Source: a virus
Taxonomy: Duplodnaviria > Heunggongvirae > Uroviricota > Caudoviricetes
Length of the DNA: 64,000 nt
IMG/VR virus record: IMGVR_UViG_3300012943_000001
Location: 39,743 to 103,742 of that record
Strand: one strand, 5' to 3'
The notes under the pieces: model-generated
Databases searched by the model: none
Told to the model about the DNA's origin: nothing
Seen by the model: only the letters and a program-made list of their open reading frames with translations
Translations under genes and position numbers: made by a program
Shown: in pieces, positions 1 to 64,000 of the stretch
How positions within the stretch are numbered: the first letter of the stretch is position 1
Layout: every line of letters starts with the position of its first letter

Positions 1-1
1 A

Positions 2-127
2 CAACGCGATATGAATAGTGTTAGCGGTCAGGCTTTTGCTCAGAAGGTCAAGTCCTTGTTCATGGAGCTTGTCGAACAAGAGAAGCGTCCGGGCGGCTCG
101 CTTTCTAAAGACAACTTAACGCTATAA
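2..127 (+). CDS. Tail tape measure protein, C-terminal fragment (truncated by window start)
   Basis: Frame 2 reads ...QKVKSLFMELVEQEKRPGGSLSKDNLTL*. The EKRPGG-L ending is typical of lambda-H-like tape measure proteins, and the gene directly precedes gpM/L/K/I/J. Confidence 0.7.
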   Translation, partial: QRDMNSVSGQAFAQKVKSLFMELVEQEKRPGGSLSKDNLTL

Positions 128-161
128 AAATCGCCCCAATCGCGTAGAATGATAGACAGCT

Positions 162-749
162 ATGGGCGACATCATTAGAAAATTCACAATTCCAACTTAT
201 TCAAGCGGAACCGTTTACTCAAAGTATGACGTGGTAAAGGTTACCAGTTCCAATAAGGAATACTACTTTGTGTCGATTCATGAAGGTGGTAACACCAATA
301 ACATCAACACTGGCAATCTTTTAAGTAATAGTTTTTGGAAGAGGTTTGACGATATCAATGTCGATATTAATGATATTTGGACTCCAAGCTATACATCTTC
401 TGTTAATGCGGAGCCTAGGACAAACACTTCTCAACTTGAAGATGGCACTACTCTTATGGGTAATGATGGTATCAATGGGAAAATTATTAGATTCCAGTTA
501 AACTTTGAAAATATTGGAGACAAAGAGGCGTTCAGCCTTCTATGTTTTGCAGACTTTGTAGGGCCAAAACGTGCGTTTAATTGGACAGCTCCATCTCCTT
601 ACGAAAAGCGTCTTAAATTCAATTTGGCGGCTATTAGACATACGTTCGAAAGCAAGAACAGAAACAACGTCAGTATAAGTATCGAAGCTGCCTTCACTAT
701 CTTTGGGGTGGGTGCGGGACAACAAAGTTTCGGTACGTTTGAGAGTTAA
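162..749 (+). CDS. Minor/distal tail protein, lambda gpM-like (copy 1), with N-terminal CBM5/12-like module
   Basis: C-terminal half has gpM-like FNWTAPSP and strand pattern; N-terminus YSKYDVV..YYFVS..FW; sits between tape measure and gpL. Confidence 0.7.
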   Translation: MGDIIRKFTIPTYSSGTVYSKYDVVKVTSSNKEYYFVSIHEGGNTNNINTGNLLSNSFWKRFDDINVDINDIWTPSYTSSVNAEPRTNTSQLEDGTTLMGNDGINGKIIRFQLNFENIGDKEAFSLLCFADFVGPKRAFNWTAPSPYEKRLKFNLAAIRHTFESKNRNNVSISIEAAFTIFGVGAGQQSFGTFES

Positions 750-755
750 GTGTAA
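750..755 (+). promoter_or_regulatory. GTGTAA candidate late-promoter motif (representative; also 7315, 12234, 19854, 33906, 44383, 57360 on +; 21076 and 23921 on -)
   Basis: Same hexamer recurs in short intergenic gaps shortly upstream of starts, mostly of virion-type genes. Confidence 0.55.
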
Positions 756-767
756 CCTATATTAGGT

Positions 768-1289
768 ATGGCAGGTTACATCCAAAATATCTTCATTTCT
801 GGCTACAGCCCAACTCATCCATTTCAAAAGTATGATGTGGTTTCTGGGTCTGGCTGCTATTTTGTGGCCACACAAGACACGTCTGGTCAGCTCGACACAT
901 CTACGTACACGTCGAACACGTATTGGAAGAGATTTGATGAAAGCGGGTTCAACTTCTCTGAGGTATGGACTCCTACGTACCAAACGTCTTTAGCTATCGA
1001 GGTAAAGCCAAGGGCAACCTTTTTTGGAGACGGATATTCTCAAAGGTCCGAAGCCAGCGTCTTTTTCAATCGTCTCAATTACGAAGTTCAATTCAAAGAT
1101 ATAAATAACAGGGAGCTTAAAGGACTTGTAGCATTATTTGAATACAAAGGCGGAGTAGAACCGTTCCAAGCAAATATTCTTCCGTTCTTTTCGGGCAGAA
1201 GGTTTTTAGCTCAGAATTGGACACACGATTACAAATACTTTGATTTGAACGACCTTACGGTGACGTTCCTTGAATACATCGGACAATAA
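768..1289 (+). CDS. Minor/distal tail protein, lambda gpM-like (copy 2)
   Basis: Paralog of 162..749 (KYDVV, YF, YWKRFD, WTPTY shared); FFGDGYSQR is typical of gpM (Phage_min_tail). Confidence 0.75.
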   Translation: MAGYIQNIFISGYSPTHPFQKYDVVSGSGCYFVATQDTSGQLDTSTYTSNTYWKRFDESGFNFSEVWTPTYQTSLAIEVKPRATFFGDGYSQRSEASVFFNRLNYEVQFKDINNRELKGLVALFEYKGGVEPFQANILPFFSGRRFLAQNWTHDYKYFDLNDLTVTFLEYIGQ

Positions 1290-1291
1290 CC

Positions 1292-2230
1292 ATGAAAGAA
1301 TCAATCAATAAAGAAATCCATAAGCTAACTCCTTCTACAATGATAGAGTTGTTTGAGCTTGACACTGGTTCTATCGACGGAAACAGATTACCAGAATCTC
1401 AGAAAATTATTCGTTTTCACAATTACGTTTCTGAGGCGTATCTTCCAATTTATTTTGGCGGAGTAAAGTACAGTCCTATACCTGTCCAGTTCAAGAATAA
1501 CGAGCTTAAAGGCGATGGTACATCTCTTCCAAGACCAAGAATGAACATTGGCAATGCGGATGGCCTTGTATCTTATTATATGGCTCAGGCTGACGGCCTG
1601 ATTGGTGCGAGTCTGCTTAGAAAGCGAACGTTTGCAAGATTTCTTAATGGTGATACGTGGGGCCTGTCTTCTAACCAAAATCCATTTGGAACTCCAGATT
1701 CAGAGGCCGTCCTTTCCGATGATATTTTCTTTATCGACAAGGTTATCATGGAAAACAAGCAGGTCGTTGAATTCGAACTCGCTTCCGCACTTGAGCTTAA
1801 TAAAGTCAAGATTCCAAGAAGACGCATGTTTGCAAACTCTTGTGGACATGAATATCGCAATTCTACGGGTTGTGATTATACAGGTTCTCCTGTGGCTGAT
1901 GTTGCAGACAAGAAGTTTGGTGACCCAGCCGGATACAATCTCACTCTTAATGACGCGGGTCAATGGAATTCTTCCTCTACGTATAACGCGGGAGATTACG
2001 TTTATATCGAGTCTAACTTCTTAAAGGAAGACGGCACCGGCAAGAAGCGTTTCTACTACGTCGCTTTAACTAACGGCATTACAGGTACGGGAGACCGCCC
2101 AGCAATTTCAGACAAGTGGAAATTAGACATGTGTTCTCGTAAAATCAACGGATGTCTATGCAGATTCACGCAAGACAACCTTCCTTTCGGAGCGTTTCCG
2201 GGACTAATCAGAGTTGAATTTGAAGGCTAA
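1292..2230 (+). CDS. Tail tip protein, lambda gpL-like (Fe-S cluster)
   Basis: MIELFELD start, LPRPRMNIGNADG, VEFELASALEL, Cys set NSC..YR..GCDY..DMC..INGC..RF, ends FGAFPG. Confidence 0.92.
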   Translation: MKESINKEIHKLTPSTMIELFELDTGSIDGNRLPESQKIIRFHNYVSEAYLPIYFGGVKYSPIPVQFKNNELKGDGTSLPRPRMNIGNADGLVSYYMAQADGLIGASLLRKRTFARFLNGDTWGLSSNQNPFGTPDSEAVLSDDIFFIDKVIMENKQVVEFELASALELNKVKIPRRRMFANSCGHEYRNSTGCDYTGSPVADVADKKFGDPAGYNLTLNDAGQWNSSSTYNAGDYVYIESNFLKEDGTGKKRFYYVALTNGITGTGDRPAISDKWKLDMCSRKINGCLCRFTQDNLPFGAFPGLIRVEFEG

Positions 2231-2958
2231 TGAATAAATACATCAAAGAACAAGTCAAGGCTCACGCCATGAGAGAGTACCCTAATGAGTGCTGCGGACT
2301 AATTGTAGTCAGCAATGCGGGTGTAGTCACGGTATTCCCATGCAAGAATGAAGCCAAAAACGCAAAAGGTCGCTTTTCAATCGACCCTAGACAAGAAGAC
2401 GAGGCGGAACAATTTGGAGAAATTGTTGCGTTTTATCATAGTCATATGGATGAGGTCGCTGACCCTGCCAGAAACAAGTTTTCTCGCGAAGATTTAGACA
2501 TTGCTTATGAATCTTGTAGGCCAGCTTTACTGTACGTTTACCCTCAAGATGAGTGGCACTATGTAATGCCTGACACTTACGAGCCTGCCCCGCTACATGG
2601 CAGACCGTTCGTTTGGGGAATTTGGGACTGCTATTGCTCTGTACGAGATTGGTTCTTGGTTAATCGCAAAGTCAAACTCCATGACTTTTTTGCCCCTGAA
2701 GAGGGAAATCTAAAAGCAGATTTCGGATACGAAAAGCATATAGCTGAATTAAAATATCTAGAAGAAGTTCCTTTAGAACAACTTGCAGAAGGAGACATCA
2801 TCATATTCAAAATCAATTCTCAGTTCTGCAATCACTCGGCAATTTATTTAGGTCACAACAAGTTCTTCCATCAACCAATTAACAAAATGTCTTCCGTCGC
2901 AACTTTAGACGAAAGGTATTTGAAATACATTGCTAAAACGTTAAGATATAAGGTATGA
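2230..2958 (+). CDS. Tail assembly protein, lambda gpK-like (JAB/MPN + NlpC/P60)
   Basis: YPNECCGL, FYHSH JAB motif, WDCY..VRDWF, NHSAIYLG. Confidence 0.92.
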   Translation: MNKYIKEQVKAHAMREYPNECCGLIVVSNAGVVTVFPCKNEAKNAKGRFSIDPRQEDEAEQFGEIVAFYHSHMDEVADPARNKFSREDLDIAYESCRPALLYVYPQDEWHYVMPDTYEPAPLHGRPFVWGIWDCYCSVRDWFLVNRKVKLHDFFAPEEGNLKADFGYEKHIAELKYLEEVPLEQLAEGDIIIFKINSQFCNHSAIYLGHNKFFHQPINKMSSVATLDERYLKYIAKTLRYKV

Positions 2959-3575
2959 ACCGCATCTTTCTAAAAGGCAGGCTAGGCCAAGAATTTGGCA
3001 AAGTCTGGGAGCTTGACATCAAGACTCCAAAAGAAGCCTTGGTCGCCATTAACGCGAACACGGACGGTAGATTTTTGCGTTATCTAGACGATACGTTCAG
3101 AAATAAAAATATCTCTTACGCTTTTCAGGTTGGAAATTTGACTATCAAAGATAAGGAAGACGTTGCTTTGATGACCGGCCCTTGTGGCAAAGAAGACATT
3201 ATTATCAGACCTGTCATCGGAGGTGCCGCAGGTACGACCGCAGTTATCATTCAAATCGTCGTCGCCGTTGTTTTGGCCGCCGTCTCCGTGGCTCTTGCTC
3301 CAAGCCCTCAAATTGATACGGGCTCCAATAACGATAACGTTAGAAAAGACTCCTACTTGTTCTCTGGTGGTCCTCAGCCAGCTCGTCAAGGTAAGCCTGT
3401 TCCGTTAGGTTACGGAACGATGATTATCTATCCGATTCCAATTTCCGTTCAGTTCGAATACAATACAGCGAACCTTGGTGCTCCTCCTGACGATGCAGAA
3501 GCGGCGTATAACGCTTGGCTTGGCTACATCACACAAAAGAGCTTCGACTCTGCAAGAAAATTGGGATGGAGATAA
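2955..3575 (+). CDS. Tail assembly protein, lambda gpI-like
   Basis: IFLKGRLGQEFG, hydrophobic central segment, SYLFSG..QGKPVPLGYG. Confidence 0.9.
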   Translation: MNRIFLKGRLGQEFGKVWELDIKTPKEALVAINANTDGRFLRYLDDTFRNKNISYAFQVGNLTIKDKEDVALMTGPCGKEDIIIRPVIGGAAGTTAVIIQIVVAVVLAAVSVALAPSPQIDTGSNNDNVRKDSYLFSGGPQPARQGKPVPLGYGTMIIYPIPISVQFEYNTANLGAPPDDAEAAYNAWLGYITQKSFDSARKLGWR

Positions 3576-3579
3576 TTAA

Positions 3580-6500
3580 ATGAAGAGAGCTAAATTACAG
3601 GGATTTAAGGGCGAGACGCCACCAAAACCAATTGAAATCAATGATACGATTCAATCTTCTGGTAAGGCGTATATTGTCGATTTACTTTGCGAAGGAGAAA
3701 TCGAGGATATGGTCGCAATGTATATTGACGAGGCGGAGTACAACACCACGGACTTTCCTACCGTTGACTTCGTTAAGGCTACCAACTTCAGGGCGGGCAA
3801 AAGAAGAACCGCTCAAACAATTCTTGGAAATCGTTTTGCAGGGGCGAAAGTTCCTCTACCAATCCCTCAGTCTAGCCAGTTGAAGAAAACTCGTCCTATA
3901 ACGGTTAACTTCAATTCAAACACCTATCCAGACGCAACGAGCGTACTTGTGAACATGAAGTTCCCTAGTATGCTTAGACAGGTCGCCCCGGGAAATCAAA
4001 GAGGACAATGGGAGGTAGAAGGTGACGTTCGCCAAACAAGAGTTCAGTATCAAATTATTCTTACTGAAAACGGCGTCGCTCGTCCTGCAATTACAGAAGT
4101 TATCGACCAAAAAAGTGGTGGCGGATTTATTTGGTCTACGAGAATTCAGTTGAATCCAGACCCAGCTAGGGCCGTTAATGAATGGAAGATTCGTATTGAA
4201 AGGCAGACGGCAGATTCTACATCTATCAAAATCAGTGATGACACTTTTCTAGATTCTGTCATTATAGAGACGAGCTATTCTTACAACTATCCAAATACGG
4301 CTATTAGCTCGCTCGCCTTGGACGCATTGAACTTCCCTTCTATCGCTCAAAGAGCTTATAAGCTAAAGCTTTTGAAGATTAAGGTTCCGAACGGTTACAC
4401 CCCTACACAATATGATAGCGAAGGAAATGTCACGGCGGCAGCTACATATCCGGGTGTATGGAACGGAACTTTTAGCAGCACTTTGGTGTGGACGGATAAT
4501 CCTGCGTGGATTTTCTATGACCTTCTTACAAATAGGAGGTACGGCCTCGGAGAATTTATCAACGCAGACGCACTTGATAAGTGGACATTGTATTCTATCG
4601 CCAAATATTGCGACGAGTTAGTTGACAAGGGTAATGGAGAGTCTGGGCTTGACGGTCTTGAGCCACGCTTTACCTGTAACTTATTTTTAACTACGACTGA
4701 AGAAGCCTACACGGTCGTCAATAACTTAGCGTCCGTATTTAGAGGTGTCACTTATTGGATGAGCGGAAAAATTTTCCCGGTACAAGACCGTCCGAAAGAA
4801 TCTACTCAACAATTTACGAATGCAAATGTTCTGAACGGTATTTTCAGCTATTCTACGACCGGCAAAGGGCAAAGAAGAACCGTTGCTCAAATTCGTTGGA
4901 ACGACCCGAAAGACTTCTATAGGCCAAAAATTGAATACGTCGAGGATACCGAAGGTGTGATTCGATTTGGCGTTAGAGAGATGGAGGTTGGTGCGTTTGC
5001 ATGTACGAGTCGAGGTCAAGCTTATCGTGTAGGTAAATGGTCTTTACTGTCTGAACGTCTCGAAGCAGAAGTTGTAAACTTCGAAACAGGTATGGACGGT
5101 ACTTACGCAAGGCCGGGCGACGTTATCGAAATCTACGACAATTTCAGAACGATGCAGAAGCAGGGTGGGCGTACGTTAGACATGAATACGAGTAGGACTC
5201 AGGTAGTCTTGGACCGTGCGATTGATTACGATTCCAATCTCGACTACGAGCTTTCTCTTTCTATTCCAAAGGCAAATCGTGACCCGGGCTATACAGGTTC
5301 CGATACATCTCAAACCGTCACTAGCTCTTCCCAGACCGGCGATATCAGAAAATCATTCATTGAAACAAAAGCGGTAACTTCTCTAAGCTTTTCCGGGGAC
5401 TATACTGTGTGCGACGTTGGCGACGCATATTCTGAGCGTTATATCGGAGGTACTTGGGTTGTCCAAGCTCTACATAGCGTCTCAGGCAAGATTCGCGGCT
5501 CTAAGCCATACAGAGTTCTTAATATTCGCGAGACGGAAGAAAAGAATCTCGCAATCAATGCTCTTGAATATAGCCCTGAAAAATTCAACGTCTCAGAGAC
5601 GGGCTTCACGGTAAGAATCTCTCCATCTACGGATTATGGCGAAAACCCAATCAATCCTCCGACATCTCTTTCCGCTTCTCAACAGTTCCAATATCAAAGC
5701 GAAACTTTCAACGGCTATATCCAAGCGTCTTGGACAGCTTCGACTGGTCCATACTTAAGTCACCACGTTGCGTCAGGTAGAAAACTTCCTAGCGGTCTAT
5801 TCACGGGTCTTCTAGTTTACGATAACGGCTCTAAAGCCACAATGACCCCTACCGAAAGTGGCACATATCAAATTCAAGTGGCCGCAGTACAAGTTGGTGG
5901 AGCAATCTCCGCAGCGATAACGGCAAACGTTACATACGGTGCTACAAACCCTCTTGGCTCAACAGTAATCCCTGTCAGCGGTATTGTCCTTGAGAATAGA
6001 AGGGCTGGTTCCCAGACCGAATATGATGAAAGGCAACCTCAGTTTTCATTTCTTTTGTCTCCGACTGGTACAGATGGAACAGACCAACGCAGAGCTTTCT
6101 TATTGGGCGTAGAAACAAGATTCAAGGACATCGCAGGAAATGTATTGTCTGATTGGACCCTTGTGGATGAAGACGCGGTTCTAACTATCCCTTACGACTA
6201 TACGGGTATTTCTGGATGGCCTATGAGGACGGGCACGCTTGAGGTTCGTGCAAGAGACTACTGGAATAACTATTCCGCAAGCAAAACTCTCACATTCGTA
6301 AACCCAGCTCCTCCACTTGCGTCTATGACTGTGGTCTCTAAGACGAAGGACCAGTTCTCCTATATGCTTGAACCTTTGGCTGGTATTCCTACGGATTTCA
6401 GCGGCGTGTATTTTTGGGCAAATACCACAAGTTCAATGCCTCCTACAAGCACGATTAAAAACTCTCTTGCTGGCGAGCTTGTTCATAATCTCAACTCAGA

Positions 6501-7275
6501 TGACGTTTACGCTTGGTGGTCTCTCGCGGACGATTTTCATCCGTCCGGCTTGAATATTAATGGTCCTTATTTGATTGCCGTAGGCTCTTTGGGTTCCGCC
6601 CCAAGCAACTTGACCCTATCTCTAAGCGGAAACTTAGACGAATGGAACAACGAACACTTCACTCTATATTCTACTTGGGACAGAATGGAGAGCGGTGACG
6701 TTCGAGATTACTACATTTATTTGACCGATAACTCTGGTGCGAGATACAATTATGTTGTTCCTCAATCCCCAAGCGGTACGAAACCTTACTTCCACTTCGA
6801 CAGCGTTGTTCCTGATAGAACCTATCAGGCTCAAGTTAGAGGTCGCAATGGAGAAGGAAGAACGACCGCATTATCTGCGTTGACTGCGGGTGTGACCGTA
6901 GGTAAACCAAAGATTCGATTCCTTCAGGTCGAAGGTAAGAGCTATTTCTTCGAGCCTACATATGTAAGAATGTCTAACCAGAACGTTTCCGCTAGTATGA
7001 ACGTTGACTATGGTCAAGGTAACATCATCCGCCTTAACATGACTCATGGTGGAACTGCGGTTCTCGGTGCTCAAAATATTCAATCGGGTTCTACGTACCT
7101 CGTCTATCTTTATAGGCAGGCAAACGCTGGTGGCGTCACCTTCTCTTCCAATTATAAATGGCCAGATGGAGAGCCGCCAGATATTTCTACGTCCGTGGGT
7201 GCCGTAGACGTAATCAGTGCTTTCGCTATAGATAGCAACAACTTATATTGCGTCACGTCTAATAACTTCAGCTAA
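3580..7275 (+). CDS. Central tail fibre / host specificity protein, lambda gpJ-like (1231 aa)
   Basis: LLCEGEIE, WTDNPAWIFYDLLTN.RYGLG, EPRFTCN, FACTSRGQAYRVGKW, FN3-like repeats, C-terminal KWPDGEPP domain. Confidence 0.93.
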   Translation: MKRAKLQGFKGETPPKPIEINDTIQSSGKAYIVDLLCEGEIEDMVAMYIDEAEYNTTDFPTVDFVKATNFRAGKRRTAQTILGNRFAGAKVPLPIPQSSQLKKTRPITVNFNSNTYPDATSVLVNMKFPSMLRQVAPGNQRGQWEVEGDVRQTRVQYQIILTENGVARPAITEVIDQKSGGGFIWSTRIQLNPDPARAVNEWKIRIERQTADSTSIKISDDTFLDSVIIETSYSYNYPNTAISSLALDALNFPSIAQRAYKLKLLKIKVPNGYTPTQYDSEGNVTAAATYPGVWNGTFSSTLVWTDNPAWIFYDLLTNRRYGLGEFINADALDKWTLYSIAKYCDELVDKGNGESGLDGLEPRFTCNLFLTTTEEAYTVVNNLASVFRGVTYWMSGKIFPVQDRPKESTQQFTNANVLNGIFSYSTTGKGQRRTVAQIRWNDPKDFYRPKIEYVEDTEGVIRFGVREMEVGAFACTSRGQAYRVGKWSLLSERLEAEVVNFETGMDGTYARPGDVIEIYDNFRTMQKQGGRTLDMNTSRTQVVLDRAIDYDSNLDYELSLSIPKANRDPGYTGSDTSQTVTSSSQTGDIRKSFIETKAVTSLSFSGDYTVCDVGDAYSERYIGGTWVVQALHSVSGKIRGSKPYRVLNIRETEEKNLAINALEYSPEKFNVSETGFTVRISPSTDYGENPINPPTSLSASQQFQYQSETFNGYIQASWTASTGPYLSHHVASGRKLPSGLFTGLLVYDNGSKATMTPTESGTYQIQVAAVQVGGAISAAITANVTYGATNPLGSTVIPVSGIVLENRRAGSQTEYDERQPQFSFLLSPTGTDGTDQRRAFLLGVETRFKDIAGNVLSDWTLVDEDAVLTIPYDYTGISGWPMRTGTLEVRARDYWNNYSASKTLTFVNPAPPLASMTVVSKTKDQFSYMLEPLAGIPTDFSGVYFWANTTSSMPPTSTIKNSLAGELVHNLNSDDVYAWWSLADDFHPSGLNINGPYLIAVGSLGSAPSNLTLSLSGNLDEWNNEHFTLYSTWDRMESGDVRDYYIYLTDNSGARYNYVVPQSPSGTKPYFHFDSVVPDRTYQAQVRGRNGEGRTTALSALTAGVTVGKPKIRFLQVEGKSYFFEPTYVRMSNQNVSASMNVDYGQGNIIRLNMTHGGTAVLGAQNIQSGSTYLVYLYRQANAGGVTFSSNYKWPDGEPPDISTSVGAVDVISAFAIDSNNLYCVTSNNFS

Positions 7276-7327
7276 ACTTAGTTGATGTAAGCGGTTGAAA
7301 TATACCGCTTAAACGTGTAAATTAGTC

Positions 7328-10177
7328 GTGATTACATATCCAACAATCTTCTTTGGAAACCTTGGAGGTTCCAAGATTAGGGAGGACTTCGACGATTATG
7401 CCGATGGTCGCCTTCCTGTGCATTCACAAATTTGGCAGTATCAAGAACATCAGTGGTTAAATGATACGAATCCAGCTAAGTTTAACGGCTTCACTTGGAA
7501 AGATTACGGCATCAGTGGAGCGTTCGACGAATTCGATAATTATAACGTTGGAAATCTCACGTTAAGCTTCGGTAATCTTCACGGTTCAGGTAACTTTGAT
7601 ACTAACCCTTGGACAGGTTTTAGTGCGGGCTTCTATCGCGATAGAAACGGATACTATACTAGTGCGGACCAACTTCGCGGCTACGGATTTATTTATTTTG
7701 ATTGGGGTGCAAATCCTCCGCTTCCCGGTTACAAGTCTGACTTTTGGGGAACGAAGTTTATTGGCAATTTCATCATTCCTACCTCTGGTGCGTATACTTT
7801 CTACGTAGAAAGGGATGAATGGGCTAGAATCTACGTTGGTAGAGAAGATGGCCCCAACAATCTTATTTTCGATAAGTGGGGTATTAGTCCTCCGCTTATC
7901 GGTGACGAAGCTACGTCTCCAATTACGTTCACACCGGGCATCACAACGATGCTCATCCATTTTTACGAAGACGTTGGAAATGCCAAACTAAAGTTGAGTT
8001 GGTCTGGGCCGGGATTTGGAAAGCGTCCAATGCTTCCTTCTGATTTCGGTAACTCTGGCTATGTTCGTGAGTACGTCGTAAACTACGGCGGACTCGATAT
8101 GGGTTGGGGCAGCATCAACTTTGAAGGTGCTTATCGCTTGGGTATTCCAGAGATTCCTTACGGAAATGACCGCACTCGCCAAGACATGGGATTCAGTGGT
8201 AACTATTCCCTTGGCGTCATCAACATGGGTACGTTTCGTGATAAGTCTCATCAGAATGTTGACCCGCGTGGATTCTACGATGTAGCTTACGTTCACGAGT
8301 TACTTGGAGACAAATCTCGTGTCAATCTATCCCCTCAAGGTCTTTACTATTACAAGTATCAACCCGTCGTTTATAATGAGAAGGTTAACTTGGACCTTAA
8401 CGGTGCAGGCCACTACGCGTTCAAGAACGAGTTCGTTTACCAAAACGAAAAAGTAAGAGAGCTTCTTAACTTTGCGGGTTTCCACATTACGGGAAGAGCA
8501 AATACTGATAGAATCACCGACCGAATCACCAACACGATTCAGAGTAATGGTTTCTATGCGTATCCAATTGTCGCCTCTGACTACAAAGATTTCTCTTACG
8601 ATAGATTGTCATTAGCTGGCAACTATTTCCCAATTTGGGTTTATGCCCCTTATTCTGAACAGAGCATTAACCTTGTTGATTTGGCGGGCTATCACTTTAC
8701 TGGATACATAAACAGTTTCAATGCCGATAAGAGCGTAAATAACATCAATCCTAACGGTCACTACGCCTACGGCATTGTGACTGGAGATATCAAGAACGAC
8801 AAAGCTTACGTTAATCTTCGTAATGAAGGTTTTTACGCGTATAGATACATGACCTGCTACACAAATGAGCAGGTGTCCGACGTTCTTGACCTTAATGGTT
8901 ACTACGCCCCTCGCTACTTGCACCTTCAATACAAAGACGCAGCTTCTACGAGCTTGAATACTGATGGTGCTTACTACAGCAGATTCTTAGACCAAAGATT
9001 TGGAGACAAGTCTCGTAACGAAATCAATCCTTATGGATACTACGCGAGCGGGGCCTTTCATCTACCGCTTAAAGACCATGCAAAAACGGAAATCAATCCT
9101 GTCGGTCACTACGCCACGGGTTATATCCCGTTTACATATTTTGAGAAGACAAAGAACTTGCTTGACCCTCAAGGCAACTATTTCTACGCTATCCTTTCCT
9201 ATCTATACAACGATAAAACCCAAAATGAAGTCGGACTTGAGGGTTACTACCGCTCTATCTATGCGTACTTCATGTACGAGGACCAAGCTCGTGAATTGAT
9301 TCGTATCGACGGTAACTACTACTACAGATACAGTCAGACGAGACAAAAAGACCAAGCCTCTAACGTGCTTGACCCACGTGGATTCTACGCTGACGCAACC
9401 GTTCGCCCATATGGATTAGACTCTGCTCAGAACTCTCTTGATACTGCGGGTAATTACTTCTTCCGCTACGTTTCTGGCGTGACTCAAGAAAAGGTAAGAG
9501 AGTTGATTAACATGGACGGTAACTATTTCTTTAGATACTATCCAGCTTATTCCGTGGATAAAACGTGGCACCTTCAAGGCATGGAAGGTACATATCTACC
9601 AAGGTATCCTATTGCCGAGGCTGCAAACAAAGACCTTTCTTACAACATACTTAATACGGCGGGCCGTTACGACGCAAGGTACTCCAACTTCCATCGTAAG
9701 GATGCCGCGTTCGACAAATTAGACTTGTTCGGCGAATACTACACAACTCGTTTGGGAATTCGTGCGGGAGATAAGGCATGTAACATTCTCACTCCATCTG
9801 GTGAATACTTCTATGGAAGAGTCCCGCTTAATCCTCTTGACCAAGGCTTCAATTATCTTGGCGTAGGTGAGGGTAGCTATTTCTCAAGATTCGTTTCTTT
9901 CTACGCAACTCCACGTACGCAGGCCGCAACCCTTCTTTCTTGTGCGGGCGACTACACCAGAGAGTCTTATGTCATCGTTGATTCTGGAGTCTTGTCCGTG
10001 GACTTCACTTCCGAGTTCGTGTCCTTCGTCGAGCATCAAGACTTGGGCAAGCTATCTGCCGAATTTACAGGTAATTATGTCGCCATGTCCTCCGCTTCCA
10101 CAATGGAGTATTGGTTAGAAATTTACAGACGTTCTGTTTATAATATGAGCAAGACCCAGCAATACTTTGGAATCTAA
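7328..10177 (+). CDS. Putative virion adhesin: PA14 domain followed by about 26 copies of a 23-aa repeat
   Basis: PA14-like GNFIIPTSGAYTFYVERDEWARIYV..IHFYEDVGNAKLKLSWSGP; repeats G-x-Y-x10-D/E-K-x4-L/I-x3; GTG start preceded by GTGTAA motif. Confidence 0.7.
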   Translation: MITYPTIFFGNLGGSKIREDFDDYADGRLPVHSQIWQYQEHQWLNDTNPAKFNGFTWKDYGISGAFDEFDNYNVGNLTLSFGNLHGSGNFDTNPWTGFSAGFYRDRNGYYTSADQLRGYGFIYFDWGANPPLPGYKSDFWGTKFIGNFIIPTSGAYTFYVERDEWARIYVGREDGPNNLIFDKWGISPPLIGDEATSPITFTPGITTMLIHFYEDVGNAKLKLSWSGPGFGKRPMLPSDFGNSGYVREYVVNYGGLDMGWGSINFEGAYRLGIPEIPYGNDRTRQDMGFSGNYSLGVINMGTFRDKSHQNVDPRGFYDVAYVHELLGDKSRVNLSPQGLYYYKYQPVVYNEKVNLDLNGAGHYAFKNEFVYQNEKVRELLNFAGFHITGRANTDRITDRITNTIQSNGFYAYPIVASDYKDFSYDRLSLAGNYFPIWVYAPYSEQSINLVDLAGYHFTGYINSFNADKSVNNINPNGHYAYGIVTGDIKNDKAYVNLRNEGFYAYRYMTCYTNEQVSDVLDLNGYYAPRYLHLQYKDAASTSLNTDGAYYSRFLDQRFGDKSRNEINPYGYYASGAFHLPLKDHAKTEINPVGHYATGYIPFTYFEKTKNLLDPQGNYFYAILSYLYNDKTQNEVGLEGYYRSIYAYFMYEDQARELIRIDGNYYYRYSQTRQKDQASNVLDPRGFYADATVRPYGLDSAQNSLDTAGNYFFRYVSGVTQEKVRELINMDGNYFFRYYPAYSVDKTWHLQGMEGTYLPRYPIAEAANKDLSYNILNTAGRYDARYSNFHRKDAAFDKLDLFGEYYTTRLGIRAGDKACNILTPSGEYFYGRVPLNPLDQGFNYLGVGEGSYFSRFVSFYATPRTQAATLLSCAGDYTRESYVIVDSGVLSVDFTSEFVSFVEHQDLGKLSAEFTGNYVAMSSASTMEYWLEIYRRSVYNMSKTQQYFGI

Positions 10178-11196
10178 TGTTTGATTTTTATGCACAAGGC
10201 TTCTTTTCATGGGCTGTCATCAATAGCGATGACAGAATAGTTCGCTATTCTCGTGGCAAGAAGAAGAACCTTATTTTGAATCAGGGTCTTGACGGTATCG
10301 CGGTGAGAAGTTGGGCGGAATCATTTAAGGTTTGTGCCGTAGGTACTGGTGCAAACGCTCCTGCAAGTTCGCAAACGGGATTATCAGAAGAAGTAAAAAG
10401 AACCCAGCTATACTTGGACATGGAGAACGCCTGCTCTGCGGAGTTGGTGGACAATAAGTTTCTTCTTAAAAGAACGTTTGTGTTTTCTCCTGAAGGAACA
10501 CCTATCATTTATCGCGAGGCAGGATTTTCTCATTCTACTTCTGTGGGTGGAAATCTTTTCTCAAAAATAGCTTTACCTCTCGTTTCCGTAGACGCTGGAG
10601 AAAGACTTATTATCCAGTACGAACTTCTTTTATCTTTAGAGCCCATTACATCCGTTGCTCTTACCAATCCAGTTTTGAATAGAACATCTAGCGGCCTATT
10701 TCAATTTCAGAACATTGGCCTAGCTGGAATAAACTCTGTAGGCGAAACTATTCATTTCGACGAAGCGTTGAGTTGTAATGAACCATCTGCTTCAGCTAAG
10801 GGCTTCTTATCTATTAACTCAAGTCCTCCCGCTGGCTTCCCAACTGCGGAAGATAGGACCGGAACAACCTTCGAAAAAGACCTAACCCTTTCATCTTATG
10901 TCGCGGGCACCTACACGCGTGAGAAAATACTGACGACAACCAAGTCAGAAGCAGCGGGTTCTTGGAGCAGTTGCGGAGTTGGTTCGAGTGCAGGCAATTC
11001 TTTCGCTAACACTGGGCTCGTATACGTCTTCAATGCCCCACTTGTAAAGGCGAGCGGTATACTTAGTCTCCATTTCAGATATCGCTGGTCAATCGTTACC
11101 AAAGAGAATTTCTCCACCCTTCTTTACTGGCTTGATGAAGAAAAGCCATTTTTGAAACAAAATCCAATCCTTCTTTATTTCAGACTAAGTGAATAA
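10177..11196 (+). CDS. Putative virion structural protein, paralog family A (1 of 3)
   Basis: KNLILNQGLD..CAVGTG..TFVF..YREAG..NLFSK..GERLIIQYEL..CNEPS shared with 11189 and 12975 ORFs. Confidence 0.6.
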   Translation: MFDFYAQGFFSWAVINSDDRIVRYSRGKKKNLILNQGLDGIAVRSWAESFKVCAVGTGANAPASSQTGLSEEVKRTQLYLDMENACSAELVDNKFLLKRTFVFSPEGTPIIYREAGFSHSTSVGGNLFSKIALPLVSVDAGERLIIQYELLLSLEPITSVALTNPVLNRTSSGLFQFQNIGLAGINSVGETIHFDEALSCNEPSASAKGFLSINSSPPAGFPTAEDRTGTTFEKDLTLSSYVAGTYTREKILTTTKSEAAGSWSSCGVGSSAGNSFANTGLVYVFNAPLVKASGILSLHFRYRWSIVTKENFSTLLYWLDEEKPFLKQNPILLYFRLSE

Positions 11197-12220
11197 GTAC
11201 ATACAACATAGCCTTCGTGGTATGGTTACTTGGTCCGTTGAGAAAGACGGTCAAGTAGTCAGGGGAGCGAACCCAAAACATAACTTAATCCTCAATCAAG
11301 GGTTAGACTTTATTGCGTCGTATTCATTTGCAGACTGTTTTAATTACTGTGCTGCGGGAGATTCGAATGTCATTCCTACGAAGACCGACGTAGCTTTAGG
11401 TAACGAGTTGTCACGTACAGGCACAAAATCCGCAACTGGCTCCGCCAACGGAGCAGAGCTAAGTAACAACGTATTTAAGCTGTTTAGGACTTTTGAGTTT
11501 GCTATAGAAGTTTCCGACGTAATTTATAGAGAAGTAGGCATGTCTCCTTTCGGCGTTCCGGGAAGTAACATATTTAGCAAGGCTCTTTTGCGAGACAACG
11601 CGGGAGACCCTATTGATGTACCCGTAGCTACGGGAGAAAAACTTGTTGTTAAGTACGAGCTTTACATAGAGATATTTGATGCGGAAACTCAAATTGGCAC
11701 GGCTATCAATGGGCGTGCAAATTCTTCTGGCATTTTGAGGATACAAAAAATTGGACTCAAAGGTATCTCTGCTCTTGGCGATACTGAGGACTACGATGTT
11801 GTTGGAAGCTGCAACGAACCTTCTACCCAAGCTTCGATGTTTATTTCTACGGACAACAGCCCTCCCGAGCCATTCGGTCAGTGCATTGATAGGTCTGCCG
11901 GGGCATACGAAGATGACGGCTCTATTTCAAATTATCAGGCTTCTACGTACAGAAGGAATAAAAGCTTGCTCATCAGACCTGCTGATTTGGCGAGTTCTTG
12001 GAGAAGCGTTGGAGTTGGTCCCGCCGCCAATAACGGAGCCGTCTTCGTGTTCGACCAAGACCAGAATAAAGAAAGTAACAAAGCTTATTTTATCAACTTT
12101 ACTTACTTCTGGACCAAGAGGAACTTATCAAACTTCTCACCTTGGTTGGACTTCGAAGATGCAGTATATTTGAGCAATAGGTACAACAAACAGAACTCCT
12201 TTGCTTATTTTGCACTCTAA
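11189..12220 (+). CDS. Putative virion structural protein, paralog family A (2 of 3)
   Basis: HNLILNQGLD..YCAAG..RTFEF..YREVG..NIFSK..GEKLVVKYEL..CNEPS. Confidence 0.6.
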   Translation: MNKYIQHSLRGMVTWSVEKDGQVVRGANPKHNLILNQGLDFIASYSFADCFNYCAAGDSNVIPTKTDVALGNELSRTGTKSATGSANGAELSNNVFKLFRTFEFAIEVSDVIYREVGMSPFGVPGSNIFSKALLRDNAGDPIDVPVATGEKLVVKYELYIEIFDAETQIGTAINGRANSSGILRIQKIGLKGISALGDTEDYDVVGSCNEPSTQASMFISTDNSPPEPFGQCIDRSAGAYEDDGSISNYQASTYRRNKSLLIRPADLASSWRSVGVGPAANNGAVFVFDQDQNKESNKAYFINFTYFWTKRNLSNFSPWLDFEDAVYLSNRYNKQNSFAYFAL

Positions 12221-12273
12221 ATTGAAAAATCTGGTGTAAAATTCTATAATAGTTCCCATAAAAGGTCTAAGGT

Positions 12274-12969
12274 ATGTCCGATACATCATTTACATCAAAA
12301 GCTCTTAACACTGCGTTGCCCATCATTTCTAGCGTCCCAGCTAACCTCGTGGGGGCTATCGCTACGGGCATCTCAGGAGTTTCGGGCATATGGAACTACG
12401 TCGTCACCCCATTTAATGGTGGAGAAGGTATGCCTTCTACGGCTTTGAACTATGTTCATTCATTTAACTCTGGTGTTAGAGTTTATTTTGATGCCGTAGC
12501 TAACGCCACGGACTACAGACTTTACAGAAGCGGGGCGGGATATACCGGATACGTTCTCGTCGATAATTCTACGTCTTCTCCTTTAATCGACACGTTTACG
12601 GCGTCCGGTGGGTATCTTACAAGCGTCAATACGACAAACTCCGAGTCTCGTGCGTTGTCTAGTTCTCCAACAAAGTTCTATCAAGTCGCCGCAGGTAGAA
12701 CCCTTCTTAAAGAAGCGTTGCTCGCGAATAGCTATACGGACACCTTGTACTTCAGCTTGTACGTTGTTCCAAGTGGTGATGCCCCATGTGCTGGTAACGT
12801 TTTGTTTAACGCCGTTTCTCTTGAAACGAACGAAACAAAGATTCTCTCCCTTAACACAGTCCTTGAACAAGGTGACTCTATTCAGGCGTACGCTACAGAA
12901 ATCGGTATGGTTCCGGGCTTCGGCTGCGTCAGCTTGAAAATTTCAGGCATCGAAATTTCTGACAGCTAA
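12274..12969 (+). CDS. Hypothetical virion-associated protein (Ig/FN3-like N-half, small beta-sandwich C-half)
   Basis: 231-aa Ser/Thr/Gly-rich ORF inside the tail cluster; C-terminal ETKILSLNTVLEQGDSIQAYA resembles small phage structural domains. Confidence 0.45.
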   Translation: MSDTSFTSKALNTALPIISSVPANLVGAIATGISGVSGIWNYVVTPFNGGEGMPSTALNYVHSFNSGVRVYFDAVANATDYRLYRSGAGYTGYVLVDNSTSSPLIDTFTASGGYLTSVNTTNSESRALSSSPTKFYQVAAGRTLLKEALLANSYTDTLYFSLYVVPSGDAPCAGNVLFNAVSLETNETKILSLNTVLEQGDSIQAYATEIGMVPGFGCVSLKISGIEISDS

Positions 12970-12974
12970 TCTCT

Positions 12975-14042
12975 ATGAATCTAAATATCATTTGGGGCGA
13001 ACAGCCTTATACTCCTCCTCCATCTGCTGCTCCACAAGAACGTGAAGTTAAAATGGGAGCACGCGGCAAGTTCGCGTACCAAGTCCTTAATCATAACAAG
13101 GAGCCGTTCTACTCTGAAGAGTTTAACCCGAACTTCATCTTTGATTGGGGTCTTGACCAAATCGCCAGCTTGACTTGGGCGAGAGCGTTCGAATACTGTC
13201 GTGTCGGTAATGTTGCCACAGGTTCTCTTCAAACGTCCTCTGGTAGAAATTCTCTTGGACAATATAGTTTGCAGTCTGAAGTGGCGGTCAGCAACCTTTA
13301 CTTTACGGGCACTCTTCCTGCTCCATTTAACTTTGCTGGTTGTGGCGTTTCTGGAGTAAGCGGCTCAGGTATTTTAATGAGACGTACGTTCGACTTCAAT
13401 CCTGAAGTTGGCAACCAAGTCTATACTGAAATCGGTTGGTCTCCGCAATCAAACGGCAACTTGTTCTCTAGAGTTATTGCTACGTCTGGTGGCCTTACTG
13501 GCGTCACGGTTCTTGAAGGTCAGTCTATTCGTGTTATTTACGAACTTGAAGTCTACCTTGGACCAAGCGGCCAAATAAACGGCAACCCAGTCACAGGATG
13601 GGCAAGTTCTGGTACGATGGGTGTCCAATTGTTTGGCATCTCCGCAGTCGGCCCAACTGGCAACTCTACCTTCTACGACGCAGGCTCCGGTGCAAACGAA
13701 CCTTCTGTAGGTGCAAGAGGTTTCATCAGTGATATTTCTACCGCATTGGCTCCGCTTGGTTCCGATGTCAACAGAAGCTCTGCAAACACTTACGAGTCAA
13801 ACACGACAATCTTCCCGTACGTCAACGGTACATATTCTAGAAGAAAAAGATTCTTCATTCCTGCAAGCTCTGGCGTTTTCGCTACATATCGCTCTGTAGG
13901 TATTGGTCAAAGCGGTGTTGGTGCAAACGCTGCGGACAACAATACGTTCGTTCACGTCTTCGACGCACCTGTCAACAAAGAGCTTGACTACATCTTGAAT
14001 CTAAACTTCTTCTACTCTTGGGGTAGATTGACAACGACATAA
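12975..14042 (+). CDS. Putative virion structural protein, paralog family A (3 of 3)
   Basis: PNFIFDWGLD..YCRVG..RTFDF..YTEIG..NLFSR..GQSIRVIYEL..ANEPS. Confidence 0.6.
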   Translation: MNLNIIWGEQPYTPPPSAAPQEREVKMGARGKFAYQVLNHNKEPFYSEEFNPNFIFDWGLDQIASLTWARAFEYCRVGNVATGSLQTSSGRNSLGQYSLQSEVAVSNLYFTGTLPAPFNFAGCGVSGVSGSGILMRRTFDFNPEVGNQVYTEIGWSPQSNGNLFSRVIATSGGLTGVTVLEGQSIRVIYELEVYLGPSGQINGNPVTGWASSGTMGVQLFGISAVGPTGNSTFYDAGSGANEPSVGARGFISDISTALAPLGSDVNRSSANTYESNTTIFPYVNGTYSRRKRFFIPASSGVFATYRSVGIGQSGVGANAADNNTFVHVFDAPVNKELDYILNLNFFYSWGRLTTT

Positions 14043-14050
14043 GATGTCTA

Positions 14051-15052
14051 ATGTCATCTATTTACATTCACTACACGGATAAGACTCTTGTATTAGATTC
14101 TGCGGAGAATTTAATGTACCCGCTGCTGGGTTCGTTGCTCAAATGGGACGAACTCAGAATAGCAATGTCTATCTCTTTGACTCAATCAACGAGTGACAAT
14201 AACGCAGGATTCACCACAAATGAGAGCCTTCCGATTATAGGAGGCACGCCAATCCTCAATAGAGTGTCGATTGGCTTGAAAAATAGAGGTACTGAGCTTC
14301 CGGGTGAGGCTGGGTGCTCATTTGCTGGCTTTTCGAACGCTAGCGACACGGACGGCTCTTCCTTGGGCTATTACGACAGCACATTAATGTTGTCAAGTAG
14401 GCGTGCGTTTGGGTTCAATCTAAACCTAGCTTGGACAGGCTCAAATCACGTCATCTCAGGTTCCCCAGTCACACTGAACCTATCTTCCGCCTTTAATGCG
14501 TCAGGAACGACTCAGGTTCTACCTGTAGGCCAACCTATCAGCTACAACGGAAACGTCGTATATCTTCAATCTCCAGTATCTAACGGGCAGACCTCTATTA
14601 CGGTATCTGCTCCAAGCCCTATCACTATTGGCATATCTGAATTGGCGGGCTCTACCGAATCTACCACGATGGTGAGACCAAATCTAAGTCTGGGCTGCTC
14701 TATCAACAGCACTTATCAATACTCTCAGACCGACTCTGCGTCTCAGACCATCAACTTTCCCGCATCTTTTGTTATGCAGGGTTCCACGAATTACTCTTCA
14801 GTTGTAATGATGAGTTTTAAGACGACCAATAGAGGAACTGCATCTCAAACCATGAGAGTAGGCTGTCAAGTGGTTCCGAATATTGGAGACACGTCCTCTA
14901 CGAATTTAGAGGCCATGCTATCCACGTACGTGCCCGCGTACGAGTCCTCCGTCTTTAACTTCAACACTTTGATGCCCACAACATTCTTTGTGCGGTGGCC
15001 GTTTTCCACCACGCGACTTCGAATGCATTCATTCGTCATCAAGAAATTCTAA
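14051..15052 (+). CDS. Putative virion protein, paralog family B (1 of 3)
   Basis: M..IY..LVL.S.E.L.YP, LPGEAGC.F.G and C-terminal WPF..RLRMHS shared with 45396 and 46166 ORFs. Confidence 0.55.
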   Translation: MSSIYIHYTDKTLVLDSAENLMYPLLGSLLKWDELRIAMSISLTQSTSDNNAGFTTNESLPIIGGTPILNRVSIGLKNRGTELPGEAGCSFAGFSNASDTDGSSLGYYDSTLMLSSRRAFGFNLNLAWTGSNHVISGSPVTLNLSSAFNASGTTQVLPVGQPISYNGNVVYLQSPVSNGQTSITVSAPSPITIGISELAGSTESTTMVRPNLSLGCSINSTYQYSQTDSASQTINFPASFVMQGSTNYSSVVMMSFKTTNRGTASQTMRVGCQVVPNIGDTSSTNLEAMLSTYVPAYESSVFNFNTLMPTTFFVRWPFSTTRLRMHSFVIKKF

Positions 15053-15054
15053 AG

Positions 15055-15087
15055 AAAAAGGCCGCTTATTACAGCGGCCTATTTTTA
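15055..15087. terminator. Bidirectional intrinsic terminator between convergent blocks
   Basis: GGCCGCT-tattac-AGCGGCC hairpin flanked by an A-run upstream and a T-run downstream. Confidence 0.85.
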
Positions 15088-15909
15088 TGTTCCTTGGGTC
15101 TTGTTTAGTTGACCAATCAACTTCAAACTGGTCTGAGGTGGAATATCTTTCCAATCCTGCCAGCTTTCGGCGTCTGGCGTATTCTTGGCGATAAGAGCCG
15201 CCTTAAAGTCCGCGAAGGTCTTGAAGCCTTCTGGATACTTCTTAGTGACCGCGTTCTTTGCCGCTACAGCCAAAGCCATCCAAACTTCGGCTTTACCCGT
15301 CTCTTCGCCGTCTGGCTTGTAAGTGACGGAGTTCATTTCGTCTTCGCCAACGATGTCGATACGAAGGGCGTTACGAACCGCACGAACGAACGCTCTGTTA
15401 GATGCGATGGTTTCCAAGAAGAGTTGGCTACTCTGGTTGGTATTTGCAAATGTTGCGTTTGCGACTTCGGAATAGTAGATAGGCATACCATTCTTTGTTT
15501 CGTAGTTCTCGGTAAGAATGACCGTACATTCGACAACGGCCCTCTCGTAGTTAGACTCTACAACGCGTTTCTTAACCTCAACGATGCCTCTGATAACCGC
15601 AAGCTCTTTGAAGCCCGGGAGAAGAATCATAAGCTGCTTGTCCGCCAGACCTTCAATAGAAGTTGGTACGTCGATGTTACGTTTTTCGAAGTAGTCTTTA
15701 TTTACTACGATATATTCCTTTGGAATCATCGCCTTCCAATTAACGGTTCCATCGTCTTCAAAAACGTATGTCTTGTTAATAAGAAGGCCATTCTCGTCTC
15801 GCTTGAACTTCTCGACCGCCAATTCTCTGCCAAATTTTGGCGTGACCTCTGGAGGTGTCGCTGAGGCTTCTACTGCGGTTTCGGGTGCTGCTGATTTTGC
15901 TTTTGCCAT
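15085..15909 (-). CDS. Conserved phage hypothetical; possible Rad52/Sak-like single-strand annealing protein
   Basis: AVVECTV..ETIASNRAFVRAVRNALRIDIVGEDEM resembles the Rad52-fold core motif (E-T-x-A-x-x-RA-x-x-RA). Confidence 0.4.
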   Translation of the reverse strand: MAKAKSAAPETAVEASATPPEVTPKFGRELAVEKFKRDENGLLINKTYVFEDDGTVNWKAMIPKEYIVVNKDYFEKRNIDVPTSIEGLADKQLMILLPGFKELAVIRGIVEVKKRVVESNYERAVVECTVILTENYETKNGMPIYYSEVANATFANTNQSSQLFLETIASNRAFVRAVRNALRIDIVGEDEMNSVTYKPDGEETGKAEVWMALAVAAKNAVTKKYPEGFKTFADFKAALIAKNTPDAESWQDWKDIPPQTSLKLIGQLNKTQGT

Positions 15910-15911
15910 AA

Positions 15912-17075
15912 TTATTGATTAAAGATATAGAAGTGGTCTGCCTCTTCCCAGAAGGATTCGGTGTCGGTAATCGTCTGAATATTATCATCGAATCCCTTGA
16001 TTGGCCTCTTGGCTTTCCAATCAGCTTTACTCAAGAAAATGCCGTCTTTCGACAAGATGAATTTATTCGTCTTGAAGTACGTATTATCGCCTAATTTGTC
16101 AGCCATGTCAAGCTCTTGTTTAGTACGTGAAGTTTCCTGTGTAATTTCGAAGTCGAAGAATTTGAGGCGAAGATTTGCCAGCTTCTCTGGGTCTTTCTCT
16201 TTCGTTTGGAGGTCAAGAGATACGCCCGCCTGCTTCGCAGCCTTAATATATTCAATGTCTCTGTCGTCCATAACATCGTAACTAATCTTATTGATGTTCT
16301 GTTTCAGACCACGTAAAATCTTCAAGTTAATAGGCTGACTCGCCAAGATGTTACATTTACGGGTATAGAGTGTTTGAGCAAGGATATCTTCATTGAACAA
16401 ATAGTCCATACGGATGTTGATAATGCCGTTGGCTAGTTTATCTGGAGCCATCACGAAATCTGGAATTTGCTCTACAATATGTACCGGATAAAACTCTCCA
16501 AAGTAAAGAGATTTTCTCTTCGTGCTTGCATCGAATCGTTTTAAGATTGCGTTTGCAATTGTTTCAGGGAAGATGAAGTCTACCGTCTTAGGAGACTCTT
16601 GATTAGAGTAGGATGGAAGCTTTCCTTTTCTATCGGACTCCAAAAATACAGAGTCCTCATGATAGACTAGTGGGCCGTGATTCTTAAACGTCGTGGCTCC
16701 ATAAATGCAAACTTGCGGGATTTTTGAATGACCCGCTACGTGAGCACTGAAGGTATCGTTGCTCATATGGAACAAGCTATTAGAAAGAATGTAGGCGGTT
16801 TGAGCCATAGAGACGACGCCAGTAAGGTGGAAGCATCCCTTGAGTCTTTCGTCTTCTTTGCCGCCAATTTGCACGATATGAATGTCCAGCTTATCTAAGA
16901 CTGGCTTGATAATTGTGACGACATCTTCCCAGAATGAGTAGCACTTTGCGTCTGTACTAGAGGACGCGTGAAGAGTTACGTACTTCTGGAATGGAAGCGG
17001 ATAGAAAGCCTTGTAAATAAAAGGCTCGTCAATCTTTAGACCAGTTGCGAGAGAGTATAGTTCAAGAAGTTTCAT
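15912..17075 (-). CDS. Glycosyltransferase, GT9 (heptosyltransferase-like) N-half plus unknown C-terminal domain
   Basis: YSFWEDVV..IVQIGGKED..LTG..QTAYILSNSLFHMSNDTFSAHVAG..IYG.T GT9 signature. Confidence 0.75.
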   Translation of the reverse strand: MKLLELYSLATGLKIDEPFIYKAFYPLPFQKYVTLHASSSTDAKCYSFWEDVVTIIKPVLDKLDIHIVQIGGKEDERLKGCFHLTGVVSMAQTAYILSNSLFHMSNDTFSAHVAGHSKIPQVCIYGATTFKNHGPLVYHEDSVFLESDRKGKLPSYSNQESPKTVDFIFPETIANAILKRFDASTKRKSLYFGEFYPVHIVEQIPDFVMAPDKLANGIINIRMDYLFNEDILAQTLYTRKCNILASQPINLKILRGLKQNINKISYDVMDDRDIEYIKAAKQAGVSLDLQTKEKDPEKLANLRLKFFDFEITQETSRTKQELDMADKLGDNTYFKTNKFILSKDGIFLSKADWKAKRPIKGFDDNIQTITDTESFWEEADHFYIFNQ

Positions 17076-19033
17076 GTAAGCGTCAGTGCGATTTTATCGT
17101 TAGATAGATAGTTCAATTGGCGTTGAGAACCAATGCCCGGATGGAAGTAAACGTCCACATACTTTGGATTCCCAACCTGACCAATCATGGCAAGCTCGTT
17201 TTCCATAATTGGGTGATACGGAAGAATTTTATGGATGTACGGATTACCCAAAAACATTTCAGCAAACTTTCTTTCACAAGCTACGTAAAGGTCGTGCTCT
17301 GGATATTGCTCCTTGAAAGACTTAAACAAAGAGGATACGAGATAACAATCACCAAAACTTTCTTTCATGACTAACAAAGCCCTCTTCTTGTCGTTCTTAT
17401 CGAAGACATCGGCAAAATCCATCTTGGCATTTTTTTGATTCTCTTGAAAAGCTACGTTTCTGAAATAGTTAAGAACTCCATCACGATTCTGACGTTTCTC
17501 ATCCATTTCTTTCATCCAATACGCAAGACCCTCGTCGTCATCCTTGACGTACATACGAAGAATGTTACGGTAAATATCTTTCAGCCATTCTTTGGTATCT
17601 TCAAGTGGAGGTGGAGCGTAATCTGGATTCTTTGGTGGTTCAGAAAAATCCCAATCCCACTCAACGAATGGTGCTCCGTCGATAATGTCTTCGACTTGTT
17701 TACCAATGGCAGAAATATCACAAACTTCAATCGTGAATTTGCGGGCGAGTACGCCAAGCTCTCTACGTTTTGCAGGCTTCATCTCCCAAACTTTCTTGAG
17801 GTTCTTGGCGATGCTACTTGCAAATGTGGACGCTTTAATGAACTCTGTGCCGGGCTCTCTGTACTCTTCCCAATCTAGCGGAAAGCCGCCACTCTCTGGC
17901 GTGCAGTATTCTTCTCCGCAAGAGTAGTTTGTTACGAGCGTGATAAGCTCCGTCAACTTGGCCTCTTGTACCGGAATTTCTTGACCGCCAGAAGTAAATG
18001 GGTGGCAGTAGACATCCATCAAGTTATAAACTTCATTCAACTGCTCTTCGGTCACGCCATCTGTTACGTTTGCGGTAACTAGGCCGTTCTTAGAGCCGCA
18101 ATGTTTACAAGGAATGTTTTGCCCAAGATTCACATTGATACGAGACTTCTTCCATTCCGCCGTAGGAAGCTGGTACGGTTTAACCTCGTATTGTTTGCAG
18201 TCCTTACATACGTATGTCGTAAGTACGCGTGCGGGGTCTAGACCGAACTCCTTGATTCTCTCTGGAATATTCCAACCTTCAGACCAGTGCGTATGCAAAA
18301 GAAGATACGCTTTGCTTTCTGGATTCTGGTCGCAAAAAGTCTTGAAGCCTTGAAGAAGTTTGACGACGCTCTTACGAAGTTGATTTCTAAATACGAAACC
18401 AATGATGAAGGCGTCAGGTTGAATGTTGTGCTGCTTTCTAAGTTCCGACCTCTTGGAGTCTGGCAACCTATAAAACTTGGAAGATTCGATTGCCCCATGA
18501 AGAGTCTTTACGTGATTGTGTCCGTGCTTCTTCATTGCCGTCTCAGCGAACTTCGCCCAGACGTAATAATTCTTTACCTTATCCGCTGCTGACAAAGCGT
18601 CAGGAAGGATTGGCAGACTATCCAAAGTGGTATGAATGACGGAGTGAACCTTGTTCCACCACTTCCTGTCGAAGTAGCCATTGAACGCCCAGATGTCTTC
18701 TATTCCAAAGTATACGTCAGGCTTTTCCTGCTTCATCAAGCGGTCGATATTGTACGCACCGTAAGACACGTCTCTTCCTTTGATGTGTTGGTCATGCTGG
18801 TTCAAACCCTGCATGATTTGCTGCCACTCTGCATTAGAGTCCGGCAACGCTCCATGAGTCTTCCACGGCATTTTCTTCAACGCCTCATTGTCCCAATTGA
18901 CACCTGTGCAGTATTCTACGAGGTCATACTTTCCTGTGTTATGCAGGTATGTAAGTAATGCTTTCGCATGTCGTCCAAAGCCAGACTTAGATTTAGAGTG
19001 ATTGCTGTGGATTACAACTTTCTTTTTACGCAT
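17072..19033 (-). CDS. Glycosyltransferase GT4 (GT-B) with zinc-ribbon insertion and C-terminal GT9-like domain
   Basis: SGFGRHAK, GFVFRNQLRK, QLNEVYNLMDVYCHPFTSGGQEIPVQEAK; CKDC..CKHC insertion; C-terminal SFGDCYLVSSL..FKEQYP..LYVAC. Confidence 0.8.
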   Translation of the reverse strand: MRKKKVVIHSNHSKSKSGFGRHAKALLTYLHNTGKYDLVEYCTGVNWDNEALKKMPWKTHGALPDSNAEWQQIMQGLNQHDQHIKGRDVSYGAYNIDRLMKQEKPDVYFGIEDIWAFNGYFDRKWWNKVHSVIHTTLDSLPILPDALSAADKVKNYYVWAKFAETAMKKHGHNHVKTLHGAIESSKFYRLPDSKRSELRKQHNIQPDAFIIGFVFRNQLRKSVVKLLQGFKTFCDQNPESKAYLLLHTHWSEGWNIPERIKEFGLDPARVLTTYVCKDCKQYEVKPYQLPTAEWKKSRINVNLGQNIPCKHCGSKNGLVTANVTDGVTEEQLNEVYNLMDVYCHPFTSGGQEIPVQEAKLTELITLVTNYSCGEEYCTPESGGFPLDWEEYREPGTEFIKASTFASSIAKNLKKVWEMKPAKRRELGVLARKFTIEVCDISAIGKQVEDIIDGAPFVEWDWDFSEPPKNPDYAPPPLEDTKEWLKDIYRNILRMYVKDDDEGLAYWMKEMDEKRQNRDGVLNYFRNVAFQENQKNAKMDFADVFDKNDKKRALLVMKESFGDCYLVSSLFKSFKEQYPEHDLYVACERKFAEMFLGNPYIHKILPYHPIMENELAMIGQVGNPKYVDVYFHPGIGSQRQLNYLSNDKIALTLT

Positions 19034-19067
19034 GAAAATGATGTCGGATTAATGAAGAAATTCAAGT

Positions 19068-19098
19068 AAAAAAGAAGGGAGACTTTCGTCTCCCCTCT
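19068..19098 (-). terminator. Intrinsic terminator (minus strand) after 19123..19779
   Basis: GGGAGAC-GAAA-GTCTCCC hairpin followed by a T-run on the minus strand. Confidence 0.85.
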
Positions 19099-19122
19099 TA
19101 ATAATCAACTCACCTAACTATA

Positions 19123-19779
19123 TTAGCGGAAAGGATTTTGGTCGCCCTCTTCCTCTTGTGGAGGAGCTTCCTCTTGGGTCTCGCCTTGTTCAAAAGGGTT
19201 CTCTTCTTGTGCTGGCTGGCTAGCTTGCTGTTGGCGAGTAGGAGCCGCTGGGGCCGCAGGAGCCTCAGTTTGCTGACCTTCTTGTCCGCCGAACTGAAGC
19301 CTAAATCTGTTTGAGTAAAGTGTCTTCAAACCAAAATCAAGATAGGTTGCAAGAGCTTCGCACTCTCCAAGGGAAATCGCAAGCGTAAACTTATCTGTGC
19401 TATTTCTCATGAGAGAGAAAAAGAAACCTTTGACGATTTCGTCTTGAACCGCAGGAGAGAAAGACAATTGAACTTTGTCTTTGCTGCCCGGATGGGAGTG
19501 AAATCCTTTCCACTCAGTAAGTCTACGGATGGAATTGATGATTGCTCCCGCCTCGAATTCATTCAACTTAACATTGATGGACTTCGCGGGGTTTTGGGAG
19601 TTTGCAGAGAAGGAGCCTGTTTTAGTCGTTGGGTTCCAAGAAGCTTGAGCAACAGAACTGACGTAAAGTGAAAGCTCACCTTTTAGACCCGTACCAGACT
19701 TGGAAGGACCGAAGTTGAAAGAGAAAAGAAATCCTGCGTTTCTTGCGTTTGGTTTGAAAAATGTGATACCTTTAGCCAT
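19123..19779 (-). CDS. Putative ssDNA-binding protein, Whirly/PC4-like fold with acidic C-terminal tail
   Basis: KLNEFEAGAII..GFHSHP..LSFSP..GFFFSL..AISLGECEALATYLDF aligns by eye to the plant Whirly core; tail QEEEGDQNPFR is SSB-like; own promoter and terminator. Confidence 0.55.
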   Translation of the reverse strand: MAKGITFFKPNARNAGFLFSFNFGPSKSGTGLKGELSLYVSSVAQASWNPTTKTGSFSANSQNPAKSINVKLNEFEAGAIINSIRRLTEWKGFHSHPGSKDKVQLSFSPAVQDEIVKGFFFSLMRNSTDKFTLAISLGECEALATYLDFGLKTLYSNRFRLQFGGQEGQQTEAPAAPAAPTRQQQASQPAQEENPFEQGETQEEAPPQEEEGDQNPFR

Positions 19780-19873
19780 ATAGTTAATTTGATTATTTCC
19801 GCTATGAAGCCAGTAGTATATCAGGTCTTTTCATTCCTGTCAATAGTTTTTACGTGTAAACTATTTTACCCCT

Positions 19874-20095
19874 ATGAGCGATTTCATGGAAAGCTCCTCA
19901 TTGATGCGTCTCTTCAAAGAAGAGCGTGAGGAAATCTTGCGTCACAAGTGGGTACTCAGCGAACGTGCTGGACGCGACGTAGGTTACAATACAGCCCTTT
20001 ATTCTTGGCTGCGTAATCATAGGCAGAAATGGCTAGAAAGTCAAATCAAAAGACTTACCACTTCGCATTCGGACAATGTGCCGCCTGCAATTTGA
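19874..20095 (+). CDS. Small DUF4032-like protein
   Basis: EREEILRHKWVLSERAGRDVG..ALYSW..HR..W motif; GTGTAA 14 nt upstream. Confidence 0.7.
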   Translation: MSDFMESSSLMRLFKEEREEILRHKWVLSERAGRDVGYNTALYSWLRNHRQKWLESQIKRLTTSHSDNVPPAI

Positions 20096-20309
20096 CCTTA
20101 GTCTCCATATGACAGCCGCATAGGCTGCAACGGTTATCTTCGGTAAGGAACTCGCACTCCAGACATACTGAAATGCGAGCTTTTGCGGTCGCGTCATTAG
20201 AAAATAACGTACCTTCCTTCAGCCATAGCTTGAAGGCGTCCTTTGCGGTCTTGGCTAAGTTCTTAGCCATCTCTGTATTACTTGGTAGATTGTTCTCCTG
20301 CATTTTCAA
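20055..20309 (-). CDS. Small Cys-rich protein, DUF6171-like
   Basis: RISVCLECE..RCSLCGC.M..KVK....HCP..KW. Confidence 0.65.
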   Translation of the reverse strand: MKMQENNLPSNTEMAKNLAKTAKDAFKLWLKEGTLFSNDATAKARISVCLECEFLTEDNRCSLCGCHMETKVKLQAAHCPNAKW

Positions 20310-21018
20310 TTTCTTCGACGATGAACTGTAGAAGCTTGCTTCTTACAATGTCCGTCTTATCGAATTCAAAGTAGTGAATACCTTTCTCCGCACTTCTTTC
20401 CGTGCCAAAGATTTTACAGAACGCTGGGAAGCCGCTACGGTCTCCAATGTCAGCCTGCCTTGTGTCGCCAATGATAACGAGCTTAGAAAACTCACCAAAT
20501 CTCGTAATCAAAGTTACGAGTTCTTGAAAGGAGAAGTTCTGGGCTTCGTCCGCAAGGATAAACTTTGCATTGAAGCTGGCTCCACGAAGATAGTTGACGG
20601 GCATTGCTTTTACTCTCTCATCTTTGACAAGTGCATCAACTTGAGCCTTTGGAAGTAGCTCGTCAAGTTTGTCTAGAAGAGGCATCATGAAAGGTCCGAA
20701 TTTATCGTCGATTTCACCCGGAAGAGAGCCAAGACTTTTGCCCGCACTTTCAATAATGGTTCTGATATAGAGAATATCGGAGACGCTTCTTTTGTTTAGT
20801 AGGTGGAGGCCGCAATAGACCGACAAGAATGTTTTGGATGTACCGGCTGGGCCGTTTACAAAGACGATTTTGGTCTGTTTATCCATAAGGAGTTCAATGA
20901 ACTCTCTTTGTTTGTCGGTGAGGTCTTCTCGCTGGAAGATGGTTAATTCATCTTTGATTTTGTCTCTCTGTGGAACTTTAAGCGAGCTATCTTTTTGTTT
21001 TGGTTTCTTGCGACTCAT
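20278..21018 (-). CDS. phoH: PhoH-family ATPase (start reassigned to MSRKK)
   Basis: GPAGTSKT P-loop, LGSLPG, YLRGASFN, ADEAQN, LITRFGE.SK.VIIGD.RQAD. Confidence 0.93.
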   Translation of the reverse strand: MSRKKPKQKDSSLKVPQRDKIKDELTIFQREDLTDKQREFIELLMDKQTKIVFVNGPAGTSKTFLSVYCGLHLLNKRSVSDILYIRTIIESAGKSLGSLPGEIDDKFGPFMMPLLDKLDELLPKAQVDALVKDERVKAMPVNYLRGASFNAKFILADEAQNFSFQELVTLITRFGEFSKLVIIGDTRQADIGDRSGFPAFCKIFGTERSAEKGIHYFEFDKTDIVRSKLLQFIVEEIENAGEQSTK

Positions 21019-21101
21019 ATTTGATTTGATGTTGGTCACTGAAAAGAACGCGGAGGTTTTCGGCTCCACACCATTTTACACGTCTTCCAAAGAAATGCAA
21101 T

Positions 21102-21131
21102 AAAAAAGGAGAGGAATATTTTCCTCTCCTT
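21102..21131 (-). terminator. Intrinsic terminator (minus strand) after the fibre-like gene
   Basis: AAGGAGAGGAA-tatt-TTCCTCTCCTT perfect 11-bp stem with T-run on minus strand. Confidence 0.85.
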
Positions 21132-21137
21132 GATTGA

Positions 21138-23309
21138 TTAAGATTGAACTGATAGTCGAAGGTATCCGCTCATTCGAACCTGCTCACTTCCTTCGGTGTC
21201 GTAGTCAACAAGAACGTTAAGAGAGGATGAAGCACTTCCCGTCATAACAATCAGGGATGGATTTCCAACCACTGTATAACAGCCAGAGGTGTTTGGAGGA
21301 ATGGTGAGATAATATTGATTTTCATATTCATTTGCGACCAAACGTTCTCCGCTGCCCTGCAAATAGAATCGAATGTTTCTTTGATAAGCGGACGGTAGTA
21401 CGTTCAAATCAAGTTTATAGTTTGCGGTATAATAACCTGAATTACTAATCGTCGCCAATGTTACAATACTTCTACCAGTGATTGCGTTTGTAAAACTAAG
21501 ACTGTTAACACCACTTATGAACCTCGTTCCTCCTAAATTGGTCATCGTTGTGTATCCAAAGTAACTTGGAACAGAAGTTGACCTTGGCATTCTAGTGTCG
21601 TCTCCGACGCCCCATATCTTAGTGTAAGTTACGCCATCCCCACCACGCGTATAAATTTCAAAAGGATTTACTTTATTTGCGGACAAGACCGTCGCGTAAC
21701 CCGTGTAAGGCATTCCAGTTCCGCCGCCAAGTTTAGACGCATATTCGAATCCGAGGACAGGAGAACGATTGTTAATCGTAGAGGAAATCGGCTGTCTACC
21801 AATATTTTTCAACCAAATACCTGAAGGGCTTATTACGCTGATTACAGAGGAAGAGGTGTCGATATCATACTCAATCTCCCTTGTTGCTGGATTAAGAATC
21901 ATTGGACCTATGCCTGACACATCGCCGCCACCGCCAGCCGAAGATACGATGTATGGGCTCAATGCCGTACCATCTCCTTCTACGGTAATGTTAGAACCTC
22001 CAGTTATGTAGGTCGCACCAGCAATACCTGAATCGGATGTCCAATTTCCCAAGATTTGCTTATTTCTCCAATCAAGAGTAATAAGAGGAATGTCAAAATC
22101 TTCATCCGCATCATACACTGTCGAAATAAGAGTTCTGTCATCCCAATCAATAGATTGGTTGCCGGATATGTCGAAGGTTAGACGAGTTCCCCAATTAAGA
22201 GAAGTCTCAATAAAGCCGCCTTCATTTAGACCGAAAAGTCTTCTTTGGTTGATGTTGGCAAGAGTTTTACTGTTGTTGTCTTCAAAGTACATGCCTTCAT
22301 CACTCATGAAGAAGTATCCGAAAAGGGGTCTCTCTCCCGTCTCTTCGTCTAGTAATCCATAAGCTGCAAGACCTCCACCGACAAAACCCCAAACATTATA
22401 AAGTAATCTACCGCTCCAATCTAGAGATGTTTCACTTTGCCAGTCTGGAAATTCTTCGCTACCAAGATTTGCGAATGAAGAAAGCTTTCTATTTTGCCAA
22501 TCTACGGAAGGATAAGCTACGAAAGGTGCTTCCGCTCCATCCTCTGGCTCATTTGAATCACGTATCGCGTAAAGAATTCCTTCGAACCAGTTAGCTACTG
22601 CGTGATTAGATGCGGCTCCAGAAGAGTTCGTTCCCGTAGACATCAAGACTCCACCTTCCCAATTAAGAGACGCGAAGCCGTTTGCCTCACCAATAAGAAG
22701 CTGTCTACTTGCCCACGCAAGAGTTTCTACAGGAATGATATTTACAAAGTCTTCTACGTATGTTCCGTAGAGGGCTTTATTATCCCAATTGACAACAACG
22801 TCTCCGTTATAGGCGTGTAATTGTCTAAGACCCCAGTTAATACAAACTCCGTCTTCTGCATGTAGTTCTCTTGATTGCCAATTTGCAGTTACGTCGCCAG
22901 CACTATTATACAATTCTCTAAACTCCCAATCAACAGAGATGTTGCCGTTTTCATACAGAACGTTAAAATCCCAATCAATGGAAGGGGAGCCTCCTCTATC
23001 ATAAAGAGCCCTGCCTTGCCAGTCCAAGCATAATTCAGGAATTCCAGTAAGCGGAACTCCTTCATCTGTATATCCAGTGATTGAAGACGATAATGTTCCG
23101 CTATTGGTATTGAAATTAAAACCAAAAATTCCATCTAGAAATCTTTTGATTCCACTTATAGATTCGCTTCCAGTCTTGTGAACAAAATACGTTTCATCAA
23201 TGAGTGCCCCGCTGCCACCTCCGCCTTGATTAATTTCCTGCTGAAGTTTACCGCTCGCCGCAAGAAGTTCTGCGTCTGTGGCGAATTTAGAGTAGATTTT
23301 GGATACCAT
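21138..23309 (-). CDS. Putative tail fibre/adhesin with DW-x-x-R-x-L repeats
   Basis: VHKTGSESISGIKRF fibre motif; about 14 repeats such as LDWQGRALY, VDWEFRELY, IDWDDRTLI; beta-rich C-terminal domain. Confidence 0.65.
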   Translation of the reverse strand: MVSKIYSKFATDAELLAASGKLQQEINQGGGGSGALIDETYFVHKTGSESISGIKRFLDGIFGFNFNTNSGTLSSSITGYTDEGVPLTGIPELCLDWQGRALYDRGGSPSIDWDFNVLYENGNISVDWEFRELYNSAGDVTANWQSRELHAEDGVCINWGLRQLHAYNGDVVVNWDNKALYGTYVEDFVNIIPVETLAWASRQLLIGEANGFASLNWEGGVLMSTGTNSSGAASNHAVANWFEGILYAIRDSNEPEDGAEAPFVAYPSVDWQNRKLSSFANLGSEEFPDWQSETSLDWSGRLLYNVWGFVGGGLAAYGLLDEETGERPLFGYFFMSDEGMYFEDNNSKTLANINQRRLFGLNEGGFIETSLNWGTRLTFDISGNQSIDWDDRTLISTVYDADEDFDIPLITLDWRNKQILGNWTSDSGIAGATYITGGSNITVEGDGTALSPYIVSSAGGGGDVSGIGPMILNPATREIEYDIDTSSSVISVISPSGIWLKNIGRQPISSTINNRSPVLGFEYASKLGGGTGMPYTGYATVLSANKVNPFEIYTRGGDGVTYTKIWGVGDDTRMPRSTSVPSYFGYTTMTNLGGTRFISGVNSLSFTNAITGRSIVTLATISNSGYYTANYKLDLNVLPSAYQRNIRFYLQGSGERLVANEYENQYYLTIPPNTSGCYTVVGNPSLIVMTGSASSSLNVLVDYDTEGSEQVRMSGYLRLSVQS

Positions 23310-23311
23310 GA

Positions 23312-23854
23312 TTACTTAAATGATGCAGTGATGAAAAGGTCGCTGCCACCGTTGGCTTGAGTAACTGGCGTAAGGCTGTTACGAATGAAGATACCGGAAT
23401 TCATGGTAATACCCTTATCTCCAAAGTCGATAGAAAAATTATCTCTTCCATCAATAGCTACAACACTAATAAGATTTGCGGATGCGTCTACATTATCAAA
23501 GATGTGAAGATACTGTACGCCCGTGTAGTTGTTGTATCCATTTACACTAAACAGTGTACCCGCAGAACCTTTTGCGAGCAAGCTTCCCGCAAATGCAGGA
23601 GTAAAAGACTTAGATGTCGGAGCTTCGTAAGTAGCGATTTGAGCCAAAGACGCGTTACCGCTACCGATGGCCGCGATTACTGGACCGTTGTCGATACTGA
23701 TTTCTGCACCGCTAATGCTGATGCTACCGAAGTCTGTGTTAGAAAGTGGCCTCCAGCCACCCGCTCCACCGTAAAGTGTCGCGTCGTGAACGTACTGAAA
23801 CGCGAGAGCTGATTTACCGATATCAAATGCTGCTGTGAATGTTTTGTCTGCCAT
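23312..23854 (-). CDS. Putative virion structural protein
   Basis: Ala/Gly/Ser-rich; C-terminal GTLFSVNGYN..YLHIFD..IDFGDKGI....GI pattern common in small phage structural proteins. Confidence 0.45.
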   Translation of the reverse strand: MADKTFTAAFDIGKSALAFQYVHDATLYGGAGGWRPLSNTDFGSISISGAEISIDNGPVIAAIGSGNASLAQIATYEAPTSKSFTPAFAGSLLAKGSAGTLFSVNGYNNYTGVQYLHIFDNVDASANLISVVAIDGRDNFSIDFGDKGITMNSGIFIRNSLTPVTQANGGSDLFITASFK

Positions 23855-23889
23855 AATCTTTTGTTGCTAATGCTAATGCTAATCTAACC

Positions 23890-23914
23890 AAAAAGGGAAG
23901 CTATGAAGCTTCCC
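23890..23914 (-). terminator. Intrinsic terminator (minus strand)
   Basis: GGGAAGCT-atga-AGCTTCCC stem with T-run on minus strand; a GTGTAA motif lies immediately upstream of it. Confidence 0.8.
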
Positions 23915-23949
23915 CTTAAGTTACACCCAAAAGATTACTTATGGAAACG

Positions 23950-24351
23950 TTAATCTAACGTCACAGATATGCCATTTTTTTCGATAACTTTTTTCTTCTT
24001 GGCGTCGGGATGGTCCAGACCATTACGCTTTTTCTTGTAGTCCGCAAAGAATTTCTTCTTAACTGGGTCTACGCCGTCGTCAGTTTGTTTGGCTCTAGCT
24101 TCGGAAAGCTCCCTGCTTTGGTCCCACAAATCACCCAAAGACCCTTTCTTTTGAGCGGTTTTATTAACAAAATCGTTCATATTGTTTGGGTCAAGCTTAG
24201 TATCGGAAGCTGCGGAAGGCAAAGAGAATATGCGTTTCCACTCTACTCCGGCCTCATCAATGTGAACCTGTCCAATTTTTGGATAGTTGGCTACGCTATA
24301 ATAGAAGACGGTTTTTTCACCAGCCTCATTCTCGAATTCATACATTGGCAT
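23950..24351 (-). CDS. FmdB-like small protein lacking the zinc-ribbon cysteines
   Basis: MPMYEF start and W.RIFS.P pattern of FmdB-type phage proteins, but no CxxC. Confidence 0.45.
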   Translation of the reverse strand: MPMYEFENEAGEKTVFYYSVANYPKIGQVHIDEAGVEWKRIFSLPSAASDTKLDPNNMNDFVNKTAQKKGSLGDLWDQSRELSEARAKQTDDGVDPVKKKFFADYKKKRNGLDHPDAKKKKVIEKNGISVTLD

Positions 24352-24372
24352 ACTAATAATAAGCCAATACTA

Positions 24373-24630
24373 TTACAATTCAACTTCTAGGTTCCAACTT
24401 AGATGCCGTTCTAAATGACAGCAAGCCTCATGGAACATTTCCATCATATGGACTCTCGGGTTAGGACCGACAAGTCTCATGGTTGGTGCGGAGCCGGTTG
24501 CCGTGGACTTATCTTCATTCTTCATCCAAATAAACCCATTCCTGTCAAGTAAGAGCTTCCAACCTTCATCAGAAGCCTTCTTTGCCACAACCTCACAGAA
24601 TTTGACGGCAGGATGCACGTTATGCTCCAT
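24373..24630 (-). CDS. Hypothetical protein
   Basis: 85-aa ORF fitting the minus-strand gene series. Confidence 0.5.
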   Translation of the reverse strand: MEHNVHPAVKFCEVVAKKASDEGWKLLLDRNGFIWMKNEDKSTATGSAPTMRLVGPNPRVHMMEMFHEACCHLERHLSWNLEVEL

Positions 24631-25702
24631 GCTTTACCATTTCATGAAGAATGGCGTCTAGGGTCTTACCCCACGTGAACTTCGTTCTCAACTCTTCGCC
24701 CTTTGTGTTCTTCGTCTTTGCAAGCTTTTCGGCCTTCTCGAATGCAGCCGCAACCTCATCTTCGTCCCAAGTGTAGATTGAGCCCTGATTGAAAGGCTGG
24801 CCTTGAGCAAAGAAGATGTTGTCGTATACAGGAATTTGTCCGTTTGGACTTACAAGAATGCAGTTATCTTTTGTTGCCCAATCCTTGTGGGCGGTGGCGT
24901 TCAAGACAATACTCCACTTACCAAGACCAGTTGAATTAAAAGATGGAAGATTCCATCCCTCTGCACCAGACAAGCCAGTAAGGTCAATGTCAATACTGTT
25001 CATGAAGTCGTTTACTTGGACATTTGTCTCAAGATGACCGATGAAGTTTAGGTTGAAGTATCTCCTACCGTTCACGGCCTGCATAATGACTTGATTCATC
25101 TGCTCTGGCTTGTAGAATGGATTATTGACTACGCAGCTCAATTGGAAGCGAGGATTGTCGCCATATTTCTTGAGCCAAAGTTTGATAATCTTTTCCGTAT
25201 GTTTACGATGCTCCCACTTGCCCATAAGGCCGAAGTGGATTACGTCCATAGGTTTCTTTTGAAGCGGCTCGAACTCCTCGTCAAAACCGAGGGGAATGTA
25301 AGAGACTTTCTCTGTTACGTTATTAAAGATGGTCTTGGAATAAGTGGAGCTGAAAAATGTATGGTCCTGAAGATTGACCAAGTTGATTTCTTCCTGCGTT
25401 GGAGCGTTCGTTTCGTAGAACGTATACAAGAACTGACGACTAGTATTCCTTGTTTCAGACCCGTTGATATGCCAAAGACGTAGGGTAGGCGTATCTTTTT
25501 TGATGGTCTTGAGCCTGTTGCCGACGCTCTGTGTAAACCAGTCTCCAAACTCTTTAGAAAGCTTGTACGCTTTGAAGTCTAGGTTCTGGCCTACTGGAAA
25601 GAACGAAACGTCCATGTTTTTCTTCTGCATCTCGCGAAGAAGGTTTACAGAGACGTTACCCAAAGAAAGGGAATTAATAGGAGCGTTGAATACTAATTTC
25701 AT
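24620..25702 (-). CDS. Glycosyltransferase GT4 (GT-B) (start reassigned to MKLVF)
   Basis: NSLSLGNVS, FYET, YIPLGFD, GKWEHRK, SGAEGWNLP, LNATAHKDW. Confidence 0.8.
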   Translation of the reverse strand: MKLVFNAPINSLSLGNVSVNLLREMQKKNMDVSFFPVGQNLDFKAYKLSKEFGDWFTQSVGNRLKTIKKDTPTLRLWHINGSETRNTSRQFLYTFYETNAPTQEEINLVNLQDHTFFSSTYSKTIFNNVTEKVSYIPLGFDEEFEPLQKKPMDVIHFGLMGKWEHRKHTEKIIKLWLKKYGDNPRFQLSCVVNNPFYKPEQMNQVIMQAVNGRRYFNLNFIGHLETNVQVNDFMNSIDIDLTGLSGAEGWNLPSFNSTGLGKWSIVLNATAHKDWATKDNCILVSPNGQIPVYDNIFFAQGQPFNQGSIYTWDEDEVAAAFEKAEKLAKTKNTKGEELRTKFTWGKTLDAILHEMVKHGA

Positions 25703-25731
25703 AGAAGATTCTAAATGGTTGGATTGATTTT

Positions 25732-25956
25732 TCAATCGAAAAGATTGTCTGGGACTTCGGTGGCGGGTTTATTATCGGTAGGCATTAGAAGAACGAGGTC
25801 AGGGTCACTCTTACTCCTCTTCTGTTCATTGGTCTTAATGAACGCGAGGACTCGTAGCTTTATGCCGAGTTCAGGAATTTGAATGTAGCCCGTTAGCATA
25901 TCGGGCCGTCTCGTTTTCTTGAACTCTCCGATGTTTACTAGAGAGCCTTTTGACAT
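25732..25956 (-). CDS. Small hypothetical protein, DUF736-like
   Basis: LTGYIQI..LRVLAF....K....PDLVL pattern. Confidence 0.4.
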   Translation of the reverse strand: MSKGSLVNIGEFKKTRRPDMLTGYIQIPELGIKLRVLAFIKTNEQKRSKSDPDLVLLMPTDNKPATEVPDNLFD

Positions 25957-26615
25957 TAGACGTTATCTTTTAAGTCTCTAACTTTCCTACGAATTTCTTT
26001 CAGTGCCTTGTTATGAAGATTAATGCAGCCTTGAATAGTTAGATGCCTTCCTTTTGATTTTGCATGAGGGATTCGTTTGTAAATCTTACTCCAAGGTGTA
26101 GCCCTCTTACCTTTAGAGTCTAGGTATCTGAGTTTGAAAATTTCATAGACTCGTTCATCTGGAATCTGTTTAATGATGTCCACGATTCTCGTAGAGATAT
26201 TCTTGTCAATTTTCTCGTGAATCTCGCTCTCTTCGGAGAAGATATTCTCAAACTCTTTCGGCTCGAACGGAACTAAAGTCTTTGACTTGTTGATTTGTCC
26301 TAGGCAAAAATAGCGAACTTGGTTTCCGATATGAGTGCTGAACTTTGCACCCCTATCCTTATCGTAAGACAAAGCAGAGTTGTAGATAACCAAATCTTTG
26401 CTGTTAAACACCAGCTCTCTGTCAATGTTGAATCTGGACGAGGCAGCTCTAGACTCAGGGAAGTATTTATTTACGATTGAGAAATAAATTCCGCTATGTC
26501 TAGCGATAAGCTCCTTCAGGGAGGCGTCCGTATCAGTGTTGTTCTGAATACTTTCAATAAGGTCTATATCGCTAACCTCAGCATCTCCACCTCCGCCGTA
26601 TCCTGTTACGCTCAT
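25956..26615 (-). CDS. Phage RNA polymerase sigma-70-like factor (start reassigned, ATGA overlap with kinase stop)
   Basis: Region 2-like LIARHSGIYFSIVNKY..SALSYDKDRGAKFSTH; region 4-like EIFKLRY..TPWSKI..LTIQGCINLHNKALKEIR. Confidence 0.8.
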   Translation of the reverse strand: MSVTGYGGGGDAEVSDIDLIESIQNNTDTDASLKELIARHSGIYFSIVNKYFPESRAASSRFNIDRELVFNSKDLVIYNSALSYDKDRGAKFSTHIGNQVRYFCLGQINKSKTLVPFEPKEFENIFSEESEIHEKIDKNISTRIVDIIKQIPDERVYEIFKLRYLDSKGKRATPWSKIYKRIPHAKSKGRHLTIQGCINLHNKALKEIRRKVRDLKDNV

Positions 26616-27283
26616 AGGTTGTTTATAAATTGTTCGACGTACGGAGTCATGGACTCCAAGGAAGTGTCTGAAAGCGTGGGCCATTCAATAATAGTGTGTG
26701 CAAGCTTTCTTAGATTTGGGTCATTGCGGGCCTCGTCTTCGTTTGGTGGTTGGACGAAAACTTTTTCTTGGTACTCCGTATTGTATCCGCCCTCTTCTTT
26801 GGAATAGATGACGCGAGGTTCAGATAGTTTATATCTACGGACGTAGACAAGTTTTCCACCAAGATTATTTAGCCATGTAACTTCGTCGCAGTCATATTCT
26901 GCGTAACGCACGTCCGTGATAACTGGAATAATTCCCTGAGCCATCGCAGCCTTTACGAGAGGGGTCACAACCCCTGTCCAGTGCGTACCCTTAGACATTC
27001 TTCTGCGAACGCCGCCATGAGCTACGAGCATTGGACGAATGAGCTTCTTTTCTTCCGGGTCTTTTGTCCAAGCCGAAATTCCATACTGCTCTTTCATGAA
27101 CGGGTCGATTTCATTTTTCAGACTATCCGCGAACGCGTATCTCTGAGCAACAATCCCGTGCGAAGCCAAATATTCTACAAGTGCCGCAAAGAACGTGTCC
27201 TTGCCCGCCGTTGCCACTCCACCAATTCCGATTACGAATGGGGTCTTAAACTTTTCTTGAACAAATTCCCTTGATAAAGCCAT
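26612..27283 (-). CDS. Deoxynucleoside monophosphate kinase-like P-loop protein
   Basis: IGIGGVATAGKDT, FADSLK, RPML..HG..RR, VITDVRY..E; start set by leaderless promoter. Confidence 0.8.
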   Translation of the reverse strand: MALSREFVQEKFKTPFVIGIGGVATAGKDTFFAALVEYLASHGIVAQRYAFADSLKNEIDPFMKEQYGISAWTKDPEEKKLIRPMLVAHGGVRRRMSKGTHWTGVVTPLVKAAMAQGIIPVITDVRYAEYDCDEVTWLNNLGGKLVYVRRYKLSEPRVIYSKEEGGYNTEYQEKVFVQPPNEDEARNDPNLRKLAHTIIEWPTLSDTSLESMTPYVEQFINNL

Positions 27284-27313
27284 GTCGAATTTTAACATGT
27301 CTTTTCATCAAAG

Positions 27314-27727
27314 TCAATTAGTATTTTGTTGTTCAATCTCATTTTCAAGCATCAATATAAGCTTCTGAATGTCACGCTCTTTGATGTTTGATGGGTCGCA
27401 AATCTCTTTTGTGTTTTTGATTTTCTTGCAGTAATTGTTTACCGTCTCAGCGATAGCCACAGCCGTAGAATAGTTAATCGAAACATTCTGCTCGTACATC
27501 TTCAAATGTTTATTGAGAATCCAGATGTTATTGCCCGCAACGACAACTTTCGTAAGCATGTTAATGCCCTCTAACTCCTCAAGAATCTTTTCGATGAGGG
27601 CGTACTTGAGACTTTCGTCTTCGCAGGTAAAATCAATCAAGCCAAGGTGGGCTTGGGCATTGAAAACGGATTCTTGCAAAAAGAATAGTAGGACTGCGTT
27701 CCTGACTTCGACTAACGTTTCTTTCAT
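27314..27727 (-). CDS. Hypothetical protein (start reassigned, ATGA overlap)
   Basis: Helical 137-aa ORF coupled to upstream stop. Confidence 0.55.
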   Translation of the reverse strand: MKETLVEVRNAVLLFFLQESVFNAQAHLGLIDFTCEDESLKYALIEKILEELEGINMLTKVVVAGNNIWILNKHLKMYEQNVSINYSTAVAIAETVNNYCKKIKNTKEICDPSNIKERDIQKLILMLENEIEQQNTN

Positions 27728-28017
27728 GGGCGTAATGCTTTGAATAGGCGGGAGACTTCGATAGAAAGTTTGTGATATCCTAGGTCTTGAAGTATTGCAG
27801 CGGGACAAAAGAACTCATAGTTCTTGGTACGAACTTCTTGTGCAACGATTGCAAATCCGATGTTGAAATTTACACCAAGATGCATATACTGTTCCCTTGT
27901 GCCTATGAGAACTGCGTCCGTTGCGGACTCCGCGACGACCTCAGTCTCCCAATCCGCACTGTAGACTTTGAAAATGGATAGCATTGAAAATAATAGCCAT
28001 ATGTTCAAAGATTTCAA
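27724..28017 (-). CDS. Hypothetical protein
   Basis: First gene of the minus block; start uncertain. Confidence 0.45.
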   Translation of the reverse strand: MKSLNIWLLFSMLSIFKVYSADWETEVVAESATDAVLIGTREQYMHLGVNFNIGFAIVAQEVRTKNYEFFCPAAILQDLGYHKLSIEVSRLFKALRP

Positions 28018-28041
28018 TAACCAAATAATTGAAAATTATGC

Positions 28042-28257
28042 TTGACAGAATTGACAAGGCCCATATAATACATACTTGTATGTTGAATGTAATTTAACGT
28101 CCAAGACCATAGAAGACTATGTTCTTTAACTTTCTTTAGACTGTGAATATAATTAACTACTATAGAATACATTAAAGAACATTAACTTTCTATAGATTAC
28201 GTTAATTAAGGCCATGAATGGCCTTGACTTTTTTGAAAGTTTTGATAGAATGGGTCT
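28042..28257. promoter_or_regulatory. AT-rich divergence region with two sigma70-like promoters and inverted/direct repeats (possible origin)
   Basis: TTGACA-16-TATAAT from 28042; TTGACT(28224)-16-TAGAAT(28246); ATGTTCTTTAA/TTAAAGAACAT inverted pair; AAGGCCAT-ga-ATGGCCTT palindrome. Confidence 0.6.
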
Positions 28258-29199
28258 ATGTCCGTAAAGAAAATTAACCTTAGACTCGAAGGTGGTCTTG
28301 GAGACCATCTCTTAGCAATACGTTTTATCCCAGCCATCAAGGAGAAATATCCTGATGCAAAGATTAAGATTTACTCTGATACCGCAGGTAAAACGTTTCA
28401 ACGTGACGCACTTGTTTCCTCTTACGGTCATCTCTTTGATGAGATTGAAGTCATCCCCGCAAAGAAGCATAAAGAGTTTTGGGTAGACTGTCAATTTGGA
28501 GTCGATAACTTTTATGGGGCGTTAGAGAACGTTCCAGACGATATCCGCAAGGACATGACCGAGAACTGTGACAAGTTCTATGACTTGCATATCGACGGTT
28601 TGAAATGGATGAATTATGATTTCGACTGGTTACGTTACTTCTATTTCTTTCCAAGACCGAACGTACACATCTCAGAAAAGAAGGATAGATACGCAGTTTT
28701 ACACCTTCACTCTGCAACGTCTAAAGGACACAATCTTGAACAGTTCTATATTGACGGTCTAGTGCAAAAAATTTCTGAACATACCCGCGTAGTTATTATC
28801 TCTACGAGGGAAGACAATCATTTGTTTACGCATTTAGCTGGAGATAACGTCACGATATTTAACGGTTCTGTTGAAGACGTGTTTTCAATTATTGCCAATG
28901 CAGATGTTATGGTTTCTACAGATTCGGGTTTCCGTTACATCGCTTATGGCTGTAGCGTCCCAACAATAACGTTCTCCAAGAACGCTCAAGCCCCTCATTC
29001 AGTCCCGCGTTCCCATCAGGCTCGTTGGCTCATGTACCCAGAGCAATGTTTTCCGCTGAACTACAGCTTCACGTACATCGCAGGCATCGTAAAGAAAATT
29101 CTTGAGAACAAGGGGCAGGCATTGTTTCCGGGCGTGCAAGACTTCGACAGGGAAATGGTTTTCCGTAAGTACACAATTAACACGGAGAAAACAAAGTGA
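28258..29199 (+). CDS. Glycosyltransferase, GT9-like
   Basis: EGGLGDHLLA.RF.PAIKEKYP, IIANADVMVSTDSGFRYIA. Confidence 0.75.
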   Translation: MSVKKINLRLEGGLGDHLLAIRFIPAIKEKYPDAKIKIYSDTAGKTFQRDALVSSYGHLFDEIEVIPAKKHKEFWVDCQFGVDNFYGALENVPDDIRKDMTENCDKFYDLHIDGLKWMNYDFDWLRYFYFFPRPNVHISEKKDRYAVLHLHSATSKGHNLEQFYIDGLVQKISEHTRVVIISTREDNHLFTHLAGDNVTIFNGSVEDVFSIIANADVMVSTDSGFRYIAYGCSVPTITFSKNAQAPHSVPRSHQARWLMYPEQCFPLNYSFTYIAGIVKKILENKGQALFPGVQDFDREMVFRKYTINTEKTK

Positions 29200-29903
29200 A
29201 GAAATTAGGTCTTTGGAACGACGGTCCCGGAATCGGGGACAAGCTTCAATTTGGAGCTGTGCCCGAAAACTATTTCCGCAACTTTGGAGAGAAGGTTGTG
29301 GACATGAGCAACTGTTGGGTTTTTGACCACAACCCATACGTGGTTCGTGGCGAACAAGCACAGCATCATTTGAACTTGTGGCTAGTTCAGTTTCCAGCGG
29401 AAGATTATCTTTCATACGGAGAGCGTCAGACGATTAAATTCGGCTGGCCTAAGTGCTATCTCCGTCACCCTCGCTTGTACAAGTACGAGGATGCCAAGAC
29501 GAATCTCGGTACTGTAGTTGTTCACACGAACGGCAAGTCTGAAGGCGGAGTTATGAGTGACGAAACAATCGCTCAAATTCAAAAGAACTACGACGGCTAC
29601 CGCATTATTCAGATTGGTGGCACGAATGACCGCAATACCCCATTTGAAAAGGCTCTTGGCCTTAGTATGTGGAACAGTGCGGAGCTTATCGCTACCAGCC
29701 AAGTATTCATCGGGGTCAATAGTTCAATGATGAATATCGCGAACTGCTACCCACGCGTACACAGGAAGGTCGTTATCAACAGAACAGATGTCGAGAAGTA
29801 TTATCCAATCAGCGTCATGAGTAGCTGGATTGACTACAACTGGACATACATCAATCAGTCCGAAGAAGATTTGGGCGTCACCTACTCATACAAAAAAATC
29901 TAA
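29196..29903 (+). CDS. Glycosyltransferase, GT9-like
   Basis: PGIGDKLQF, IIQIGG, LIATSQVFIGVNSSMMNIA. Confidence 0.65.
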   Translation: MKKLGLWNDGPGIGDKLQFGAVPENYFRNFGEKVVDMSNCWVFDHNPYVVRGEQAQHHLNLWLVQFPAEDYLSYGERQTIKFGWPKCYLRHPRLYKYEDAKTNLGTVVVHTNGKSEGGVMSDETIAQIQKNYDGYRIIQIGGTNDRNTPFEKALGLSMWNSAELIATSQVFIGVNSSMMNIANCYPRVHRKVVINRTDVEKYYPISVMSSWIDYNWTYINQSEEDLGVTYSYKKI

Positions 29904-30556
29904 TGGAAGACATCGTTACAAATTTCTACGTCAATCAGTCAGTAGCTCAATATGAAAAATCTCACGGCCCCCGTCTTAATTTTCTAGTAGAGGACTTGAA
30001 ATTAGGAGAGCTTCAGAATTCAGTTATAGGAGATTTTGGCTGTGGGTACGGTCCAATATTCGCAAGGATGGGGAGAGGTAAAGGAAACGAATACTTTGGA
30101 TTCGATGGAGCAGCGGTATCCGAAGAGGCGTCTAAAGTTTGTACGTATCGGCAAACAGACCTCAATCTTCCGTTCGCTGACAAATTTTTGCAGGAATGTT
30201 ATAAGCTAGATATAGGAATGACATTCGAAACGATAGAACATCTAACGAATCCGTACAACTGCCTTTCTGAAATGAAGAAGGTCGTCAAAGAAAACGGCAC
30301 GATTATCATCAGTATTCCTCATGAACAAATTACGCATAACACGATTTATCCGGGCCTGCTTTATCCAGAGAGCAATTTTCAGGAGTTTTTGAGGCAGATG
30401 GCGTTGCCAGTAATGCGTCACGCAATCCACGACAAGAGCTTTAAGCAAAACGTCTACGTTTGCCGCAACGCTCCGTGGGGAGAAAGTCAGATGCGTTGGC
30501 ATAAGAACGAGGATAAGTTCCGCAACATTCCACCCGTAGTCGCAGTGAATCTATGA
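29903..30556 (+). CDS. Class I SAM-dependent methyltransferase
   Basis: IGDFGCGYG motif I, YFGFD, DLN, FETIEHL.NPY..L..MKKVVK..G.IIISIP. Confidence 0.88.
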   Translation: MEDIVTNFYVNQSVAQYEKSHGPRLNFLVEDLKLGELQNSVIGDFGCGYGPIFARMGRGKGNEYFGFDGAAVSEEASKVCTYRQTDLNLPFADKFLQECYKLDIGMTFETIEHLTNPYNCLSEMKKVVKENGTIIISIPHEQITHNTIYPGLLYPESNFQEFLRQMALPVMRHAIHDKSFKQNVYVCRNAPWGESQMRWHKNEDKFRNIPPVVAVNL

Positions 30557-31350
30557 AGGCGGTAGGTTTCAATCAGGGCCAGTTTGGCGATGTTGTGATG
30601 GGGATGATTGCCGCGAAAGCATTCAAGCGAGATAATCCTTACGACGAGCTGTATCTTGGAATTAACAAGAAGTATGCGTCGATTGCACCATTGTTCGAGA
30701 ACAATCCACTGATTGACGGGATTCATATTTGGGACCAATACAACGACTGGCCCTCTATGGAAGATAGGATTGCCGCAAGCAAGTTCGATAAAGTTTTTAA
30801 CGCAATGCCCCAGCATACACGTGGGGATTGGTACAATCATATTCACCAGACAGAAGAACTCTGTTTGATGCATGATTTGCAGCCTCCATTTAATCTTCAG
30901 ATTGAGCTGGTGAAATATTTTCCAGTAAAGCAAATCAAGGGACGCATAGGGGTGTGTCTATTTGGAGAGACTAGAAGTAGAGACAAAAATCCTTCTGTAG
31001 AAAAAGCTATCAGGTTGACTTCAATGCTTCAAGATTTAGGATATGAAGTAATACAGATTGGTCTTAAAGACGACCCTCAAGTAGCACCGAAATATGAAGG
31101 AGATTTTTTTGGAGCGGTAAAAACAGCCTTGATGTGCGACGTAGTTATTTGCGTAGATACGGCCTTAGCATGGATACTTTCGGGATACAAACATCCTGTC
31201 GTTGGACTCTATGGATTCAACTACTACCCCGGAGCAAAAACCTCAAGAAACTGGCAACCCGTAAATCCAAACGCGATATATTTGGAAGCCCCAAGAGTTG
31301 AAGAAATCAACGAGGAGCATATAATTAAAGCAGTCAAACTACGAACATAA
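30553..31350 (+). CDS. Glycosyltransferase, GT9-like
   Basis: GQFGDVVMG, LFENNPLID, VIQIG, CDVVICVDTALAWI..GY.HP.VGLYG. Confidence 0.8.
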   Translation: MKAVGFNQGQFGDVVMGMIAAKAFKRDNPYDELYLGINKKYASIAPLFENNPLIDGIHIWDQYNDWPSMEDRIAASKFDKVFNAMPQHTRGDWYNHIHQTEELCLMHDLQPPFNLQIELVKYFPVKQIKGRIGVCLFGETRSRDKNPSVEKAIRLTSMLQDLGYEVIQIGLKDDPQVAPKYEGDFFGAVKTALMCDVVICVDTALAWILSGYKHPVVGLYGFNYYPGAKTSRNWQPVNPNAIYLEAPRVEEINEEHIIKAVKLRT

Positions 31351-31934
31351 TGGGACACATTTCATTCTACAATCTAAAAGAGCTTCAAGCCAAACACGAC
31401 CTTAAGTATTTTGTTGAGACCGGCGTAGGCAACGGAGACGCAATCATCGAGGCACAAAAATACCCGTTCGAAAGAATCCTGTCCATCGAAATCATGGAAG
31501 AACAGGTCAAGAGAATGAAAGAGAAGTTTAAGGACGACCCTCGCGTAGAAATCATCCTCGGCAACACGCTGGACGTTTTGCCAAAACTTCTTGACGAAAT
31601 CAAGGTGCCCACATTGTTTTGGTTAGACGCCCATTTCCCCGGTGCGGATATTGGTATGGGCAGGCACGACGATACATCTATTGATGACGAAACCCGTCTT
31701 CCATTAGAGCGAGAGCTTTTGATGATTAAGAACCAAAGGAATGGTAAAGACGTAGTGCTATTCGACGACCTCAAGATTTACAGAAATCAAGGTAGAGACG
31801 CTTGGAGACACGACATCAAGCCTCGTCACCAGTTCTCTTCAGATTTTTTCTTTGCGGAAATTCTAGACGCAACCCATAACTTTCAATCTTCAGAGGCGGA
31901 TACTGGATACGCCGCCCTTACTCCTAAAAAATGA
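31350..31934 (+). CDS. SAM-dependent methyltransferase-like protein
   Basis: FVETGVGNG, ILSIEI, ILGNT, FWLDAH, VVLFDD. Confidence 0.75.
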   Translation: MGHISFYNLKELQAKHDLKYFVETGVGNGDAIIEAQKYPFERILSIEIMEEQVKRMKEKFKDDPRVEIILGNTLDVLPKLLDEIKVPTLFWLDAHFPGADIGMGRHDDTSIDDETRLPLERELLMIKNQRNGKDVVLFDDLKIYRNQGRDAWRHDIKPRHQFSSDFFFAEILDATHNFQSSEADTGYAALTPKK

Positions 31935-32272
31935 TAAGACTTGAAGTAGATGAAGGCTTCGCCTTCGACGTTTTCAGCATCAATACAATCAAGTACGCCA
32001 AGAACGTTATTGACGTGAACCGCTTTAATCGCGTTCGAGACAATCTGATTATTGAGCTGGGCTTGGAGAAGTTTCAAGAAGTCGTTGACTCTAAAGAGTA
32101 CGCGGAACTTATGAAGGCGAACTTGGAGACATTCACCTTGGTAGACTTAGCTAAAGAAGATAAGGTCTTGGCATCAGAAGTACACGCAGGCAATGACAGA
32201 CGCTATATCAGCAAAACCAAAATCATGAAGAGATTCTTCGCGGACAAACAACAGCTAGAGCTTAAGAACTAA
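31931..32272 (+). CDS. Hypothetical protein
   Basis: 113-aa ORF translationally coupled within the island. Confidence 0.55.
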   Translation: MIRLEVDEGFAFDVFSINTIKYAKNVIDVNRFNRVRDNLIIELGLEKFQEVVDSKEYAELMKANLETFTLVDLAKEDKVLASEVHAGNDRRYISKTKIMKRFFADKQQLELKN

Positions 32273-32273
32273 C

Positions 32274-33077
32274 ATGAAAGTCGTAGATTGCTTCACATTT
32301 TTTAATGAGCTGGACCTCCTAGAGATTCGCCTCGAAATCCTCAATCCGGTCGTAGACTACTTCGTCATCGTCGAAGCCTCAAAGACTCAGACGCTTAAAG
32401 ACAAGCCGTTCTACTTCGAAGAGAACAAGGAACGCTACGCGAAGTTTGCGGACAAAATCATTCACGTCAAAGTCGAGAACTGTCCGTCAAACGAAGGAAA
32501 TCTTTGGACGATGGAGAATTTCCAACGTAACCAAATCAAGCGAGGATTGGAGAGGTTGAGTCTAGACCCTTCGGATTTTGTTATGATTTCTGATGCGGAC
32601 GAAATTCCAAACCCAGAAGCTATTACTCAGCTCAAGACACAGGCCGAAGAATTTCATACTATTGCTTTTGCAATGGAGTTCTACGCGTACTTTCTCAACC
32701 TCACCTCTCACGGTAAAGGTTGGATTGGCACGGTGCTAGCAAGGGCAGAAGTGCTTGAGCATATCGAACCTCAAGACCTCCGCAACATCAAAGACCAAGC
32801 TCCACGCATTGAGAAGGCTGGCTGGCATTTTAGCTGGTTAGGTGGAATGGATAAGGTTTACGAAAAGCTTCATTCATGTATTGAGCCGTTTGACAAATCT
32901 ACGGTTCCAACGAGAGAAGAGTTTACTAAGATTTGGAGAGATAGAGTCGTATCGAAAGGTCAATTTCACCTTATTAACAGAGACGATAATTCTATTCCTA
33001 TGGTCATCGACAACAGAGGACTTCCATTCTACGTTGATGAGTATGCAAGAGAGAAGTACCCACATTTGATTCTATGA
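32274..33077 (+). CDS. Glycosyltransferase family 17 (beta-1,4-GlcNAc transferase III-like)
   Basis: VDCFTFFNELDLLEIRL..L..VVDYFVIVEA, ENFQRN, ISDADEIP, GWHFSW. Confidence 0.9.
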   Translation: MKVVDCFTFFNELDLLEIRLEILNPVVDYFVIVEASKTQTLKDKPFYFEENKERYAKFADKIIHVKVENCPSNEGNLWTMENFQRNQIKRGLERLSLDPSDFVMISDADEIPNPEAITQLKTQAEEFHTIAFAMEFYAYFLNLTSHGKGWIGTVLARAEVLEHIEPQDLRNIKDQAPRIEKAGWHFSWLGGMDKVYEKLHSCIEPFDKSTVPTREEFTKIWRDRVVSKGQFHLINRDDNSIPMVIDNRGLPFYVDEYAREKYPHLIL

Positions 33078-33790
33078 GGTTAGAGATTAAGACGTACTCA
33101 CTTATGAGGAGCGGCCACCACGCCGTCCTTATTTGGCTGGCTAAGAACTTTGAGCAACAAGCCGAAGTTCTGCACGTTGCTGAACAGATGGGTGGAGTCA
33201 CGAAGACGATTGTCGAAGGCGACGGCCCAAAGATTACAGTCTACGAGAATCTTAGACTGAGAGATGAAGTCAATCCAAGTATCATAATCTTGAGAGACCC
33301 GTACAATAACTACGCGTCATATCTCAAGATGATTCAGAACCCAAATTACGGTCAGTTCTTCGCGTTCCCAATTCTCGAATACTGGAAAGAATATGCAGAG
33401 GAAGTTATTGGCAACACAAACTTTCTCAGGAACAAATATTTCATCAATTATAATCTCTGGGCTGAGAGTGAAGAGTATCGCAGAAATCTTGTGTGGGAGA
33501 TGTCTGTCATCTTCAAAACCAAGATGAATTTCGACGACAGCCTGAAAGACAAACTTTCTCTGCTTGGTGGAGGCTCAAGCTTTGACGGCTTGGAGTACGC
33601 CAAGACTGCAAGTAAGATGAAGGTCAACGAGCGTTACAAGAACTATGCGGACAACAGACTCTACCGCTCGAAAGTCGATACACCCGAATTCCGCAAATTG
33701 AGCGAAAGAATTTTTAAGTTTTATCCATTTCCAACAGTTGAAAAACCGCAAGAGCAAGATATGCATTCCATTATGGACAGGCTCTTTTGA
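33074..33790 (+). CDS. Sulfotransferase-fold-like protein
   Basis: MRSGHHAV..W (5'-PSB-like), IIILRDPYN..AS (3'-PB-like), FINYN.W. Confidence 0.55.
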   Translation: MRLEIKTYSLMRSGHHAVLIWLAKNFEQQAEVLHVAEQMGGVTKTIVEGDGPKITVYENLRLRDEVNPSIIILRDPYNNYASYLKMIQNPNYGQFFAFPILEYWKEYAEEVIGNTNFLRNKYFINYNLWAESEEYRRNLVWEMSVIFKTKMNFDDSLKDKLSLLGGGSSFDGLEYAKTASKMKVNERYKNYADNRLYRSKVDTPEFRKLSERIFKFYPFPTVEKPQEQDMHSIMDRLF

Positions 33791-33793
33791 ACC

Positions 33794-33822
33794 TTGACTT
33801 TTTGGAAACAATCGAGTAAGAT
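33794..33822 (+). promoter_or_regulatory. Sigma70-like promoter of the nrdBA operon
   Basis: TTGACT-17-TAAGAT. Confidence 0.65.
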
Positions 33823-33939
33823 AGATTTTTCGGCAAGAGTTTAGTTTCCACAAATTTTTCTTCAGAGCGAAGGCACGAAAGGGTGTTCCTCATAACAGAG
33901 AAAGGGTGTAAACTTCCTCACCTAAAAATTGATTTTACT

Positions 33940-34905
33940 ATGATTTTCGACGAACAGATTAGCAGAAAGCCAGACCACTACCCTTGGACCAAAAAATTCT
34001 CTAAAGCGATTCATGACGGATTCTGGACGAATGATGTGTTCAGCTTTTCCTCAGATATCCAAGACTTTAAGGTCAACCTTAACGACCAAGATAGAGCAAT
34101 CATAACCAAGTCGCTATCAGCGATTGGTCAAGTTGAAGTGGCGGTCAAGAAGTTCTGGGCAAAGCTTGGAGACAATTTGCCGCATCCGTCTATCACGGAC
34201 TTGGGTTATGTCATGGCGAATACCGAAGTCATTCACGGAGACGCCTACGAGCGTCTACTCAACGTGCTTGGAATGGAAGATATCTTTGAAGAGAATTTGA
34301 AGTTAGATATCGTAATGGGTCGCGTAAATTACCTACGCAAGTACAACCACAAGTTCTACAAAGACTCAAAGAAGCAGTATATCTATGCTTTGATTTTGTT
34401 CACGCTTTTCGTTGAGAACGTATCATTATTCAGTCAATTCTATGTCATCAACTGGTACTACAAGAACAAGAATGTTCTGAAGGATACAAATCAGCAGGTG
34501 AAGTATACGCGTCAGGAAGAGCAGATTCATGCGATGGTTGGCATGAAGCTTGTCAACGTTATCCGCGAAGAGTACCCGGAACTATTCGACGAAGAGCTTG
34601 AGCAACGTATTGCTCACGAAGCAGAGCAAGCGTTTATTGCGGAGAGCAAGATTATTGACTGGATTATTGGCGACTTTGACCAGCCCGGGCTCAGTGCGTC
34701 CGTATTGAAAGAATTTATTAAGAACCGCATCAATTCCTCTTTGAAGGAAATCGGTTTCAAGTCCGCATTCGAAATTGACGAGGGAGTTATGGCAGAAACC
34801 GCATGGTTCGACGAGACTCTATTGGGAAGCACGTCTACAGACTTCTTCCACGCTCGTCCTATCGAATACTCTAAGAACGGTCAAAGCTTTGACGACCTTG
34901 TTTAA
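33940..34905 (+). CDS. nrdB: Ribonucleotide reductase class Ia beta subunit (start reassigned to MIFDEQ)
   Basis: HYPW, IGQVEVAVK.FW, TEVIHGDAY, VENVSLFSQF, EEQIH, DFF..RP.EY. Confidence 0.95.
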   Translation: MIFDEQISRKPDHYPWTKKFSKAIHDGFWTNDVFSFSSDIQDFKVNLNDQDRAIITKSLSAIGQVEVAVKKFWAKLGDNLPHPSITDLGYVMANTEVIHGDAYERLLNVLGMEDIFEENLKLDIVMGRVNYLRKYNHKFYKDSKKQYIYALILFTLFVENVSLFSQFYVINWYYKNKNVLKDTNQQVKYTRQEEQIHAMVGMKLVNVIREEYPELFDEELEQRIAHEAEQAFIAESKIIDWIIGDFDQPGLSASVLKEFIKNRINSSLKEIGFKSAFEIDEGVMAETAWFDETLLGSTSTDFFHARPIEYSKNGQSFDDLV

Positions 34906-34910
34906 TTTTT

Positions 34911-36566
34911 ATGGATATCAAATCTGACTATTACTGGCTAAACGAAGACTCAAGAAAATTCCTCCAAAAAGACTATATCGAAAAGGGTAGCACCCCGGAA
35001 CAAAGGTTCCGTCAGATTGCTGAGAACGCAGAGCGTATCCTAGGCATTGACGGCTTTGCCGACAAATTCGAAGGCTATTTGAAGAAGGGATTTTTCTCTC
35101 TTTCCTCTCCCGTTATCTCTAATTTTGGTAACAGAAAAGGTCTTCCTGTATCTTGCTTTGGCAGCTATATTGCGGACGATATCGAATCTATTTTAGAGAA
35201 GAACTCTGAGGTGGGCAAAATGTCCAAGGTCGGAGGCGGCACATCCGCATACTTTGGCGAGCTTCGTCCACGCGGCACGAAGATTAGTGTAGGTGGTGAA
35301 GCAGACGGTCCAGTACGCTTCATGGAGCTGTTTGATAAGACCACAAGCGTAATTTCTCAGGGCAGTACGCGTAGGGGAGCCTTCGCGGCATATCTTCCCG
35401 TAGAGCATCCTGACGTTCTAGAGTTCCTTCAGATTCGTGCAGAGGGTAATCCGATTCAAGAAATGAATTTCGGAGTGACCATTTCTGACGCATGGATGAA
35501 AGACCTTCTTGAGGGCGATAAGGCCAAGAGTAAGATTTGGAGTCAGATTGTGAAGAAACGTTTCGAGACAGGATACCCATACATCTTCTTCTCTGACACA
35601 ATTAACAACAGTGCTCCAAAAGCATATCGCGACAAAGACTTGAGAGTCTGGGCTTCGAACCTTTGTTCTGAGATTTGTTTGTCCACGTCCCCAACTGAGA
35701 GTTTTGTTTGCGTTCTTTCTTCAATCAATCTTTTGCATTGGGAAGAAATCAAGGAGACAGACGCGGTTGAAACGCTCACGTATTTCTTGGACGCGGTTAC
35801 GGAAGAGTTTATTTTGAAGTCCAATGGAGTCAAGTTCCTTGAGGCTCCAAACCTATTTGCAAAGAAGCAGCGTGCGATTGGTCTTGGCGTTCTCGGCTGG
35901 CACTCCCTTCTTCAGTCCAAGATGATTGCTTTCGAATCTATGGAGGCGAAGTTCTTGAACACTCAAATCTTCAAAGAGCTTGATAAGCGAACATTGAAGG
36001 CTTCTCGCGAACTTGCAGAGAAGTATGGCGAGCCAGAGGTATTGAAGGGTTATGGAGAGCGTATGACTACGCGTATGGCTATCGCTCCAACCACGTCTAG
36101 CTCGTTCATCCTAGGTCAGGTCTCTTCTGGTATCGAACCACTTAACGGTAACTACTTCACGAAGGATTTGGCAAAGGGACTATTCCCTTACAAGAATCCG
36201 TTCTTGGAGAAGCTTCTTGAAGAGAAGGGCAAGAACACTCGTGAAGTATGGAAAGAGATTCTTGTTCGTGGCGGTTCTGTACAGAAGTTAGACTTTTTGA
36301 CGCAACACGAGAAGGACGTATTCAAAACGTTTGGCGAATTGAGCCAGAAGGAAATCGTTATTCAGGCAGCTACGCGTCAGAAGTATATCGACCAGTCTCA
36401 AAGCTTGAATCTAATGATTGCCCCTGACGTGTCTGCCAAGGACGTATCCGCCCTTCTTATCGAAGGTTGGAAGATGGGTATCAAGACATTCTACTATCAG
36501 AGAAGTGCGAACCCAGCTCAGGAGCTTGCGAGAAAGATTTTGACTTGTGCGAGCTGCGAATCCTAA
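34911..36566 (+). CDS. nrdA: Ribonucleotide reductase class Ia alpha subunit, short form without ATP cone
   Basis: LPVSCFG, GGGTS, QGSTRRGA.A.Y, ASNLCSEI, CVLSSINL, AIAPTTSSS, KTFYYQRS, C-terminal CASCES. Confidence 0.95.
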   Translation: MDIKSDYYWLNEDSRKFLQKDYIEKGSTPEQRFRQIAENAERILGIDGFADKFEGYLKKGFFSLSSPVISNFGNRKGLPVSCFGSYIADDIESILEKNSEVGKMSKVGGGTSAYFGELRPRGTKISVGGEADGPVRFMELFDKTTSVISQGSTRRGAFAAYLPVEHPDVLEFLQIRAEGNPIQEMNFGVTISDAWMKDLLEGDKAKSKIWSQIVKKRFETGYPYIFFSDTINNSAPKAYRDKDLRVWASNLCSEICLSTSPTESFVCVLSSINLLHWEEIKETDAVETLTYFLDAVTEEFILKSNGVKFLEAPNLFAKKQRAIGLGVLGWHSLLQSKMIAFESMEAKFLNTQIFKELDKRTLKASRELAEKYGEPEVLKGYGERMTTRMAIAPTTSSSFILGQVSSGIEPLNGNYFTKDLAKGLFPYKNPFLEKLLEEKGKNTREVWKEILVRGGSVQKLDFLTQHEKDVFKTFGELSQKEIVIQAATRQKYIDQSQSLNLMIAPDVSAKDVSALLIEGWKMGIKTFYYQRSANPAQELARKILTCASCES

Positions 36567-36849
36567 GAGATACGTTTACCACGCCGAAGCCTTATATTTA
36601 GACGGGGCGTTCGTCAAGGATGTCGAATCCATATCCATATCTTTTGGCAAGCTTGAGCTTGAAAAAATTGGAGGAACTTTTGCGGAGGTCATTCTTGAAT
36701 ACGTAGTCAAAGGAGAGAGTCTTAAGCGTATATTTGATAATATAGTCTCTTCTTCTGAGGGTGACTTATTCGACAAGCTAACCTTTTCCGAAGGAAATTA
36801 TCTACTCTTCAAAAAGAAAGCGTATAAACAGATTGATTCAGGTAGTTAA
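36547..36849 (+). CDS. Hypothetical protein
   Basis: 100-aa ORF in operon; start uncertain. Confidence 0.45.
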   Translation: MRAANPKRYVYHAEALYLDGAFVKDVESISISFGKLELEKIGGTFAEVILEYVVKGESLKRIFDNIVSSSEGDLFDKLTFSEGNYLLFKKKAYKQIDSGS

Positions 36850-37156
36850 CACAAAGCGTCATGAGCCAACCAGCTCAGACTTTTATATCGGTAGGGGTTC
36901 TCCTCTCGGGAACCCTTATCGCATTAATCATAGGAACACGAGAGAAGAGGTCGTGGCAGAATACGAAAAGTATCTCGCCGAAAAGATTAGAACGAAAGAT
37001 AGGCCCGTTTGTAACGAGCTAAACAAAATTTATAGGGCGGCAAAAGCAGGAGACGTAAAGCTCTTGTGCTTTTGTAGTCCGTACCTGTGTCATGGAGATA
37101 TCATCAAAAGAATTATAGATGAAGAGCTAGAGAAGCAAAATATGCGGAGAAGTTAA
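36833..37156 (+). CDS. DUF4326 family protein
   Basis: VVN....YIGRGSPLGNPY, L.CFC.P..CHGDII. Confidence 0.88.
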   Translation: MIQVVNTKRHEPTSSDFYIGRGSPLGNPYRINHRNTREEVVAEYEKYLAEKIRTKDRPVCNELNKIYRAAKAGDVKLLCFCSPYLCHGDIIKRIIDEELEKQNMRRS

Positions 37157-37158
37157 CC

Positions 37159-37218
37159 TTGACTTTTTCGACATTTTTCAGTAGGATATCTGTCTGCCTT
37201 ACTATTTGGCAGATGGAT
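37159..37218 (+). promoter_or_regulatory. Sigma70-like promoter plus 11-bp leader hairpin upstream of nrdJ
   Basis: TTGACT-17-TAGGAT followed by ATCTGTCTGCC-ttactattt-GGCAGATGGAT. Confidence 0.65.
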
Positions 37219-37225
37219 TTCTACC

Positions 37226-39553
37226 ATGAGTTTACAAGCCCTATCTGATTACACAACGCATTCACGCTACGCCCGCTATCTAAAAGATAAAAAGCGTAGA
37301 GAAACATGGGAGGAGATGACCAATCGGGTCTTCGACATGCACGCAAAGAAATTTGCAAAAGCGTTGGAGAATCTAGAGTTCAAAGAAGCCTTCGACTTTG
37401 CGAAGAAGATGGTTTTGAAGAAGAGGGTACTCGGCTCTCAGAGAGCCCTACAGTACGGAGGAGAACCGATTCTCGCCAAGAACGAACGCATGTTCAACTG
37501 TAGCTCTCTTTACATTGATAAGCCAAAAGCTTTTCAAGATGTGGCGTTTTTATTGTTGGCTGGTTGCGGAGTAGGCTTCAGCGTACAAACGCAACACGTC
37601 GCCAAAATCCCATCTATCAGTAAGAGAAGCGAAGATGAGATGGTGTATCAAATTCCTGACTCTGTAGAAGGATGGGCGGATTCTGTTGGTGTTTTATTGT
37701 CTTCGTATTTTGTAGAGGGCTCAACATTCCCCGAGTTCAAAGCGAAGAGGGTGAAGTTTGATTATAGCCTCATTCGTCCTAAAGGAGCGTTGATTGCGGG
37801 TCAATTCAAAGCCCCCGGTCCAGCCCCGCTTAAGAATGGATTGGAGAAAGTTCAGGGATTGATTGAGAAAGTTTTGTCAGAAGGTAAGACGAGATTATCT
37901 CCAATAAATGTCTATGACATTTTAATGCATTGTTCTGACTTTGTAATTAGTGGAGGCTTGCGTCGTTCGGCAACGATTTGTCTTTTCTCCAAAGACGACG
38001 AAGAGATGATTAAAGCAAAGACGGGGAATTGGTTTATCGAGAACCCTCAGCGTGGACGCTCTAACAATTCCGTCGTTCTCAAAAGAGACGAAGTTACCGA
38101 AGAGGAGTTCAATTCCATATTTCAATCTATCCGTCAGTGTGGAGAGCCGGGTTTTTATTTCGTAGATGATTACGACGTTCTTGCAAACCCATGTGTCGAA
38201 ATCGGGTTCTACAATAAACTAAAAGACGGCAGGACTGGAGTTGGTTTTTGTAACCTTACTGAAATCAATGGTAGATTCTGCGACTCAGAAGAGGACTTTA
38301 TGCTAGCCTGCAAAGCGAGTGCTATCATAGGCACCATGCAGTCAGCTTACGACAGCTTCCCATATCTAGGCTCCGTCACCGAAGAAATCGTTCGCCATGA
38401 GAGATTGCTTGGATGCTCTATCACAGGCTGGATGGACAACGCGGAAATCCTGTTCGATAAGCAGATTCTAACCAAAGGAGCAAAGTCGATTCTCAAAGAG
38501 AATGAGCGTATCGCCACCTTGATTGGAATCAATCCTTCTGCAAGAGTTACGTGCTCTAAGCCCGCAGGCTCTACAAGCTGCGTTTTGAGTACCGCCAGCG
38601 GCATTCACCCTCACCACGCACGTAGATATATCCGTAGAGTTCAGGCTAACAAACAGGAATTCTCTCTTCAATACTACAAGAAGATTAATCCTATCGCAGT
38701 AGAAGACTCAGTGTGGTCCGCAAACAAAACGGATGAGGTCATTGCTTTTACGTGCGAGGTTCCAAAAGGAGCTATTACGAAGAACGATATTAACGCCATC
38801 GAGCTTCTAGAAAAAGTCAAGACCGCACAGCAGTATTGGGTGCTCGCGGGTAACGCACCTGAACGTAGCCTCAACCCTGCCGCGACGCATAACATCTCAA
38901 ATACAATCTCTGTTTTTGAAGAAGAATGGGATTCAGTTCGTGAATACATTTTCAAGAATCGTAAATGGTTTGCGGGCATCTCTCTACTTTCCGCGTCTGG
39001 AGATTTAGACTACATGCAAGCTCCATTCGTCACCATCCTAGACGAAAAGGAACTTGTTCAGACGTATGGCCCCGCAACAATCTTTGCCTCTGGCCTAATT
39101 GTAGATGGGTTAGCAGCCTTCAATAACAATCTTTGGGCAGCGTGTGACTGTGCTCTAGGTATTGGAGAAATTCTTGGAGATAAAGAGGAGCCTTCGGAGC
39201 CTATCAAGCCCCGTAGAAAATCATTCAAGACCGAGCTTCAATATAGCGGAGCGTTAGCAGACTATGCTATCTACCTAAATCTATTCTTCCAAAGCAAGGG
39301 AGAGTTCAGAGCTTACGAACTCAAAAAAGATTGGGTCAGAAGGTTTAAGCAGTTCGCCGATAGATACTTTGAAGGCGATTTGAAGAAGACCTCTTATTGT
39401 CTAAAACATGTATCTAGTTGGAAGCTTTGGATTGACCTTAAGAGAGAGACTAAAGTAGTGCCTTGGGAAGATATCATTGAAGATTCGGAAACGTTCGAAG
39501 ACGCCGACAAACAAGCCGCAGTGGCTTGCTCGGGAGGTAAGTGCCAAATTTAA
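37226..39553 (+). CDS. nrdJ: Ribonucleotide reductase, class II monomeric NrdJ/RTPR-like
   Basis: RYAR..RRETW, RMFNCS, GCGVGFSV, SGGLRRSA, NPCVEI, FCNLTEIN, KPAGSTS, C-terminal CSGGKCQI. Confidence 0.85.
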   Translation: MSLQALSDYTTHSRYARYLKDKKRRETWEEMTNRVFDMHAKKFAKALENLEFKEAFDFAKKMVLKKRVLGSQRALQYGGEPILAKNERMFNCSSLYIDKPKAFQDVAFLLLAGCGVGFSVQTQHVAKIPSISKRSEDEMVYQIPDSVEGWADSVGVLLSSYFVEGSTFPEFKAKRVKFDYSLIRPKGALIAGQFKAPGPAPLKNGLEKVQGLIEKVLSEGKTRLSPINVYDILMHCSDFVISGGLRRSATICLFSKDDEEMIKAKTGNWFIENPQRGRSNNSVVLKRDEVTEEEFNSIFQSIRQCGEPGFYFVDDYDVLANPCVEIGFYNKLKDGRTGVGFCNLTEINGRFCDSEEDFMLACKASAIIGTMQSAYDSFPYLGSVTEEIVRHERLLGCSITGWMDNAEILFDKQILTKGAKSILKENERIATLIGINPSARVTCSKPAGSTSCVLSTASGIHPHHARRYIRRVQANKQEFSLQYYKKINPIAVEDSVWSANKTDEVIAFTCEVPKGAITKNDINAIELLEKVKTAQQYWVLAGNAPERSLNPAATHNISNTISVFEEEWDSVREYIFKNRKWFAGISLLSASGDLDYMQAPFVTILDEKELVQTYGPATIFASGLIVDGLAAFNNNLWAACDCALGIGEILGDKEEPSEPIKPRRKSFKTELQYSGALADYAIYLNLFFQSKGEFRAYELKKDWVRRFKQFADRYFEGDLKKTSYCLKHVSSWKLWIDLKRETKVVPWEDIIEDSETFEDADKQAAVACSGGKCQI

Positions 39554-39555
39554 TT

Positions 39556-40068
39556 ATGACAAAAGAACAAAGTAACGTAAAACAATTCATGCAAACGTTT
39601 GGTCAGGCCACGCCTGATAAACCCACAATCCCAGACGAGAAGACACGCGTGCTTCGCGTCAAGCTCCTACTTGAAGAGGTATTGGAGTTGGCAGAGGCAA
39701 GTGGCGTCAAAATCACAAGTGAGATTCCAAAGGGTGAACAAGTCACGGGCGGCAACCTTTACTTTAGCACGAACGATGACGAGGTAAATCTAGTTGGAGT
39801 GGCAGACGCTTTAGCTGATATCGACTACGTTAATCAGGGTGCTGCGGTCGCTTACGGTTTAGACCTAGAGCCGTTCTGTGAGGAAGTCCACTCTTCCAAT
39901 ATGACGAAGCTTTGGAGCCTAGCAGACCTCAACCTCATGCCCCCAGACCATACGTCCGTGGCAAAGGGCGATAAGTACCTAGTGCGTAGACCGGATGGGA
40001 AGGTCGTTAAAGCCCCGTCTTATCGTCCAGCGGACCTCGCGTCCGTCTTGGCAAAACAGACGGCTTAA
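39556..40068 (+). CDS. MazG-like / PRA-PH NTP pyrophosphohydrolase
   Basis: LRVKLLLEEVLEL, VADALADIDYV, EEVHSSNMTK, DGKVVK.P.Y. Confidence 0.88.
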   Translation: MTKEQSNVKQFMQTFGQATPDKPTIPDEKTRVLRVKLLLEEVLELAEASGVKITSEIPKGEQVTGGNLYFSTNDDEVNLVGVADALADIDYVNQGAAVAYGLDLEPFCEEVHSSNMTKLWSLADLNLMPPDHTSVAKGDKYLVRRPDGKVVKAPSYRPADLASVLAKQTA

Positions 40069-40101
40069 TTTGAATTCTGTGGCAGTTGCCGTATAATAGT
40101 C

Positions 40102-40338
40102 ATGCTATCCAATGTTTCCATCATTCACGAGAGTTCCGAAGAGCCCATTCTCACGTTCCTTGACTTTAAGGATAAGGACGACGGCACGATAGATACAGAT
40201 ATTCAAATCGAGGACGACTTCTTGATGGAAGCATGTCATGATTTGACGGCGGAAGAGATGTCAGAACTGGTCCAAGAACTCATTATAAAGGCAACGAACA
40301 AGGAAGATGGGCTTAGACTGTTGATTGAGAAAGCGTAA
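40102..40338 (+). CDS. Hypothetical acidic protein
   Basis: 78-aa ORF behind TTGAAT-16-TATAAT. Confidence 0.55.
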   Translation: MLSNVSIIHESSEEPILTFLDFKDKDDGTIDTDIQIEDDFLMEACHDLTAEEMSELVQELIIKATNKEDGLRLLIEKA

Positions 40339-40976
40339 TGAAGTCTTATATCCAGTCTACGAGTAGGGTTGAAGTAAAGAATTCTTTGAACGGTCATGAT
40401 ACCGTAGGGGTTCCGTTACTTCATTTGAACACGACAGAAATTATTTCTGCCGTAAATAAAGGCATCGCTTTGGTTTTCGCTTCTTCTGGCGATACCAATG
40501 GAGTCGTCTATTACATAGGTACAAACGGTCTACAAGTCGGATTCTCAAACCCGCATCCAGCGAAGATAACCAACTCCGCTTTAAGCGTCACTCAAGGCTC
40601 TGTTACCATTCTTACAGATAGACAAGAACAAGCCTTCTCTACAAGCTCATCTGGTGACAATTGGATTAAGATTGACTTGGGGCCAACACGTACACTTGCT
40701 GTCAATAAATACACACTAAGAAACAGAGGTGAAGGCGGCTGGCATATTCGCAATTGGAATCTCCAAGGCTCCAACGACAATACGACTTGGACAAATATTG
40801 ACGAGAGAACGAACGACTCAACGATTAGTTCGGGCGGAGCTTGGGGAGCGTTCGACACTCCTCTTTCTGGGGCCTTTCGATATCTCCGCGTAATCATGAC
40901 CGGAAATAACAGTTCAGGAAATCGCGAGCTAACTATCTGCGAATACGAGTTTTACGGAATTCTCTTCGAAAGTTAA
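40338..40976 (+). CDS. Discoidin/F5-8C-like domain protein, paralog family C (1 of 3)
   Basis: GDTNGVVYYIGT..NP..W.KIDLG..YTLR..RNWNLQGS.D...W..ID..FRYLR..L.ICEYEFYG. Confidence 0.7.
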   Translation: MKSYIQSTSRVEVKNSLNGHDTVGVPLLHLNTTEIISAVNKGIALVFASSGDTNGVVYYIGTNGLQVGFSNPHPAKITNSALSVTQGSVTILTDRQEQAFSTSSSGDNWIKIDLGPTRTLAVNKYTLRNRGEGGWHIRNWNLQGSNDNTTWTNIDERTNDSTISSGGAWGAFDTPLSGAFRYLRVIMTGNNSSGNRELTICEYEFYGILFES

Positions 40977-41032
40977 ATTTTTCTTTTGACAAAACCCAAA
41001 TTTCTGGGTAACTTATAGTAGTTCTTTTTAAT

Positions 41033-41372
41033 GGGCGTGTTCATGGATTCGCCTTCCGTTGTATTTGAAAGTGGCAAGCAGAAGAATGATTACCGTCTTC
41101 TTAAAAAACGTGGTCAAATTACAAACGACCTTTGTATGCTTAAAGCGTCCTAACCGACCTTTCGTCAACCCATAGAAGCCTGATAAGTGGAGTTTGACGT
41201 TAAACATTGGGCAAAACTATTTACGCTCAGGGTTGTTGGTACAACTAGAGAAAAACTGCCCAGAGTAGGTCGCTCGTTAGCGAAATGGGTTGTACTTAGA
41301 AACGAGACAAGCTTGTAGATGCTGTAGAAGAATACGGGAGATACAGGGGTTCGACTCCCCTCACGTCCACCA
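41033..41372 (+). ncRNA. ssrA: tmRNA (one-piece), predicted tag (A)TNDLCMLKAS*
   Basis: 5' GGGCGTG..GGATTCG pairs with 3' T-arm GGGGTTCGACTCCCC + CACGTCC-ACCA (G3.U70 pair); 340 nt; internal ORF 41121..41153 after CAAATT; upstream TTGACA-17-TAACTT. Confidence 0.92.
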
Positions 41373-41378
41373 ATTTAT

Positions 41379-41888
41379 ATGTTTCACAACAAAAAACACT
41401 ATCCTCAGTTGGCTGTTCTCGAAGACAACTTTGAGGTCATACGCAAAGAGTATGAGCAGATTAAAAAACTGAGAATGTACAAGTGGCCAGAAAAGGAAAA
41501 ATACAAGGGTAGCTGGTCAACTTTTGGACTCTATCATAACGGCAGGAAGTTAAAGACAAGTTCTAAGCAATGTCCGAAGACGGTAGAGTTGATTGAAAGT
41601 ATGGGTAAGGTCGCTATGGCAGGCTTTTCCATCATGGCCCCGGGCACACAGATTCATGCTCACGTAGATAAGGTTCCCACGTTTGTTTATAGGGTGCATC
41701 TTGGTATTGATATACCAAAGGGAGAGTGTAGTTTTTGGGTCAATGGTGCATGTAAAAAATGGGGCGACGGCGAGGCATTTTTATTTGACCCTTTACTGGT
41801 TCATAGTGCATGGAACAGGACCACGGAAAACAGAGTTATTTTACTCTTAGATTTTGAAAGCTTTAATCCGCCAGCCTCCAGACAGTAA
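41379..41888 (+). CDS. Aspartyl/asparaginyl beta-hydroxylase family 2OG-Fe(II) oxygenase
   Basis: CPKTVELI, GFSIMAPGTQIHAHVD (HxD), RVHLGI, W.DGEAFLFD...HSAWN....R.ILLLD. Confidence 0.9.
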   Translation: MFHNKKHYPQLAVLEDNFEVIRKEYEQIKKLRMYKWPEKEKYKGSWSTFGLYHNGRKLKTSSKQCPKTVELIESMGKVAMAGFSIMAPGTQIHAHVDKVPTFVYRVHLGIDIPKGECSFWVNGACKKWGDGEAFLFDPLLVHSAWNRTTENRVILLLDFESFNPPASRQ

Positions 41889-42069
41889 TTCTTCATCATA
41901 TGCAGCGGCCTATGACGCAGCGTATAGATTTAACTACAAATTGTCGTATGTACAAGTTAGGTTTTATATGAAGTACCTTGGCAAATTGCAGTGGACCAAC
42001 TATAAACAAGGCTACAAAGACGGGCACGCCAGAAGAAAAATCCGAAATAGGATGGGCCAAAACTCTTGA
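41854..42069 (+). CDS. Small hypothetical protein
   Basis: Tyr-rich 71-aa ORF, start uncertain. Confidence 0.3.
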   Translation: MKALIRQPPDSNSSSYAAAYDAAYRFNYKLSYVQVRFYMKYLGKLQWTNYKQGYKDGHARRKIRNRMGQNS

Positions 42070-42087
42070 TTACGGGTAAAGATAATC

Positions 42088-42348
42088 ATGAAGTTATGGC
42101 TTACAAAATGTCATGGTGGTCGCTATATGGTTACGTTATTCAAACCAATTATTGCGAGGATTAGAGGAACGGAGTATATGGATGCGTTTGAAAAGGTGGG
42201 AGAACCAATTGCGGTAAAACATCTTTGTGAGCCGGGTATAAAATCCTTGCTCGGCCTGACGCTTGAACCGCTCACTCCAACGAAAATCGAGATAACGGCA
42301 AACGTTCTCGTCACTCTTGAAAAAGAAGAAGATGAAGATTCTAGTTGA
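42088..42348 (+). CDS. Hypothetical protein
   Basis: 86-aa ORF. Confidence 0.55.
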   Translation: MKLWLTKCHGGRYMVTLFKPIIARIRGTEYMDAFEKVGEPIAVKHLCEPGIKSLLGLTLEPLTPTKIEITANVLVTLEKEEDEDSS

Positions 42349-42372
42349 CATTCTTGAAACTCTAAGTATTAT
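42345..42372 (+). promoter_or_regulatory. Sigma70-like promoter for the ncRNA cassette / Ro60 locus
   Basis: TTGACA-16-TATTAT with nested TTGAAA 9 bp downstream of the -35. Confidence 0.6.
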
Positions 42373-42402
42373 AGGTATAGTTCTTTTAAGTTAATTTCAA
42401 AC

Positions 42403-42545
42403 GTCCCATTCTCGGGACTACAAGGAAGCAAGGTAGAGGCGTTCATCGTCATTGCTATATGAAACGCCAACCCCACTGTCGCAAGACAAGGGAGCAGAGC
42501 CCGTAAGGGCGATGACCAGTAATGTTCATCAAACTGTCCTCTCCA
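42403..42545 (+). ncRNA. Candidate novel structured RNA (multi-hairpin, pseudoknot-capable)
   Basis: GTCCC/GGGAC hairpin; GGCGTTCAT/ATGAAACGCC stem; TGTC-GCAA-GACA and GCCC-GTAA-GGGC GNRA hairpins; loop GTCATTGC complementary to GCGATGAC. Confidence 0.6.
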
Positions 42546-42563
42546 ATTTTCTCCTTAAAATTT

Positions 42564-42610
42564 GCCCGACCTTTTGTGGTTCGGAGGTTTGAATCCTCCA
42601 TCGGGCACCA
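42564..42610 (+). ncRNA. tRNA-like minihelix (acceptor stem + T arm + ACCA; no D or anticodon arm)
   Basis: GCCCGA..TCGGGC-ACCA acceptor stem and GGAGG-TTTGAAT-CCTCC T arm, joined by only about 12 nt. Confidence 0.7.
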
Positions 42611-42659
42611 TTTTGGCTTCATCTCTGACGTTTTTCATTTTTCGTCGGCATGAAGCTAA

Positions 42660-42680
42660 GGCCGTAACTATAACGGTCCT
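42660..42680 (+). ncRNA. Exact copy of 23S rRNA helix 69 (GGCCGTAACTATAACGGTCCT)
   Basis: Identical, as I recall the sequence, to E. coli 23S nt 1906-1926; no other rRNA sequence flanks it. Confidence 0.8.
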
Positions 42681-42682
42681 TT

Positions 42683-42723
42683 AAGGCGATTTCGTTTCAT
42701 CACGAGTCGCCTTTTTTATTTTT
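42683..42723 (+). terminator. Intrinsic terminator ending the ncRNA cassette, upstream of the Ro60 gene
   Basis: AAGGCGAT-TTCGT..ACGA-GTCGCCTT stem followed by TTTTTTATTTTT. Confidence 0.75.
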
Positions 42724-42754
42724 AACACTAACACATCAAGGAATAAGGAAACAT

Positions 42755-44317
42755 ATGGCAAAGTTTAATACAAAGTCAAATAGGGTTAAGGCAGCAAAGC
42801 AAGTACGTGCATCCAAGGGTGCGACTAAGAGCAAGGTTGTAATCAATCGTGCGGGCGGCTTTGCGTACTCAATGAAGGATAAGACGGAACTCGTCACGCT
42901 TCTTCTAACCTCATTCGTAGCAGACAGTTTCTACGAAAAGGGTCAGGATACGGCAAAGCGTGTCCAAGAGCTTATCGCAAAAATTCCAGACAAGCAATTC
43001 GTCGCAAAGGCTGCGGTCTACGCACGTAAGACGTTTGGTATGCGTTCCATCTCCCATCTTGTTGCGGGCTTGCTTGCACAAGAGGCATCCATCAAGGGTC
43101 AGGAGTGGACAAAGACCTTCTTCGACAAGGTAGTCCACCGTGTTGACGACATGTTGGAAATCATTTCCTTCACACAGAAGGACGGTAAGAAGCCATTGCC
43201 AAATTCCTTGAAGAAGGGTTTCCGCTCTGCGTTCGACCGTTTCGATACGTACCAATTGAGCAAGTACCAAGCTGACAACGCAGGTTTGAAGCTTGTAGAT
43301 TTGGTGAACATCATTCACCCAATCCCAACCGAGCGTAACAAGGACGGCTTGAACGCACTTATCAATGGTAAGTTGAAGAACCTTACAACGTCTCAAACGG
43401 CGTTGACTAACATTGGTCAGGTCGCCAAGAACGACGAAGAGAAGGCGGAGCTACGTAAGGACTATTGGAAGACCGTTCTAACCAATCGTAAGCTTGGCTA
43501 CACGGACCTAGTTCGTTCCCTTACGAAGATTGCCAAGGACGCACCAGATGCGGTTGATTTGGCGGTCGCAACGCTTACAGACGAAACTCTAATCAAGAAG
43601 AGTCTTGTAATGCCATACCAGCTTTATATCGCCATGAAGATGGTCGAGAAGGAGCTTGGAGCCACCTCTGAGTGCCGTAAGCTTTCTGCGGGCCTAGCAA
43701 AGGCCGTAGACATCTCATGCAACAACGTTCCTACCTTCGGTGGTAAGACCGTAGTTGTCGTTGACCGTTCAGGTTCTATGGATAGCCCGCTTTCCAATGG
43801 AAAGACGGACGTTCTTAAGATGTCTGAGGTAGGCACACTTATGGCGTTGTTCCTTGCACGTAACAACGACACTGACTTCGTTATCTTCGGAGACGACGCT
43901 AAGTATGTTCCTTACAATGCAAACGATTCCATCTTGACATCCGTCAAGACACTCCTTGGTTACAATCAGGGCTATGGTCACGCGGGCAACTACAACGTTG
44001 GTCACGGAACGAACTTCCACGCAATCTTCAAAACATTGAACAAGAAGTACGACCGCGTTATCATCTTCTCTGACATGCAGGGTTGGGCGGGCGGTCACTA
44101 CAGCCTAAATGGCGACATTGACTGGTACGCAAAGAAGTATGGTGCAAGGCCATTCTTGTATAGCCATGACCTTCGTGGTCACGGTTCTCTTCAAATTCCA
44201 GAAGAGAAGACATTCGTATCTGCCGGATTCTCTGAAAAGATTTTCGACGTTATGAAGCTTCTTGAGCAAGACAAGGAAGCGTTGGTCAACTCAATCGAAA
44301 AAGAGGTAACTCTTTAA
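42755..44317 (+). CDS. rsr: Ro60/Rsr TROVE-domain RNA-binding protein with vWA domain
   Basis: INRAGGFAY, AVYARKTFGMRS, FDTYQLSKY, MPYQLYIA, VVVDRSGSM (MIDAS), VIIFSDMQ, AGFSEKIF; strong SD AAGGA. Confidence 0.93.
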   Translation: MAKFNTKSNRVKAAKQVRASKGATKSKVVINRAGGFAYSMKDKTELVTLLLTSFVADSFYEKGQDTAKRVQELIAKIPDKQFVAKAAVYARKTFGMRSISHLVAGLLAQEASIKGQEWTKTFFDKVVHRVDDMLEIISFTQKDGKKPLPNSLKKGFRSAFDRFDTYQLSKYQADNAGLKLVDLVNIIHPIPTERNKDGLNALINGKLKNLTTSQTALTNIGQVAKNDEEKAELRKDYWKTVLTNRKLGYTDLVRSLTKIAKDAPDAVDLAVATLTDETLIKKSLVMPYQLYIAMKMVEKELGATSECRKLSAGLAKAVDISCNNVPTFGGKTVVVVDRSGSMDSPLSNGKTDVLKMSEVGTLMALFLARNNDTDFVIFGDDAKYVPYNANDSILTSVKTLLGYNQGYGHAGNYNVGHGTNFHAIFKTLNKKYDRVIIFSDMQGWAGGHYSLNGDIDWYAKKYGARPFLYSHDLRGHGSLQIPEEKTFVSAGFSEKIFDVMKLLEQDKEALVNSIEKEVTL

Positions 44318-44341
44318 CGGTTAGTTAGTTCTAGTTTATAC

Positions 44342-44371
44342 GGGGCAATCCTTTGGGGTTGCCCCTTTTTT
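44342..44371 (+). terminator. Intrinsic terminator after the Ro60 gene
   Basis: GGGGCAATC-ctttgg-GGTTGCCCC + TTTTTT. Confidence 0.9.
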
Positions 44372-44408
44372 GTGTTTAATTAGTGTAAACTATGTATATC
44401 ATAATGAC

Positions 44409-45389
44409 ATGAGTTCGATTAAATCAACAAGAAAGTTTGGCGTTTCCGGCAAGTATAGGAGTCAGGTGCAGACCCTTGCCAAGCAATCTGCCACGTACTT
44501 GTTCGATTTGAAGTTCTTTACTTTAGATGTTAGAACGTGGAACGGGAATGGCAGCGAGAGGATTAGATTTAGCGTTCCTCCTTCTACACAATATGGAACG
44601 GTCTACGGGTTTCCTTCTGGTACTCAGCTCCAAGTTGAAATCGACACCGCGTCAAATCCCGCGTCTAGTTTTTTGTTTTGGCACGGAGGACAAGTTGGTC
44701 ATAAATACGCAACCGTTAACATTGACAGAAATAGAAGGTTGGACGCAGTATTTTCGGGAGCTTTATTTTCTGGAGATACTTCGTTTGAAGATTTCGAAGG
44801 ATTTCCAAGTGAAGGATACGTTATTGATTTGAACTACGGCAATAATAGCTTCTTCTTTCCTAAGCCAACAATTTTTAGAGCGGATTTCATTCAGTATTTT
44901 AACGACCTTGAAACATTTGGGTCTGGAGCGGTAGACATCTCTCGCTTATCTACAAGCAATTCTTACTCAAGAGATTATTACTATAACTATTCAGAGGACT
45001 TGATACCATTTCAAGTCGCAGATAGATTTTGTACTGATACGTTCGAAGAATACCCTTCTGGAGTTTTAGAAAAGCTTCCGAACACAACAGGATTAGGTTA
45101 CTACATGCCTACTGGTTATGTCATTAGTCAAGTCGTACCTAATTATTTCGATTCGTTTGATTACTCTACGGGACCAAGAGACAGGTTCGATAACAACTAC
45201 TACAATTTTACCACAACGTTTTCTACGGGAAGAGGGGCCATCTCTAGCTTTATCAAACCCGCAAACTATGGAGGCTATGACACTTTTGAGGCGTATCCTA
45301 CAGGCTCTATCACAAATCTAACAAACATGAATATAGATTTTGTCCCGTTGACAAATATAACTGGAAAAATCTTACCTTCTGGAGGATAA
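44409..45389 (+). CDS. Putative virion protein with InlB-B-like repeat and acidic D-x-F-E-x-Y-x-x-G repeats (start reassigned)
   Basis: FFTLDV..G.G..YG..SGTQ.QV.......FLFW.G..V.ID.NR.L.AVF; repeats DTFEEYPSG, DSFDYSTG, DTFEAYPTG; GTGTAA upstream. Confidence 0.5.
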   Translation: MSSIKSTRKFGVSGKYRSQVQTLAKQSATYLFDLKFFTLDVRTWNGNGSERIRFSVPPSTQYGTVYGFPSGTQLQVEIDTASNPASSFLFWHGGQVGHKYATVNIDRNRRLDAVFSGALFSGDTSFEDFEGFPSEGYVIDLNYGNNSFFFPKPTIFRADFIQYFNDLETFGSGAVDISRLSTSNSYSRDYYYNYSEDLIPFQVADRFCTDTFEEYPSGVLEKLPNTTGLGYYMPTGYVISQVVPNYFDSFDYSTGPRDRFDNNYYNFTTTFSTGRGAISSFIKPANYGGYDTFEAYPTGSITNLTNMNIDFVPLTNITGKILPSGG

Positions 45390-45395
45390 TTTATT

Positions 45396-46163
45396 ATGGC
45401 AAGAATTTACGCAAAACCAATAGCATCTGGCTTCGACAACACTTTAATCTTAGAGTCAAGAGAAGCGTTAGTCATACCATTTGATTTTAGCGGAGGGTAT
45501 ACGGTGGCAAGGCTTACGGCAATCGCCTCTATGACAAGTGGAACCCTTGATAACGCAGGTCTAAATAATAACGTAGATTATAATCTAAGCGTTAACGGAC
45601 TATCAAGAAATAGAGTTTATTTTGGATTCATGGATAGAGATGGGTTTCCGGGAGAAAGTGGCTGTGTATTTATCGGTACAGCGACAAGTTCAGGCACGCC
45701 AACGGCGAGTGTAAGAACGGGTTCGGTGGGTGGAGTTAGAACTAGATGGGGAGGAACGTCTTCATCGAATATGGGCTTAACTTTAATTAATCCTACAGGA
45801 GGATGTGAAGAAGCCACTAACCAGAAATGGAACTATGAAATGTCTATCGGCCAATATCATAGCGGCTCAGGAAATTATGCGTCCGTCATGGGAGTAGAAA
45901 TAGGGTTCACAAATATCGGCCTTTCAAATCAAACTTGTAACGGATACAGCTTTACAGCTCAAGACCTAGGCCCTGTGACAGGATACAATGATTTGTTTAC
46001 AGCGACTTTTGGAGGATTTGGAATTTCTTACGGCACCATTCAAACTATTGGTTACACTCATTCTGGAGTCCCGCTAACCATTCCAAAGTATGCAATCATC
46101 TATAATCCATTTACAGAATACAAGCTCAGAATTCATTCAGTAGGAGTTTTCAAAGTAGCCTAA
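45396..46163 (+). CDS. Putative virion protein, paralog family B (2 of 3)
   Basis: MARIYAK..LILESREAL..FPGESGCVFIG..NPF..YKLRIHS. Confidence 0.55.
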   Translation: MARIYAKPIASGFDNTLILESREALVIPFDFSGGYTVARLTAIASMTSGTLDNAGLNNNVDYNLSVNGLSRNRVYFGFMDRDGFPGESGCVFIGTATSSGTPTASVRTGSVGGVRTRWGGTSSSNMGLTLINPTGGCEEATNQKWNYEMSIGQYHSGSGNYASVMGVEIGFTNIGLSNQTCNGYSFTAQDLGPVTGYNDLFTATFGGFGISYGTIQTIGYTHSGVPLTIPKYAIIYNPFTEYKLRIHSVGVFKVA

Positions 46164-46165
46164 AT

Positions 46166-46888
46166 ATGCCAAAAATTTACGTAAAGAATACAACGCTCGG
46201 TAACGAGAAAAGCATCATTCTAGAAGGAAGAGAAGGACTTATTTATCCGCTTCAATTCAAGAATTGGAATAGGATAAAAGTAGCCATGTACTACTCTATC
46301 GTTCCTAACTCGGGCGATGACAATCAGAGTTGTGTAGGCGGAGCCACAGAAACTTTGCAGATTCATGACATAAGAGACAGATTCATGTTGGGGTTAAAAT
46401 CTAGTCAAAGCATTGCAATGCCCGGCGAAGACGGAGAATATTTTTGGGGAAATATTGGAGGAACCACAAGTAATGAAGTTGCCCCCGTAAACTCTCGCCT
46501 CAACAGTATTGGACCGGGCTCCATCTATCCGGGCTCTTCAAGACAAATGCAAGGCGTCGTCCAAAGCATAGTTCCGAACGCCAGCGTCACAAGTAGTTTT
46601 GGAGCTTATATGGGGGTTGAATTTAATTTTAGCACAACGACTACCGCAAATGAAATTTATAATCCGGGAGATATACCTTTAGAAATTTTATTCAGAGTAA
46701 ACGCGACATCAATAACAAATGTTTCTAAAGAAGCTTTGAGGTCAGAGACTCTAGCAAACAATTTCTCAGCGGTGGCAGAAAAAATGAAGGTTGATGGGAC
46801 GAGTAGACCACAAGCATTATTTTTATATTGGCCATTCTTTAATTACCGAATCAGAGTTCATTCTATAGGAGCGTTTCAAGTATCCTAA
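46166..46888 (+). CDS. Putative virion protein, paralog family B (3 of 3)
   Basis: MPKIYVK..IILEGREGLIYP..MPGEDG..WPFF.YRIRVHS. Confidence 0.55.
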   Translation: MPKIYVKNTTLGNEKSIILEGREGLIYPLQFKNWNRIKVAMYYSIVPNSGDDNQSCVGGATETLQIHDIRDRFMLGLKSSQSIAMPGEDGEYFWGNIGGTTSNEVAPVNSRLNSIGPGSIYPGSSRQMQGVVQSIVPNASVTSSFGAYMGVEFNFSTTTTANEIYNPGDIPLEILFRVNATSITNVSKEALRSETLANNFSAVAEKMKVDGTSRPQALFLYWPFFNYRIRVHSIGAFQVS

Positions 46889-47517
46889 TGTCCGTCATCG
46901 TTTCAACTAAGAACCAACTGTCTTGGGCGGGCTCATCCGCACCAACCTATGTACCTGAAGGCATTCCTTTGGTATACGCCGCTGACGGAGACACTAATGG
47001 AGCCTTCTACTATATTGCGACCAGTGGGGGAACTACAGGCTGGACGAATCCAGTCACGGCTCAACTCGTCTCAATTGTGGCCAGCACGACAACATCCAAC
47101 ACGGTTGACACGCTTGTCGATAGGGCACCAACCGCCTTTTACGTGCAAACAGCCGCAAATAACTTTCTTGGTATTGACCTCGGGGCAAAGAGAAGTCTCG
47201 GGGTGACGCAATATACAATTAGAGCTAGGTCCGAAAGCTCTCATAATATGAAAAATTGGAAACTCCAAGGTTCGGATTCTGTAGCGGGAAATACGGCGTC
47301 TGCATATCTTGGGGCAGTATGGGAAGATATTGACGAAAGAGTCAACGACACGTTTCTTATTAATGCAGATACGTTCCATACGTATACCTGTAATCTAGGA
47401 AATAAGAAGAAATATAGATGGTTAAGAATCCTACAAAATGGCCTCAATCATTCTTCAGATAATTATTTATGCTTGGGTGAATTTGAGTTTTACGGAAGCA
47501 TCAAAGTGTTGAAATAA
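46888..47517 (+). CDS. Discoidin/F5-8C-like domain protein, paralog family C (2 of 3)
   Basis: GDTNGAFYYI..GWTNP..GIDLG..YTIR..KNWKLQGS..YRWLRI..YLCLGEFEFYG. Confidence 0.7.
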   Translation: MSVIVSTKNQLSWAGSSAPTYVPEGIPLVYAADGDTNGAFYYIATSGGTTGWTNPVTAQLVSIVASTTTSNTVDTLVDRAPTAFYVQTAANNFLGIDLGAKRSLGVTQYTIRARSESSHNMKNWKLQGSDSVAGNTASAYLGAVWEDIDERVNDTFLINADTFHTYTCNLGNKKKYRWLRILQNGLNHSSDNYLCLGEFEFYGSIKVLK

Positions 47518-48146
47518 TGTCGCTCGTCCTTTCTACTAAAAATTATTTAGAGTTCTTAAGCTCTACGGTTCATACACAGAAATTAGATGGGCTTGAGCTA
47601 ACGTACGTAGCTAATGAAGATAGCAACGGATTGTTCTATTATCTTGGGACGAATAAAGGAGCTTCTGGTTGGACAAATCCAGTTACGGCAGGACAAATGT
47701 CCATTGTAGTAAGAACGCTACAATTTGGAAATCCCGCAGATTTAGTAGATAGGACAACAAATCAATGGTATACCTCGAACGTAGCAAATAGTTTTGTAGG
47801 GATAGATATTGGTCTAAATCGTTTATTAACGTTAAATAGCTACACCATAAGAAATAGAGTCGAAAGCGTCGAATATCTTCGCACGTGGAATCTCGAAGGG
47901 TCTAACAACGTAGCAGGAAATACCATAGCTGATTACGCGGCGGCAACGTGGGAAGCGATAGATGTACGAACTGGAGATAGCTCTTTATTGGCGGCAAATG
48001 CGTTTGGACATTTTGACGCAAATATGAACAATAAGAAAAGGTACAGATTTTTTCGACTCATTCAAACTGGACCAAACGGCAGCAGCAACGCCTATCTTTG
48101 TATTGCCGAGCTAGAGTTCTATGGCTTGTTTAAGGAAACGACTTGA
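47517..48146 (+). CDS. Discoidin/F5-8C-like domain protein, paralog family C (3 of 3)
   Basis: DSNGLFYYLGT..GWTNP..GIDIG..YTIR..RTWNLEGS..YRFFRL..YLCIAELEFYG. Confidence 0.7.
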   Translation: MSLVLSTKNYLEFLSSTVHTQKLDGLELTYVANEDSNGLFYYLGTNKGASGWTNPVTAGQMSIVVRTLQFGNPADLVDRTTNQWYTSNVANSFVGIDIGLNRLLTLNSYTIRNRVESVEYLRTWNLEGSNNVAGNTIADYAAATWEAIDVRTGDSSLLAANAFGHFDANMNNKKRYRFFRLIQTGPNGSSNAYLCIAELEFYGLFKETT

Positions 48147-48177
48147 CTTTCTTGACAAGTCTGAGTAAACTGTACGG
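48143..48177 (+). promoter_or_regulatory. Leaderless sigma70-like promoter of thyA
   Basis: TTGACT-17-TAAACT, 6 nt, then ATG. Confidence 0.75.
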
Positions 48178-49113
48178 ATGTCCGTAAACATCGACGTTCA
48201 GTACCTCAACTTAGTTCAAAAGATTCTCGACGAAGGCGTCCGCAAGGAAAATCGCACTGGAGTCGATACGCTCGCAATCGCTGGTGCGATGATTGAGCAC
48301 GATATGTCAGAAGGCTTCCCGCTCCTCACCTCCAAGAAGATGTACTTCAAGGGCGTGAAGGTAGAGTTGGAGGGCTTTATCAAAGGCATCCGCTCCAAAC
48401 AATGGTTTAAGGACCGTGGCTGTAACATTTGGAATGAATGGTGTAATCCAAGGAAGGTCGCGTATGGTAACGATGCGGAGTCAAAGGCGAAGATGGCGGC
48501 AGAGGATGACCTCGGCCTTATCTATGGGGTTCAATGGCGTGACTTCAAAGGGCCGGACATTCATATCAGAGGGTGTAACGATAGCCTAAAGGAAGGGATT
48601 ATCCAGCATGGTCCAAGTAACGGAGTAATCAATACGGAAGGAGTGGACCAGCTTAAGAAAATTGTTGCGACGCTCAAGAGTAATCCAAACGACCGCCGCA
48701 TGATTTGTTCAGCTTGGAACCCGCAGGTTCTTGACCAGATGGCACTCCCTCCATGTCACTTGCTTTGGCAGGTAACGGTAATCGACGGCAAATTGAATTT
48801 GGCGTGGTATCAGCGTTCGGTTGACGTACCACTCGGCCTGCCCTTTAATATCGCGTCCTACGGCCTTCTATTGCACCTTCTAGCTAAGGAGGCGGGGCTG
48901 AAGGAAGGTCGTCTTATCGGCTTCCTCATGGATACCCATATCTACGTCAATCAAATCGACGCCTTGAAGGAACAGATTGACAGGGCTCCAATGCCACTAG
49001 CCGCAGTCAAAACCAAAGACGAGAACTACTCAGTCTTCAACTGGGACCATAAGGATACGGAACTTGTTGGCTACGTCTCTCACCCTCCAGTCAAGTTTGA
49101 CATTGCTGTATGA
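48178..49113 (+). CDS. thyA: Thymidylate synthase
   Basis: NRTGVDT, FPLLTSKK, GLIYGVQWR, RRMICSAWNP, ALPPCH, YQRSVDVPLGLPFNIASY, HIYVN. Confidence 0.97.
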   Translation: MSVNIDVQYLNLVQKILDEGVRKENRTGVDTLAIAGAMIEHDMSEGFPLLTSKKMYFKGVKVELEGFIKGIRSKQWFKDRGCNIWNEWCNPRKVAYGNDAESKAKMAAEDDLGLIYGVQWRDFKGPDIHIRGCNDSLKEGIIQHGPSNGVINTEGVDQLKKIVATLKSNPNDRRMICSAWNPQVLDQMALPPCHLLWQVTVIDGKLNLAWYQRSVDVPLGLPFNIASYGLLLHLLAKEAGLKEGRLIGFLMDTHIYVNQIDALKEQIDRAPMPLAAVKTKDENYSVFNWDHKDTELVGYVSHPPVKFDIAV

Positions 49114-49673
49114 GCGAGAAAACATACGCAACTCACGTGGCCCCTTTGTTAAAAAAGGTGGATTTTCCTGTTGTGACTTTAAGTCAGGACAAGATATACA
49201 AGGTCAGCGAATTCATTGCTCGTCTTGCGGTTGAGAAGCAGAAGGAGTCCGTTCATCAAATAGATGGCAGGGCTCATACCAAAAGATTCTTTACGGGTTT
49301 TGCGTGCGAGGCGGCTTTAGAGCAATTGTTTGGAGTAGACTTCATGGATACGACCGTAGGTCAATCTGAGAAGTATCGCGGCTCAGACCTCAAGTCATTA
49401 GGCTTAGACATTGGAGTCAAGGGCGTCAAGTATGAGTACGATAAGTTCCATACAATCAATATCAACATTCGCACTCCTCAAGTTATCTGCTTTCTGTCAG
49501 CGGATAACAAACGCGTCATGGTGATGGGACTTGCCTCTGTCAAAGTGCTCAGAGAACATATGGACACGAATCTAGTTATGGACCGCAGTATGGCGGACCG
49601 CAAGACGGGCTTCTATGGTTACGACAAACTAGTTCAATTCAAAACGCTCGACGAGCTTAAGAAGTTAGCTTGA
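49110..49673 (+). CDS. Hypothetical protein, possible PD-(D/E)XK-like nuclease
   Basis: G..CEAAL..L....D L....DIGVKG pattern; weak. Confidence 0.35.
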   Translation: MSEKTYATHVAPLLKKVDFPVVTLSQDKIYKVSEFIARLAVEKQKESVHQIDGRAHTKRFFTGFACEAALEQLFGVDFMDTTVGQSEKYRGSDLKSLGLDIGVKGVKYEYDKFHTININIRTPQVICFLSADNKRVMVMGLASVKVLREHMDTNLVMDRSMADRKTGFYGYDKLVQFKTLDELKKLA

Positions 49674-49704
49674 CATTTTTGACAGGTTTGGGTAAGATGG
49701 TCGG
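49670..49704 (+). promoter_or_regulatory. Leaderless sigma70-like promoter of DNA ligase
   Basis: TTGACA-17-TAAGAT, 6 nt, then ATG. Confidence 0.75.
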
Positions 49705-50859
49705 ATGACACTTCCAATTTTATACTCCCGTACGAGCAAGGGTCAGGTTCAGACTTGGCAAATCTTTGTAGACGGAGCGACCTTCTTCACAAAGGAAGGT
49801 ATCAAGGGTGGGGCAATCTCTGAGTCCAAACCTACGATTTGTAAGGCGAAAAATGTAGGCCGTGCCAACGAGACGACGCCAGAACAGCAGGCCGAGTCTG
49901 AAGCTCAGGCCAAGTGGCAGAAGAAGATTGATGGCGGCTATTGGGAGAATGAGGCGGACATCGACAAGGTAACCACGTTCTGGCCTATGTTGGCGGAAAA
50001 GTGGAAGGATTATAAAGACCTTGTTCTAGAACGTATAGAAAGAACAGATAAGGTTTTTGTTCAAGCGAAGTTAGACGGTATGCGTTGCATCGTCAAGAAT
50101 GATGGAATGTGGTCTCGTGAGGGAAAACCTATCAAATCCGCACCTCATATTCGAGAGCTTCTGCAACCCATCTTTGATAAATATCCTCACGTGGTATTTG
50201 ACGGTGAGTTGTATAACCACGCGTTAAAACATAACTTCAACAAGTTGATTTCGTTAGCGAAGAAGCAGAAACCAACCCCTGAGCAGCTTGCTGAGAGTAG
50301 CGAAAAGTTGGAGTATTGGGTGTACGACATCGCAGGAGACGAAGAGATGGAGTCTTGCAGTTTTAATCTCAGAACTCAACGAGTAAGGCTGTTACTAAAT
50401 CATCGTATGGACAGAACGAACAAAATTCGATATGTTCACACTTACGAGGTAAGTTCAATCCCTGAAATCGAATCGTATTTTAGCAAGTTTATCGACGAAG
50501 GATTTGAAGGTTTGATGGTGCGTCTTAACGAACGCTATTTACGCAAGCGTACCAAGTTCCTTCTGAAGTACAAAGAATTTATCGACGAGGAATTCCCATT
50601 GGAAGACCTAGAGGAGGGTGACGGTAACCGTGCGGGACTTGCAACGATTGCATACTTTAGACACCCCAAAGGTAGCGAAATCAGAAACGGCCACACCTGC
50701 TTTAAGGCGGGCGTCATCGGTAATAACGAGTATACCGCACAGCTTCTAAAAGACAAAGATAAGGTTCGTGGAAAACCCGCGACCGTCGTTTATTTTAACT
50801 TAACGCCAGACGGCATTCCCCGCTTTGGTAAGATGAAAATTATCAGAGACTACGAATAA
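49705..50859 (+). CDS. lig: ATP-dependent DNA ligase with WGR-like N-terminus
   Basis: PMLA, QAKLDGMRC (KxDG), FDGELY, EGLMVR, LLKYKEF, TP.GIPRF. Confidence 0.95.
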   Translation: MTLPILYSRTSKGQVQTWQIFVDGATFFTKEGIKGGAISESKPTICKAKNVGRANETTPEQQAESEAQAKWQKKIDGGYWENEADIDKVTTFWPMLAEKWKDYKDLVLERIERTDKVFVQAKLDGMRCIVKNDGMWSREGKPIKSAPHIRELLQPIFDKYPHVVFDGELYNHALKHNFNKLISLAKKQKPTPEQLAESSEKLEYWVYDIAGDEEMESCSFNLRTQRVRLLLNHRMDRTNKIRYVHTYEVSSIPEIESYFSKFIDEGFEGLMVRLNERYLRKRTKFLLKYKEFIDEEFPLEDLEEGDGNRAGLATIAYFRHPKGSEIRNGHTCFKAGVIGNNEYTAQLLKDKDKVRGKPATVVYFNLTPDGIPRFGKMKIIRDYE

Positions 50860-51296
50860 TGCATAAACAAGAATACGTAAATGGATTCCTCTTCTTCAAA
50901 CGAGATGGATTCGACAAGGTTCTTCTCATTCTGAAGAACAGACCAAAGTGGCAGGCGGGTTGTTTTAACGGTATTGGTGGTAAAGTTGAACCGGGCGAGC
51001 TTCATATCGACGCGATGCGTCGCGAATTTTGGGAAGAGGCTGGTGTTGAAACAAATATTCTTTGGCGTGAGTTTGGCGTAGTGGAAGGTGTAGACTACAG
51101 AGTCTTCTATTACACCCGAGAACTAGACGCTCCTCCAGAGTGGGTGTCGAAAACAGATGAAGTTATCTTCGAATTTTTCGCGTCAGAAATTCCTGACAAC
51201 ATTACGTCTCCATCGAAGCAGATGCTTCAGTTAGCCCGAAGCTCAGAGTATTATACGAAAATTGTTGTAGACAAGACTGACCAAGCTAAACTATGA
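50859..51296 (+). CDS. NUDIX hydrolase
   Basis: GGKVEPGE....AMRREFWEEAG Nudix box. Confidence 0.92.
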   Translation: MHKQEYVNGFLFFKRDGFDKVLLILKNRPKWQAGCFNGIGGKVEPGELHIDAMRREFWEEAGVETNILWREFGVVEGVDYRVFYYTRELDAPPEWVSKTDEVIFEFFASEIPDNITSPSKQMLQLARSSEYYTKIVVDKTDQAKL

Positions 51297-51919
51297 AATA
51301 CATATCACTAGATATCGAGACAACGGGCCTCAACAAAGACCGTCATCAAATCATTCAAATCGCTGCGGTCGTAGACGACTTGAGCAGGTTCGCTCCGCTC
51401 GACAGTCTTCCTAAGTTCAGTGCGTTCGTCAAGTGGGACACTCTTCAATTTGACGAGTTCGCTCTGGGTATGCACGTGAAGTCTGGATTGTTGGGTAGAC
51501 TTTTTGCAGACACTTCCAAAAAAGGTATCGACGAAACTATTCTCAACCTTACGGCATTTCTTGAAATGTATTATCCGATTAAGGAAAAAGAGAAGTACAA
51601 TGTAGGTGGAAAGAACGTGGCGGGTTTCGATATTCCATTTATCAGGGCCGCAGGCAGACATCAATTCCCCGGTGCAGGTGCAACTCATATTAGACTTTTA
51701 GTAGATAGCTTTAGCCATAGGGTCATAGACCCAGCAGTTTACTTCACTGATTTTGTTACGGACAAAGCTGTCGCGAACCTTGAGCTTTGTAAGCAACGTG
51801 CGGGCATTGGAGGTACGGTATCCCACGATGCATTGGATGACGCTCTTGATGTAGTTAAGGTCGTTCGTCATATCGCTAAAGAAAATAGTTGCTACTGGAT
51901 TCCTACAAACAACGCATGA
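51293..51919 (+). CDS. DEDDh 3'-5' exonuclease (oligoribonuclease/DnaQ-like)
   Basis: LDIETTG, GKNVAGFDIPF, HDALDDA. Confidence 0.88.
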   Translation: MKYISLDIETTGLNKDRHQIIQIAAVVDDLSRFAPLDSLPKFSAFVKWDTLQFDEFALGMHVKSGLLGRLFADTSKKGIDETILNLTAFLEMYYPIKEKEKYNVGGKNVAGFDIPFIRAAGRHQFPGAGATHIRLLVDSFSHRVIDPAVYFTDFVTDKAVANLELCKQRAGIGGTVSHDALDDALDVVKVVRHIAKENSCYWIPTNNA

Positions 51920-52416
51920 AAGCAATAGCAGCAATGGCGAGTAACCGAGTTATCGGCAAGGATGGAAAGCTGCCTTGGCGTATTCCGGGCGACTTGAAGT
52001 TTTTCAAGAAGATGACGGACGGTTGTATTTGTGTGGTAGGTCGCAAGACTTATGATGAACTACCTTATTTACCTAATAGAAGGTTCATAGTTCAATCTAC
52101 TCAGGTGGGCAGATATGAATTGGGAGTAGACCCAAAAACCAAGAACCACATCAGCGGAGTAACGGCGACGGCGGAAGATAGGTATCTACCAATCTACTCT
52201 GGTCGAGATGATGCGTGGGTTATTGGAGGGGCGTCCATCTACAAGCATCTTCTTCCTTTTTGCACAGACCTTTACTTGACAAGAATCTTCGAACCGTACG
52301 AGGGAGATACGTTCTTCCCAACCTTCGAACATTTGTTTAGACAATACGACGTTGTAGAGCGTACAGATGACTATGCAATTGTCCACTATAAAAACATAGA
52401 CCCCAACGTCAAATGA
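51916..52416 (+). CDS. folA: Dihydrofolate reductase (start reassigned to MKAIAAM)
   Basis: NRVIGKDGKLPW.IP.DLKFFK, GRKTY, LPNR, VIGGASIY, YEGDTFFP. Confidence 0.95.
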   Translation: MKAIAAMASNRVIGKDGKLPWRIPGDLKFFKKMTDGCICVVGRKTYDELPYLPNRRFIVQSTQVGRYELGVDPKTKNHISGVTATAEDRYLPIYSGRDDAWVIGGASIYKHLLPFCTDLYLTRIFEPYEGDTFFPTFEHLFRQYDVVERTDDYAIVHYKNIDPNVK

Positions 52417-52994
52417 GAATCAATTTCTTCGGTGGCCCCGGTTCAGGCAAAAGCACAACGACAGCATGGATTTTCGCCATGCTTAAAGATAGGAAAGTTT
52501 CTGTAGAGCACGTAAGCGAATACGTGAAAGCTTGGGCCTATCAGAAGCGAAACATTCAGAAGCACGACCAATTGTATCTGTTCGCCAAACAGCAACAGTA
52601 CGAGTATCGTTACTTGAGTCAGGGAGTCTTGAACATCGTGACAGATTCTCCATGTTTCTTGTCCGTCATCTACTCAGCCAAGTATATCAGCGAAGAGTAC
52701 GCTGACGCAATCATGGCTCTATGCAGACTCTACGATAGGGACAACCCTAGTCTTAATATTTTCCTAAGCCGTGGAGAGAAGCCCTATATCACAGAAGGTC
52801 GTTACCAGACTTTGGAGCAAGCTAAGGAACTGGACGCGGCTATTTTAGCTGGCCTGCAAAAACATTATCCAGAAAATTTTCACGTAGTAGACTATAAAAA
52901 CAGAGAGAAAATCTTAGAATTAGTCTTGAGTCATGTGGAAGGAGACTACGAACGCCGTCCGTTCGAGCCCTTGAAGCATGAACAAACTAAATGA
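52413..52994 (+). CDS. P-loop NTPase, AAA_28/NadR-like nucleotide kinase
   Basis: FFGGPGSGKST, EYVK, IVTDSP, GRYQT.EQA..LD. Confidence 0.8.
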   Translation: MRINFFGGPGSGKSTTTAWIFAMLKDRKVSVEHVSEYVKAWAYQKRNIQKHDQLYLFAKQQQYEYRYLSQGVLNIVTDSPCFLSVIYSAKYISEEYADAIMALCRLYDRDNPSLNIFLSRGEKPYITEGRYQTLEQAKELDAAILAGLQKHYPENFHVVDYKNREKILELVLSHVEGDYERRPFEPLKHEQTK

Positions 52995-53027
52995 CTGGAA
53001 TAATTGGTCAGAGACGGTATAATATGG

Positions 53028-53471
53028 ATGCCACAAAGAGTCCATGTTGCCGACAAAGCTTGTCTCAAATGCGAGAAAGTCTTTAACCGAAAGGTCATGC
53101 CTTCGGGCAGATTAGAGTCATTGAAAGATTATGGAGAAAGAAAGTTCTGTAGTCATCAATGTTACGCTAATTGGCATCAAGGAGAAAATCATTCTCTTTT
53201 TAATCCAGAAGGGTCTCAGAGAGACGACGGATACATAAGAATCGCAGTCAATGGAAGGAGAACTTACCTGCATAGATATTTGATGGAGCAAAAGCTAGGA
53301 CGGAGATTAAACAAAGAAGAACACGTCCACCACTTAGATGGAGACAATGAAAATAACACTTTAGAAAACCTGTCTTTGACTAATAATCCTGAGCATAGAA
53401 AACTCCATTCAAAAATTCAAAAAAGAGATAGTCATGGCAAGTTCACAAAAGAAGAAGGTTGTAATTGTTAG
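53028..53471 (+). CDS. HNH homing endonuclease (HNH_3) with N-terminal Cys motifs
   Basis: CLKC..FCS..C; HRYLME..LGR.L...EHVHHLDGD..NN..ENL. Confidence 0.88.
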   Translation: MPQRVHVADKACLKCEKVFNRKVMPSGRLESLKDYGERKFCSHQCYANWHQGENHSLFNPEGSQRDDGYIRIAVNGRRTYLHRYLMEQKLGRRLNKEEHVHHLDGDNENNTLENLSLTNNPEHRKLHSKIQKRDSHGKFTKEEGCNC

Positions 53472-54606
53472 CGGCGTGTCTGGGCAGGACGGAAGTCATA
53501 TGGTTGACTACCTACTCGCCAATACAGACCACGATATTTATGGAGCGGTTCGTCGCCTAAGCGTAAAGAACCACGAGAATATCGCTCATATAAATAATCC
53601 AAGATTCAAGCTTATTGATATCGACTTGACCGATGCACACAGCATCACCAATGCGGTCATTAAGCTGAAGCCAGATTACTACATTAACTTGGCTGCACAG
53701 AGCTTTGTGGGCTCTTCATGGGATTTGCCACGTCAGACATTTCAGACGAACGCGACCGCAGTTCTTGACATTCTAGAGGCAATTCGCCACCACGCTCCAA
53801 ACTGCCGCTTCTATAACGCAGGCACTTCAGAAGAGTTTGGCGATGTTCAGTATTCTCCTCAAGACGAGAAGCATCCTATTCGCCCGCGTAGTCCGTACGG
53901 TGCCTCCAAGGCCGCTGCAAGGCATTTGGTGAAGGTCTATAGGGAGTCCTATGGTCTATACGCTATTCAAAGCTGGTTGTTCAACCACGAGGGTACGCGT
54001 AGGGGCGAGGAGTTTGTGACCCGTAAGATTACGAAAGGTGTAGCGAGAATCTTTGTCGATATGATGAATGGCAAAGAGATTCAGCCTATCGAGCTTGGTA
54101 ACATGTCCGCAAAGCGTGACTGGTCCGACGCCGAAGACTTTGTTGCGGGCATTTGGGCGATGCTTAATCAAGACGTATTGAACCCTGAGATTGCGGAAGG
54201 TATAGCGAAGATTGGCTTCGGTCATAATAAAGACTTCCTCCTTCCTGAAGCGGCCAAGCAAATCAAACAGCAAAATCTTTCCAAACAAATCAAAGAGTAC
54301 GTGCTCGCATCAGGTGAGACCTATACCATTGCACAGTTTGTAGAAAAGGCTTTCGAGCACGCAAACATCGACGCAGAATTGAAGTTTGAAAAAGATGGAG
54401 ACTGGTCTACAGCCAGCTTTGTAGTTAGAGGAACAAATCTTACGTTAGTGAAAACCAATCCGAAGTTCTTTAGGCCAGCAGAGGTCGAACTTCTATTGGG
54501 AGACCCAACACAGATATGTAAAGACTTGGGTTGGGTAAGAATCAATAACTTGGACGCCCTAGTAAAAAAGATGGTCATAAATGACATAGAAAAACTAAGA
54601 ACATGA
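53434..54606 (+). CDS. gmd: GDP-mannose 4,6-dehydratase
   Basis: GVSGQDG, NLAAQSFV, FYNAGTSEEFG, PRSPYGASK, FNHEG.RRG..FVTRKI, RDW, FRPAEV..LLGD. Confidence 0.95.
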   Translation: MASSQKKKVVIVSGVSGQDGSHMVDYLLANTDHDIYGAVRRLSVKNHENIAHINNPRFKLIDIDLTDAHSITNAVIKLKPDYYINLAAQSFVGSSWDLPRQTFQTNATAVLDILEAIRHHAPNCRFYNAGTSEEFGDVQYSPQDEKHPIRPRSPYGASKAAARHLVKVYRESYGLYAIQSWLFNHEGTRRGEEFVTRKITKGVARIFVDMMNGKEIQPIELGNMSAKRDWSDAEDFVAGIWAMLNQDVLNPEIAEGIAKIGFGHNKDFLLPEAAKQIKQQNLSKQIKEYVLASGETYTIAQFVEKAFEHANIDAELKFEKDGDWSTASFVVRGTNLTLVKTNPKFFRPAEVELLLGDPTQICKDLGWVRINNLDALVKKMVINDIEKLRT

Positions 54607-55181
54607 AACTAATATTCGACACAGAAACGACGGGGCTTATCAATTACAAAGCTCCAAGAATCCATCCTAGCCAGCCACGTTGCGTCCAATTAGGTGCAAT
54701 CCTTTCTGATGATAACGGTAGAGTCCTTGCGGAGCTGAATGTTATCATTAAGCCAGATGGTTGGACGGTCCCGAAGGAAGCTTCTGATGTCCACGGTATT
54801 ACCACTGAAATGTGTGAGAAGTATGGCGTGCCAATTGTTCATGCACTGAGCCTCTTTAATAGACTTGTAGGCATCGCCGATACTTTGGTTGCCCACAACT
54901 TCGATTACGATAACCAAGTCTTGGAAAATGAGTTTGCACGTATTGGCAAGCCAAACAACTTTGTAGGTAAACCATCCTTCTGCACCATGAAGGCGTCCAC
55001 AAATATTTGTGCAATCAAAGGTCCGCGTGGTAACAAATGGCCTAAACTGCAAGAGACCCACAAGTTCTTCTTCAATGAAGAGTTTGAAGGAGCCCACGAC
55101 GCTATGGCGGACGTGCGTGCGTGCAAACGTGTATTCTTCCATCTCGTACAGTTAGACATTGACTCCAAGAAAAATTCGTAG
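54603..55181 (+). CDS. DEDDh 3'-5' exonuclease (DNA Pol III epsilon-like)
   Basis: FDTETTG, VAHNFDYD, FCTM, KWPKL.E, AHDAMADV. Confidence 0.9.
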   Translation: MKLIFDTETTGLINYKAPRIHPSQPRCVQLGAILSDDNGRVLAELNVIIKPDGWTVPKEASDVHGITTEMCEKYGVPIVHALSLFNRLVGIADTLVAHNFDYDNQVLENEFARIGKPNNFVGKPSFCTMKASTNICAIKGPRGNKWPKLQETHKFFFNEEFEGAHDAMADVRACKRVFFHLVQLDIDSKKNS

Positions 55182-55195
55182 TAGAATGCGGGATT

Positions 55196-55684
55196 ATGGC
55201 AGAAAGAAAGATTCAGCTTCCCGAGCAAGAAATCATAGACACCTACAAGAAATCGGTTTGGTGGACCGTCAAGAAGCTCGCTAAGAAATACGAGACAACG
55301 GTATATCGAATCAACAAAATCCTTAAGGTTGCGGGCGTCTTAAGGCAGACCGCTCATATCGAGAAGCTTATCATCGAACGACTGCTTAAATACGAGCGTC
55401 GTTTCGACAAGAATTCCGTAGCTAGAGAGATGATGATTGCTCGAATGTTAGTTGAGCAATGCCCAGACGAAGAGTTCTGGAAACATCTAAAGATAGGATT
55501 TGAACTGAATAGTTTAGCATATCTACAAAGCGTTAAAGGTAAAGCACTTCTACGTCAAAAATATAGTGAATATAAATTTGAAATTGTGAAGGCTCCGACG
55601 CAGAATATAGGGACGGAGAAAGTGGGAGAAGACATTGTTCTTCCTAAGAAACCGCTGTCTCTAAATGACTTCTTAAAATCGTAA
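55196..55684 (+). CDS. Hypothetical protein, possible N-terminal HTH
   Basis: 162-aa ORF; TVKKLAKKYETTVYRI; preceded by TTGACT-17-TAGAAT. Confidence 0.5.
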   Translation: MAERKIQLPEQEIIDTYKKSVWWTVKKLAKKYETTVYRINKILKVAGVLRQTAHIEKLIIERLLKYERRFDKNSVAREMMIARMLVEQCPDEEFWKHLKIGFELNSLAYLQSVKGKALLRQKYSEYKFEIVKAPTQNIGTEKVGEDIVLPKKPLSLNDFLKS

Positions 55685-55687
55685 ATT

Positions 55688-56959
55688 ATGGCAAAAGAAA
55701 AAGCACCGACAGTAAAGATTAGCACGCAATATGGCGACCTCATGCAACAGAAAAGAACGTATGACCAGTTGGAGGTTAAGGTTCAGAATATCTCTACAGG
55801 AAGTTTGATATTTGACATCTTCACGGGCGGTGGGTACTCTCCCGGCATTTCCCGCTTCGTTGCCCCGCCTGAGCACGGTAAGACGCTTCAAGCTTTGACT
55901 TGGGCTAGGGAATGGTTGCTGCACTATGGCGATAAGGGCGAAGTCCATTACTTCGATTGCGAAGGTCGCTTGACACCAAAGAAACTAAACCTTAGTGGCA
56001 TCACGAAGATTAAGGGTTTTGAGGAAAGATTCACGGCCTATAAGTACAATGTCTACGATGATATTGCGGCGTTCCTGTACGACCTCACAATGAACAATCC
56101 AGAGGAGAAGCATTACTTCATTGTATTCGACTCCTTGGACATGCTTATTACAAAAGCGGACACTCAGAAGAACTTCGGTGAAGCTGAGAAGGTCGGTGCG
56201 GCACAGGTCATGTCCACTCTTCTTATGAAGAAAGTTGGCCCTTACATGGCGGATAAGGGTCACCACCTTTATATCGCATCTCAGATTCGTGCGAACATCA
56301 GCACGGGCGGCGGTAATCCAAACAGTCCTAAGACGAAGATGTCTGGTGCGAACGCACTAGCTCACGGCTCTGACCTTACTGGCGAGATTCAAAAGAACTA
56401 CGGCGGCAACGACGGTATGTTTATCTTTGAGAATCCGGGTGCAAAGACCGTCAAAGAAAAGGGTAACATCGTAGGTCACTATTGCACGATTAGATTCTTG
56501 AAGACCATGAATGAGAAGACGGGTCAGACGATTCGTATCCCAATCAAACGCGGTGCTGGCGTATGGCATGACCGTGAAGTCTGTGACCTTGCATTGGCTT
56601 ACGGACTCATCAGAAAGAAGTCTGCATGGTTTGAGCTTGATGAAGACATCGAGAAGAAGATTAACCAGTCTTTGACTGAAATCAAGAAGCTCCAATATGT
56701 TGAGCAGAAGGTTAAAGAAGAAACGGAAAAGGGTACGTCTAAAGCAGAAATCAAAAAGCTTAAAGAGCAGTTTGAAAAAGAAGCTGAGGCAGTAACCTAC
56801 ACAGTAGAGAAGAAATGGCAGGGTTACGAAAACTTATTCGCTTATCTTGAGCAGACTCCTGATGTAGTAGATTGGTTTGATAAACACTTTAGAGCGAATC
56901 TTCTTGCCAGCTCCGTCGCATTTGATTCTGACGAAGGTGGCGAAAGTGCATTCGAATGA
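55688..56959 (+). CDS. recA: RecA/UvsX-like recombinase
   Basis: ISTGSL..D...GGG, variant Walker A PPEHGKT, YFDCEG, IVFDSLD, SQIRANI, SGANAL.H, KKSAWF. Confidence 0.88.
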   Translation: MAKEKAPTVKISTQYGDLMQQKRTYDQLEVKVQNISTGSLIFDIFTGGGYSPGISRFVAPPEHGKTLQALTWAREWLLHYGDKGEVHYFDCEGRLTPKKLNLSGITKIKGFEERFTAYKYNVYDDIAAFLYDLTMNNPEEKHYFIVFDSLDMLITKADTQKNFGEAEKVGAAQVMSTLLMKKVGPYMADKGHHLYIASQIRANISTGGGNPNSPKTKMSGANALAHGSDLTGEIQKNYGGNDGMFIFENPGAKTVKEKGNIVGHYCTIRFLKTMNEKTGQTIRIPIKRGAGVWHDREVCDLALAYGLIRKKSAWFELDEDIEKKINQSLTEIKKLQYVEQKVKEETEKGTSKAEIKKLKEQFEKEAEAVTYTVEKKWQGYENLFAYLEQTPDVVDWFDKHFRANLLASSVAFDSDEGGESAFE

Positions 56960-57360
56960 GATTAAAAACTCCAAAGGGTATTCTTAGATTTAAGGATGTC
57001 TCCAAGAAGTTAGTGGACTGGGACGGTCCTAGCCGTTCCAAGTTCCAAAAAGCGGTGAAGTTTTATGTTCGACCGCTTTGGCATCATCATGTCGTCTACG
57101 AAGAGTTTCCAGTATATGGAACTTTGTTGTCCTTAGACCTCTTTAATGCGAACAAGAAAATCGCTATAGAGGTTCAGGGGCCGCATCATACAGAATTCAA
57201 CAAGGGATTTCACAAAAATCAATTCGACTATTTAGAACAATTGAAGAAAGATGAAATAAAGAGACGGTTCTGTGACATTAACGGAATTACCTTAGTAGAA
57301 ATCTTTTACGAAGAACATAAAGAATTGTCGGTTTCTTTTATGAAAGGTTTGGGATTGTAG
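56956..57360 (+). CDS. PD-(D/E)XK endonuclease (Vsr/DUF559-like)
   Basis: LDLF.....IAIEVQG.HH, D..K...C..NGI.LVEI. Confidence 0.8.
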   Translation: MRLKTPKGILRFKDVSKKLVDWDGPSRSKFQKAVKFYVRPLWHHHVVYEEFPVYGTLLSLDLFNANKKIAIEVQGPHHTEFNKGFHKNQFDYLEQLKKDEIKRRFCDINGITLVEIFYEEHKELSVSFMKGLGL

Positions 57361-57373
57361 TGTAAACTTAATT

Positions 57374-57619
57374 ATGCCAGACAAAGACAAAGAAGAAGAT
57401 TTCACGATTCCACCAAAATTCTTGAAAGAGCTTGCCGAATTTTCTAATGGCGGCTACTTTTTGCTTACATTTAGCGAGAAGGGAAGACCTGTAGTGCATT
57501 TTCATGCGGATACGGAGAAGGACCAAATCGCACTCGAAGGCTCTCTAGAACGCTACATGGACAAAATGACTCAGGAGCGTTACAAGGGCTCAAATCAAGA
57601 AGAGAACGACGAAGACTAA
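57374..57619 (+). CDS. Hypothetical protein
   Basis: 81-aa ORF preceded by GTGTAA. Confidence 0.55.
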   Translation: MPDKDKEEDFTIPPKFLKELAEFSNGGYFLLTFSEKGRPVVHFHADTEKDQIALEGSLERYMDKMTQERYKGSNQEENDED

Positions 57620-57621
57620 GG

Positions 57622-57656
57622 TTGACTTCGTTGACAAGTCTTGCTACAATAGTAGC
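57622..57656 (+). promoter_or_regulatory. Leaderless sigma70-like promoter of dnaB
   Basis: TTGACT-17-TACAAT, 6 nt, then ATG. Confidence 0.75.
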
Positions 57657-59144
57657 ATGGTATATTCTCAGGATTTAGAGAGACAGGTTCTAGGCGGACT
57701 AATCAAGTATCAGGAAGTTTATCCTGAAATCTCTTCCTTCTTAAGTGAGGAAGATTTCGCGTTTGATATCAATCGGGTCACGTTTTCAATCATAAAGAAC
57801 GCCCTTGATAACAAGCAGGTCATCGACCGTACCATTATTATTTCGCGTCTTAAGAACCTTGGCATCGCTTTCAAGGATAACATAGACCAAGCTGAGTATA
57901 TCAATGGTTTAGCTTCTCTGATTCAGGCCACGCCGAAATCTATCATCCAAGCAACTAAAGACCTCAAGACGATTACATGTCGCCGTAACTACGTAGAGGT
58001 TTGCGAGAAGATTAAAAAGAACCTTGTCAAGGGTGGCACAATGCAGTACGATGATATTGTCACGTACGTAGACAAAGAATTATACGCCAAGATGGATTCT
58101 TGGCACTCTGCGTCAGACTCAGTAGACCTGTTTGAAAATATGCAGGCTGTTGTAGAAGAGCGAGGCAACAATCCAATTGAAGATATGGGTATTCCTACGC
58201 CTTATGAATACTATAACAAACGCTACGGCGGTCTTCGTAACGGTAACGTATATGTGTTCTGTGCCCGCCCTAAACAGGGTAAGACAACATTCTTGGATTC
58301 GACTGCGTTTGCTATGGCGAACTTGAGCAAGAACAAAGTTCCTTGCCTCATTTTAGACACAGAAATGCAGACTGCGGAAATTCAAGAGCGTATGCTCTCT
58401 ATGGTTTCTGGCGTGCCTACATGGTTTATCAGTACGGGTAAATGGAGAATGGTGCCAGAATACGAGAAGAAAATTCGTCAGGCTTGGAAGTACATCAATG
58501 AAGGCGGATACAAGATGTATCACGAGTACGTCATTAACACTCCAATCGACCAGATTATCAGCAAGATTAAGAAGTGGTACTACACCAAAGTTGGTCGCGG
58601 CAATCAGTGTATTATTGTTTATGACTACATCAAGATTACTGGTGAGTCTATGTCCGAACACAATAAAGAGCACCAAGTCATCGGTGAGAAGGTTAATGCC
58701 CTAAAAGAGCTGGTAGGTAAGGAAGTGAAGGCTCCACTACTCACGGCCTGCCAAATCAATCGTAATGGCGTCAATGCGGCTCAGGACGACTCTTCTGTCA
58801 TCGCCTTGTCCGACCGCGTTCTTTGGTTCGCGTCTCAGGTCTCAATCTTCCGTAGAAAGACGGCTGAAGAGATTCAAGTCGAGACTCCTCAGTTCGGTAC
58901 ACACAAACTTATCAATATCGAGTCTCGTTGGCAGGGACAACAAGCGGCGGGCCACTTAGACTACGTTAAGAACCTTGACGGCAACCTAGTCAATAATTTC
59001 ACCAATTTCTCCATTGAGAACTTCAAAGTAACAGAGCACGCAGACGCAGAGAAAATGTATAGAGTGTTGAGCGGCGAAGTTCAATTAGAAGAAAGGCCAC
59101 CAGCAGACAATCCTTTTGAGGACGGTCCACAAGATGGAGCTTAA
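57657..59144 (+). CDS. dnaB: Replicative DNA helicase, DnaB family
   Basis: ERQVLGGL N-domain, ARPKQGKTT, LDTEM, IVYDYIK, CQINR, ALSDR. Confidence 0.93.
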   Translation: MVYSQDLERQVLGGLIKYQEVYPEISSFLSEEDFAFDINRVTFSIIKNALDNKQVIDRTIIISRLKNLGIAFKDNIDQAEYINGLASLIQATPKSIIQATKDLKTITCRRNYVEVCEKIKKNLVKGGTMQYDDIVTYVDKELYAKMDSWHSASDSVDLFENMQAVVEERGNNPIEDMGIPTPYEYYNKRYGGLRNGNVYVFCARPKQGKTTFLDSTAFAMANLSKNKVPCLILDTEMQTAEIQERMLSMVSGVPTWFISTGKWRMVPEYEKKIRQAWKYINEGGYKMYHEYVINTPIDQIISKIKKWYYTKVGRGNQCIIVYDYIKITGESMSEHNKEHQVIGEKVNALKELVGKEVKAPLLTACQINRNGVNAAQDDSSVIALSDRVLWFASQVSIFRRKTAEEIQVETPQFGTHKLINIESRWQGQQAAGHLDYVKNLDGNLVNNFTNFSIENFKVTEHADAEKMYRVLSGEVQLEERPPADNPFEDGPQDGA

Positions 59145-60243
59145 AGATTTACTTCATTCATTAGGCTACCACGAGCTTAGAGACGATGGTAGTTATTGGC
59201 GTACCCGAGCTATTTATAGAGACGGCGATAATAAAACATCGCTCCGAATCAATAAGGTTACGGGTAGGTTTGATGATTTTGTCGAAAGAATATCTGGAGA
59301 CATAGACGACTTGGTTATTCTAACCACAGGCGTATCCAGTGAAGACCTTGGAGATTTCTATCACCGCCTGAATATCAATCCTGAGACGCTGGTAACTAAA
59401 AGAGAAAAGCCTAAAATTGTTATGGAAAAAACTTGGAACATGTCTGAACTGGCAAACCTAATGCCACACTTTAAGTTCTATGAGAACAGGGGCATCTCCG
59501 CAGATACACTTAGGTTCTTCAAGAGCGGCTTCGCTCATTCAGGCTCTATGAACGAAAGGTTTGTTTTTCCAATCTTTAGGAAGGATGGGCTTATCCACGG
59601 TTGGAGTGGTAGAGATATGACGGGTAGGAAGGAAGCTAAGTGGAAACATATTGGGAGAAAGAGTAAGTGGCTCTATCCCGTCTACGTTCCTAAGACAGTC
59701 GTGAATACAGATGGCACGCCGCTTATCACATTTCCATGTCTTGAAGCAATTATGAGAACAGGGGAAGTCATCCTTGTTGAAAGTCATGGAGACATGCTTG
59801 CCCATTGGGAGCGTGGAGTCTATAACGTGATTGTCACGTTTGGTCTGACACTTTCTCCTGCACTTGGGGCATTCCTCATGAGTGCGGGTCTTAAGAGAAT
59901 TATCATTGCGTTAAACAATGACTTCTCTTCGAACAAGAACAGAGGTAAGATTGCGGCGATAGATATGTTTATCGACCTTCTATCTTACGTAGATTTCGAC
60001 AAAATCTTTGTCGTACTTCCAAAGACGAACGACTTTGGAGACATGAAAGACGAAGAATATGAGGAGTGGCAAGCCAGAAAGGCGAAGGTAAATGTTTTAC
60101 CTGTATACGCCGAAGTCTTGGACAAACTCCGATACCTTTACCAAATCAAAGAAATAACTAAAGACCAAGTAAAACTTGGCACCGCAATCAAGGAGCGTTA
60201 TGAAGAAATCAAAGCAAATCAGGCTGAGTCCGTCTCGAATTAA
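59134..60243 (+). CDS. dnaG: DNA primase (DnaG/Toprim)
   Basis: RGIS, RFVFPI, G..HGWSGR, KWKH, ILVESHGD, IALNND, LP...DFGDM. Confidence 0.85.
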   Translation: MELKDLLHSLGYHELRDDGSYWRTRAIYRDGDNKTSLRINKVTGRFDDFVERISGDIDDLVILTTGVSSEDLGDFYHRLNINPETLVTKREKPKIVMEKTWNMSELANLMPHFKFYENRGISADTLRFFKSGFAHSGSMNERFVFPIFRKDGLIHGWSGRDMTGRKEAKWKHIGRKSKWLYPVYVPKTVVNTDGTPLITFPCLEAIMRTGEVILVESHGDMLAHWERGVYNVIVTFGLTLSPALGAFLMSAGLKRIIIALNNDFSSNKNRGKIAAIDMFIDLLSYVDFDKIFVVLPKTNDFGDMKDEEYEEWQARKAKVNVLPVYAEVLDKLRYLYQIKEITKDQVKLGTAIKERYEEIKANQAESVSN

Positions 60244-61285
60244 CTCGTTAAGAGACTGTTCGTGGGCGTACTATGCGAACTATCACTTAAAGCTACCACA
60301 GACAGCCAACGATGGAAATCGAAGAGGAAATATCTGTCACGCAATTCTAGAGCTACTTGTCACCCCTAGGCATCGCCACTACGTAGAGAAAATCTTGAAT
60401 GTAGGCGACCCCTTCGCAATCCCAGCAATATCCAGATATTTGGAAGCTTATGCTAAGAAAGAAAATCTTCCATTGGACCAAATCGTCATCAACAAAGATA
60501 AGAACGGTTTGATGACGCATCGCGAAGAAATCACAAACATGCTTATCGTAGCTTTGGAGCAGAATTTCCTTGGGCAACCCAATGACGAAGTAATTGCCGA
60601 AAAGGAACATATCATCGAGGTTCACGACAAGAAGAAGGATTACTGTATCAAGGGTATCGTTGACAAGATTTTTGTTCGTAGAGATGAGAAGGGTGAGATT
60701 AACGAGGTTGAAATCGTAGACTACAAAACCTCTTCCAAGAAGTTTCCGGGCGATGAAATTGAAGGAAACATTCAGGGTCTAGTCTATCAGTTTTTTGCGA
60801 AGCGTCTATACCCTACCGCGAAGAAGATTACGTTCAGCTTCCTGTTTCTTAGATTCCCTCGCGACCCTATGCAGACAGTGCCGCAAGTACCAGATACAAC
60901 CATCGAAGGCTTAGAGCACTACCTTACGTATCTTTCCAAATACATGTCTGAGTTTACAGAAGCTCAGGCTAAAACAAATTTTGCCAAGAATGATATGGGG
61001 GCAAAGTTCTTATGTGGTCTTCACGGCAACAAGAGCTACAGGGACAAGAAGACGAAGGTAAAGATTCCTCATAATGAACCGCAGTTTATTTGTGGTCATA
61101 GAGACCCTTATGATTATTTTGCGGTGGTTGATGAAGATGGAAACAATATCCGCTCGTCTAGGACGCCAGAAGGATTGAAGCTTAAAGAAGGTGAGGTCAT
61201 GGTAAAGCGTCGTTACATGGGCTGTCCAGCTTGGCACGCCCAGACGACCAACCTTAAACGCGACTGGTCCGCTCTGCAAACTTGA
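60200..61285 (+). CDS. PD-(D/E)XK exonuclease (RecB/Cas4-like)
   Basis: LSPSRI...DC.W.YY, RGNICH..LE, KGIVDKI, IVDYKTS, Q...Y. Confidence 0.88.
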   Translation: MKKSKQIRLSPSRINSLRDCSWAYYANYHLKLPQTANDGNRRGNICHAILELLVTPRHRHYVEKILNVGDPFAIPAISRYLEAYAKKENLPLDQIVINKDKNGLMTHREEITNMLIVALEQNFLGQPNDEVIAEKEHIIEVHDKKKDYCIKGIVDKIFVRRDEKGEINEVEIVDYKTSSKKFPGDEIEGNIQGLVYQFFAKRLYPTAKKITFSFLFLRFPRDPMQTVPQVPDTTIEGLEHYLTYLSKYMSEFTEAQAKTNFAKNDMGAKFLCGLHGNKSYRDKKTKVKIPHNEPQFICGHRDPYDYFAVVDEDGNNIRSSRTPEGLKLKEGEVMVKRRYMGCPAWHAQTTNLKRDWSALQT

Positions 61286-61316
61286 CTTATTTGAAACGTC
61301 CTGTTAGAATCCTTGG
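61282..61316 (+). promoter_or_regulatory. Leaderless sigma70-like promoter
   Basis: TTGACT-17-TAGAAT, 6 nt, then ATG. Confidence 0.75.
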
Positions 61317-62090
61317 ATGAAAGTTCTTCCGTTATTTACCTCGGCTTACAGCTTCAGGTCCATCCTCACTTTGGATAAGGTTGAGAAACCGGACCCAGCG
61401 AAGCCAATAGAGCCCGGAGGTTCAGACTCCATTATCAAAATCTGCCAAGAAGAAAAGATAAAGAATCTCTACTTGGTAGAAGATAACATGGTGGGCCTCT
61501 TGGAGGCGAAGAAGAATCTAGCGAAAGATACTCAGCTATGTTTTGGGCTCAGACTGACGTTTTGCTTAGACATGACGGACAAGTCGCCTGAATCAGAAAA
61601 GACAGAGAGTAAATTTGTCATCTTCGCGAAGACGGCAGAAGGGTACTTTAGACTCACGAAGATATTTACTAAAGCAAACGTAGAAGGCTTCTTGGATAAA
61701 GCTAGAATCGACTTCAAAGCTTTGAAAGAGTTTTGGAGCGACGAAGACCTAATCTTAGCGGTTCCGTTCTACGATTCTTTCATCTTTAACAACACCTGCT
61801 TTCTCCGTAATTGCGTTCCTGATTTCAGCTATGTCAATCCCATCTTCTTTATAGAGGATAACGATATTTATTTCGACGAACTAATCAAGCAGAACATTGA
61901 GGCTTTTGATGTAGAGAACAAGTATGAGAAGGTACGTGTACAGAGTATCTACTACAGAGATAGGAAAGACTTCTTGGCGTGGCAGACCTACAAATGTATG
62001 CGTAACGAATCGACGCTTAGAGTCCCGAACCTGAATAATTGCATGAGCGATAATTTTTGTGTAGAAGCATGGAGGCAGGCAAATGAATGA
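61317..62090 (+). CDS. Stand-alone PHP domain of DNA polymerase III alpha
   Basis: FTSAYS..SIL, II......I....VEDNM.G, FGLRL, IFAK..EGY..L.KI. Confidence 0.75.
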   Translation: MKVLPLFTSAYSFRSILTLDKVEKPDPAKPIEPGGSDSIIKICQEEKIKNLYLVEDNMVGLLEAKKNLAKDTQLCFGLRLTFCLDMTDKSPESEKTESKFVIFAKTAEGYFRLTKIFTKANVEGFLDKARIDFKALKEFWSDEDLILAVPFYDSFIFNNTCFLRNCVPDFSYVNPIFFIEDNDIYFDELIKQNIEAFDVENKYEKVRVQSIYYRDRKDFLAWQTYKCMRNESTLRVPNLNNCMSDNFCVEAWRQANE

Positions 62091-62715
62091 GCATCTTTTA
62101 AGAATGAATCCTGACGCAAAGTATTGCGTCTTTGACTTTGAAACAGAAGACCTGAATCTGTACACGACGCAACCTTGGCAGTTTGCTTGTGTAGTAGGAA
62201 CGAAAGACGAGATATTGAGGGAGCACGACATTTACATGAAGTGGCCCAACTTCAACATCTCTAAGGAGGCCGAAGTCATCACCCGATTCGACCCAATGTA
62301 TTTGGAAGCCCACGGAAAGAACCCGCATGAAATCTTCCGTATTATTACTGAAGAGTTTGAAGACTGCGATTGGATTGTGGGGCACAACATCCTTGGCTTT
62401 GACATTCACGTCTACAGAAGACAGTGCAGAGTCTTGGGCATCAAACCGTATCCAATTCAAAACAAGCTGATTGATACGATGGCTTGCGGCAAAGGTATCA
62501 AGATGGAAATCCCGTACAAACCGGGCGAGAACTTCCTGAGCTACCAGATTCGACTGGCGAACGAAAGACCGCCAAAGAAAGGATTCGCAACTCTTAACGC
62601 ATTTTGTAAGCACTACGAAATCCCTGTTGACGAGACGAAACTCCACAACGCCTTGTACGACGTTCAGAAGAACTACCAAGTCTTACTTAAGATGCTCTGG
62701 AACATCGAGATATAA
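62083..62715 (+). CDS. DEDDh 3'-5' exonuclease (DnaQ-like)
   Basis: FDFETE, VGHNILGFDI, IDTM, LHNALYDV. Confidence 0.88.
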   Translation: MNEHLLRMNPDAKYCVFDFETEDLNLYTTQPWQFACVVGTKDEILREHDIYMKWPNFNISKEAEVITRFDPMYLEAHGKNPHEIFRIITEEFEDCDWIVGHNILGFDIHVYRRQCRVLGIKPYPIQNKLIDTMACGKGIKMEIPYKPGENFLSYQIRLANERPPKKGFATLNAFCKHYEIPVDETKLHNALYDVQKNYQVLLKMLWNIEI

Positions 62716-62718
62716 CGG

Positions 62719-62752
62719 TTGACTTTCCTGCAAAAACTTGTTATAATCGCCT
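62719..62752 (+). promoter_or_regulatory. Leaderless sigma70-like promoter
   Basis: TTGACT-17-TATAAT, 5 nt, then ATG. Confidence 0.75.
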
Positions 62753-63571
62753 ATGCAAATATTGGTATGGCCTGACGTTCACCATCGAGTAAGTCTCCTT
62801 CAAAAGGTATTGGAGAATCATGGAGACAAGTTTGAAAAGAGAATCTTTTTAGGCGACTGGTTTGACCAGTTTAACGACCGCACGGAAGACGCGGGGCGTA
62901 CGGCAGAGTTTTTGATTAAGTTGATGGAAGACCCCAGAAATATATTCCTTGAGGGTAATCACGACACTTCTTACAAATACGGTAACGCCGTATCCTACTG
63001 CTCAGGCTTCAGCTTTGAGAAGTTGAGGCTCATCAATTCCATTCTGGACAGAAGTCATTGGGACAAGTTCAAGCTGTTCCATATGGAAGGAAACATCATC
63101 CTCTCGCACGCGGGCGTACACCCGTATGTATTCCAGCATCCTGTTGTAGGCATCAATAAAGAGCAAATGGAAAAGGATTGCGAAGTTGCTATGCAGGCGG
63201 CAAGAAGCAACATGAAGCACCCTATTTATTCAGCAGGAATAAGCTCTGGTGGCACCGCACGATTTGGCGGCATCAACTGGCTTCGCTGGTGGGAGCTGGC
63301 CCCTATTGAAGGATTCGACCAGATTGTAGGTCACACTACAGTCGCAAAACCAGAGGTTATCTATCTTCGTAAGAAGAATAGAAAAAAGCCTGACGCTCCA
63401 GAAGAGCATTGGAGATTTAGGACCGTGAGAACGCAATGGGATAACTATGTAGAGCTTCCTCCTAAAAGAGGCGTCATCTCCATGAACTACAATATCGACA
63501 CGGACAACGCGTACTTCATCATAATCAAAGACGGAGTCGTTGACATCAAACTTACTTTAGATTACTTATGA
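62753..63571 (+). CDS. Calcineurin-like metallophosphoesterase
   Basis: PDVHH, FLGDWFD, EGNHD, SHAG, IVGHT. Confidence 0.92.
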   Translation: MQILVWPDVHHRVSLLQKVLENHGDKFEKRIFLGDWFDQFNDRTEDAGRTAEFLIKLMEDPRNIFLEGNHDTSYKYGNAVSYCSGFSFEKLRLINSILDRSHWDKFKLFHMEGNIILSHAGVHPYVFQHPVVGINKEQMEKDCEVAMQAARSNMKHPIYSAGISSGGTARFGGINWLRWWELAPIEGFDQIVGHTTVAKPEVIYLRKKNRKKPDAPEEHWRFRTVRTQWDNYVELPPKRGVISMNYNIDTDNAYFIIIKDGVVDIKLTLDYL

Positions 63572-64000
63572 GATGGACGAGAGAAGATTTGGATAAATTG
63601 AAAGAGCTAGATAGAAAAGGTTTGTCTATCAAGGGGATTGCGAAACAATTTAGAAGGCCGTGGAGAACCGTGCTCGCTAGACTTTACTACGCGAGAAAGA
63701 CAAATGGTAAAATAAAGAAAAGTAAATGCAGCGAACTAACATCATCAAATGCGGCGTATATCGCGGGAGTTATTGACGGAGAAGGATGTATAATGCTTCA
63801 GAAGAGAAAAGAAGGGACGAAATATAGTCCCATTCTTACAGTATCTAATACGTACTTTCCTCTTATAGAATTTCTCAAGAAAACAACTGGAGTGGGAGGA
63901 ACTTTACGTATATTGCTTAAAGAAGAAAATCGTAAACCTCAGTTACGTTGGACGATTACGGGTAGAGATACGATTGCCTTGCTAAAGCAAACAATAAGAT
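63568..64000 (+). mobile_element. LAGLIDADG homing endonuclease with N-terminal HTH/SANT-like domain (truncated by window end; absent from ORF track)
   Basis: My translation: MRWTREDLDKLKEL..SIKGIAKQF.R....V..RL..AAYIAGVIDGEGCI..LTVSNT..LRWTITG. Confidence 0.85.

What the first reader, a model, noticed from the sequence alone, without database searches (positions are those of the whole stretch)
42345..44371. Candidate new system: Ro60/TROVE gene preceded by a cassette of tRNA- and rRNA-mimic RNAs
Seen: one promoter (42345) leads into four non-coding modules (structured RNA 42403-42545, tRNA minihelix 42564-42610, U-loop hairpin 42614-42658, 23S H69 copy 42660-42680), then a terminator, then a Ro60 gene with the clearest Shine-Dalgarno I saw in the window and its own terminator. 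Established: bacterial Ro60 (Rsr) binds Y RNAs and tRNA-mimicking YrlA RNAs, is often encoded beside them, and is linked to RNA repair (RtcB) and PNPase. Inference: this phage expresses small RNAs that mimic translation-apparatus parts, perhaps chaperoned by Ro60, as decoys against host anti-phage factors that attack tRNA ends or the ribosome, or to redirect translation factors. I do not know of a described Ro60 locus carrying an rRNA-helix mimic. A tmRNA sits about 1 kb upstream, making this a translation-rescue neighbourhood.
Basis: partly seen in the sequence, partly recalled or inferred. Interest (0 to 1): 0.92.

Follow-up and report, generated by a model that had tools for sequence, protein, structure and literature searches.

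The report
Phage Ro60 gene with Y-like RNAs
A 205-kb uncultured phage encodes the RNA-binding ring protein Ro60 behind a conserved non-coding RNA cassette: a new kind of Y RNA, a mini-tRNA and, unusually, an exact copy of ribosomal RNA helix 69.

Summary

- **The gene is a true Ro60.** Pfam TROVE passes its cut-off. The 13 best fold matches are all Ro60 structures. The closest sequence match is Thermus phage phiLo Ro60.
- **The structured RNA is the main result.** RNA 42420-42557 belongs to a large RNA family that is absent from Rfam. I call its shared part the "handle": two covarying helices plus fixed unpaired motifs.
  - My model found 136 copies in 72 of 80 phage TROVE loci. All lie on the TROVE strand and nearly all lie upstream.
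  - Three family members also score with Rfam YrlA, below its threshold, so this is a divergent YrlA-type Y RNA.
- **The mini-tRNA is real.** It spans 42564-42610 and has an acceptor stem, a T arm and an encoded CCA. It covaries in 9 relatives.
- **The helix 69 copy is real but rare.** It equals E. coli 23S 1906-1925. It is kept in only 3 of 13 relatives, and is far better conserved than its flanks.
- **The terminator hairpin is almost invariant across the close relatives.**

Most likely this is a Y-RNA precursor for the phage Ro60, processed at the mini-tRNA. This scan has found handle RNAs beside Ro60-like genes before, on other DNA.

The parts
41033..41372 (+). Phage tmRNA gene. It shares its promoter and leader box (TTGACA ... 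TATAGT + AGTTCTTTT) with the cassette.
   Evidence: Rfam RF00023, 87.9 bits, E 9e-33. In the whole genome the box is found in this arrangement only at these two sites.
42345..42387 (+). Sigma-70-type promoter (-35 at 42345-42350; -10 at 42367-42372 or 42376-42381) and the conserved leader box AGTTCTTTT (42379-42387).
42403..42418 (+). Leader hairpin. It is variable among the relatives.
42420..42557 (+). Y-RNA-like 'handle' RNA. P0: 42422-42428 pairs with 42551-42556, with A42426 bulged. P1: 42432-42440 pairs with 42536-42544. Junction motifs are GUUCAUCG and CAAUUUUCUCC. The apical domain has four hairpins, two of them capped by GNRA tetraloops.
   Evidence: R1 124 bits. R2 58.3 bits, E 2e-9. 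Covariation.
42564..42610 (+). tRNA-like minihelix: acceptor stem, D-loop-like linker and T arm, ending in an encoded ACCA. It is the probable RNase P and 3'-end processing signal.
   Evidence: No tRNA is called here by ARAGORN or Rfam.
42613..42659 (+). Long hairpin with a U-rich loop that contains UUUCAU.
   Evidence: The sequence is not conserved.
42660..42679 (+). Exact copy of 23S rRNA helix 69 (E. coli 1906-1925).
   Evidence: Variants occur in L008 and L179.
42683..42722 (+). Intrinsic terminator hairpin plus U run. It is nearly invariant in the relatives. Its stem reads GGCGAAU in most relatives, as in the YrlA consensus, but GGCGAUU in the window.
42755..44317 (+). Ro60 (TROVE + vWA) gene. 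Shine-Dalgarno-like AAGGA at 42744-42748.
44342..44371 (+). Intrinsic terminator of the Ro60 gene.

Best explanation
The stretch 42345-42722 is a Y-RNA operon for the phage's own Ro60.

Shown:
- One promoter leads into about 340 nt of conserved, covarying, non-coding RNA, followed by the Ro60 gene.
- No separate promoter for Ro60 is detectable, so Ro60 mRNA probably arises by read-through of the first terminator.

Inferred:
- The first module (42420-42557) is the Ro60-binding Y RNA. Its 5' and 3' ends form a bulged basal helix (P0), an internal loop and a second helix (P1), flanked by fixed unpaired motifs. This is the layout of YrlA and other Y RNAs.
- In place of YrlA's internal tRNA-like domain, it carries four hairpins.
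- The tRNA likeness sits outside, as a 47-nt acceptor and T-arm minihelix with an encoded CCA.
- Host RNase P and 3'-end enzymes would cut at that minihelix. This would release the Y RNA with a short single-stranded 3' tail, the minihelix itself, and a 3' RNA of about 110 nt.
- That 3' RNA would carry the helix 69 copy and the conserved terminator hairpin, which may be a second Ro60 site.
- By analogy with Rsr / Y RNA / PNPase and with phiLo Ro60, the particle would steer or damp host RNA decay or surveillance during infection. This phage also carries about 45 tRNA genes and an RNA repair set.
For: The protein is Ro60:
- Pfam TROVE scores 39.9 bits against a cut-off of 23.
- phiLo Ro60 (9l5y, 9kop) matches at E 1e-16 over residues 33-513.
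- The AlphaFold model has pLDDT 77.9. Its 13 best Foldseek matches are all Ro60, at E about 1e-14 and TM 0.62-0.67.

The cassette is conserved:
- It lies next to TROVE genes of 57-76% identity on other contigs of about 200 kb.
- The consensus fold has 44 pairs, 21 of them with compensatory changes.

The handle family is tied to TROVE genes:
- The handle model R2 gave 136 hits at E <= 0.1 in 72 of 80 IMG/VR TROVE loci. All are on the TROVE strand and nearly all are upstream.
- A regex proxy gave 241 hits on the TROVE strand against 12 on the opposite strand, in 134 of 159 loci, peaking 0-500 nt before the gene.
- P1: all 8 pairs show compensatory changes and 93.7% of cells are paired. The covariation score is 0.578 against 0.194 for shuffles.
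- P0 with a bulge: 89.5% paired, against a shuffle maximum of 74.5%.

Link to YrlA:
- Rfam YrlA hits exactly the handle RNAs of L094 (44.8 bits), L051 (35.4 bits) and L095 (41.8 bits).
- These RNAs carry T arm, closed acceptor hairpin and D arm inside the handle.
- So does a second handle RNA of this same genome, at G000:163464-163600.

Precedent:
- phiLo Yrl1 and Yrl2 lie upstream of its Ro60 and bind it (PMC12135203).
Against: - There is no expression, end-mapping or binding data.
- Rfam YrlA, Y_RNA and tRNA models do not hit the window's locus even at E <= 10.
- The published Rsr motif GNCGAAN0-1G is absent from the window's handle RNA, so which nucleotides bind Ro60 is a guess.
- The RNA lies in the 5' leader of the Ro60 mRNA, which would also fit a cis-regulatory role.
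- Processing at the minihelix is inferred only from its shape.
Confidence: 0.7

Rival explanations
1. The RNA is a cis-acting leader. It would control Ro60 synthesis, for example by Ro60 binding its own leader and changing read-through of the terminator at 42683-42720. It would not be a set of stable trans-acting RNAs.
For: - The RNA lies between the only detectable promoter and the Ro60 start, with a terminator 35 nt before the ribosome-binding site.
- In L178 the minimal handle lies 25 nt before the start codon with no terminator.
Against: - Handle RNAs occur in arrays of up to 7 copies.
- In some loci they lie downstream of TROVE (L088, L066, L095, L072).
- In this genome they also lie about 80 kb away, inside the tRNA array.
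- The minihelix with an encoded CCA points to processing into separate RNAs.
- Both roles could coexist.
Confidence: 0.12
2. The minihelix and the helix 69 copy act as decoys or baits for host factors that attack or bind tRNA ends or the ribosome, with or without Ro60 as carrier.
For: - The helix 69 module is 16-18 of 19 identical among the window, L008 and L179, while the rest of that region is only about 47-59% alike.
- In L179 the loop-closing pair changed on both sides, U-A to C-G, and the loop AACUAYA was kept.
- L003 carries an 18 of 19 match to 23S 241-259 at the same place in the cassette.
- The minihelix is conserved with covariation.
Against: - Helix 69 is present in only 3 of 13 relatives. 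The others have unrelated hairpins there.
- Two of the three copies carry C at the position of the universally conserved 1917.
- That variant occurs in no real 23S gene among 185,579 species genomes.
- No further copy exists in IMG/VR apart from one true rRNA contig.
- Over all loci, rRNA matches of 13-16 nt are at chance level.
- No target is known.
Confidence: 0.1
3. The helix 69 copy and the minihelix are relics. They would be captured pieces of host rRNA and tRNA carried along without any function of their own.
For: - Phage tRNA regions are recombination-prone.
- The helix 69 copy has a narrow distribution.
Against: - The minihelix keeps its size (47-49 nt), pairing and CCA in 9 relatives through compensatory changes.
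- The helix 69 hairpin is much better conserved than its flanks, and it sits at a different position in L179.
Confidence: 0.08

Closest known systems
Bacterial and mycobacteriophage Rsr (Ro60) with YrlA and YrlB Y RNAs (Chen et al. 2014, PMC4201824; Rfam RF02553)
   Same: - The RNAs are encoded just upstream of Ro60 on the same strand, and in M. smegmatis on one precursor.
- A stem is formed by the 5' and 3' ends, with an A-rich junction before its 3' strand.
- tRNA mimicry is present. RNase P cleavage and a CCA end are known for M. smegmatis YrlA.
- Family members L094, L051 and L095 score with the YrlA model.
   Different: - The window's RNA does not score with RF02553.
- It lacks GNCGAAN0-1G.
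- It has an extra bulged basal helix (P0) and other fixed motifs (UUWCWUCG, CAAUUUNCUCC).
- It has four plain hairpins where YrlA has the permuted T / acceptor / D module.
- Its tRNA-like part is a separate, unpermuted minihelix with a genome-encoded CCA.
Thermus phage phiLo Ro60 with Yrl1 and Yrl2 (Hu et al. 2025, PMC12135203; PDB 9KOP, 9L5Y)
   Same: - It is a phage Ro60 with two Y-like RNAs upstream of its gene.
- It is the closest solved relative of this protein by sequence.
- A hairpin carrying a CGAA motif recalls the terminator hairpin of this clade.
   Different: - Protein identity is only about 21-25%.
- Yrl1 and Yrl2 were defined by the CGAA motif and a single-sequence fold, not by a conserved family.
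- No tRNA-like or rRNA-like module was reported.
Deinococcus radiodurans Rsr / Yrn1 / PNPase (RYPER) (from memory, and as summarised in PMC4201824)
   Same: A Ro60 ring, plus a Y RNA that tethers or gates it. The working model for function is taken from this system.
   Different: No PNPase link was tested here, and the RNA sequence family is different.
tmRNA tRNA-like domain and acceptor / T-arm minihelix substrates of RNase P and CCA-adding enzyme (established knowledge)
   Same: An acceptor stem stacked on a T arm, a GG-containing linker in place of a D arm, and a 3' ACCA.
   Different: - There is no mRNA-like part.
- There is no G3-U70 alanine identity pair.
- It lies inside a Ro60-linked transcript.

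Membership tests
Ro60 / Rsr (TROVE + vWA ring protein) | TROVE domain, Pfam PF05731 | tested here: met
   39.9 bits against a cut-off of 23, E 3.9e-10. All close homologs carry PF05731.
Ro60 / Rsr (TROVE + vWA ring protein) | C-terminal vWA domain with a DxSxS metal site | tested here: met
   PF25045 scores only 18.8 bits against a cut-off of 27.7. However, D337, S339 and S341 are invariant in 33 homologs. The model shows the alternating strand / helix pattern of a vWA domain over residues 332-490, and vWA domains are the next fold matches after Ro60.
Ro60 / Rsr (TROVE + vWA ring protein) | Whole-chain fold like solved Ro60 structures | tested here: met
   The top 13 Foldseek matches are Xenopus, human, phiLo and D. 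radiodurans Ro60, at E 1e-14 to 2e-12 and TM 0.62-0.67. phmmer against phiLo Ro60 gives E 1e-16.
Ro60 / Rsr (TROVE + vWA ring protein) | Binds Y RNA | not testable with these tools
   This needs a pull-down or EMSA.
YrlA (Rfam RF02553) | Scores at or above the family's gathering score of 69 bits | tested here: not met
   No match at the locus even at E <= 10. Relatives L094, L095 and L051 reach 44.8, 41.8 and 35.4 bits, all below threshold.
YrlA (Rfam RF02553) | GNCGAAN0-1G motif near the 5' end | tested here: not met
   The handle RNA has AAGCAAGG at that place. A near match, GGCGAAU, lies in the terminator hairpin of most relatives; the window has GGCGAUU.
YrlA (Rfam RF02553) | Permuted tRNA-like module (T arm, closed acceptor hairpin, D arm) inside the stem | tested here: not met
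   The window RNA has four hairpins with no T-loop. The feature is met in family members L094 and L051 and in G000:163464-163600.
YrlA (Rfam RF02553) | Encoded within about 4 kb of Ro60 on the same strand, closed by a 5'-3' stem | tested here: met
   The RNA ends 198 nt before the Ro60 start codon. P0 and P1 covary.
   R2 scores 58.3 bits, E 2e-9. The window was not in the seed alignment (A5) of R2, but close relatives were.
tRNA | Cloverleaf with an anticodon arm | tested here: not met
   ARAGORN and the Rfam tRNA model find nothing. Only 12 nt lie between the acceptor stem and the T stem.
tRNA | Acceptor stem, T arm with a UUYRAAU loop, and a 3' NCCA | tested here: met
23S rRNA helix 69 | Sequence of 23S 1906-1925 | tested here: met
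   20 of 20 identical to E. coli rrlH, and 21 of 21 with the next base.
23S rRNA helix 69 | Lies within an rRNA gene | tested here: not met
   There is no rRNA match around it. Beyond a further TAAGG the flanks are unrelated.

The most novel reading that the evidence does not exclude
In this phage clade the Ro60 particle would serve as a display platform for look-alikes of host translation RNAs. These are a tRNA acceptor / T-arm elbow and 23S helix 69, and perhaps in L003 the conserved 23S hairpin around 241-259. They would capture or redirect a host factor that normally reads those structures. Candidates are a helix 69 modifier (RluD, RlmH), a recycling, release or rescue factor (RRF, RF, Hsp15/RqcP), or an rRNA-directed defence nuclease.
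Probability: 0.13. Interest if true: 0.9.

Novelty: new variant of a known kind. Interest (0 to 1): 0.66.

Why it matters
Ro60 and Y RNAs are conserved from bacteria to humans, and human Ro60 is a major autoantigen. What the RNAs do is still poorly understood.

The handle defines a large, easily recognised RNA family that sits beside most phage Ro60 genes sampled here (72 of 80, and 134 of 159). It frames very different cargo:
- plain hairpins;
- permuted tRNA mimics;
- a whole tRNA-like cloverleaf;
- here, an external mini-tRNA and an rRNA helix next to it.

This gives a testable picture of Y RNAs as modular adaptors. It also supplies many natural variants for binding and structural work. The helix 69 copy is the first hint I know of that such cassettes can carry an rRNA look-alike.

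Tried and rejected
- **Rfam at the locus.** No Y_RNA, YrlA, tRNA or LSU match, even at E <= 10.
- **Close relatives in public phage sets.** blastn of the locus against GenBank phages found nothing. The single-protein search of IMG/VR found nothing. Close relatives came only from the large protein collection.
- **Rfam YrlA in 20 distant phage TROVE loci.** None at the gathering threshold; only tRNAs were found.
The partner sequence is not present in the relatives, so I rejected it.
- **Other pairings of the handle's GGNAG.** One option pairs it with UUNCU of the 3' strand. There the middle pair fails in 35 of 64 sequences, and pairing is no better than shuffles. The other option is a front hairpin with the junction motif; I tabulated it by eye and it was not consistent. 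My script's column test of the front hairpin was mis-registered and should be ignored.
- **P0 3' strand as an anti-Shine-Dalgarno element.** Rejected, because P0 covaries freely in distant members.
- **General enrichment of rRNA fragments near TROVE genes.** Matches of 13-16 nt are at chance level over 780 kb.
- **C1917 variants of helix 69 in real 23S genes.** 19 genome hits, which is chance level. None is in an rRNA context and none is near a TROVE gene.
- **Other helix 69 copies in IMG/VR.** Only a genuine 23S contig.
- **Phage-encoded RluD-type or RlmH-type enzymes.** None found.
- **A covariance model for the minihelix.** Not built; a pattern search was used instead.
Full report
**What is there**

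The window is part of a 205,462-bp IMG/VR virus record with direct terminal repeats, so it comes from a jumbo phage.

- Between a small ORF ending at 42348 and the ORF 42755-44317 lie 406 nt with no conserved reading frame.
- The ORF product is a Ro60.
  - Pfam TROVE passes its cut-off.
  - Its closest solved relative by sequence is the Ro60 of Thermus phage phiLo, at E 1e-16 over residues 33-513.
  - An AlphaFold model built on 33 homologs has pLDDT 77.9. Its 13 best PDB matches are Xenopus, human, phiLo and Deinococcus Ro60.
  - The DxSxS metal site of the vWA domain is invariant.
- A promoter matching 11 of 12 consensus positions starts at 42345, and a clean terminator follows the gene.
- A tmRNA lies at 41033-41372.

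**The cassette is conserved and is RNA**

- TROVE proteins of 57-76% identity lie on other contigs of about 100-220 kb with the same gene order.
- Each of the eight first fetched (L002-L009) has a non-coding gap of about 370-430 nt before the TROVE gene.
- Aligning these gaps shows a conserved promoter, a conserved structured domain, the mini-tRNA, a variable stretch, and an almost invariant terminator hairpin.
- The consensus fold of the first two modules has 44 pairs, 21 with compensatory changes.
- The window's stretch folds 5 standard deviations better than shuffles.

**What the structured domain is**

1. A covariance model of 42420-42557 and its 10 closest relatives (R1) found weaker full-length matches upstream of TROVE genes only 39-45% identical to this one.
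2. These matches share only the outer part, which I call the handle. It consists of:
   - a basal helix P0 with one bulged base (GG-N-AG paired with CUCC, plus 3-4 outer pairs);
   - an internal loop;
   - a helix P1;
   - the unpaired motif UUACUUCG or UUUCAUCG directly after the P1 5' strand;
   - an A-rich run before the P1 3' strand;
   - CAAUUU-N-CUCC.
3. The cargo inside P1 ranges from about 15 nt to about 130 nt.
4. A second model of the handle alone (R2) gave 136 hits at E <= 0.1 in 72 of 80 IMG/VR TROVE loci. Every hit is on the TROVE strand, nearly all are upstream, and they often form arrays.
5. A crude pattern for the 5' half gave 241 hits on the TROVE strand against 12 on the other strand, in 134 of 159 loci. 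The hits pile up in the 500 nt before the gene.
6. On 64 hits, all 8 P1 pairs have compensatory changes and 93.7% of cells are paired. No shuffle or slid control comes close.
7. P0 in the bulged register is 89.5% paired, with 4-6 pair types at its outer pairs.

**Relation to YrlA**

- In L094 and L051 the cargo is a T arm, a closed hairpin and a D arm, which is the permuted tRNA layout that defines YrlA.
- Rfam's YrlA model hits exactly these RNAs and one in L095, below its threshold but at E 4e-7 to 2e-4.
- In the alignment to L094, YrlA's basal helix corresponds to P1, and its A-rich 3' junction corresponds to that of the handle.
- The phage itself has three more R2 matches inside its tRNA array.
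  - One, at G000:163464-163600, has the same junction motifs as the window's RNA and a T / hairpin / D cargo.
  - One, at G000:166370-166442, is a minimal 73-nt form.
  - The third, at G000:160744-160841, is weak.
- So the window's RNA is a divergent YrlA-type Y RNA in which four plain hairpins, two with GNRA loops, replace the tRNA mimic.
[quoted passage not shown] I therefore file it as a new variant, not as YrlA.

**The mini-tRNA**

- 42564-42610 has a 6-bp acceptor stem, a 12-nt linker with GUGGU, a 5-bp T stem, the loop UUUGAAU, and A-CCA.
- The same 47-49-nt design, with compensatory changes in both stems, occurs in L002-L008 and L179. It does not occur in L009, L181, L178 or L180, nor in the distant loci.
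[quoted passage not shown] M. smegmatis YrlA is cut by RNase P and gains CCA (PMC4201824).
- I infer that this element punctuates the precursor.

**Helix 69**

- 42660-42679 equals E. coli 23S 1906-1925.
- I estimate about 1e-4 exact matches of that length to the rRNAs by chance in the whole window. The window has one 21-nt match, and nothing else exceeds 15 nt.
- L008 keeps the hairpin with one change. L179 keeps it with three changes. Two of those three are the two sides of the loop-closing pair.
- Pairwise identity of the hairpin is 16-18 of 19. The rest of the variable stretch is only 47-59% alike. In L179 the hairpin sits at another position. This pattern indicates selection, not chance.
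- It is nevertheless rare. The other ten relatives have unrelated hairpins there, and IMG/VR holds no other copy apart from a real rRNA contig.
- The C1917 variant seen in L008 and L179 is found in no 23S gene of 185,579 species genomes.
- L003 has an 18 of 19 match to 23S 241-259 at the same place in the cassette. My estimate is about 1e-3 expected within the roughly 1 kb of variable stretches. Over all loci, however, matches of that length occur at chance level, so this is only suggestive.
- The phage has no RluD-type or RlmH-type gene.

**The terminator hairpin**

- It is nearly invariant among the close relatives.
- In most of them its stem reads GGCGAAU paired with UUCGCC, the same letters as the basal stem of the YrlA consensus. 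The window has GGCGAUU.
- Its loop repeats the UUUCAU of the handle junction.
- It may be a second Ro60 site, like the single-hairpin Yrl2 of phiLo (PMC12135203). This is a guess.

**Mechanism and limits**

The best reading is a Y-RNA precursor that also feeds Ro60 mRNA by read-through. Function is inferred from Rsr / Y RNA / PNPase and from phiLo, where the particle damps PNPase (PMC12135203).

**Earlier notes of this scan**

- Handle-bearing RNAs beside Ro60-like genes have been reported in many other phages.
- One note gives the motif uAGUA-loop-UACU-ucg, which is the front half of my handle.
- The permuted tRNA-like RNA at G000:163464 was noted as lacking a Ro60 signature. My model shows that it carries the same handle.
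- I found no published description of the family.

Noticed in passing
window 40986-41372: The tmRNA gene and the Ro60 cassette are the only two places in the 205-kb genome with TTGACA ... TATAGT followed directly by AGTTCTTTT. The box lies in the transcribed leader. ARAGORN does not call this tmRNA, although Rfam scores it at 87.9 bits.
   Followed up: partly
window 41379-41888: An aspartyl/asparaginyl beta-hydroxylase-like cupin gene (Pfam E 9e-39) sits between the tmRNA and the cassette. The order tmRNA gap, hydroxylase, cassette, Ro60 recurs in the relatives.
   Followed up: no
G000:C1:163464-163600 and 166370-166442 (outside the window, in the tRNA array): Two further handle RNAs of the same phage. 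The first has a T arm, a closed hairpin and a D arm inside the handle, and abuts a tRNA-Thr gene. The second is a minimal 73-nt form. A weaker third match lies at 160744-160841.
   Followed up: partly
L180:1-430: In a relative whose TROVE is 53% identical, a tmRNA 3' end is followed directly by a promoter and two handle RNAs. The second encloses an unpermuted tRNA-like cloverleaf (Rfam tRNA 50 bits). ARAGORN reports it as tRNA-??? with a two-base anticodon.
   Followed up: partly
L003:2876-2895: The variable stretch of this relative has an 18 of 19 match to E. coli 23S 241-259, a conserved hairpin. L002 and L004 share AGCGGCG(A/U)GA at the same place.
   Followed up: partly
L030:35-1014 and L091:512-1137: Arrays of 8 or more tRNA genes lie directly upstream of the handle RNAs and the TROVE gene in distant phages.
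   Followed up: no
L187:3866-3915: An intergenic stretch of a Myxococcales MAG holds the C1917 variant of the helix 69 hairpin, followed by CTAAG as in 23S. It is not in an rRNA gene and no TROVE gene is nearby. The total number of hits was at chance level.
   Followed up: partly
window 40338-40976: A protein with an F5/8 type C (discoidin) domain lies just upstream of the tmRNA. Laminin_G_3 proteins follow Ro60 in the relatives.
   Followed up: no

What the first reader, a model, noticed from the sequence alone, without database searches (positions are those of the whole stretch)
42403..42545. Unassigned multi-branched RNA with GNRA tetraloops and a possible pseudoknot
Seen: GTCCC/GGGAC hairpin; stem GGCGTTCAT(42438)/ATGAAACGCC whose loop GTCATTGC(42448) can form 8 bp with GCGATGAC(42509); hairpins TGTC-GCAA-GACA inside CCC/GGG and GCCC-GTAA-GGGC; possible CAGT/ACTG helix; and end-to-end pairing GGA..AGG.TAG with CTG.CCT.TCC. 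Pairing of the 5' and 3' ends is the general Y RNA architecture, but I could not find the YrlA T-loop or a clear Ro-binding motif. Inference: a new Y-like Ro60 partner or a new ribozyme/regulatory class.
Basis: seen in the sequence. Interest (0 to 1): 0.72.

Follow-up and report, generated by a model that had tools for sequence, protein, structure and literature searches.

The report
Phage Y RNA with novel body
A giant phage makes this small folded RNA just in front of its Ro60 ring-protein gene; it has the stem "handle" shared by Ro60 partner (Y) RNAs of many phages, but an undescribed four-hairpin body replaces the usual tRNA look-alike, so phage Y RNAs look modular.

Summary
The RNA is real, but its borders are 42422-42557 (+), not 42403-42545. 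In ten related jumbo-phage loci it folds the same way. A terminal two-part stem (P1, internal loop, P2, conserved single-stranded motif) closes a junction of four hairpins, two of them capped by GNRA loops. 93% of cells pair, against 46-54% in slid controls, and ten pairs show compensatory changes. The same terminal "handle" flanks quite different bodies (short hairpins, tRNA-like domains) in 40 of 80 other viral Ro60 loci. All 51 copies lie on the Ro60 strand, 50 of them upstream of the gene. One such module hits Rfam YrlA below threshold. The phage's own tRNA island holds two more handle RNAs, one with a permuted tRNA-like body. I read the finding as a Y RNA paralogue: known handle, new clade-specific body. 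The proposed pseudoknot exists only in this phage and competes with a covarying helix. Nothing supports a ribozyme or riboswitch. Ro60 binding and expression are untested. Earlier notes of this scan describe handle-bearing Ro60-associated RNAs in other phages.

The parts
42345..42372 (+). Sigma-70-type promoter (11 of 12 matches, 16-nt spacer); the likely start near 42379 falls on a motif also found at the tmRNA promoter
   Evidence: The -35 and -10 are conserved in homologous loci.
42403..42418 (+). Leader hairpin (5 bp) upstream of the Y RNA proper
   Evidence: Kept in L261, replaced by other hairpins in L002, L003 and L011, absent in five loci.
42422..42557 (+). Y RNA as a whole (handle plus four-hairpin body), 136 nt
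   Evidence: Model R1 scores 130.8 bits here and 106-147 bits in nine homologues. Covariation.
42422..42428 (+). P1, 5' strand, with bulged A42426; pairs with 42551-42556
   Evidence: Invariant within the clade. Covaries across 47 distinct handle modules: 97.5% paired, all 6 pairs with double changes, on an alignment fitted to the model. Also.
42429..42431 (+). 5' side of the internal loop (CAA here, CGA in 8 of 10 clade members, UGA in more distant phages); the place of the CGAA motif in known bacterial and phage Y RNAs
   Evidence: Motif as described in PMC4201824 and PMC12135203.
42432..42440 (+). P2, 5' strand, with bulged U42434; pairs with 42536-42544
   Evidence: compensatory changes at two pairs within the clade; all P2 pairs change on both sides across modules.
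42441..42448 (+). Conserved single-stranded junction motif after P2 (UUYCAUCG type in the clade, UUACUUCR in distant phages)
   Evidence: Seven of its eight positions are invariant in A3, the first varies. Present in all 17 plus 51 modules by the definition of the scan.
42449..42462 (+). P3, a short A/U-rich hairpin, variable in sequence and length
   Evidence: Single-sequence folds of the homologues. The alignment is too loose for pair counts.
42466..42495 (+). P4, a long hairpin with an internal loop (2-bp base, CCC/GGG, then a 4-bp tip with a GCAA loop)
   Evidence: The base pairs change to U-A in L261 and to G-C in L262; the tips differ completely between phages but always pair.
42499..42510 (+). 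P5, a 4-bp hairpin with a GNRA loop (GUAA)
   Evidence: All four pairs show compensatory changes; the loop is GYAA in all ten.
42511..42530 (+). P6, a hairpin with a GNRA loop (GUAA) and a 1x1 internal mismatch
   Evidence: Compensatory changes in 3 of the 4 counted pairs. The loop is GUAA in nine loci and GAAA in L262.
42536..42556 (+). 3' half of the handle: P2 3' strand (42536-42544), 6-nt A/U loop (42545-42550), P1 3' strand (42551-42556)
42564..42610 (+). Separate tRNA-like minihelix: 6-7 bp acceptor stem, 5-bp T stem with a 7-nt T-type loop, encoded ACCA end
   Evidence: 89.6% paired against 29-50% slid; 9 of 12 pairs with double changes. Present in 9 of 10 clade loci. Not called by ARAGORN.
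42685..42717 (+). Conserved hairpin plus U-run (terminator-like) 37 nt before the Ro60 start codon
   Evidence: The pattern scan found no + strand promoter match between it and the start codon.
42755..44317 (+). Ro60 (TROVE plus vWA) gene, the presumed protein partner
   Evidence: Pfam TROVE E 3.9e-10. Full-length match to the Thermus phage Ro60 structure 9KOP/9L5Y, E 1.1e-16, and to Xenopus Ro60 1YVP. Sources name its relatives Ro ribonucleoprotein.

Best explanation
The element is a phage Y RNA, a non-coding partner of the Ro60 protein encoded 200 nt downstream.

Shown here. It is a conserved 136-nt RNA whose ends form a two-part stem: P1 with a bulged base, an asymmetric internal loop, P2, then a conserved single-stranded motif. 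This handle recurs in the same order upstream of Ro60 genes of many unrelated phages, around very different bodies. In this clade the body is a junction of four hairpins, two with GNRA loops.

Inferred. The RNA is transcribed from the promoter at 42345 as one precursor with the tRNA-like minihelix, further hairpins and, by read-through of the terminator-like hairpin, the Ro60 message. RNase P cutting at the 5' end of the minihelix (42564) would set the Y RNA 3' end. Ro60 binds the handle at its internal loop, where known bacterial and phage Y RNAs carry the CGAA motif. The folded body then tethers or blocks some other factor, as the tRNA-like body of YrlA and the loop of Deinococcus Y RNA tether PNPase.

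The phage has at least three handle RNAs with different bodies, so Ro60 would be given several alternative adaptors.
For: Structure. RNAalifold on an unfitted MAFFT alignment finds P1, P2, P4, P5 and P6, with 15 pairs showing double changes. My structure gives 93.2% paired cells against 46-54% when slid, 10 pairs with double changes, and 0 of 500 shuffles as good. Single-sequence folds of the ten loci recur.

Handle shared across bodies. There are 17 modules in 12 loci, with own-strand P2 duplexes of -8.9 against -5.1 kcal/mol for cross-pairs. There are 51 modules in 40 of 80 IMG/VR Ro60 loci, none on the opposite strand, 50 of 51 upstream of Ro60. Model R1 gives 106-147 bits for the clade and at most 34 bits elsewhere, through the handle only; 45 of the 46 weaker hits are on the Ro60 strand. 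All handle pairs covary on the fitted alignment.

Link to known Y RNAs. L260 737-865, which has the same handle, matches Rfam YrlA end to end at 45 bits, E 1.2e-7, with the stems aligned. Published phage and bacterial Y RNAs lie upstream of Ro60 and carry CGAA in an internal loop between two stems.

Partner gene. It is a full-length Ro60.

Paralogues. The phage's tRNA island holds two more handle RNAs.

Precedent for processing. M. smegmatis YrlA and YrlB come from one precursor upstream of rsr, and YrlA is cut by RNase P.
Against: The strict published motif GNCGAAN0-1G is not met, and the window's own copy has CAA where most relatives have CGA. Rfam YrlA gives no hit on the window at E up to 10, nor on the tRNA-like handle RNA of the same genome at E up to 1. 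P1 and most of P2 are invariant within the clade, so their pairing rests on the wider, model-fitted comparison. The role of the body is unknown.
Confidence: 0.8

Rival explanations
1. It is a cis-acting leader of the Ro60 mRNA. The structured RNA stays attached to the message, and Ro60 (or another factor) binds it to control read-through of the terminator-like hairpin or access to the ribosome-binding site. This would be feedback control rather than a free Y RNA.
For: The pattern scan found no + strand promoter match in the 37 nt between the hairpin plus U-run and the Ro60 start, so Ro60 probably depends on read-through from 42345. The P1 3' strand is pyrimidine-rich and complementary to the purine-rich ribosome-binding site of Ro60. 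This can coexist with the main reading.
Against: The RNA shows no complementarity to the terminator beyond shuffles in any of ten loci. About 125 nt of other modules, including a minihelix that looks like an RNase P site, separate it from the hairpin. Handle RNAs also occur 81 kb from Ro60 in the tRNA island and as five tandem copies in L260, which does not fit a leader.
Confidence: 0.1
2. It is a stable structured RNA that works without Ro60. For example, it could be a decoy or mimic that occupies a host RNA-binding enzyme, co-located with Ro60 only because both belong to a translation and RNA-maintenance island.
For: Neighbouring modules are mimics: a tRNA-like minihelix and an exact 21-nt copy of 23S rRNA helix 69. 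The phage carries 52 tRNA genes, a tmRNA and a CCA-adding-type enzyme.
Against: The body shows no significant match to E. coli 16S, 23S or 5S rRNA; the best is a 10-mer at E 1.4. The handle tracks Ro60 genes tightly in strand and position.
Confidence: 0.07
3. It is a new self-cleaving ribozyme or a ligand-sensing riboswitch.
For: It has a multi-helix junction with GNRA loops and conserved junction nucleotides.
Against: There is no Rfam match. There is no expression platform: no pairing with the terminator. The proposed pseudoknot is not conserved. The most conserved parts are the handle shared with RNAs that have unrelated bodies.
Confidence: 0.03

Closest known systems
YrlA (Y RNA-like A; Rfam RF02553; Chen et al. 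2014, PMC4201824; Wang et al. 2018, 10.1101/312249)
   Same: It is encoded next to Ro60 on the same strand. The 5' and 3' ends form a two-part stem with an internal loop, which is the presumed Ro60 site. It is processed from a precursor with other Y RNAs in M. smegmatis. A related phage module with the same handle aligns end to end with RF02553.
   Different: There is no tRNA-like domain between the stem strands; four hairpins with GNRA loops stand there instead. The tRNA-like element is a separate minihelix outside the stem. The loop motif is AG plus CAA/CGA/UGA rather than GNCGAAN0-1G. RF02553 gives no hit on the window.
Yrl1 and Yrl2 of Thermus phage phiLo, bound by its Ro60 (PMC12135203; PDB 9KOP, 9L5Y)
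   Same: These are phage-encoded RNAs upstream of a phage Ro60 gene, with a 5'-3' stem flanking an internal bulge that carries the CGAA-type motif. The phiLo protein is the closest solved relative of the window's Ro60.
   Different: As read, those RNAs were picked by the CGAA motif and single-sequence folding, as stem-bulge-stem RNAs. I did not compare their sequences with this handle.
Metazoan Y RNAs (Rfam RF00019) and Deinococcus Yrn1
   Same: They share the general plan: terminal stem with a bulged helix for Ro60, and a variable distal module that recruits other factors (PNPase in Deinococcus). One genome holds several paralogues with different distal modules.
   Different: There is no sequence similarity. 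The conserved metazoan helix motif is absent, and the distal part here is a multi-helix junction rather than a pyrimidine-rich loop.
YrlB and Yrn2-type hairpin Y RNAs (PMC4201824)
   Same: They are second Y RNAs of the same locus that lack a full tRNA-like domain.
   Different: Those are simple long hairpins with a small loop. The short-bodied handle modules of other phages (11-21 nt inserts) fit that type; this RNA does not.

Membership tests
Y RNA in the broad sense (Ro60-bound ncRNA) | Physically bound and stabilised by Ro60 | not testable with these tools
Y RNA in the broad sense (Ro60-bound ncRNA) | 5' and 3' ends pair into a long stem interrupted by a bulge or internal loop | tested here: met
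   P1, loop and P2 have covariation within the clade and across 47 distinct modules (fitted alignment).
Y RNA in the broad sense (Ro60-bound ncRNA) | In bacteria and phages: encoded close to Ro60 on the same strand | tested here: met
   It ends 198 nt upstream of the Ro60 start. The same position holds in all ten clade loci. 50 of 51 handle modules in 80 viral loci are upstream, and none is antisense.
Bacterial and phage Y RNAs (YrlA, YrlB, Yrl1/2) | GNCGAAN0-1G / CGAA motif near the 5' end in the loop of the stem | tested here: inconclusive
   The loop holds CGA in 8 of 10 clade members, CAA in the window and L261, and UGA or UAA in distant phages. The full published consensus is not matched.
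YrlA (RF02553) | tRNA-like domain (T arm, closed acceptor-like stem, D arm) between the strands of the stem | tested here: not met
   The body is P3-P6 with no T-loop or D-arm motif. The T-loop minihelix lies outside the stem.
YrlA (RF02553) | Score at or above Rfam's gathering cut-off (69 bits) | tested here: not met
   No hit at E up to 10 on 42300-42760. The related L260 module scores 45 bits.
Phage Ro60-associated handle RNAs (operational family defined here) | P1 - bulged base - AG/CU - 3-nt/6-nt internal loop - P2 - UUNCNUCR junction motif | tested here: met
   The scan written for this signature recovers the window's RNA and every clade member. R1 hits other phages through these parts only.
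Self-cleaving ribozymes and riboswitches in Rfam 15 | Match to a curated covariance model | tested here: not met
   only chance-level hits (E above 1) to unrelated families.

The most novel reading that the evidence does not exclude
Phage Ro60 works as a programmable platform. One conserved handle docks onto Ro60, and interchangeable, independently folded bodies aim the particle at different targets of the translation apparatus. Those bodies include this GNRA-stabilised four-hairpin junction, a permuted tRNA mimic and a plain hairpin, all within one phage. The four-hairpin body would then be a new, compact protein- or ribosome-binding RNA domain, possibly held together by tetraloop-receptor contacts. 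The only clade member with a GAAA loop in P6 (L262) is also the only one whose P4 internal loop resembles the 11-nt GAAA receptor. This is one case, read by eye, and I treat it as a lead only.
Probability: 0.25. Interest if true: 0.75.

Novelty: new variant of a known kind. Interest (0 to 1): 0.55.

Why it matters
What the variable half of a Y RNA does is the open question of the Ro60 field; only PNPase tethering and tRNA mimicry are documented. This locus shows that a phage Y RNA can carry a large, well-folded body that is not tRNA-like and is conserved by covariation in a clade of roughly 200-kb phages. It also shows that one phage can hold three handle RNAs with different bodies. That gives a concrete, testable set of adaptors: express Ro60 with each RNA and ask what each body pulls down. 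The handle signature, which Rfam's YrlA model largely misses, is also a practical way to annotate Y RNAs in phage genomes.

Tried and rejected
- Rfam, whole window and local permissive scan: only the tmRNA, nothing for this RNA.
- BLAST of the locus against GenBank phages and of the RNA cassette against E. coli genomes: no match.
- The search for related loci with the single Ro60 protein in IMG/VR: none. The alignment query worked.
- Exact-pattern scans: the strict 5' motif found nothing in IMG/VR. A 3' motif gave one spurious locus, L008. The degenerate 5' motif in metagenome, viral and genome collections gave almost only chance hits; one real locus, L092, was recovered.
- One contig look-up (P0023) returned no DNA.
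- Pseudoknot between the P3 loop and the P6 5' strand: window-specific.
- Antiterminator pairing with the downstream hairpin: none beyond shuffles.
- rRNA mimicry by the body: no significant match to an E. coli rrn operon.
- RF02553 on the tRNA-like handle RNA of the same genome: no hit.
- RF02553 at gathering score on 20 viral Ro60 loci: no hit, only tRNA-model hits.
- RtcB in the phage genome: absent.
The analysis was redone from coordinates and short motifs.

Full report
**Context.** The window is part of a complete 205-kb phage record with direct terminal repeats. Around the finding, all on the + strand, lie:
- a tmRNA (41033-41372, Rfam 87.9 bits);
- an Asp/Arg-hydroxylase-family gene and a small ORF;
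- a strong sigma-70-type promoter at 42345-42372;
- about 380 nt without a credible ORF;
- a 520-aa Ro60 gene at 42755-44317.

The Ro60 call rests on three results. Pfam TROVE scores E 3.9e-10. There is a full-length match to the solved Ro60 of Thermus phage phiLo and a match to Xenopus Ro60. Sources name its relatives "60 kDa SS-A/Ro ribonucleoprotein". Elsewhere the genome carries 52 tRNA genes and a CCA-adding-type nucleotidyltransferase, and it has no RtcB.

I fetched loci encoding Ro60 proteins 57-76% identical to the window's and found one more by pattern scan (L092). All ten loci, the window included, have the same non-coding cassette in front of Ro60. A locus with a 61%-identical Ro60 (L010) carries only a short version of the RNA.

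The conserved block runs from 42422 to 42557.

**Structure.** RNAalifold on an unfitted MAFFT alignment (A3) predicts the terminal stems and three hairpins, with 15 pairs kept through changes on both sides. For the structure I propose:
- 93.2% of cells pair, against 46-54% when the partners are slid;
- ten pairs have compensatory changes;
- no shuffle out of 500 reaches the observed values;
- independent single-sequence folds of the ten RNAs return the same architecture.

The parts are:
- P1: 42422-28 with 42551-56, bulged A.
- Internal loop: CAA on the 5' side, AAUUUU on the 3' side.
- P2: 42432-40 with 42536-44, bulged U.
- A conserved single-stranded octamer, seven of its eight positions invariant (42441-48).
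- P3: a short A/U hairpin.
- P4: a long hairpin with an internal loop and a GCAA tip in the window.
- P5: 4 bp with a GUAA loop.
- P6: a GUAA loop.
- A conserved A-rich return strand.

The two GNRA loops are kept in all ten loci while their stems change completely.

It is absent in eight of the nine homologues, marginal in one (L007), and it uses the 5' strand of P6. The long stem at 42438 competes with P2 and with the base of P4, both of which covary.

**What it is.** Two more distant Ro60 loci were decisive (L259 at 53% and L260 at 50% protein identity). Upstream of Ro60 they carry two and five tandem RNAs. Each is closed by the same terminal module: a variable P1, one bulged base, an invariant AG/CU step, a 3-nt/6-nt internal loop, a variable P2, and the octamer motif.

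A scan written only from short motifs and duplex stability recovers 17 such modules in 12 loci. Cognate P2 strands are far more complementary than non-cognate ones (-8.9 against -5.1 kcal/mol). The bodies enclosed by this handle range from 14 to 95 nt.
- One (L260 737-865) is a permuted tRNA-like domain. It matches Rfam YrlA end to end at 45 bits (E 1.2e-7, below the 69-bit cut-off), with Rfam's two stems aligned to P1 and P2.
- Another (L259 298-429) encloses a complete cloverleaf that scores 50 bits on the tRNA model.

I then took 80 IMG/VR loci encoding Ro60 relatives of 39-48% identity. The same scan finds 51 modules in 40 loci. None is on the opposite strand, and 50 of 51 are upstream of Ro60.

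A covariance model of the window's clade (R1) scores 106-147 bits on the ten members and at most 34 bits elsewhere. Those weaker hits come through the handle only, and 45 of 46 are on the Ro60 strand. On that fitted alignment every handle pair covaries.

So the handle is a widespread, Ro60-linked element, and the four-hairpin body is specific to this clade. In the phage's own genome R1 finds two more handle RNAs inside the tRNA island, 81 kb away. One has a T arm, a closed acceptor-like hairpin and a D-like arm in permuted order. The other has a short body. Rfam YrlA does not recognise the first.

**Comparison with the literature.**
- Chen et al. (PMC4201824) found YrlA-type RNAs next to Ro60 in 254 bacteria and 22 phages. 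They are defined by a tRNA-like domain and a 5' GNCGAAN0-1G motif. The paper also describes hairpin-type second Y RNAs, and shows that M. smegmatis YrlA and YrlB come from one precursor upstream of rsr and that YrlA is cut by RNase P.
- The phiLo study (PMC12135203) showed a phage Ro60 binding two upstream RNAs, each with a 5'-3' stem flanking a bulge that contains CGAA.

The present handle has the same plan, and most clade members have CGA in the loop. The window itself has CAA, together with a compensatory change in the neighbouring pair. I therefore file the RNA as a Y RNA in the broad sense and not as YrlA: the defining tRNA-like domain was tested and is absent.

**How it probably works.** These steps are inferred. 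Transcription starts near 42379. The precursor contains the leader, the Y RNA, a tRNA-like minihelix, two further hairpins and a conserved hairpin plus U-run. The pattern scan found no + strand promoter match before the Ro60 start, so Ro60 is probably made by read-through.

The minihelix (42564-42610) has a covarying acceptor stem and T arm and an encoded ACCA end. RNase P cleavage at its 5' end would release the Y RNA with a short A/U tail. Ro60 would bind the handle, and the body would recruit or occlude another factor. What that factor is cannot be told from sequence.

Two alternatives were checked here. The body has no significant similarity to rRNA. It shows no pairing with the terminator beyond chance, which speaks against a riboswitch-type leader.

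**Earlier notes of this scan**, read after I had reached my own reading, describe the cassette on this window, the helix-69 copy, and handle-bearing RNAs beside Ro60-like genes in other phages. I confirmed the helix-69 copy myself. I treat the rest as agreement, not as evidence.

**Limits.**
- No expression or binding data could be obtained.
- P1 and most of P2 do not vary within the clade.
- The wider covariation counts come from a model-fitted alignment.
- Only ten clade loci were available.
- The tetraloop-receptor idea rests on a single sequence (L262).

Noticed in passing
window 42564-42610: tRNA-like minihelix directly after the Y RNA: acceptor stem, T arm with a 7-nt T-type loop, discriminator A and an encoded CCA. 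It covaries strongly in nine of ten clade loci, and L011 lacks it. It looks like an RNase P/CCA-enzyme substrate or a tmRNA-like tRNA domain.
   Followed up: partly
window 42660-42680; L261 1128-1146; L003 2880-2895: There is an exact 21-nt copy of E. coli 23S rRNA 1906-1926 (helix 69) in the cassette, and a 19-nt near-copy in L261. In L003 the same variable slot holds an exact 16-nt copy of 23S 241-256. The slot downstream of the minihelix seems to hold different rRNA look-alikes in different phages.
   Followed up: partly
window 42685-42717: The terminator-like hairpin before Ro60 is conserved in sequence, loop included, across phages whose Ro60 proteins are only 57-76% identical. Its stem shows compensatory changes. 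In most relatives its 5' strand contains GGCGAA, close to the published Y RNA motif, and its loop repeats the UUUCAU of the handle's junction motif. It may be more than a terminator.
   Followed up: partly
G000:C1:163467-163599 and 166372-166443 (outside the window): There are two more RNAs with the same handle inside the phage's 52-gene tRNA island. One has a permuted tRNA-like body and one a short body. Rfam YrlA misses the first.
   Followed up: partly
window 40986-41033 and 42345-42390: The tmRNA and the Y RNA cassette have similar promoters. The same 8-nt motif (AGTTCTTT) lies at the predicted start, and homologous loci keep it. It could be a shared start or leader signal for the phage's stable RNAs.
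   Followed up: no
L259 298-429; L260 506-1105: In L259 a complete cloverleaf tRNA (50 bits, odd anticodon call) sits inside a Y handle. L260 has five handle modules in tandem before Ro60, with five different bodies.
   Followed up: partly
L294 1272-1338, L307 921-982: In these two IMG/VR Ro60 loci the tRNA model hits lie inside handle modules in normal, not permuted, order and lack the top of the acceptor stem or score weakly. Partial tRNA-model hits in L301 (1376-1442) and L332 (1408-1467) lie upstream of Ro60 but outside the modules that the motif scan called. Ro60 genes also often adjoin phage tRNA arrays.
   Followed up: no
L262 1746-1815: L262 is the only clade member with a GAAA loop in P6. 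It is also the only one whose P4 internal loop reads like a variant of the 11-nt GAAA tetraloop receptor. This hints at tertiary docking of P6 on P4.
   Followed up: no
window 42455-42622 (- strand): A 55-codon ORF is listed antisense to the RNA. Hairpin indels of 1, 2 and 4 nt and the compensatory substitution pattern in homologues argue that it is not a gene.
   Followed up: partly

Follow-up and report, generated by a model that had tools for sequence, protein, structure and literature searches.

The window (the whole stretch of 64,000 nucleotides analysed here) stems from a phage record that is complete, with 205,462 bp and direct terminal repeats, and it carries a Ro60 gene preceded by a non-coding cassette (Table 1). 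The homologues of this Ro60 protein are named 60 kDa SS-A/Ro by their sources, and tblastn matches phage 'Ro-like' proteins. An element of 47 nt that resembles the top half of a tRNA, here called minihelix, is situated within the 405-nt gap between the genes (42349-42754); it has the same orientation as Ro60, the start codon of which lies 145 nt downstream of the element's end, and the linkage to Ro60 was found in 12 of 12 relatives. The gap forms a single transcription unit, which is bounded by a promoter and a terminator-like hairpin. At the cassette start the promoter scan gave two overlapping matches (42345-42381), while no further promoter-like site was found on the plus strand between this region and the Ro60 start, and the hexamers TTGAC...TAGAAT are conserved in the relatives. 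The hairpin with the U run at the other end was missed by a simple terminator scan, probably because its loop exceeds the limit of 3-8 nt set in the scan. The sequence conservation of this terminal hairpin goes far beyond the needs of a terminator. The hexamer GGCGAA, which is near to the published Ro60-binding motif 'CGAA', occurs in it in 9 of 12 copies, and judged from its sequence the hairpin is possibly a docking or autoregulation site for Ro60. The gene order of tmRNA, Asp/Arg hydroxylase gene, non-coding cassette and Ro60 is kept in most of the fetched relatives (L003-L012).

Table 1. Features of the Ro60 locus and parts of the minihelix; positions refer to the window.
Feature	Position	Strand	Remarks
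tmRNA gene	41033-41372		1.2 kb upstream of the element; Rfam 87.9 bits; missed by ARAGORN
Sigma-70-type promoter	42345-42372	+	TTGACA, 16 nt, TATTAT; 11/12 consensus positions
Y-RNA-like module, ~140 nt, multi-hairpin	42423-42557	+	closed by pairing of block 1 (42423-42448) with block 2 (42530-42557)
Single-stranded leader AAATTT	42558-42563	+	U at -1; directly 5' of the proposed RNase P cut site
Acceptor stem, 5' strand GCCCGA	42564-42569	+	pairs with 42601-42606
Middle segment	42570-42582	+	C7 plus 12 nt (42571-42582), in place of D and anticodon arms; includes a conserved GUGGU
T arm GGAGG-TTTGAAT-CCTCC	42583-42599	+	5-bp stem 42583-42587/42595-42599; 7-nt loop 42588-42594
A66 and acceptor 3' strand TCGGGC	42600-42606	+	A66 at 42600, opposite C7
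Discriminator A and genome-encoded CCA	42607-42610	+	both unpaired
U-rich 3' trailer TTTT	42611-42614	+	
Downstream variable hairpin modules	42614-42682	+	same transcript; fold as hairpins; unalignable between relatives
Terminal hairpin and U run, likely terminator	42683-42725	+	almost invariant in 12 relatives; before the Ro60 ribosome-binding site
Ro60/TROVE (Rsr-like) gene, 520 aa	42755-44317	+	Pfam TROVE E = 3.9e-10; weak Ro60 vWA match

The module upstream of the minihelix shows similarities to Y RNAs. Alignment-based folding with RNAalifold (11 relatives) returned the closing stem between blocks 1 and 2 as well as internal GNRA hairpins with compensatory changes, and the whole Y-like/intergenic region folds with z = -5.4. 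Such a pair of matching end blocks would correspond to the general design of Y RNAs. A conserved GNRA hairpin with compensatory stem changes is located inside this RNA at 42495-42506 (alignment A4, columns 98-109); its sequence is CCC-AGCAAU-GGG in most relatives, compared with GCCC-GTAA-GGGC in the window. Furthermore, block 2 ends in the invariant ...UUUUCUCCUUA, which pairs with the Shine-Dalgarno-like AGGAAG of block 1; as far as can be seen from base complementarity, a pairing with AAGGA, the ribosome-binding site of Ro60, would likewise be possible. The first residue of the minihelix, G1, follows only 2-7 nt 3' of the Y-like closing stem, and the distance is reduced to 2 nt in four relatives.

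The minihelix itself (42564-42610) is composed of a 6-bp acceptor stem, a C.A mismatch at position 7:66 (C42570/A42600) and a 5-bp T arm with the loop UUUGAAU. When the 47-mer is folded alone, it adopts this structure with an MFE of -19.6 kcal/mol and z = -2.8; the fold is retained in both the MFE and the centroid structure of the whole 421-nt intergenic transcript, and the ACCA is unpaired in all single-sequence folds. The initial annotation had described an acceptor stem with C.A mismatch, a T arm, an encoded ACCA and a gap of about 12 nt at this place, and every one of these parts is present in the sequence and in agreement with the fold. It had also suggested to run ARAGORN, which made no tRNA call at the element and called no tRNA gene in the window. 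Likewise, the Rfam tRNA model (RF00005) did not match the minihelix, neither at the gathering score nor at E up to 10. The silence of both tools is explained by the missing D and anticodon arms: the acceptor 5' strand is separated from the T stem by only 13 nt, which excludes a canonical tRNA with D arm, anticodon arm and anticodon. The sole overlapping Rfam match, to HPnc0260 in antisense direction, is at noise level with 26 bits versus a cut-off of 59. Several single-sequence folds preferred a 5-bp acceptor together with a 3-bp D-like hairpin, but the covariation seen at pair 6:67 speaks for 6 bp in the acceptor, and a 2-bp CC/GG mini-hairpin that is possible in the middle segment is without covariation support. 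An alanine identity (G3.U70) was also rejected, because pair 3:70 is C-G, U.G or U-A; it is C3-G70 in the window and is not conserved in the family.

Relatives were gathered via the Ro60 protein and a conserved neighbouring motif, with the latter yielding 2 true relatives among 9 matches in a metagenome scan. In total, 12 genomes with full intergenic sequence were available, the Ro60 proteins of which are 57-76% identical, and the minihelix is found at the same position in all 12. The ACCA is invariant in 12 of 12. The pair G1-C72, the two G-C pairs beside the T loop and the loop pattern UUYRAAU are invariant as well, whereas acceptor pairs 2-6 are free to change in sequence; the T loop is degenerate in two of the relatives (L010, L011). 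In the alignment of 11 copies, pairing is complete (100%) in both the 6-bp acceptor and the 5-bp T stem, and double (compensatory) changes occur at 8 of the 11 pairs, namely at 5 of 6 in the acceptor and 3 of 5 in the T stem. The pairing of the whole structure in these 11 copies reaches 97% of cells, compared with 75% in shuffles and at most 51% when the partners were slid. The acceptor consists of 6 bp plus the C.A mismatch in most copies, a full 7-bp stem is found in L006, L012 and L018, and the middle segment, which measures 13-15 nt in all relatives, is of either the GUGGU or the GUUAUGC type. The residue at -1 is U in the window, as it is in 8 of 12 copies, and the trailer after the CCA reads ATTT, CTTT or TTTC in the relatives. 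Since the adjoining downstream modules cannot be aligned between relatives, the conservation of the minihelix is selective.

A generic top-half scanner, which searched for a T hairpin and a perfectly paired 6-7-bp acceptor with its 5' strand 6-21 nt before the T stem, followed by NCCA, gave exactly one match in both strands of the 205-kb genome and one match in 20 shuffled genomes, corresponding to a chance expectation of about 0.05 per genome. Each genome has one minihelix, located without exception in the Ro60 leader and not in the tRNA island. A protein-coding explanation was rejected, because no conserved open frame extends across the element. Hence, the minihelix is a real and selected RNA structure, not a product of chance or decay. 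This is in line with the former view of a compact top-half mimic instead of a decayed tRNA end, as the short form with its covarying stems and invariant ACCA persists in 12 diverged relatives; a full-length tRNA at this position, which the initial annotation had regarded as the mark of a deletion pseudogene, was looked for and found in 0 of 12.

Outside this clade the minihelix was not detected. Its covariance model (R1) and the generic scanner found none in 80 IMG/VR phage Ro60 loci with 39-48% identity, and model R1 found none in LR745206, the Ro60 of which is 45% identical. The absence from the 39-48% loci indicates that the element is clade-specific. The blastn search with the cassette against the phage record collection gave no match, an exact DNA pattern of the minihelix gave none in IMG/VR, and the single-protein locus search in that database returned no relatives. 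The search with a block-2 pattern in IMG/VR resulted in three matches, all of which are due to chance and lie in coding DNA. However, a near full-length tRNA-like cloverleaf was found in L033, a locus with a 53% identical Ro60, where it is placed inside the homologous Y-like closing stem (L033:326-398). It scores 50 bits against the Rfam tRNA model and is labelled 'tRNA-???' by ARAGORN; its anticodon loop has 6 nt and its 3' end is ACAA, not ACCA. A 3' minihelix is not present in L033, and the cloverleaf occupies a different position in the cassette. In other phages, ordinary tRNA genes occur about 40-120 nt from Ro60 on the same strand (L035:1166-1384; L070:1373-1446; L073:2957-3027), as in csAssE-Sib, where tRNA-Tyr and tRNA-Lys precede the Ro gene. 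These findings indicate that tRNA-likeness is a recurring and movable property of phage Ro60 leaders, of which the minihelix represents one stable solution.

The same findings make an origin of the minihelix from a tRNA plausible and speak for regarding it as a decaying tRNA pseudogene or a chance hairpin without function. We consider this very improbable. The short form has been kept with compensatory changes and intact ACCA in genomes whose neighbouring modules have diverged beyond alignment and which are not near-identical strains, the expected number of chance matches is low, and the element is not covered by a conserved reading frame. Moreover, a parent tRNA is not found in the genome. 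A recent derivation from one of the phage tRNAs was rejected, because even the closest of them has 14 differences in the 31 positions compared. Nor is the minihelix the product of a recent deletion.

The most relevant context of the minihelix, of which the initial annotation made no use, is its strict linkage to the Ro60 gene and the Y-like RNA. The nearest known RNAs are the YrlA-type Y RNAs of bacteria and phages (Chen et al. 2014, PMC4201824; Wang et al. 2018, bioRxiv 312249). The YrlA model RF02553 (gathering threshold 69 bits) did not match in the region 40800-43000 at E up to 10, and in the whole genome it gave only matches of 16.4 bits or less, all of them inside the tRNA island; none was obtained in the 12 relatives at the gathering threshold and none in 20 more distant phage Ro60 loci. 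The motif GNCGAAN0-1G near the 5' end of YrlA is the presumed contact to Rsr. It is absent from the window cassette and occurs in 2 of 12 clade members (the window and 11 relatives) at inconsistent places. Because this published Ro60 motif is absent, the upstream RNA can only be regarded as a putative Y RNA. The phage element shares with YrlA a tRNA-like module in a small RNA beside Ro60/Rsr on the same strand, here as there within about 4 kb, and a T arm with a canonical T loop. However, YrlA is permuted, with the order T arm, closed acceptor-like stem-loop and D arm, and this unit resides inside the Y stem, whereas the phage element keeps the tRNA order with an open acceptor and an encoded ACCA, has neither D stem nor anticodon arm, and is situated outside and 3' of the Y-like stem. 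The D arm of YrlA is conserved with tRNA-like invariant bases, while the phage element possesses only a segment of 12-13 nt in this place. A free CCA end is absent from most YrlA RNAs (bioRxiv 312249). In M. smegmatis, YrlA and YrlB are encoded upstream of rsr and several partner RNAs are processed from one precursor; RNase P cleaves this YrlA both in vivo and in vitro, and the RNA acquires a CCA end (PMC4201824).

Three other types of RNA are comparable in some respects. The mammalian mascRNA of MALAT1 and its counterpart at MEN-beta are tRNA-like elements directly 3' of a non-coding RNA, where the cut by RNase P makes the 3' end of the upstream RNA and frees a small, CCA-ended RNA that does not decode. 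These elements are eukaryotic, form a full small cloverleaf, receive their CCA after RNase Z cleavage and have no link to Ro60, whereas the CCA of the phage element is encoded and its processing would be a parallel drawn from its structure. Synthetic minihelices made of acceptor and T arm serve as model substrates of RNase P, CCA-adding enzyme, some aminoacyl-tRNA synthetases and EF-Tu. They have the coaxial acceptor and T stem, the T loop and the 3' RCCA in common with the phage element, but are continuous 12-bp hairpins from the laboratory, while the phage element is a natural gene in which a conserved insert of 13-15 nt occupies the 7/49 junction and position 7:66 is mismatched in most cases. 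Finally, the tRNA-like domain of tmRNA also combines an acceptor stem, a T arm, a stemless remnant of the D-loop and an encoded ACCA, and the phage's own tmRNA shares the 3' trailer with the minihelix; however, the acceptor strands of tmRNA are separated by about 330 nt around the mRNA module and pseudoknots, and it carries the alanine identity pair G3.U70. The minihelix is thus the equivalent of the tRNA-like domain found in bacterial Y RNAs, but with its parts in native order and with no anticodon: it belongs neither to YrlA nor to the tRNAs as they are defined, yet it would work like the tRNA-like parts of Y RNAs and like mascRNA. Since tRNA mimicry by Ro60-bound Y RNAs is already known, the minihelix adds a new variant of Ro60-linked tRNA mimicry.

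The phage is rich in genes related to tRNA. Outside the window, 48 tRNA genes are located at 156-179 kb (G000:C1:156400-179101), and 47 of them have an encoded CCA. The flanks of the tRNA genes are uniform, with TTAT before and NTTT after the gene; among the 47 CCA-ending genes, T is found at -1 in 39, at +2 in 41 and at +3 in 43. The minihelix is flanked by TTT before G1 and TTTT after the CCA, and the tmRNA gene has a matching trailer. Because of this agreement of the flanks, the element should look to the cell like the end of another tRNA gene. Furthermore, the phage encodes a class II CCA-adding-type nucleotidyltransferase of 418 aa (L117:724-1980; G000:C1:196723-197979), in which the PolyA_pol head, RNA-binding and tRNA_NucTran2_2 domains were recognized. 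Its best NCBIfam match is CCA tRNA nucleotidyltransferase with 246 bits, which is under the cut-off of 290 bits. RtcB, RNase PH and PNPase were searched for in the phage genome and none of them is encoded there.

Taken together, the minihelix most likely acts as a handle for the tRNA-trimming enzymes of the host. More specifically, we give a somewhat better than even chance to the view that RNase P and 3' trimming cut at the element, which would split the precursor and free a CCA-ended mini-tRNA. In such a scenario, the cassette would be transcribed from the promoter at 42345, and the host RNase P would recognise the stack of acceptor and T arm together with the 3' RCCA and cut between U42563 and G42564. 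The 3' maturation by the host, with an endonuclease cut in the U-rich trailer and subsequent exonuclease trimming, would halt at CCA42610, the end of which could be repaired by the CCA-adding-type enzyme of the phage. Three products are predicted: the Y-like RNA of about 140 nt, the free 47-nt mini-tRNA with its CCA end, and the downstream hairpin modules together with the Ro60 mRNA. The element would then serve as tRNA punctuation for the Ro60 partner RNAs. For bacterial RNase P and CCA-adding enzymes, a minihelix of acceptor and T arm with RCCA is all that a substrate needs. The features of a minimal RNase P substrate, that is a coaxial stack of acceptor and T stem (about 12 layers) capped by a T loop, a single-stranded 3' RCCA and a favourable residue at -1, are all found in the phage element. 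A function as processing signal, one of the two proposed in the initial annotation, would fit the context given by the tRNA-gene-like flanks and the precedent of the M. smegmatis YrlA.

Several observations, among them the missing Ro60 motif of the upstream RNA, speak against such a punctuation. First, the 2 nt between the Y-like stem and G1 in four relatives would make a short leader for RNase P. Second, most copies have 6 bp plus C.A and not a clean stem of 7 bp; in the case of YrlA, a 7-bp stem was considered decisive for the RNase P cleavage by Chen et al. (PMC4201824). In addition, a bare 12-bp hairpin would be enough for punctuation, hence the conserved middle segment of 13 nt with GUGGU hints at a further role. 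It may be that the segment, either as GUGGU or as GUUAUGC, mimics the contact of the D-loop to the T loop, in which case the tRNA elbow would matter and not the helix alone.

The short distance to the Y-like stem and the conserved middle segment, which suggests that a folded elbow matters, would fit a different reading, in which the minihelix stays joined to the Y-like RNA as its 3'-terminal (or internal) tRNA-like domain. There it might represent an exonuclease-resistant, CCA-repairable cap or a docking site for an effector, as thought for YrlA in particles of Ro60, Y RNA and PNPase. Chen et al. proposed that the tRNA fold and the CCA end shield Y RNAs from exonucleases (PMC4201824). In the Thermus phage phiLo, two Y-like RNAs from upstream of the Ro60 gene are bound by Ro60, which together with them also binds the host PNPase (PMC12135203), and the phage studied here has a CCA-adding-type enzyme but no PNPase or RNase PH of its own. 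Nevertheless, a permanent attachment, the main alternative, appears to us possible but rather unlikely. The presence of a full unit of acceptor and T arm, preceded by U and ending in RCCA, in a cell that also processes the 47 similarly flanked tRNA genes of the phage, leads to the expectation that RNase P will cut, and after this cut nothing visibly tethers the minihelix to the Y-like RNA, in contrast to the M. smegmatis YrlA with its two base-paired halves.

If the cut takes place, the free mini-tRNA itself could be the product of interest, acting, as the initial annotation had also proposed, as a decoy or sponge for readers of the acceptor end such as toxins of the CapRel/FaRel2 or MenT type or for other top-half binders; the link to Ro60 would then mean co-expression only. 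Conservation extends to all top-half determinants and the free ACCA but not to the sequence of acceptor pairs 2-6, which fits a recognition by shape and not by sequence, and the phage invests heavily in the supply and repair of tRNAs with its 48 tRNAs, tmRNA and CCA-adding-type enzyme. However, the restriction to the Ro60 leader in 12 of 12 relatives, with no copy in the tRNA island, argues against a decoy, and a single copy under one promoter would have to compete with the 47 CCA-ended phage tRNAs for any such toxin. A toxin or defence context was also not identified, and this use of the element is in our opinion improbable.

A broader idea, which we regard as unlikely, includes the remaining parts of the cassette. 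It might represent a set of look-alikes of RNA ends from the translation machinery that are made by tRNA-type processing and used with the phage Ro60, with the mini-tRNA as a working product and not just as punctuation. The end of block 2, UUUUCUCCUUA, presumably resembles the 3' end of 16S rRNA (anti-Shine-Dalgarno CCUCCUUA), and the hairpin GGCCGTAACTATAACGGTCC at 42660-42680 presumably matches helix 69 of 23S rRNA; the modules at this helix-69-like position differ completely between the relatives. The RNase P cut would leave the upstream RNA with ...CUCCUUA(A) at or near its 3' end, which would be 16S-like if the presumed resemblance holds, the minihelix would supply a free tRNA CCA top half, and the downstream hairpin would contribute the presumed likeness to helix 69. 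Such a set could occupy or redirect RNA quality-control nucleases of the host or RNA-targeting defence toxins during infection.

Returning to the preferred role of the minihelix as a handle for tRNA processing, the reason for the tRNA mimicry by bacterial and phage Y RNAs is an open question in the field; the cases published so far are permuted and for the most part without a free CCA, and no partner of their tRNA-like part is known. The phage clade offers a much simpler version, a self-contained unit of 47 nt that follows the native order of a tRNA, has its CCA encoded, is flanked like a real tRNA gene and stands between the modules of a Ro60 leader. With one short RNA and one protein, two ideas become testable: that tRNA-processing enzymes shape the partner RNAs of Ro60, and that the CCA end matters to Ro60 biology. 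Elements of this kind are missed by gene finders that are tuned to cloverleaves. Two minor observations concern the tRNA island itself, which includes one tRNA with the anticodon CTA that carries the ARAGORN label Pyl and is possibly an amber suppressor, as well as one odd element with a 2-base 'anticodon'.
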